Shown: positions 1-12,469 of the stretch, in pieces
How the letters are laid out: each line of letters opens with the position of its first letter
How positions within the stretch are numbered: the first letter of the stretch is position 1
Source of the DNA: an uncultured Actinomycetes bacterium
Lineage (GTDB): Bacteria; Actinomycetota; UBA4738; HRBIN12
Reading direction: 5' to 3'
Assembly: GCA_963704885.1 (NCBI GenBank)
Contig: CAVPIB010000013.1
Span: 1-12,469, forward strand
DNA length: 12,469 bases
The notes under the pieces: generated by a model
Databases searched by the model: none
Told to the model about the DNA's origin: nothing
Seen by the model: only the letters and a program-made list of their open reading frames with translations
Made by a program: the position numbers and the translations under genes

Positions 1-125
1 GTTGTTTTCGACCGGCGTGGCCGAAAGGTCGAGTCTTTGACCTGGGCGGCAGCCATCTGTGCCGAGCCGATGGTCAGGACGAGCGAACCTGCGAGCGTGG
101 CGGGAAGCCTGCGGAAGATCGTCAT
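1..125 (-). CDS. Possible partial ORF running off the left edge, with a signal-peptide-like N-terminus
   Basis: ATG at 125 gives MTIFRRLPATLAGSLVLTIGSAQMAAAQVKD..., with a basic N-region, hydrophobic core and AAA-Q. Codons mostly end in G/C. GAGAAT lies 7 nt upstream, the same geometry as at ATG 2185 and 9188. Competes with a structured-RNA reading of the same DNA. Confidence 0.35.
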   Translation of the reverse strand, partial: MTIFRRLPATLAGSLVLTIGSAQMAAAQVKDSTFRPRRSKT

Positions 126-182
126 CGGGCGGATTCTCGCAACCCCAGGCCCGGGCGGCAACCGCATCGTCCGGCCGCGCGG

Positions 183-857
183 TCAAAGCGGCGCTTCTGA
201 GCCGGCCGATGGGGCCGGGGTGCTGAGTCCGCCGGGAGGTCGCCGATGGATGCATGAACTCCACGGACGGTTCCCAGCTGGTTCGTAGGACGTCGACGAG
301 AGAGGGGGCGTGACCACGACGACCGGTCGGCCCTTGGGCCGTGGCGATCGCTCGACATAGCCGGCGACGGTCCACCTCAGCATCTCTTCACCGAGCACCA
401 GCCAGGGCGCGCCCTCCCGAAGAAGGAACACCCCGTCGGGCAGATCGTCGAGAGGCGCCTCGTGGTGGGGCTGTCCGCGCGTCATCTGATCCACCCGCTC
501 GGCGTGCAGCTGCGCGTCGATCGCATCGGCGCCGACCTGGCCGGCGTGGAGAGGGCGCCAGATCTCGGCGAACCTCTTGTAGTCCTCATTGCGGCACTGG
601 GCGCAGGGGCGATGCCCGGCAGCGAACGCGGTCGCCTCATCTAAGAAGAACAGCTCGGTGAAGCGACCCGGCTGCATCAAGGGGTGGCGATGCCAGCCTC
701 GGAATCGCAGCCGGCACGTGATCCAGCGCTTGCCGTTGTACCGGCGTCGTATGCGCGCGACCTCGTCGTGCAGACAACCGCGGTTCCCGTAGACGAGTCC
801 GCGCGCCGGATCGGCGATGAACTTGCCGAGCGGCGTGACCCGGTTCTGCAGGGGCAT
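183..857 (-). CDS. Conserved hypothetical protein with an Ada-like Cys motif (probable metal binding); C-terminus apparently frameshifted at about 304-308
   Basis: Motifs QNRVTP, GNRGCLH, WITC, TELFFLDEATAFAAGHRPCAQCR; GHRPCxxC resembles the Ada metal-binding GFRPCKRC. After VVVTPP the frame looks like junk, while adding one base gives TPPSLVDVLRTSWEPSVEFMHPSA. The true 3' end is uncertain. Confidence 0.75.
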   Translation of the reverse strand: MPLQNRVTPLGKFIADPARGLVYGNRGCLHDEVARIRRRYNGKRWITCRLRFRGWHRHPLMQPGRFTELFFLDEATAFAAGHRPCAQCRNEDYKRFAEIWRPLHAGQVGADAIDAQLHAERVDQMTRGQPHHEAPLDDLPDGVFLLREGAPWLVLGEEMLRWTVAGYVERSPRPKGRPVVVVTPPLSSTSYEPAGNRPWSSCIHRRPPGGLSTPAPSAGSEAPL

Positions 858-878
858 CTCGACGTCACCGATACATCA

Positions 879-1403
879 TCAGAGGGTCGGGGACAGCCGG
901 TACCGAAGCTCCACGAGCCCCGTTGAGTAGGACTTGGCGTGGATCAGATCGGCCGCGGCCGGCCCCGTGTCGCTGAAGAGCCGGACGCCGGCGCCCAGCA
1001 AGACCGGCACCACGAACAGGATCAGCTCGTCGATCGCCTGGGCGCTTAGGAACTGGGCCACTAGCCGCGCACCCCCGACCAGGAAGATCTCGCGCTCCGA
1101 CTCCCTGATCGACGCCACCACGTCGGCCACCGGGCCGCTGACGAAGCGCACGGTCGCTCCCTCAGGAGTCGGGAGTTCCCGATGGGTGAAGACCCAGGTC
1201 GACCGCGTCCCGTACGGCCACTCGCCGCGCGCCACGTCCTGTTGGTACGTGGTGGCCCCCATGACCACGGCGTCGACCTCCGACATGAACCGTCCGAAGC
1301 CGTGATCCTCGCCCTCGACGTTGAAGCGCTCGAGCCACGCGACGCCGCCCTTTGCATCGGCGATGAAACCGTCCAGGCTCGCCGCGATGTAGAGCACGAT
1401 CAT
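879..1403 (-). CDS. Dihydrofolate reductase-fold protein (RibD C-terminal domain family)
   Basis: IVLYIAASLDGFIA, VVMGATTY, IFLVGGARL, IDELILFVVPVLLGAGVRLF, GLVELRY. The start could instead be GTG 1424 or GTG 1466. The 21-bp gap to the next minus-strand gene suggests an operon. Confidence 0.88.
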   Translation of the reverse strand: MIVLYIAASLDGFIADAKGGVAWLERFNVEGEDHGFGRFMSEVDAVVMGATTYQQDVARGEWPYGTRSTWVFTHRELPTPEGATVRFVSGPVADVVASIRESEREIFLVGGARLVAQFLSAQAIDELILFVVPVLLGAGVRLFSDTGPAAADLIHAKSYSTGLVELRYRLSPTL

Positions 1404-1472
1404 CCCCAGGGGCCGCCGGCCCACATCAGGATCCCCGCCACGCGAGACCCCAGCAGCCCGTTCCACGTGGCG

Positions 1473-1478
1473 AGGGTA
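1473..1478 (-). promoter_or_regulatory. Candidate -10 element (TACCCT) for the reductase operon
   Basis: TANNNT hexamer 6 nt upstream of in-frame GTG 1466; no clear -35. Confidence 0.3.
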
Positions 1479-1659
1479 GCGCGAGCAGGATCGGCTTCTC
1501 AGACTCCCGAGTGATCAGGGCATCCCACCGTTCCGACGGGCTACGTTCGGATGGTCAGATAGAGCCATCCATGAGCTTGACGAGCCGATGTCCTTTGGGA
1601 CAACGAAACCTCCAGAGTCCCGACTCATGAAGAGCGGCCTGCGTGCCGACCATTGCACT

Positions 1660-1974
1660 ATGAGAGAACCGATCCCGTTCCTTCGAGAGGCCGCTGTAAC
1701 TATCGTGCCCCAGCTCTCGGACGAGCAGCTCGAACGCATCGGCGGCGAGCTCGCCTCGCAGAGCAACCCTTTCCTGCTGGTCAGCCGGGTGAGCGACTGC
1801 ACGGCGTTGATCCAGGGGATCCCGGTAACCGCCGAGTCGCCGCACGAAGCCGACGCGCTCACGTGGGACATCGTCCACAGCCATGTGAGCGCAGCCTTGT
1901 GCGAACCGTGGGACTGGGACACGACCGTCACCGCGATCGACGTCCGATCGGCCGACGGGGCCCTCGCCTCCTAG
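1660..1974 (+). CDS. Hypothetical acidic protein (about 104 aa)
   Basis: Open frame with coding-like G/C-ending codons fills the gap before the tRNA. No recognisable motif. The start is uncertain (1588, 1627 or 1660). Confidence 0.45.
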   Translation: MREPIPFLREAAVTIVPQLSDEQLERIGGELASQSNPFLLVSRVSDCTALIQGIPVTAESPHEADALTWDIVHSHVSAALCEPWDWDTTVTAIDVRSADGALAS

Positions 1975-2014
1975 CGCGAACCCGTAGCCGGACCTCGATA
2001 CGGAAGCGTCGCAG

Positions 2015-2086
2015 AGCCGGAGCGGGGATTCGAACCCCGGACCTACCACTTACGAGGCGGTTGCTCTACCACTGAGCTACTCCGGC
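2015..2086 (-). tRNA. tRNA-Thr(CGT), CCA not encoded
   Basis: GCCGGAG TA GCTC AGTGGTA GAGC A ACCGC CTCGTAA GTGGT AGGTC CGGGG TTCGAAT CCCCG CTCCGGC T forms a full cloverleaf with anticodon CGT and a TTCGAAT T-loop. Confidence 0.97.
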
Positions 2087-2097
2087 GGCGGCTGCCG

Positions 2098-2103
2098 AGT
2101 CTA
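2098..2103 (-). promoter_or_regulatory. Candidate -10 (TAGACT) of the tRNA-Thr gene
   Basis: TANNNT hexamer 11 nt upstream of the mature tRNA 5' end. Confidence 0.5.
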
Positions 2104-2110
2104 CCGAACG

Positions 2111-2177
2111 GGTGCTGGCACCACGGGAGGAGCGGCGGTCTGCACGGTCGTCGAGTTGAGCCTCCATCAGCGATGAT
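2111..2177 (+). promoter_or_regulatory. Candidate response-regulator boxes plus weak -10 (GATGAT) for the USP-kinase gene
   Basis: GGTGCTGGCACCAC (2111-2124) and GCGGCGGTCTGCAC (2132-2145) match GGGGGTAGCACCAC (9092-9105) and GCGGTGGTCTCCAC (9112-9125). GATGAT (2172-2177) is 7 nt before ATG 2185. Confidence 0.55.
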
Positions 2178-2184
2178 GCCCTCC

Positions 2185-4296
2185 ATGAGCTCCGGCGTAA
2201 GCGTCAACACCCAGGGGCAGGTCGGCCGTGTGATGGTGGGAACCGACCGATCGGAGACCGCCGAGCGCGCCGTCCGGTGGGCCGCCTCGTTCGCGGAGCT
2301 GTACGCCGCGGACCTCCACATCGTTCAGGTGATCCTGCCGAGCCACCCGTCTGACACCGAGTTCGGAGCCGCCGAGGCAACACGCGCTCGCGGTGCTGCC
2401 GACGAACTTCAGACCTACGCCACCCAGATCGCCGGCGAACGCGGCAAGGCCCACGTGGTGATCGACGACGACCCCGCGATGGCCATCGTGCACGCCACCG
2501 AGGAGCACTCGATCGACGTCCTGGTGGTGGGCAACGCGGGGATGGCGGGCCGCAAGGAGTTCTTGCTGGGGAACGTCCCCAACCGGATCAGCCACAATGC
2601 GCGCTGCACGGTGATCATCGTGAACACGGCGGCTGACGGACAGGCGGCCGCGACCGGCGTTTCGCGCGCACCTGCGTCGATCCGCTCAAGCGCCGTCGAG
2701 GTCGAGACCGAGCCGCACCTGGTCGCGCGCGGCACCAAGATCGCGAGCGTCTTCGCCAAGCACGGACTGAAGGAGCTGTTCGGCCGGCCCGACGAGGAGG
2801 GATCGGTCGGCAAGGTCCGTCAGGCTAAGCGCCTGCGCTCTGCCCTGGAGGAGCTGGGGCCGACGTTCGCCAAGATCGGGCAGATCCTGTCCACGCGGCC
2901 AGACCTGCTGCCCCCGGAGTTCATCCAGGAGCTGGCCACCCTGCAGGACGACGTGCCACCGCTCCCCGAGGAACAGGTGGTCCGGGTCATGGAGCAGGAG
3001 CTGGGAGTGCCGTGGGAGGACGTTTTCGATCACATCGAACCCCAGCCGTTGGCCGCGGGAACCATCGCGCAGGTGCACCGGGCGGTGCTGGCCAACGCCG
3101 AGCGAGTCGTGATCAAGGTCCAGCGCCCCGACGCCAAGGAGCAGATCGAGCAGGACCTGGCACTGCTCGAGGTCTTCGCGGAGAAGGTGAGCCACCGCCC
3201 CGGGCTCAAGCAGGTGATCGACATGGAGGCGGTGTTCATCCATCTGTCCGAATCGCTGCACCGAGAGCTGGACTTCCGCCAGGAGGCCGGGAACATGCGT
3301 CGCCTGGCGGCTGTGATCGAGCCGTTCAGCCGGCTGCGGGTTCCCGAGGTGCACGGTGATTACTCCACGTCGCGCTTGTTGGTGATGCGCGACGTCGCCG
3401 GCGGTCCCCTCTCGTCGGCCCCTGAGGGTGGCCCGCGCAGAGAGGCGGCGCGGCAGCTGCTGGAGTCGTTCTACAAGCAGATCCTGGTCGACGGCTTCTT
3501 CCACGCGGATCCGCATCCGGGGAACCTCATGTGGCAGCCCGAGGAAGAGCTCCTCTACTTCTTGGACCTGGGCATGGTCGGCGAGGTGGGCCCCGAGATG
3601 CGCGAGCAGATGATGCTGCTGCTCATGGCCTTCTGGCAGGAGGACGTGGGTTTCCTGACCGACGTATCTCTGATGCTCGCGGGCGCGATCGATCGCAGTG
3701 ATCTGGACGTCGACGCGTTCAGCGAGGAGATCGGCGAGCTGATGGCCAAGAACCGCACGGCCTCGCTCAAGGACATCCAGCTGGGACCCGTGCTGCAAGA
3801 GATGACCGAGATCTCGCTCCGACACGGGGTGCCGCTGCCTGCATCGCTCACGTTGACCGGCAAGGCGCTCGCCCAGATGCAGCTGGCCGCGGCCGAGCTG
3901 GATCCCGAGCTGGATCCGTTCGACGTGGCAGGGAGCTTCCTGATGCGCAGCGTGATGAGGGACATGGGCACCAAGTTCGACCTGAAGGCGATCTTCTACC
4001 AGACCCAGAAGTTCAAGGTGCGCGCGATGCGGGTGGTCGAGGCCGTGGAGCGCCTTATCGGCGCCAGACCGGGCCAGAAACTCGAGGTCAACTTCCGTGC
4101 TTCCACGCTTGAGACGACGATCCGGCGCGCGGGAAGACGCCTCGCCCTGGGCCTGACTGCAGGTGCCGCGATCCTGGCGACGTCGCTCTCGGCTTTGTCC
4201 GCGCGTGTCGCCGGCTGGGTACCCGCGGCGTTCGGGGTCGTGGCAGGCCTGCTCACGCTGGCGCTGGTCGTCGACCTGGTCCGGCGGCGCGACTAG
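2185..4296 (+). CDS. Fusion of an N-terminal universal stress protein domain, an ABC1/UbiB/AarF atypical kinase and C-terminal TM helices
   Basis: USP part: VMVGTDRS...AVRWA, DVLVVGNAGMAGRKEFLLGNVPNRISHNARCTVIIV. Kinase part: LGPTFAKIGQ (KxGQ), LSTRPDLLP, PLAAGTIAQVH, IKVQRP, ELDF, GFFHADPHPGN, DLGMVG. Two hydrophobic segments precede RRRD. The start could be 2173, 2176 or 2185. Confidence 0.92.
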   Translation: MSSGVSVNTQGQVGRVMVGTDRSETAERAVRWAASFAELYAADLHIVQVILPSHPSDTEFGAAEATRARGAADELQTYATQIAGERGKAHVVIDDDPAMAIVHATEEHSIDVLVVGNAGMAGRKEFLLGNVPNRISHNARCTVIIVNTAADGQAAATGVSRAPASIRSSAVEVETEPHLVARGTKIASVFAKHGLKELFGRPDEEGSVGKVRQAKRLRSALEELGPTFAKIGQILSTRPDLLPPEFIQELATLQDDVPPLPEEQVVRVMEQELGVPWEDVFDHIEPQPLAAGTIAQVHRAVLANAERVVIKVQRPDAKEQIEQDLALLEVFAEKVSHRPGLKQVIDMEAVFIHLSESLHRELDFRQEAGNMRRLAAVIEPFSRLRVPEVHGDYSTSRLLVMRDVAGGPLSSAPEGGPRREAARQLLESFYKQILVDGFFHADPHPGNLMWQPEEELLYFLDLGMVGEVGPEMREQMMLLLMAFWQEDVGFLTDVSLMLAGAIDRSDLDVDAFSEEIGELMAKNRTASLKDIQLGPVLQEMTEISLRHGVPLPASLTLTGKALAQMQLAAAELDPELDPFDVAGSFLMRSVMRDMGTKFDLKAIFYQTQKFKVRAMRVVEAVERLIGARPGQKLEVNFRASTLETTIRRAGRRLALGLTAGAAILATSLSALSARVAGWVPAAFGVVAGLLTLALVVDLVRRRD

Positions 4297-4313
4297 TCCA
4301 GCTCAGACTAGTC
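4291..4313. terminator. Hairpin between convergent genes (GACTAGTC-N7-GACTAGTC), possible bidirectional terminator
   Basis: A self-complementary 8-mer occurs twice and can form an 8-bp stem with a 7-nt loop on either strand; no U-tract. Confidence 0.35.
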
Positions 4314-4326
4314 AGCCGGCCGAAGA

Positions 4327-4527
4327 TCACGGCTCGTCGAGCTTCGCCTCCGTCCCTTTCGTGGTGATCGTCGTGGGTTCTGGCGTCGTGGCGCCGCCCT
4401 TCTTCCTCACCGAGCGCATGACGACCTTCTCGAGCACGAAGGCGATCACCGCCATGATCACGCCAACGGCCCAGCGTTCGAACCGGCGGATCCCTTTCGG
4501 CTTCTTTGTCGTCACGCGCCCGGTCAC
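4327..4527 (-). CDS. Small single-pass membrane protein (66 aa)
   Basis: The GTG start overlaps the kinase TGA (GTGA) and has GAGG upstream. Basic N-terminus, hydrophobic WAVGVIMAVIAFVL, Thr-rich tail, coding-like codon usage. Confidence 0.7.
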   Translation of the reverse strand: MTGRVTTKKPKGIRRFERWAVGVIMAVIAFVLEKVVMRSVRKKGGATTPEPTTITTKGTEAKLDEP

Positions 4528-6629
4528 GCGGGCACCTCGGCATCCGACAGACGGAGTCGCCCCTCGATCGTGGTGCCGCGTCCCGGCGACGATGTGACCA
4601 CGAGCTCGCCGTCCTGGGCGCCCAGTCGGTCGGCCATCCCCTGCAACCCGGAACCGCCGACGCTGGATACCGGATCGAAACCGCGACCATCGTCCGCAAC
4701 GATGAACGTGAGCACGCGATCGCGTTCGGCGAGCGACACGGTCACCGACGACGCGTCCGCGTACTTGGCCACGTTCTGAAGCGCCTCCAGGCAGGAGAAG
4801 TACACGGCGGCCTCGACCTCCTGCGGGTAGCGACCTATCCCGTCGGCCTCGATCTGCACCGGCAACCCACTCTTGCGGCCCTGCGCCGCGAGTGCGGCGG
4901 CGAGACCCTTGTCGGCCAGGAGCGGTGGGTAGATGCCTCTCGCTAGGTCCCGCAGGTCCTCCAATGCGGAGTTCGTCTCACCCTGGAGCTGAGCGAGCAA
5001 CTCGTGAGCTTGTGTCGCATCGCGTTCGACCAGGCCATCCGCCAGCCGCAGCTTCACCGACAGGGCCACCAACTGTTGCTGCGCGCCGTCATGGATGTTG
5101 CGCTCGAGCTTGCGACGCTCCTCGTCCTGGGCCGAGACCAGCCGGCGCTGCGCCGCCTTCAGGTCTTCGAGCCGGGCCTTGAGCTCTTCGGTCAAGCGAA
5201 CGTTCCTCAGCACCAGCCCGGCCTGGGACGCCAGGCCGGCGATCAGCTTCTCATCCGCCGCGGAGACCGGATCGCTCGCCGGCTTGCGGACGGCGAGCGC
5301 ACCCAGCAGCTCACCGCCCTGTTCGACCGGATAGACGCGGTCGGCGCCCTCGATCGATGGCATCGCGCCGTTCGCCAGAGGTATCGCCGATGCGCCGCCC
5401 GCGTCGGGTGGCCAGGCCGCCACATCGCGCAGCTCCCGGTCGACCGCGAGCCAGACGTCGGCCCGATCGGCGCCGACCCCTTCGCCCAGGATGCGGGCCA
5501 TACGAGGCAGGACGTCTTCGTCGGCGTATGCCTCCCCCACTCGCTCGGAGAACTCGGAGAGGACCTCGTACGGTGTCGCGCGCTTGCCGTACACCAAACG
5601 GTTCGCGAAGCGACCGGCGCGGCTGCGTATCGGGAAGATCAGTAACCCGATCGCCAGGCCGATCAGCACTTGCCAGGCATCTACGCCCGACCCTGAGCCG
5701 CGTCCGAGCACGATGGTCGGCAGAGCGATCGCCACCATCAGGTAGAAGGCCGTCACCGCCACGACCACCGTAGCGAAGATCACGGTCTTCTTGATCACGA
5801 CGTCAAGGTCGTACAGGTGGAACCGAAGGACAGCGATGCCGATGGACAGCGGGAACATCAGGAACGCAACACCGCCGATCACCGAACTCAACAGCGTGTC
5901 CTGGCTGGAGAAGCTGGTGCTGGTGATCGCCAGGAGCGCAGCCACGAGACCGAACACGACCCACTTGATCTGTTGGCGTTCGAGGCCTGACGACCTCCGG
6001 AAACGGAGGACCAACGAGACGATCGAGGCCCCGAAGATGGCGGGGAACAGGATGCCGATCACCGGATCCAGGTTGGGGAAACCTCCGATAGCGTCGACGT
6101 AGAAGGGGTTCTTTACCCCGACGTCGGCCGAACCCGTCAGGACCTCTTGGCCGAAGGCGAGATTCATCGCCAAGATCACGATGAACGCGGCGATGAACCA
6201 CAGCAACGGGCGCCATCTCCTCGATGGAAGGCGGCCGTCCGGGAACAGCAGCGGCAGGAGGAACACCATCAGCAGGATCCCGAACATCCACCCGGCGCTG
6301 TTCAGGAAGCCGCACACTACGACCAACCATCCCTCGGTGCCGTGCGTCACCGCGTAGGTGAACCACTCTCCGCTGAGGAAGGACAGAGCGGTGAAGAACG
6401 ACGACCACATGAGCAGAAGCCCGATGGTGTTCCGCCGGTCGCGGCTCACGATGAGCGCGCCCACAGCGCCGAACATCGAGAAAGCGATCACGTACGGGAT
6501 CTGCTCGGCAAGGGACTCGCCGTTGAGCTCGACGAGGACCATGCTGGCCGTCGCCACCACAAGGAAACCGGCGAAAGCCACCCAGGGCCACCGCGCGGGG
6601 CGCAACGACAACTCAGGAGATGACGACAA
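4524..6629 (-). CDS. Membrane sensor histidine kinase HK1 (multi-TM, GAF-like, HisKA_3, HATPase_c)
   Basis: H-box ERRKLERNIHDGAQQQL, RGIYPPLL, N-box EALQNVAKYA, G1 DDGRGFD, G2 GSGLQGM, PGRGT; about 10 hydrophobic segments. TTG start with GGAGG 6 nt upstream, overlapping the cyclase gene by 17 bp. Confidence 0.93.
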   Translation of the reverse strand: MSSSPELSLRPARWPWVAFAGFLVVATASMVLVELNGESLAEQIPYVIAFSMFGAVGALIVSRDRRNTIGLLLMWSSFFTALSFLSGEWFTYAVTHGTEGWLVVVCGFLNSAGWMFGILLMVFLLPLLFPDGRLPSRRWRPLLWFIAAFIVILAMNLAFGQEVLTGSADVGVKNPFYVDAIGGFPNLDPVIGILFPAIFGASIVSLVLRFRRSSGLERQQIKWVVFGLVAALLAITSTSFSSQDTLLSSVIGGVAFLMFPLSIGIAVLRFHLYDLDVVIKKTVIFATVVVAVTAFYLMVAIALPTIVLGRGSGSGVDAWQVLIGLAIGLLIFPIRSRAGRFANRLVYGKRATPYEVLSEFSERVGEAYADEDVLPRMARILGEGVGADRADVWLAVDRELRDVAAWPPDAGGASAIPLANGAMPSIEGADRVYPVEQGGELLGALAVRKPASDPVSAADEKLIAGLASQAGLVLRNVRLTEELKARLEDLKAAQRRLVSAQDEERRKLERNIHDGAQQQLVALSVKLRLADGLVERDATQAHELLAQLQGETNSALEDLRDLARGIYPPLLADKGLAAALAAQGRKSGLPVQIEADGIGRYPQEVEAAVYFSCLEALQNVAKYADASSVTVSLAERDRVLTFIVADDGRGFDPVSSVGGSGLQGMADRLGAQDGELVVTSSPGRGTTIEGRLRLSDAEVPA

Positions 6630-7890
6630 GGAAGACCTCCACGGGTTCCTCCCGGCCCTTCACGTACCGCGACCCGACCGGCTCGCATTCGACCTTCGGC
6701 GCCGCCGCGACCGTCGACGCGGCCGCGACGATCTCGCCGCCCTTTGCCTCGGACTGCAACCGCTGGGCGATGTTCACGGCGTCGCCCACCACCGTGTACT
6801 CGAGGCGGCCGCCCCCTCCGACCGTCCCGGCGATCACCAGACCGGTGTTCACGCCGATCCCGACCTCGAGCTCCGGAACGTCTGCGTCCCAGCCCTGCGC
6901 GTTCAGCTCCGCTTGGCGCTCTTGCATGGCGATCGCGCAGCACAGCGCCCGCTCCGCGTGATCGGATGTGGGCTCAGGAGCTCCGAAGACGACCATCACA
7001 GCATCCCCCTGGAACTTGTCGATCATGCCGCCCATCGACAGGACCACCTCCGCCATCGCGGTGAGGTGTTTGCCGACGACCGTCGCGACGACTCGCGCGG
7101 GGAGGCGTTCGGCGAGCGTCGAGAACCCTCGGATGTCCGAGAACAGGACGCTCACCTCGACCTCCTGCGGCTCGATCGCCATCTCGGGATGCGCCGCGAG
7201 CCGATCTGCCAGCTGTTGTGGGACGAACGACGCAAGCGTCTTGCGGGAGGTCGTCTGTTCCACTACCGCGGCGTGCAGGCGCTTGAACTCGTCGACGAGT
7301 CCCGAGCCTGCACCGTCGCCGGCCATCCGCTTGAACAGCGCGGTGACCTGTGAATCGACGGCCTCCTGGGTGGTCTCTAGCGTCTCTGCGATCTCGGCGT
7401 ACCCGAGGCCCTTGGCCATCATGTCGAGCAACTCGCGCTCACGCTCGACCGTGTCGCCGCGGCCCGACAGGCGCTCGGCGATCGTCGGATCCACGGTGCT
7501 GCCTCCCGCGTGAACCTCACGGATCGCACGCGCCAGCTCGTCGCCCTGCGAGATGCGGTCCTTCAAGAGGTACGCCAGGCCGCTGTGACCGCCCCCGAGC
7601 AAAGCGAGGGCGTACGCCTCGTCGTCGTGGGCGGATAGAACGACCACGCCGGTATCGGGGTGCGAGGAGCGGATCGCGTGCGCGCAATCGATCCCCTCAA
7701 GCTGGAAAGACGGCGGCATCTTGATATCGGTGACGACGACGTCGGGTGTGTGCTCCGCTGCGGTCTCCAGCAGCGAGGGCGCGTCTACCGCGACCCCGAC
7801 CACCTCGATGTCGTCGTATGAGTCCAGCAGCGCTCGGACGCCCTCGCGTACTAGGACATTGTCCTCCCCCAGCACGACCCGGATGCTCAT
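6613..7890 (-). CDS. Receiver domain, degenerate LuxR-type HTH and class III adenylate cyclase fusion
   Basis: REC: GEDN, TD55IKMP, VLS, YLLKD. HTH-like: ERERELLDMMAKGLGYAEIAETL. Cyclase: VLFSDIRGFS, IDKFQGDAVM, GIGVNTG, EYTVVGDAVNIAQRLQ, VKGREEPV. GGAGG RBS upstream. Confidence 0.92.
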   Translation of the reverse strand: MSIRVVLGEDNVLVREGVRALLDSYDDIEVVGVAVDAPSLLETAAEHTPDVVVTDIKMPPSFQLEGIDCAHAIRSSHPDTGVVVLSAHDDEAYALALLGGGHSGLAYLLKDRISQGDELARAIREVHAGGSTVDPTIAERLSGRGDTVERERELLDMMAKGLGYAEIAETLETTQEAVDSQVTALFKRMAGDGAGSGLVDEFKRLHAAVVEQTTSRKTLASFVPQQLADRLAAHPEMAIEPQEVEVSVLFSDIRGFSTLAERLPARVVATVVGKHLTAMAEVVLSMGGMIDKFQGDAVMVVFGAPEPTSDHAERALCCAIAMQERQAELNAQGWDADVPELEVGIGVNTGLVIAGTVGGGGRLEYTVVGDAVNIAQRLQSEAKGGEIVAAASTVAAAPKVECEPVGSRYVKGREEPVEVFLVVIS

Positions 7891-7922
7891 CCTGCTTCCT
7901 CCGACCGCTCGATGCCCGCGTG

Positions 7923-7928
7923 TACCAT
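7923..7928 (+). promoter_or_regulatory. Candidate -10 (TACCAT) of a leaderless response-regulator transcript
   Basis: TANNNT 6 nt before ATG 7935 with no Shine-Dalgarno sequence, the usual leaderless geometry in actinobacteria. Confidence 0.5.
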
Positions 7929-7934
7929 CCGCGC

Positions 7935-8603
7935 ATGATCCGCGTTGTGTTCGCCGAGGATAACTACCTGGTCAGGGAGGGGACGGCGGCGCTGCTGGCG
8001 ACGTCTGACCAGGTCGAGCTGGTGGGGACAGCGACCACGCGCGACGAGCTGCTGTCGGCCGTGGAGGAACACTCCCCCGACGCCGTCCTGACGGACATCC
8101 GCATGCCCCCGACGGGAACGAACGAGGGCATCGAAGCCGCGAAGACGATCCGCGCCGCGCATCCCACGATCGGCGTGGTCGTGCTTTCGCAGTTCGTCGA
8201 GGAGGACTACGCGTTCGACCTGCTGAAGGACGGCGCCGCCGGGCTCGGCTACCTCCTGAAGGAGCGGGTGGCCGACGTCGACGAGCTCGTACGGGCGCTG
8301 GGAGAGGTCGCGCGGGGCGGAAGCGTGCTCGATCCCAAGGTCGTCGAGGCGCTGGTCTCGGCGAAGGAGCGGATGGCGCACTCGCCGCTCGCGCAACTGA
8401 CGGACCGCGAACGCGAGGTGCTCTCGCACATGGCGCAAGGAGAGAACAATGCGGCCATCGCCAAGTCGCTCTTCCTCACCGAACGCGCCGTCGAGAAGCA
8501 CATCAACTCCCTCTTCCACAAGCTGGGTCTCACGGAGGAGCCCGACGTGCACCGCCGGGTGATGGCGGTGCTCGCGTTCCTCCGCGAGACCGGCGACGCC
8601 TGA
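7935..8603 (+). CDS. NarL/FixJ-family DNA-binding response regulator (REC plus LuxR HTH)
   Basis: AEDNYLVREG, TD54IRMPP, VLS, GYLLKER; HTH LTDREREVLSHMAQGENNAAIAKSLFLTERAVEKHINSLFHKLG. The real start is ATG 7935, not 7746, which would overlap the divergent gene. Confidence 0.95.
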   Translation: MIRVVFAEDNYLVREGTAALLATSDQVELVGTATTRDELLSAVEEHSPDAVLTDIRMPPTGTNEGIEAAKTIRAAHPTIGVVVLSQFVEEDYAFDLLKDGAAGLGYLLKERVADVDELVRALGEVARGGSVLDPKVVEALVSAKERMAHSPLAQLTDREREVLSHMAQGENNAAIAKSLFLTERAVEKHINSLFHKLGLTEEPDVHRRVMAVLAFLRETGDA

Positions 8604-8605
8604 CA

Positions 8606-9013
8606 TCACTGCGCTCGGCGCGTATCCACGATGAACACCGAGCAAGGCGCGTGCCGCAGGAGCATGTTCGGGACGCTGTCGCGAACGTGCCACCGTCCGC
8701 CCTGCGCCCCTCGGTTGCCCACCACGATGGTGTCGACAAGCTCCTCGGCCGCCACCTCGCAGAGGCGCTCGGCGGGCTCTCCCTGCTCCACCCGGGTGCG
8801 GGCCGCGACGTCGGGGAACCGTGTCGGGATCCGAGCCAGGTACGCGGAGGGGTCCGCCGCCCGATCGGGGTCGATGACCGCACGCAGATCGGACTCGGGC
8901 TGGACGTACAGAACCAATAGCTCGGCCCCACGGTCGCGTGCTAGCCGGGCGGCGCTCTCTACGGCCAGATCGGCCGCTGCGGATGTATCCGTTCCTACCA
9001 AGACGGTGCTCAT
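8606..9013 (-). CDS. Universal stress protein (single domain, 135 aa)
   Basis: MSTVLVGTDTS, GEPAERL, DTIVVGNRG, SVPNMLLRHAPCSVFIV; AAGGAGG RBS before ATG 9013. Confidence 0.92.
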   Translation of the reverse strand: MSTVLVGTDTSAAADLAVESAARLARDRGAELLVLYVQPESDLRAVIDPDRAADPSAYLARIPTRFPDVAARTRVEQGEPAERLCEVAAEELVDTIVVGNRGAQGGRWHVRDSVPNMLLRHAPCSVFIVDTRRAQ

Positions 9014-9039
9014 CTGGGGCCTCCTTACTCGTCGCCCCG

Positions 9040-9180
9040 AAAGTACGCTCGGGGGAGGGCGGGGACAGCCCGGCCGCCACCACCGTTCCCAGGGGGTAGC
9101 ACCACCCACCGGCGGTGGTCTCCACTCGCGAGCGAAGGCGGGTACCGCCCTTCCGGCTGCGGCTGCGGAGAGGCGACAAT
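9040..9180. promoter_or_regulatory. Divergent promoter region with four phased candidate operator boxes
   Basis: Minus-strand -10 TACTTT (9040-9045); 11-mers at 9073-9083, 9095-9105, 9115-9125 and 9138-9148 spaced 22, 20 and 23 bp; plus-strand -10-like GACAAT (9175-9180) 7 nt before ATG 9188. Confidence 0.55.
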
Positions 9181-9187
9181 CTCAGCT

Positions 9188-9328
9188 ATGACAACGACCA
9201 CAGAGGGACGGCGGCGGCCGACTTGGGCGCTCGGCGTCACCGCCTCGGTCATCGGAAGGCTCATCGATCGGAGCGAGCTGCGTCTCGGGATCCGTCATCT
9301 TCCTGTGGAAATGGAGCGCGCATCGTGA
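9188..9328 (+). CDS. Small leader ORF (46 aa) coupled to HK2
   Basis: MTTTTEGRRRPTWALGVTASVIGRLIDRSELRLGIRHLPVEMERAS; its TGA overlaps the HK2 GTG (GTGA at 9325-9328). Confidence 0.45.
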   Translation: MTTTTEGRRRPTWALGVTASVIGRLIDRSELRLGIRHLPVEMERAS

Positions 9329-11542
9329 GTCCTACGACCGCGAAACACCTTTCGCGCGCGATCATCGCGGTCGCACTAGCGATGATCGCGATCTCGCTCA
9401 TCGTCGGCGCCACGTCATCCAGGCACCAAGAGCCGGGGCGGATCTTCATAGTCGGTGATGCGTCCGTCGGTGATGGCCCGCTGGTCCACGAAGCGCTCAT
9501 CGATCGTCAGACGGAGGGCGAGACGTTCGCTATCGCGGCGGTCAACCCGCAGATCGTGCTCGGGTTGATCGTCGGTCTGCTCTGGATGATCACCGGGTCG
9601 CTGATCGTGTCCCGCCAGCCGCGCAACACCGCGGGCTGGATCTTCCTCGCGATCGGTGTTGCCCTCCCTCTCAGCGGTATGGCCTCCACGCTCGCCGTGA
9701 CGGGTGTGAAGACCGTTCCCGCCTCGGTGCCGCTGGTCGGTCTCTGGGCGGTCGTCAACGAATACAGCTTCCTTCCGGTCGTCCTGCTCCCCCTGCTCTT
9801 CCTGCTCTTCCCCGATGGGCGGCCGCCCACGCCTCGCTGGCGTTGGGCCGAGCGTGCGTTGTTCGCGGGGCTCGCGATCGCGATCGTGGGGTTCACGCTG
9901 TCCCCGGGGCCACTGAACAACCTCGTCGACTCCGGCATCCTGTACGAGAACCCGATCGGGATCCCCGCGTTCGCCGGCGTGTCCGACGCGATGACGACGA
10001 TCGGCGTCGTGCTGTGCCTCATCGCCGGCTTCTCCACGGTCTTCGCGGTCCGAGGTCGCTTCAAGCGCTCGACGGGTGAGGAACGCCAACAACTCCGCTG
10101 GCTCGTGTTCGTCGCGACGACCGCCGCGATCTTGTTCACGTTCCTCTTCGGGATCACCCTCCCCGGCGATGCCATCGGCTGGGCATTCGGAAGCTTCCCG
10201 ATCTTCGCGATCCTCTTGCTCCTCCTGGCCGTCGTGATCGCGTTCGGTGTCCCCGGCGCCTATCTGGTCGCGATCTTCCGATACGGGCTGTGGGATCTGG
10301 ACGTCGTGGTGCGTAAGACGGTCGTGTACGTGGTGCTGGCCATCCTGCTGCTCGTTACGGGGTTCGCGTTCGTGTGGTTCGTGACCGGACTGTTCGCCTC
10401 GGCTGCGGCGCCGAACGGGAAGGTCGATCTGCTGTCCGGTGTGGTGATCGGTCTCTTGTTCTGGCCGCTCCGGAAGATCGCGGTCAAGATCGCAGATCGG
10501 TTCGTCTACGGAGGGCGAGCGACCCCGTACGAAGTGTTGACCTCGTTCGCGGGGCGCGTCGGCGAGACCTATTCGACGGACGACATCCTGCCTCGGATGG
10601 TGCAGGTGCTGGCGAGGGGGGTCGGCGCAGAAGGCGCCACGGTGTGGCTCCGGGTCGGGAACCAGCTGCGCCCCACGATGACATGGCCTGACGACGTAGC
10701 GAGACCGGCGTCGGTGAGCCTGTTAGGCGACACGTTTCCCGCGATCCCCGATCAGCACGCGGCCGAGGTTCGCGATCAGGGCGAGCTCTTGGGTGCGCTC
10801 TCAGTGGTCATGCCGGCCTCGGATCCCATGACGCCGGGGAGGGAACGACTCGTCCGCGACCTCGCGTCGCAGGCCGGCCTGGTGCTTCGCAACGTGCGGT
10901 TGATCGAGGAGCTCCGCGCGTCGAGACAACGGCTGGTTGCCGCTCAGGACGAGGAGCGGCGCAAGCTCGAACGCAACATCCATGATGGAGCGCAGCAACA
11001 ACTCGTGGCGCTGGCCGTGAAGCTCCGACTGGCGGACACGTTGATGGAACGCGACCCGACGAAGGCGCATGCGCTGATGACGCAGCTCCAAGGAGAGACG
11101 CACGGGGCCCTCGAAGATCTCCGCGACCTGGCGCGTGGGATCTATCCGCCGCTGCTCGCGGACAAGGGATTGCCCACCGCGCTCGAGGCCCAGGCGAGGA
11201 AGGCCGCGGTGCCCACCACGGTGAGCGCGGATGGGATCGGCGCGATACGCGCAAGACGTCGAGGCCGCGGTCTACTTCTCCTGCCTGGAGGCGATGAGCA
11301 ACGTGGCGAAGTACGCGGAGGCAACCGAAGCCTCCGTTGGCCTCACGCAGGCAGACGGTCACCTCACCTTCGTCGTGGCGGACGACGGGCGGGGGTTCGA
11401 TCCGCATGCCACCGGCTACGGAACGGGGCTGCAGGGGATCGCGGACCGGCTCGATGCGATCGGTGGAACGCTGTCGGTCGTCAGTCGAATTGGGGCTGGA
11501 ACGACGATCACCGGCTCCATTCCGGCGGTAGCGGAACGATGA
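9325..11542 (+). CDS. Membrane sensor histidine kinase HK2 (paralog of HK1) with a +1 frameshift at about 11241-11242 (sequencing error or pseudogene)
   Basis: Hand translation from GTG 9325 is stop-free: RNTAGW, LFPDGRPPTPRWR, ERQQLRW, LWDLDVVVRKT, RATPYEVL, ERRKLERNIHDGAQQQL (His at 10981), RGIYPPLL, ADGIG. The HATPase (RYAQDVEAAVYFSCLEAMSNVAKYA, DDGRGFD, GTGLQG) continues one base later to TGA 11542. Absent from the ORF track. Confidence 0.9.
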
Positions 11543-12469
11543 GGGCGAGCCGCTGGACCCGTTGGCTGGCGCTCGGGATCTTGCTCGCGACGCTGGTGCT
11601 GATGGCGCTCGCGTTCGTCCTGTGGATCGGCAACCCGGTGAACGAAGGGGTCGACCTGCCGTTCGCCCTCGGCCTGGGGGTCGGCATGCTGGCGTTCGGC
11701 ACGATCGGTGCGATCCTCGCGACCCAGGCACCGAGCAACCCGATCGGATGGCTGTATGAGCTCGCCGCGTTCGGGGTCGTCCTCGCCGTGGCGACGGAGC
11801 AGTACGCGATCCGAGGGCTCGAGGACCTGACCTCGCTGCCGGCCGTTCCCTACGCCTATTGGCTGAACGCGGCGGTCACTCCCATAGCGATCTCGCTCAT
11901 CCCCATCGCGCTCGTGCTCTTCCCCGACGGCCACCTCCTCTCTCGACGCTGGCGTCCCATCCTCTGGGCGCTGCTGGCCGCCGCCGTGGTGGGGTCGTTC
12001 GCGTCGGCGTTCCTCGACGAGGTGTTTCCGGTCGGCGGCGTCGCGTACGTGAAGAACCCGTTCAGCATCGGATCGGGAGGTACCGACCGTCTGTGGCCCT
12101 TCCTGGCCAGCCTGCTCCTCGTGGGGATCATGGGATCGCTCTCGTCGGTGGTGATCCGATACCGCAGGTCCGAGGAAGAACAACGCCAGCAGCTCCGGTG
12201 GCTGGCAGCCGCCGTGCTTGTCATCGGCGTCGCGGGTGTCGTCGCGTTCGCGATCGGCTTCCTGCCGCTCCCCACCGATGTGAGCGCGATCCTGAGCGCC
12301 ATAGCGGGGTATGCCATGTTGGTCGCCGCAACGATCGGGCTCCCCGCCGCGACAGCCGTGGCGATCCTGCGGTACCACCTCTACGACCTCGACCTGGTCG
12401 TGAAGAAGACGGTCGTGTTCACGATCGTGGCGGTGTTCCTCACCGGCCTCTACCTCGCGGCTCTGGCGC
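11539..12469 (+). CDS. Third paralogous multi-TM sensor, probably histidine kinase HK3; partial at the right edge
   Basis: ATG 11539 overlaps the HK2 TGA (ATGA). MRASRWTRWLALG..., NPIGW, LFPDGHLLSRRWRP, VKNPF, QRQQLRW, RYHLYDLDLVVKKTV match HK1 and HK2. The kinase core lies outside the window. Confidence 0.85.
   Translation, partial: MRASRWTRWLALGILLATLVLMALAFVLWIGNPVNEGVDLPFALGLGVGMLAFGTIGAILATQAPSNPIGWLYELAAFGVVLAVATEQYAIRGLEDLTSLPAVPYAYWLNAAVTPIAISLIPIALVLFPDGHLLSRRWRPILWALLAAAVVGSFASAFLDEVFPVGGVAYVKNPFSIGSGGTDRLWPFLASLLLVGIMGSLSSVVIRYRRSEEEQRQQLRWLAAAVLVIGVAGVVAFAIGFLPLPTDVSAILSAIAGYAMLVAATIGLPAATAVAILRYHLYDLDLVVKKTVVFTIVAVFLTGLYLAALA

Follow-up and report, generated by a model that had tools for sequence, protein, structure and literature searches.

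A candidate DosR/OsdR-like multi-sensor two-component cluster with a receiver-linked adenylate cyclase in uncultured actinobacteria

The locus studied here raises the question of whether a row of adjacent signalling genes serves one pathway, and of what would read the cAMP that one of them is predicted to make. It lies on a 12,469-nucleotide stretch of DNA from an uncultured actinobacterium, analysed as a whole and called the window below. An initial annotation had proposed a chain from several kinases to cAMP, from cAMP to USP domains and from these to an atypical membrane kinase. We lean, with modest confidence, towards a different reading: a DosR/OsdR-like multi-sensor stress two-component system, whose phospho-signal would branch into a transcriptional arm and a cAMP arm.

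Gene content and paralogy

The window contains a USP-ABC1/UbiB fusion, three HisKA_3 kinases (HK1, HK2 and HK3), a NarL-type regulator, a response regulator with a cyclase output (REC-cyclase) and a free USP. These are the seven genes of the initial annotation, all found again by ORF calls and Pfam; the paralogies it had drawn, among the sensor kinases and between the two receivers, are borne out by pairwise identities. No protein of the cluster, the NarL regulator included, reached an NCBIfam equivalog cut-off. Rfam returned nothing over the window except the tRNA, a scan of the window for sigma-70 promoters and terminators gave no signal above shuffles, and no RNA runs containing the locus are listed. 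A small ORF (9188-9328) is kept in both the C12 and the C13 copies of the locus; a consistent counterpart is absent at other loci.

Table 1 Features of the window
Feature	Position	Strand	Evidence and remarks
tRNA-Thr gene	2014..2086	-	Occupies most of the USP-ABC1 upstream region
Box GGGTGCTGGCACCA, putative NarL-regulator site	2110..2123	.	1 mismatch; ~63 nt upstream of USP-ABC1 start
USP-ABC1/UbiB-family atypical kinase fusion, 707 aa	2173..4296	+	Pfam Usp E=8.5e-24, ABC1 E=1.2e-63
HK1: ~9 hydrophobic segments, GAF-like region, HisKA_3, HATPase_c	4524..6629	-	Pfam
REC-cyclase, response regulator with adenylate cyclase output	6613..7890	-	Pfam: REC, weak GerE, Guanylate_cyc
NarL/FixJ-type DNA-binding response regulator	7935..8603	+	Pfam: Response_reg 1.8e-15, GerE 3.9e-14
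Free single-domain USP, 135 aa	8606..9013	-	Pfam Usp 8.3e-25
Degenerate box GGGTGGTGCTACCC (minus strand)	9094..9107	.	3 mismatches; 94 nt upstream of free USP start
HK2, HK1 paralogue, split over two frames	9326..11542	+	One extra base near 11239-11243
HK3, third paralogue, N-terminal sensor part only, gene cut by contig end	11539..12469	+	Paralogy to HK1/HK2

In the USP-ABC1 fusion, the UbiB/ABC1 motifs are legible from the sequence and alignments: KxGQ, the A-rich loop, the catalytic Lys, HxDxHPGN and DLG. Two hydrophobic helices (residues 657-703) close the C-terminus. In the PDB it comes closest to mycobacterial ABC1 proteins (5yjz and 7cy2), and against the NCBIfam UbiB equivalog it scores 326 bits, under the cut-off of 487.55. 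Among the best 150 50%-cluster representatives, only three full-length proteins (P0122, P0124 and P0129) cover both domains. The architecture is not new, since a 2005 paper (PMC1262709) already mentions a USP-ABC1 fusion of Nitrosomonas europaea.

The kinases carry 9-10 hydrophobic segments and a single weak GAF-like region. HK1 and HK2 differ most in the sensor (32% identity); their GAF-like parts are 53% identical and their DHp-CA parts 68%. The HK1 sensor matched no Pfam or NCBIfam family; in Protein Atlas its nearest clusters are all unnamed actinomycetotal proteins. HisKA_7TM, at 0.84 in the same resource, is a lead at most.

The end of the cyclase gene runs into HK1 on the same strand, so the two genes are probably co-transcribed. 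The HATPase_c domain of HK2 lies in the other frame (11231-11542); the copy of this gene on contig C12 is intact, the extra base is missing from near-identical contigs of two public runs, and the frameshift seen in the window probably arose during assembly. The start of HK3 overlaps the stop of HK2 (ATGA), and the full HK3 gene continues in contig C1.

The NarL gene is divergent from the cyclase gene, with 44 nt separating the start codons. In Pfam, its product combines REC with a GerE HTH, as expected of the NarL/FixJ family, and the HisKA_3 kinases of the cluster are its putative partners. Its best PDB match is DevR (3c3w, 3e-23), with VraR near-equal at 2.2e-22. The motif LVREG..ALL in helix alpha1 is common to the NarL regulator and the REC-cyclase; it is absent from a stand-alone receiver (stand-alone REC) encoded outside the window.

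The REC-cyclase consists of a receiver with D55, a three-helix HTH remnant (147-190), a long helix or CTE (196-233) and a class III cyclase (242-422). Its AF2 model (mean pLDDT 82.6) places three HTH helices before the long helix. Residues E9/D10, D55, S86 and K110 of the receiver, a complete phospho-acceptor set, are invariant in 18 orthologues. Class III cyclases use two metal-binding Asp, a substrate Lys with Asp/Thr, and transition-state Asn and Arg. Alignment to 3r5g, 6fht and 2w01 identifies all six canonical residues here (D252, K292, D296, T366, N373 and R377); they are invariant in the 18 aligned orthologues (68-92% identity) except for K292, which gives way to Q in L027 and to E in L028. 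By these residues and D55, the adenylate cyclase that the initial annotation had seen on a NarL-type receiver is catalytically intact in sequence, and its receiver keeps the phospho-acceptor. We examined the 60 best of 98 PDB matches, and among these no chain spans both halves.

From its sequence and model, the HTH appears to be a vestigial, non-DNA-binding remnant. GerE reaches 21.1 bits where the cut-off is 23.5, over positions 5-45 of 57; where the recognition helix of NarL has R, K, H and N, the REC-cyclase has E, S, Q and T; and the protein lacks a complete four-helix LuxR/GerE domain with a basic recognition helix. Despite the loss of these basic residues, the remnant is near-invariant in orthologues, and the protein is 47% identical to the NarL regulator over 196 aa, HTH remnant included. 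Together with the constant divergent pairing of the two genes, this would suit a REC-cyclase whose chief effect is on the transcriptional arm, by competition for phosphate or in mixed dimers with NarL through REC or the HTH remnant, its cAMP being secondary. We nonetheless find such a role very unlikely, for the conservation of the catalytic residues argues for selection on catalysis.

Synteny and a conserved upstream box

We compared 80 loci from distinct MAG species, counting each feature only where the flank sufficed. NarL is adjacent and divergent to the cyclase gene in 74 of 74 loci, the free USP belongs to the cluster in 70 of 72, and the stand-alone REC in 35 of 55. USP-ABC1 lies within 10 kb in all 59 loci with at least 9 kb of flank. 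The initial annotation had staked its proposal on the two fusions being syntenic elsewhere; we ran this comparison, and in the MAG loci their synteny is upheld. In one genome (G001), the trio of USP, NarL and REC-cyclase is duplicated in tandem as a unit. The carriers are uncultured soil and freshwater actinobacteria. More distant relatives of the cyclase regulator, found outside the class at 43-50% identity, still have kinase and NarL genes beside them, with a USP at 0 of 14 loci.

Kinase number and order are strongly variable among loci. No kinase lies between the cyclase gene and USP-ABC1 in 18 of the 68 loci where USP-ABC1 was found; operon-based kinase pairing is therefore not universal.

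A 14-bp palindrome with the consensus GGGTGCTGGCACCC (GGGTGC-TG-GCACCC) is kept upstream of both USP genes, and the stand-alone receiver gene provides a third promoter with the box. Within the window alone it is not above chance, with 5 matches at up to 3 mismatches versus 2.37 expected: we take it as real because it is conserved across relatives, and not from window statistics. It forms a conserved block in alignments of both USP-gene upstream regions, and is present with at most 2 mismatches in 54 of 70 free-USP regions and 32 of 64 USP-ABC1 regions examined. Over 1.39 Mb of class loci, a PWM yielded 142 matches scoring at least 13, versus 2-7 in five shuffles; 52 of them belong to the upstream region of the free USP and 41 to that of USP-ABC1. 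The box also occurs at 31 of 38 stand-alone REC genes, whose sites had been left out of the PWM training.

In the genome of the window (G000), the USP-ABC1 site scores highest genome-wide (24.2), followed by that of the stand-alone REC (21.7). Genome-wide matches of at least 14 number 10, versus 6-12 in shuffles, and sites outside the cluster are not enriched, so we put weight only on the few top ones. Another PWM site, C1:455193, falls within an ORF. Altogether, the shared upstream boxes seen in the initial annotation prove conserved at both USP genes across relatives, which is consistent with a transcriptional arm driving the USP genes.

Two other identities of the box were considered. The CRP consensus has the spacing GTG-N8-CAC; a CRP-type site was rejected, the spacing of the box being GTG-N4-CAC. 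A sigma-54 reading, suggested by TGGCAC, was rejected as well, TTGC being absent at the right distance; to our knowledge, sigma-54 is absent from this phylum.

Could the genes be neighbours without a common pathway? USP-ABC1 would then have a housekeeping membrane or quinone-related role, the box would be a promoter element or the site of an unrelated regulator, and the cyclase receiver would be served by kinases elsewhere. The variable kinase content of the loci fits this, as do the class-wide counts, in which USP-ABC1 is commoner than the cyclase regulator: 249 of 294 genomes (95 of 109 of high quality) versus 219 of 294 (87 of 109). It fits, too, that USP-ABC1 and its box (17.9, 2 mismatches) survive in G007, a 98%-complete congener from which the entire kinase/cyclase block is missing. 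Yet one box at three cluster promoters, in G000 hardly present outside the cluster, the constant proximity of USP-ABC1 and the overlap of the cyclase gene with HK1 on one strand speak against it, and we judge it rather unlikely. As G007 retains the box and a REC-cyclase query found no NarL orthologue there, the box could belong to a different regulator.

USP domains and cAMP

ATP-binding USPs of the MJ0577 type have the motif G-2x-G-9x-G(S/T), which is matched by neither USP here. The free USP, whose ATG is preceded by an AAGGAGG ribosome-binding site as read from the sequence, has G-2x-G-9x-D-S, kept across 53 aligned sequences; the fused domain has G-2x-G-9x-G-N, near-invariant at 90% or more in every column of 62 aligned sequences. 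A mycobacterial USP binds cAMP in its ATP pocket, with contact glycines G10 and G113/114 (PMC11107214). Both glycines have equivalents in both USPs of the window (VGTD and VVGN).

These matches, and the tight synteny of the cyclase with both USP genes, favour the chain of the initial annotation, a closed pathway in which cAMP from the REC-cyclase would be bound by the free USP and the fused USP domain and would gate the UbiB-type kinase. The Asp that the free USP conserves where the motif has its third glycine might, in addition, disfavour a triphosphate. However, the two glycines are general to nucleotide-binding USPs and not specific to cAMP; in PDB comparisons, both USPs resemble Rv1636/MSMEG_3811 only weakly, and the ATP-binding Rv2623 at least as well, and nothing in the sequences marks these USPs as cAMP binders. 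The link from cAMP through USPs to the ABC1 kinase is further disfavoured by G007, where USP-ABC1 occurs without the cyclase block, and by the USP-free neighbourhoods of the REC-cyclase relatives outside the class. Moreover, conventional cAMP receivers are abundant in G000, since 24 cNMP_binding matches exceed the cut-off there, next to 24 cyclase-domain matches, both counts including strain-variant contigs. On balance, we regard the chain as quite unlikely.

We give slightly less credence still to a self-contained second-messenger circuit, in which both USP domains would be monophosphate (cAMP) sensors and phosphorylation of the cyclase receiver would gate the membrane kinase at two levels, the post-translational through cAMP-USP and the transcriptional through the NarL box. 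If the USPs did sense cAMP, this would reveal a general cAMP-receiver role for USP domains outside mycobacteria, and a first defined upstream signal for a UbiB-family kinase.

Proposed signalling and relation to known systems

The DosR/OsdR-like system with a branching phospho-signal, which we favour, would work as follows. In response to a presumed stress, the paralogous membrane kinases, with divergent multi-pass sensors and a conserved DHp-CA, would phosphorylate the two sister receivers. Phosphorylated NarL regulator would bind the 14-bp palindrome and induce the genes for the free USP, for the USP-ABC1/UbiB kinase with its membrane anchor and for the stand-alone receiver, which may act as a feedback phosphate sink. 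Phosphorylation of the REC-cyclase would raise cAMP synthesis, the HTH remnant possibly serving as a spacer before the cyclase-transducer helix, and this cAMP would be read by the large network of conventional cAMP receptors in the organism.

Such a cluster would provide a sequence-defined, testable example of two sister regulators that split one phospho-signal between gene regulation and cAMP synthesis. Its cis-element and likely targets are already mapped over hundreds of uncultured actinobacteria from soil and freshwater. It would carry the DosR/OsdR theme, in which USP genes accompany a kinase and a NarL regulator, into a new lineage whose membrane sensors form a new family. It would also bring a kinase of the UbiB family, about whose control little is understood, under an identifiable, putative stress regulon.

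The initial annotation did not recognise the locus as a described system. This holds for the cluster as a whole, for which a literature search found no description, but not for its core, which is a kinase-regulator-USP arrangement of the DevR/OsdR type.

With CyaC-type receiver-regulated cyclases, the REC-cyclase shares a class III cyclase predicted to be under the control of a phosphotransfer receiver. The precedent is the cyanobacterial CyaC cyclase, reportedly controlled via receiver phosphotransfer in the 1999 work of Kasahara and Ohmori. The CyaC structures 1wc0/1wc1 are among the alignment matches of the REC-cyclase, and its Lys/Thr substrate pair is one that we take to be as in these structures. 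In contrast to CyaC, the protein is a plain REC-cyclase and not a hybrid kinase, has the vestige of a LuxR/GerE HTH between its two domains, and is both neighbour and paralogue of a DNA-binding regulator.

USP-ABC1 resembles the UbiB/ABC1/COQ8 kinases, including mycobacterial Rv3197 (MABP-1), in its ABC1 motifs and C-terminal membrane anchor; its N-terminal USP domain and its score under the UbiB equivalog cut-off set it apart. The free USP, for its part, is a single domain with two cAMP-contact glycines, like Rv1636/MSMEG_3811, but the similarity is weak (E 1e-5 to 3e-5), Asp replaces the third motif glycine, and the cAMP-binding clade is reported only from three genera, Mycobacterium, Corynebacterium and Nocardia (PMC11107214).

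The cluster shares most with DevS/DosT-DevR (dormancy) of Mycobacterium tuberculosis and with the OsdK-OsdR system that Streptomyces coelicolor has: the HisKA_3 kinases include a GAF-type region, the regulator is of the NarL family, USP genes lie grouped nearby and, as it would seem here, more than one kinase feeds one regulator. DevS and DosT are soluble tandem-GAF haem sensor kinases, whereas the kinases of the window have a membrane sensor of 9-10 segments that falls into no described family. In PMC5069765, the OsdR consensus is given as AGGGCCGATCGGCCCT, and OsdR/DevR boxes are GGG-N8-CCC palindromes upstream of USP genes. A GGG-N8-CCC palindrome ~80-100 nt upstream of USP genes is a common trait, while the inner bases of the box here, TGC-TG-GCA, differ. 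The regulator itself matches DevR at a level that VraR equals. Finally, this cluster departs from the DevR/OsdR systems by its second receiver, a paralogue with a cyclase for output, and its apparent targets include a USP-ABC1 fusion and a stand-alone receiver.

Gene content and assembly of the locus

The window was mapped by GC-phase analysis, ORF listing and Pfam scans, and every part named in the initial annotation was found in it: paralogous HisKA_3 membrane kinases (HK1-HK3), a NarL-type regulator, its paralogue carrying an adenylate cyclase (REC-cyclase), a free universal stress protein (USP) and a USP fused to an ABC1/UbiB atypical kinase (USP-ABC1). The 224-aa protein at one end is conserved beside USP-ABC1 at two other loci, G007 and L041, with 69-73% identity. 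A 46-codon ORF at 9188-9328 (+) opens with an ATG of its own and closes with a TGA that shares bases with the GTG start codon of HK2. The copy on contig C12 retains this ORF; no consistent counterpart was seen among the other loci.

Features of the window
Feature	Position	Strand	Remark
224-aa protein of no family	183-857	-	no Pfam or NCBIfam match
RibD_C-type reductase	879-1466	-	Pfam
tRNA-Thr(CGT)	2014-2086	-	
USP-ABC1	2173-4296	+	Pfam
HK1	4524-6629	-	Pfam
REC-HTH remnant-cyclase	6613-7890	-	Pfam
NarL-type regulator	7935-8603	+	Pfam
Free USP	8606-9013	-	Pfam
HK2	9326-11542	+	
HK3	11539->12469	+	cut by contig end

The window is a complete 12.5-kb contig (C13) of a 3.0-Mb MAG in 20 contigs (G000). 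It aligns end to end with two further contigs, C1 (21577-34040, 95.6%) and C12 (1562-13894, about 90% nucleotide identity), which makes it a strain-variant copy of one locus rather than part of a paralogous triplication. As three such copies are binned in one MAG, copy counts for this genome are inflated. In the window, one extra base near 11239-11243 places the HATPase_c domain of HK2 in a different frame. HK2 is intact in the C12 copy, and two public runs have near-identical 151-nt contigs without the base (X1 with 1 other letter, X3 with 3 other letters); it is therefore probably an assembly error. In the C1 copy (C1:23800-35400, locus L127) the reading frames of USP-ABC1, HK2 and HK3 are broken, that of HK3 in at least three places. 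We read these breaks as assembly indels, not pseudogenes; they point to a noisy assembly.

A proposed branched two-component core and its neighbours

The NarL regulator and REC-cyclase are 47% identical over 196 residues (about 50% by another comparison), from the receiver into the HTH. In the receiver of REC-cyclase, E9/D10, D55, S86 and K110 are invariant in 18 orthologues. Its HTH is a remnant: GerE scores under the Pfam cut-off and covers only positions 5-45 of 57, and where the recognition helix of the NarL regulator has R, K, H and N, the remnant carries E, S, Q and T. Despite the loss of these residues, it shows almost no variation. In an AF2 model (mean pLDDT 82.6, pTM 0.52, 18-row alignment) the receiver comes first, then three short helices (147-190), one long (196-220) and one short (225-233) helix, and finally the cyclase fold. 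The cyclase domain aligns most closely in the PDB with P. aeruginosa CyaB and Synechocystis Cya2. It contains D252, K292, D296, T366, N373 and R377, which are the metal, substrate and transition-state positions, and has the Lys/Thr pair typical of adenylate cyclases.

The kinase sensors have about 9-10 hydrophobic segments and the conserved motifs FPDG..RRWRP, ERQQ.KW and LYDLD. They match no Pfam or NCBIfam model, and their Atlas neighbours are unnamed actinomycetotal clusters. Identity between HK1 and HK2 is 32% in the sensor, 53% in the GAF-like part and 68% in the DHp-CA transmitter.

Synteny was examined in 20 loci of relatives and 80 loci from a species-representative collection, the latter all from uncultured Actinomycetota or Actinomycetes MAGs. 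The order kinases - USP - NarL | REC-cyclase - kinases(0-3) - USP-ABC1 is kept. Counting only loci with sufficient flank, the NarL gene is adjacent and divergent to that of REC-cyclase in 74/74 and a free USP is present in 70/72; USP-ABC1 occurs in all 59 loci with at least 9 kb of flank. The number of kinases between the cyclase gene and USP-ABC1 varies over the 68 loci in which USP-ABC1 was found: 18 have none, 35 have one, 12 have two and 3 have three. The two fusions are thus clearly syntenic elsewhere, contrary to the refuting condition set in the initial annotation. In the genome set searched, the class of the window is a single order with eight families (294 genomes, 109 of high quality); full-length REC-cyclase occurs in 219 of these genomes (87/109 high-quality) and USP-ABC1 in 249 (95/109), each search including 19 unpublished genomes.

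Beyond the class, 28/369 sampled genomes of the phylum (two unpublished) have a full-length REC-HTH-cyclase relative, at 43-50% identity. Of 14 such loci, 9 have kinases with the same sensor type close by and 6 have a NarL relative with 55-71% identity; neither USP nor USP-ABC1 was found near the cyclase in any of the 14, several of which are short. G007, a congener of the window's genome that is 98% complete, retains USP-ABC1 (85%) beside the same flanking genes and lacks the whole block of kinases, both regulators, free USP and stand-alone REC. On contig C13 of another relative, G001 (L018 / L038), the trio free USP - NarL - REC-cyclase is duplicated in tandem. These three cases limit the linkage within the cluster; the old core is thus a kinase with two sister regulators. 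In the class the free USP accompanies this core, and USP-ABC1 is a neighbour able to stand alone.

G007 (C2:460500-480499, L128) is a natural deletion variant in which topA, holB, an M36 peptidase gene and USP-ABC1 form one contiguous stretch; upstream of USP-ABC1 it still has a box with two mismatches. At L127:14583-17843, the kinase array and the stand-alone receiver are separated by a gene for an M36 fungalysin-type metallopeptidase that has FTP and CarboxypepD_reg domains; in some same-genus loci this gene is the one divergent from the free USP.

A shared upstream box

The aligned upstream regions (70 of the free USP, 64 of USP-ABC1) share a single conserved block, GGGTGCTGGCACCC, which forms a 6-2-6 palindrome. 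Its usual position is 92-98 nt before the ATG of the free USP, with at most two mismatches in 54/70 regions, and 55-85 nt before that of USP-ABC1, with at most two mismatches in 32/64. In the window, the boxes are at 2110-2123 (USP-ABC1, one mismatch) and 9094-9107 (free USP, three mismatches); the start of the system as initially annotated, 2111, coincides with the former. The tRNA-Thr(CGT) gene directly upstream of it, conserved there in most relatives, limits the USP-ABC1 promoter region to only about 85 nt. Between box and start of the free USP (9030-9075 and aligned regions) there is a second conserved block, with a consensus of about GTGGTGNCGGCCGGGTCGTC, and a -10-like TACGGT, which is TACTTT in the window.

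A PWM built from 85 USP-upstream sites gave 142 hits scoring at least 13 across class loci totalling 1.39 Mb, versus 2-7 in five dinucleotide shuffles; as these same loci served to train the PWM, much of the excess is by construction. An independent result is a third site class, GTGGTGCTGGCA[CT]CACTG, upstream of a stand-alone receiver gene (31/38 genes). This gene (75-90% conserved) sits at the distal end of the kinase array and probably belongs to the system. In the MAG of the window it encodes 134 aa outside the window (C1:38114-38521; L127:18115-18519), with its box at C1:38536. Genome-wide, box hits of at least 14 are not enriched in this MAG (10 versus 6-12 in shuffles), and the highest scores belong to the cluster's own USP-ABC1 (24.2) and stand-alone REC (21.7), so the predicted regulon looks small and local.

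The cAMP step and comparison with known systems

The free USP has a conserved motif G-2x-G-9x-D-S and the fused USP an invariant G-2x-G-9x-G-N; the canonical ATP motif of USPs differs from both. Similarity to Rv1636 is weak and not above that to ATP-binding Rv2623 (PDB). Both USPs keep the two cAMP-contact glycines of MSMEG_3811, which are general nucleotide-pocket residues (PMC11107214). The MAG has 24 cNMP_binding matches above cut-off and 24 cyclase-domain matches, strain-variant contigs included; REC-cyclase is thus one of many cyclases, and conventional cAMP receivers are plentiful. With about 24 domains of each kind, cNMP-binding and class III cyclase, in 3 Mb, the genome has an unusually dense cAMP network. 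Given the USP motifs and similarities, these counts, G007 and the USP-less relatives (0/14), sensing of cAMP by the USP domains is possible but unsupported, and we consider it quite improbable. Of the scheme first proposed, a two-component core that branches and transcriptional control of the USP genes are supported, and the reading of cAMP by USP domains is unsupported.

For receiver-controlled class III cyclases, cyanobacterial CyaC is reportedly a precedent. Among the 150 best 50%-cluster representatives retrieved with USP-ABC1, just three are full-length proteins with both domains, the remainder being plain UbiB-like proteins of roughly 550 aa; a USP-ABC1 fusion had been reported from Nitrosomonas by 2005 (PMC1262709). 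Our literature searches found no published description of a cluster with this combination. The best solved relative of the NarL regulator is DevR, with an almost equal score for VraR (PDB), so we claim likeness to DevR, not orthology. The box has the same GGG-N8-CCC palindrome layout as the OsdR consensus AGGGCCGATCGGCCCT, which is said to conform to the DevR box; the same source places predicted OsdR sites at -80 to -100 before USP genes and describes USP genes clustering around devRS and osdRK (PMC5069765, with its Table 1). The cluster is best filed as a variant of the DosR/OsdR kinase-regulator-USP theme, distinguished by a cAMP-making sister regulator, by membrane sensors of a new family and by having a UbiB-type kinase as one of its apparent targets.

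Follow-up and report, generated by a model that had tools for sequence, protein, structure and literature searches.

What could a universal stress protein (USP) domain do at the N-terminus of a UbiB-type protein, and is the fusion of the two in an uncultured actinobacterium genuine? UbiB/COQ8 proteins and USPs are both old and widely distributed, and debate on the biochemical roles of the two families continues. We addressed these questions for a window that comprises the entire 12.5-kb contig C13 (12,469 nt), in which a USP and a UbiB/ABC1 atypical kinase appear to be encoded by one gene.

Architecture and integrity of the USP-UbiB gene

The ORF listing contains a single ORF on the forward strand (2173..4296) that encodes the 707 amino acids of the USP-UbiB protein. 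The start at position 2185, which is the third in-frame ATG (Met5) and stands about 15 residues ahead of the RVMVGTD sequence, agrees best with the relatives. The Pfam Usp domain covers residues 19-150 (E 8.5e-24; 85 bits versus a cut-off of 24), the Pfam ABC1 domain covers residues 257-492 (E 1.2e-63; 215 bits versus a cut-off of 22.9), and PF27536 (UbiB_N) is precomputed over the N-terminal extension with its KxGQ motif. Sequence comparison assigns the protein to the UbiB/ABC1 atypical kinase family (PF03109), while profile match and predicted fold place its N-terminal part in the Universal stress protein family (PF00582). The gene contains the following features:

2173..4296, plus strand: USP-UbiB ORF, 707 aa plus stop (ORF listing, Pfam, alignment with relatives)
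2227..2622, plus strand: USP domain, aa 19-150 (Pfam Usp E 8.5e-24; AF2 strands)
2530..2574, plus strand: USP nucleotide-loop motif G120-N-A-G123-x9-G133-N134 (translation, alignment of 21 fused sequences)
2635..2709, plus strand: Ala/Ser-rich flexible linker, aa 155-179 (pLDDT <50, gappy alignment columns)
2674..2674, plus strand: site of the 1-nt insertion in the C1 allele (comparison of contig copies)
2713..2940, plus strand: UbiB N-terminal extension, PF27536 UbiB_N, aa ~181-256 (precomputed Pfam)
2872-2883, plus strand: KxGQ motif K234-I-G236-Q237 (invariant K234, G236, Q237)
2941..3648, plus strand: ABC1 atypical kinase-like core, aa 257-492 (Pfam ABC1 E 1.2e-63, fold match to COQ8A)
3502-3525, plus strand: HADPHPGN, aa 444-451 (inside the ABC1 core, invariant column)
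4102..4281, plus strand: two C-terminal hydrophobic helices, aa 644-675 and 682-703 (AF2 helices, hydrophobic sequence)

A preliminary description of this DNA had proposed one unbroken USP-linker-UbiB/ABC1 ORF with intact kinase-like motifs, and ORF, Pfam and alignment data bear this out. All motifs that it named are present in the translation, i.e. VGTD (22-25), G120-N-A-G123-x9-G133-N134 and LLGNVP (131-136) in the USP and KIGQ (234-237), AAGTIAQ (294-300) and HADPHPGN (444-451) in the kinase part.

In the AF2 model, strands at residues 19-24, 47-54, 91-97, 116-120 and 146-150 build a five-stranded alpha/beta fold, and the N-terminal part matches USP folds with TM values of 0.70-0.76. The kinase part folds like COQ8A (TM 0.72-0.75), MSMEG_1954 and Rv3197. 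The linker (approximately aa 153-180, AADGQAAATGVSRAPASIRSSAVEVETE) is Ala/Ser-rich, has a pLDDT below 50 and differs in length and sequence among relatives, as seen by gappy alignment columns. Packing of the USP on the kinase, which the preliminary description had envisaged for a structure model, did not emerge: the AlphaFold placement is not confident (pTM 0.56 for the whole model), and a predicted complex of USP residues 15-160 with kinase residues 176-660 scored 0.00 with both partners entered as alignments, a result that is neutral either way. The two C-terminal helices probably serve as a membrane anchor, a transmembrane reading suggested by the model and by their hydrophobicity. Bacterial UbiB likewise has C-terminal membrane helices.

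The assembly contains two further copies of this region: contig C13 shares 95.6% identity with C1:21577-34040 and 89.9% with C12. A stop or frameshift in the linker, which had been named as a potential objection to the fusion, is absent from this window's copy, and the fused gene is also unbroken in C12, where the protein is 96% identical. The C1 copy, in contrast, has one extra nucleotide at window position 2674 within the linker, which yields a 218-aa USP ORF (P0271) and a truncated kinase ORF. One could argue that an assembly or frameshift error joined two adjacent genes, because a difference of 1 nt in the linker turns the C1 allele into two ORFs, split gene arrangements occur in the family termed f15, and long contigs hold many USP fragments of 160-190 aa. 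We consider such an error highly improbable. The frame is intact in C13, in C12, in 29 sampled genomes and in all listed database relatives, while in C1 the frame would be lost for the conserved residues 176-221 and the kinase would begin at a TTG beyond them; C1 is therefore the broken or mis-assembled copy. Among the public sequencing runs listed, the best one contains 0.09 of the sampled words and none is an RNA run; contigs from three runs are short and stem from relatives, without a useful bridge across position 2674. The comparison of copies and relatives confirms that the USP-UbiB gene is a real, intact fusion and not an artefact.

Fused, split and plain relatives

The fusion is conserved across a large clade. 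Usp and ABC1 domains are combined in all 120 listed homologue clusters (77-96% identity) and in 119 of the 120 clusters listed around the most divergent member, and all 80 GTDB loci kept are either fused or interrupted by a contig end. The architecture is also present in three ESM-Atlas clusters (115, 73 and 85 members), and 29 of the 400 Actinomycetota genomes sampled have a stop-free full-length match. These data show a genuine fusion that is under selection, and within one group of uncultured soil actinobacteria the USP-UbiB design is common. MAG labels suggested a spread into other phyla (Nitrospira, Methylocaldum, Methylocella, Polynucleobacter), but this was not accepted. The sequences in question are 63-74% identical and lie on binned contigs of 1-6 kb, with the exception of a partial protein on a 30-kb contig; mis-binning is the probable cause.

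The rarity that the preliminary description had implied is not borne out. The Usp + ABC1 architecture is common, already bears an NCBI name and was listed in print in 2005, as the accessible part of that article documents (PMC1262709). The description had also allowed for an architecture that is both common and already characterised; only the former applies, as we found no functional characterisation of Usp+ABC1 in the literature.

A quick-search kinase tree of 48 rows groups 20 fused sequences in one clade with an SH-aLRT value of 95, and the two split sequences make up a clade of their own; P0123 and P0128, both fused, and P0143 fall outside, and the tree leaves the order of fused, split and outside groups unsettled. 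Split pairs occur in sister lineages, in 11 of the 400 genomes, all of family f15, in which a USP gene (131-156 aa) lies directly upstream of a kinase ORF (550-680 aa), either overlapping it or separated by 3-10 nt. Apparent kinase-only orthologues in f15, taken from a match table, were ruled out by ORF and HMM analysis, which shows the upstream USP gene in 11 of 11 cases. Split and fused USPs have the signature GNxGMxxRKxFL(L/M)xN(V/I)PNRxSH in common, which is missing from six other USP domains of the same genome. That the split USP adjoins the kinase argues that both parts work together, and the combined occurrence of fused and split genes argues for a functional coupling of USP and UbiB.

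The statement that bacterial UbiB-family proteins usually lack an N-terminal sensor domain is supported. The best non-fused matches among 1.84 billion representatives are proteins of about 550 aa that align only from query residue ~185-220; these ordinary UbiBs are only 31-39% identical to the USP-UbiB protein, and a USP is absent upstream of all 20 plain UbiB loci taken from the phylum. Matches that seemed to read through from query residue 132-165 in plain UbiBs are low-complexity artefacts (USP in 0 of 20).

Kinase part, quinone context and USP pocket

UbiB/ABC1 proteins are defined by an Ala-rich loop in place of the Gly-rich loop, a beta3 Lys, an alphaC Glu, HxDxHxGN and a metal-binding Asp, and the KxGQ domain of COQ8 covers the cleft. 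The corresponding elements of this protein, AAGTIAQ (294-300), K315, E365, HADPHPGN (444-451) and D465, are without exception invariant or nearly invariant; K234/G236/Q237, A294/G296, K315, E365, H444-N451 and D465 are invariant in an alignment of 21 fused sequences with 40-86% identity. The best PDB sequence matches of the kinase part are Rv3197 (E 2.7e-30) and MSMEG_1954 (E 2.5e-27). The cut-offs of both UbiB equivalogs are missed (TIGR01982, 326.4 versus 487.55 bits; NF003404, 260.2 versus 667), as is that of NCBIfam MABP-1 (106 versus 800 bits).

The genome, which is 97% complete, encodes MenA (209 bits versus a cut-off of 102), and searches within it for UbiG (best 53 bits, cut-off 103) and for the Ubi hydroxylases (best 30 bits, cut-off 225) stayed under the thresholds. 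Its gene content indicates that the host makes menaquinone and not ubiquinone. As MenA is present and no ubiquinone-specific enzymes were found, the gene is not a ubiquinone 'UbiB', and for this menaquinone organism 'ubiquinone biosynthesis protein' is an incorrect automatic label. A second full-length ABC1 match was not found in the genome; USP-UbiB is the only full-length UbiB-family gene of this menaquinone-making uncultured actinobacterium. In the accessible parts of two preprints, UbiB-family proteins are now seen as ATPases and not as protein kinases (bioRxiv 10.1101/149823; 10.64898/2026.02.03.703536). The COQ8 ATPase is described there as activated by cardiolipin membranes and phenols and as binding the membrane via the KxGQ domain (bioRxiv 10.1101/149823), and ATP-gated binding and extraction of quinone intermediates is reported for COQ8 (bioRxiv 10.64898/2026.02.03.703536).

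In the USP domain, T24, D25, S27, G120, N121, G123, N134, N137, R138 and H141 are invariant in the 21 fused sequences, which indicates that the pocket is under constraint. ATP-binding USPs of the MJ0577 type carry the motif G-2x-G-9x-G-(S/T), according to the available text of PMC10003552. This canonical motif is not matched here: the last position is always Asn, and the third Gly (G133) is replaced by Ser, Ala or Asp in some relatives. Because of these two deviations, nucleotide binding by the USP domain is plausible, but not assured.

Proposed function and related systems

The reading that we favour, with a probability of roughly 55%, is that of a membrane ATPase of the UbiB type, engaged in the handling of menaquinone or other prenyl lipids, with a nucleotide-sensing USP module tethered to it. 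The 25-residue flexible linker would tie a dedicated USP regulatory module to the N-terminus of the membrane-anchored UbiB ATPase. The USP, which probably dimerises, may bind an adenine nucleotide in its pocket, i.e. ATP, ADP, AMP or possibly cAMP, and its occupancy could alter active-site gating or membrane contact by the adjoining KxGQ/N-terminal domain. The handling of prenylquinone (menaquinone) or of other lipid intermediates in the membrane, driven by ATP, would then be tuned to the cell's energy or stress state, in analogy to COQ8, for which an ATPase-gated lipid chaperone is the model. The vicinity of the USP-UbiB gene contains the following features:

2014..2086, minus strand: tRNA-Thr(CGT), 86 nt upstream of the USP-UbiB ORF
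4524..6629, minus strand: HisKA_3/HATPase_c histidine kinase, convergent with the USP-UbiB gene
6613..7890, minus strand: response regulator-class III nucleotide cyclase with REC, weak GerE and Guanylate_cyc domains (domain search)
7887..8603, plus strand: NarL/LuxR-type response regulator, REC + GerE (domain search)
8606..9109, minus strand: stand-alone USP paralogue of a different subtype, GNRGAQGGRWHVRDSVP (domain search, alignment)

A more specific reading, which goes back to the preliminary description, we regard as rather improbable: the domain would be an Rv1636-like cAMP-binding USP, and cAMP from the neighbouring two-component response-regulator-cyclase would switch the UbiB ATPase. 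Rv1636 (1tq8) is the best single-domain PDB sequence match of the USP (E 1.5e-10) and cAMP-bound MSMEG_3811 (5ahw) its best fold match (E 1.5e-6, 30% identity), but TeaD (3hgm) scores almost as high. The cAMP contacts in 5AHW are G10, S14, S16, A40, G114, V116 and T146 (PMC8126637), which by alignment correspond to G23, S27, T29, V53, G120, A122 and T152 here. All seven hydrogen-bonding positions are identical or conservatively replaced in this protein, and among the fused relatives S27 and G120 are invariant and T152 nearly so; the shared residues are, however, also found in ATP-binding USPs. At the equivalent of Gly10, 10 of 21 fused relatives have Ala and all 11 split ones have Thr, and G10T lowers cAMP binding in Rv1636, whose like are confined to Mycobacterium, Corynebacterium and Nocardia (PMC11107214). 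The likeness to Rv1636 noted in the preliminary description thus holds for the nearest solved single-domain USP and for the contacts in this protein, but not for the Gly10 position among relatives, and the motifs cited in its support are generic to nucleotide-binding USPs. The REC-cyclase gene lies within the 18-kb USP-UbiB locus in 12 of 14 loci of the same order, but in none of six outside it, and in split genomes it sits on other contigs. Of the 43 genomes that have a USP-associated UbiB, 34 contain a full-length cyclase orthologue (E <= 1e-70), compared with 16 of 357 others (counts that take in the unpublished G343, G088, G120 and G148), but this co-occurrence is confounded by kinship and follows the clade. 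Moreover, the convergent orientation of the cyclase operon and the USP-UbiB gene means that they are not transcribed together.

Alternatively, the USP could have lost its sensing role and serve solely for dimerisation or as a scaffold, or be phosphorylated in cis by the kinase-like domain, which we consider unlikely. The non-canonical ATP motif, with Asn for Ser/Thr and a variable third Gly, would fit such a loss. Beta5 and alpha4 (CTVIIVNT and PNRISH), which we take to be the usual USP dimer surface, are conserved as strongly as the loops. Some USPs without ATP binding exist as dimers, but the USP 4R2L, which lacks the typical motif, still binds ATP in the same place (both from the accessible part of PMC10003552). 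In addition, G120, G123, D25 and S27 are invariant, and such loops line the nucleotide pocket in solved USPs. Phosphorylation in cis is at odds with the current view of UbiB-family proteins as ATPases, as far as the cited preprint text goes.

A wider proposal is improbable as well. It defines UbiB-associated USPs, fused or encoded directly upstream, by GNxGMxxRKxFLxN-PNRxSH and regards them as a distinct subfamily that supplies the dedicated small-molecule sensor subunit to a lipid-chaperone ATPase of the UbiB type in bacteria with menaquinone only. Within the window's order, their signal would be cAMP from the adjacent two-component cyclase, and they would throttle the quinone supply on entering dormancy. 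If this is true, UbiB-family proteins would gain their first known natural allosteric regulator, and a USP would have a concrete biochemical task. The DosR-box-like palindrome GGGACN4GTCCC has 8 matches versus 16 expected and none upstream of the USP-UbiB gene, and a sigma-70 promoter scan of window positions 1900-4700 found none. Neither in nor outside the window's order is a quinone or lipid gene a conserved neighbour of the loci, and no conserved neighbours were found outside it (8 loci, 49 ORFs), where a CAP-domain gene downstream in both split loci is the sole item shared.

For the favoured reading of a nucleotide-sensing USP on a UbiB-type ATPase, what is gained is a hypothesis open to testing, together with a cleaner annotation, and no new kind of system. 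A lineage with fused or adjacent USP and UbiB offers a natural handle on the regulation of UbiB ATPases and on the effects of USPs on their partners.

Several known systems resemble parts of this protein. Rv1636 and MSMEG_3811 are its nearest solved single-domain USPs by sequence and fold, with identities of roughly a third by count and 28-30% by Foldseek, and their cAMP-contact residues are kept here. Those are free, abundant proteins, whereas this USP is a domain of a 707-aa protein, has Asn for the motif's Ser and has a Gly10 equivalent that varies in the family; Rv1636-like USPs are stand-alone proteins of three genera, while this domain occurs in uncultured Actinomycetota MAGs. A USP attached to a kinase-type output (see also PMC4686210) is found in KdpD, a histidine kinase whose USP binds c-di-AMP in S. 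aureus, and in the USP-Ser/Thr kinases of plants and rhizobia, all of them from outside this clade. By description alone, the ABC1 kinase of Nitrosomonas europaea with its N-terminal Usp domain, which is only catalogued in the accessible part of PMC1262709, has the same two-domain order in another clade. Rv3197, described as the macrolide-binding ATPase MABP-1, and MSMEG_1954 come from the same phylum and are the nearest solved sequences of the kinase part, but the match is limited to the kinase core and their chains of 439-452 aa lack a USP module. E. coli UbiB and yeast/human COQ8 (ADCK3/4) share the ABC1 domain, the KxGQ extension, the Ala-rich loop, HxDxHxGN and DxG with this protein, which differs from them by its score under the UbiB equivalog cut-off and by its added N-terminal USP.

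Domain architecture and integrity of the USP-UbiB gene

The USP-UbiB gene joins an N-terminal USP domain through a linker to a UbiB/ABC1 atypical kinase and has the following features:

2173-4296, + strand: USP-UbiB ORF, 707 aa, single ORF
aa 19-150: Usp domain (Pfam, E 8.5e-24)
aa 155-179: disordered linker (AlphaFold2, pLDDT <50)
aa 257-492: ABC1 atypical-kinase domain (Pfam, E 1.2e-63)
aa 644-675 and 682-703: two long hydrophobic C-terminal helices (AlphaFold2 model)

The preliminary description let this gene begin at 2185, which corresponds to Met5 and is reasonable because the relatives begin at about this residue. The motifs that it named are all present in the translation: VGTD (22-25), G120-N-A-G123-x9-G133-N134 and LLGNVP (131-136) in the USP half, and KIGQ (234-237), AAGTIAQ (294-300) and HADPHPGN (444-451) in the kinase half. 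An AlphaFold2 model with 21 relatives as input (mean pLDDT 74.4, pTM 0.56) revealed a five-stranded USP fold and a confidently modelled kinase-like core; the two C-terminal helices are read as a putative membrane anchor. Foldseek matched the kinase core to COQ8A (TM 0.72-0.75), MSMEG_1954 and Rv3197, and the N-terminal part to USPs, with cAMP-bound MSMEG_3811 (5ahw) first and TeaD next.

The window represents the entire contig C13 of a 3.0-Mb assembly with 20 contigs, and the same 11-12.5-kb region is found there in three near-identical copies (C13, C1 and C12), which are probably co-binned strain variants. The match to C1:21577-34040 spans the entire window with 95.6% identity; the match to C12 has 89.9% identity and starts only at window position 1533. 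A tRNA-Thr(CGT) gene (2014-2086, - strand) ends 86 nt ahead of the USP-UbiB start, and the same tRNA precedes the C1 copy. In C12 the gene is intact, and its 707-aa product is 96% identical to that of the window. In C1, a single base inserted at window position 2674, within the linker, leaves a 218-aa USP ORF (P0271) and a kinase ORF. The only possible kinase start is a TTG past residues 176-221, a segment in which R186 is invariant in the family and P181, I190, V193, L202 and F203 are nearly invariant. Because this start would skip these conserved residues, C1 appears to carry a damaged or mis-assembled copy. Public sequencing runs contained at most 0.09 of the sampled words in any run, and contigs assembled from runs provided no useful bridge across position 2674.

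Fused and split forms in the phylum

Beyond this assembly, the gene is as a rule fused. The Usp, ABC1 and UbiB_N combination is present in each of the 120 listed 90%-identity clusters, at 77-96% identity, and likewise in 119 of 120 clusters around P0128, the most divergent member. From 244 relatives in GTDB species genomes, 80 loci were kept, and in all 80 the match extends from residue ~5-17 to ~700 or is ended by a contig edge. The ESM Atlas contains three clusters with the fused architecture (115, 73 and 85 members). Among 1.84 billion cluster representatives, few are full-length fused proteins (P0121, P0123 and P0128, with 69%, 49% and 42% identity); the next matches are ordinary ~550-aa proteins with 31-39% identity, aligned only from residue ~185-220.

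In 400 genomes drawn evenly from the phylum, a fused, intact match (stop-free, from residue 17 or earlier to at least residue 704) was detected in 29, including the unpublished G343 and G088. Carriers belong to the family of the window (20 of 22 with a match), the remaining families of its order and three further families (f15, f46 and f76). The gene is broken or divided in three genomes. In G235 it is divided between two contigs. G321 (L148, G321:C1:82600-84900) and G183 (L149, G183:C1:1976100-1978500), assemblies of very few contigs from the window's family, have kinase-domain frameshifts near residues 245 and 415, which may be assembly indels or pseudogenes. Named records with the fused form are all uncultured MAGs; their labels are Actinomycetota, Actinomycetes or Actinobacteria, apart from one Solirubrobacterales, one Acidimicrobiaceae and one Planctomycetaceae label. 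Sequences labelled Nitrospira, Methylocaldum, Methylocella or Polynucleobacter (P0317, P0324, P0331, P0370, P0382, P0389) are 63-74% identical to the USP domain; P0331 is on a 30-kb contig and the others are on short binned contigs. We distrust these labels, which probably reflect mis-binned contigs of the same actinobacterial clade.

A split form occurs in 11 of the 400 genomes, all from f15, where a 131-156-aa USP gene lies 3-10 nt ahead of, or overlaps, a 550-680-aa kinase ORF. Split and fused USPs have the signature (I/V)xGNxGMxxRKxFL(L/M)xN(V/I)PNRxSH...CTVIIV(N/D)T in common, which is absent from six other USP domains of the window's genome, one of them the stand-alone USP at 8606-9109. 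At 20 control loci, taken from elsewhere in the phylum in other families, no USP was found within 1.5 kb upstream of an ordinary UbiB. Thus, one particular USP subtype travels with one particular UbiB clade, either fused or directly upstream, and by the gene-fusion argument this argues for a functional, probably also physical, partnership. In the kinase tree, 20 fused sequences form one clade (SH-aLRT 95) with the split pair beside it, and the tree does not separate the ancestral state. At two split loci that were analysed over their whole length (L037 8725-9603 and L038 10123-12000, both - strand), the gene upstream of the USP differs, being a CDP-alcohol phosphatidyltransferase gene in one and an ORF lacking a Pfam match in the other; a CAP-domain gene lies 3' of the kinase in both.

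Probable nucleotide binding and the neighboring cyclase

The pocket-lining USP loops are kept, with T24, D25, S27, G120, N121 and G123 invariant in 21 fused sequences. The sequence does not match the canonical ATP motif G-2x-G-9x-G-(S/T): its last position is the invariant Asn134, and some relatives have Ser, Ala or Asp in place of the third Gly. According to a figure legend in PMC10003552, a USP lacking the typical motif binds ATP at the same site. Because of this precedent and the conserved loops, the USP domain likely binds a nucleotide.

Further downstream, the window contains:

6613-7890, - strand: response regulator fused to a class III cyclase (GerE match weak, E 2.3e-4)
7887-8603, + strand: NarL-type regulator
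8606-9109, - strand: stand-alone 167-aa USP belonging to another subtype, flanked by the NarL-type regulator and the second histidine kinase
9115-12468, + strand: second HisKA_3 kinase, large ORF with a weak GAF match

We take this layout to be reminiscent of DosR/DosS/USP loci; no DosR-box-like motif was found upstream of the USP-UbiB gene. Fourteen Usp matches are present in the genome, with several arranged in tandem on contig C7. The first ~190 residues of the response-regulator-cyclase share 42-53% identity with NarL-type regulators from across the phylum, and full-length cyclase orthologues are mostly limited to clades that also have USP-UbiB. The HATPase_c domain of the second HisKA_3 kinase lies out of frame with the rest (ORF 11231-11542, E 1.7e-10); relative to both C1 and C12, the window contains an additional base at 11238, and C1 has its own at 11098. 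The gene looks frameshifted around 11098-11542, or affected by assembly indel errors.

The USP could be an Rv1636-like cAMP binder linked to the response-regulator-cyclase. The likeness to Rv1636 proposed in the preliminary description holds in so far as Rv1636 is the best single-domain PDB sequence match (E 1.5e-10), cAMP-bound MSMEG_3811 is the best fold match, and the cAMP hydrogen-bonding residues listed for 5AHW in PMC8126637 correspond to G23, S27, T29, V53, G120, A122 and T152. The Gly10 equivalent speaks against it, as this position holds Ala in 10 of the 21 fused relatives and Thr in all 11 split ones; PMC11107214 reports that G10T lowers cAMP binding by Rv1636 and describes such binders as confined to three genera. 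The cyclase gene and its histidine kinase adjoin USP-UbiB in 12 of 14 same-order loci but in none of six loci outside the order, and in split genomes the cyclase is on other contigs than USP and kinase. The cyclase operon and the USP-UbiB gene converge and are thus not co-transcribed. Of the 43 genomes in which a UbiB is USP-associated, 34 carry a full-length cyclase orthologue, versus 16 of the 357 others (counts including the unpublished G343, G088, G120 and G148), but shared ancestry alone would yield this co-occurrence. We consider this cAMP reading unlikely.

The kinase half and comparison with known systems

All catalytic landmarks are retained in the kinase half: KxGQ, the Ala-rich loop, K315, E365, HADPHPGN and D465 are invariant in 21 sequences with 40-86% identity. 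The kinase half is UbiB-like, yet it scores below the UbiB equivalog cut-off (326 versus 488 bits). In the window's genome, which is 97% complete, MenA is present (209 bits) and MqnA/D were not seen, while searches for UbiG and Ubi hydroxylases gave only sub-threshold methyltransferase and flavoprotein matches; "ubiquinone biosynthesis protein" is thus a wrong label for this gene. No second full-length ABC1 match was detected in this genome.

Cardiolipin membranes and phenolic intermediates are reported to activate the COQ8 ATPase, whose KxGQ domain contacts the membrane (bioRxiv 10.1101/149823), and COQ8 is also reported to bind and extract quinone intermediates under ATP gating (bioRxiv 10.64898/2026.02.03.703536). 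By analogy, USP-UbiB may use ATP to handle menaquinone or related prenyl lipids. The USP, on a flexible tether that immediately precedes the N-terminal KxGQ-domain helices, would be in a natural position to regulate gating or membrane engagement.

The preliminary description considered that the architecture might be common and already characterised. It is common (120 of 120 listed clusters, 29 of 400 sampled genomes), but full-text literature searches found no functional study. A 2005 survey (PMC1262709) catalogues an ABC1 kinase of Nitrosomonas europaea that has a Usp domain at its N-terminus, and NCBI names members "AarF/UbiB family protein" or "bifunctional universal stress/protein kinase family protein". 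Thus, the architecture is known and catalogued, but functionally uncharacterised in the literature found. Beyond these records, the present analysis contributes the pairing of split and fused forms, a signature for the USP subtype, the menaquinone-only host and the linker-frameshift allele.
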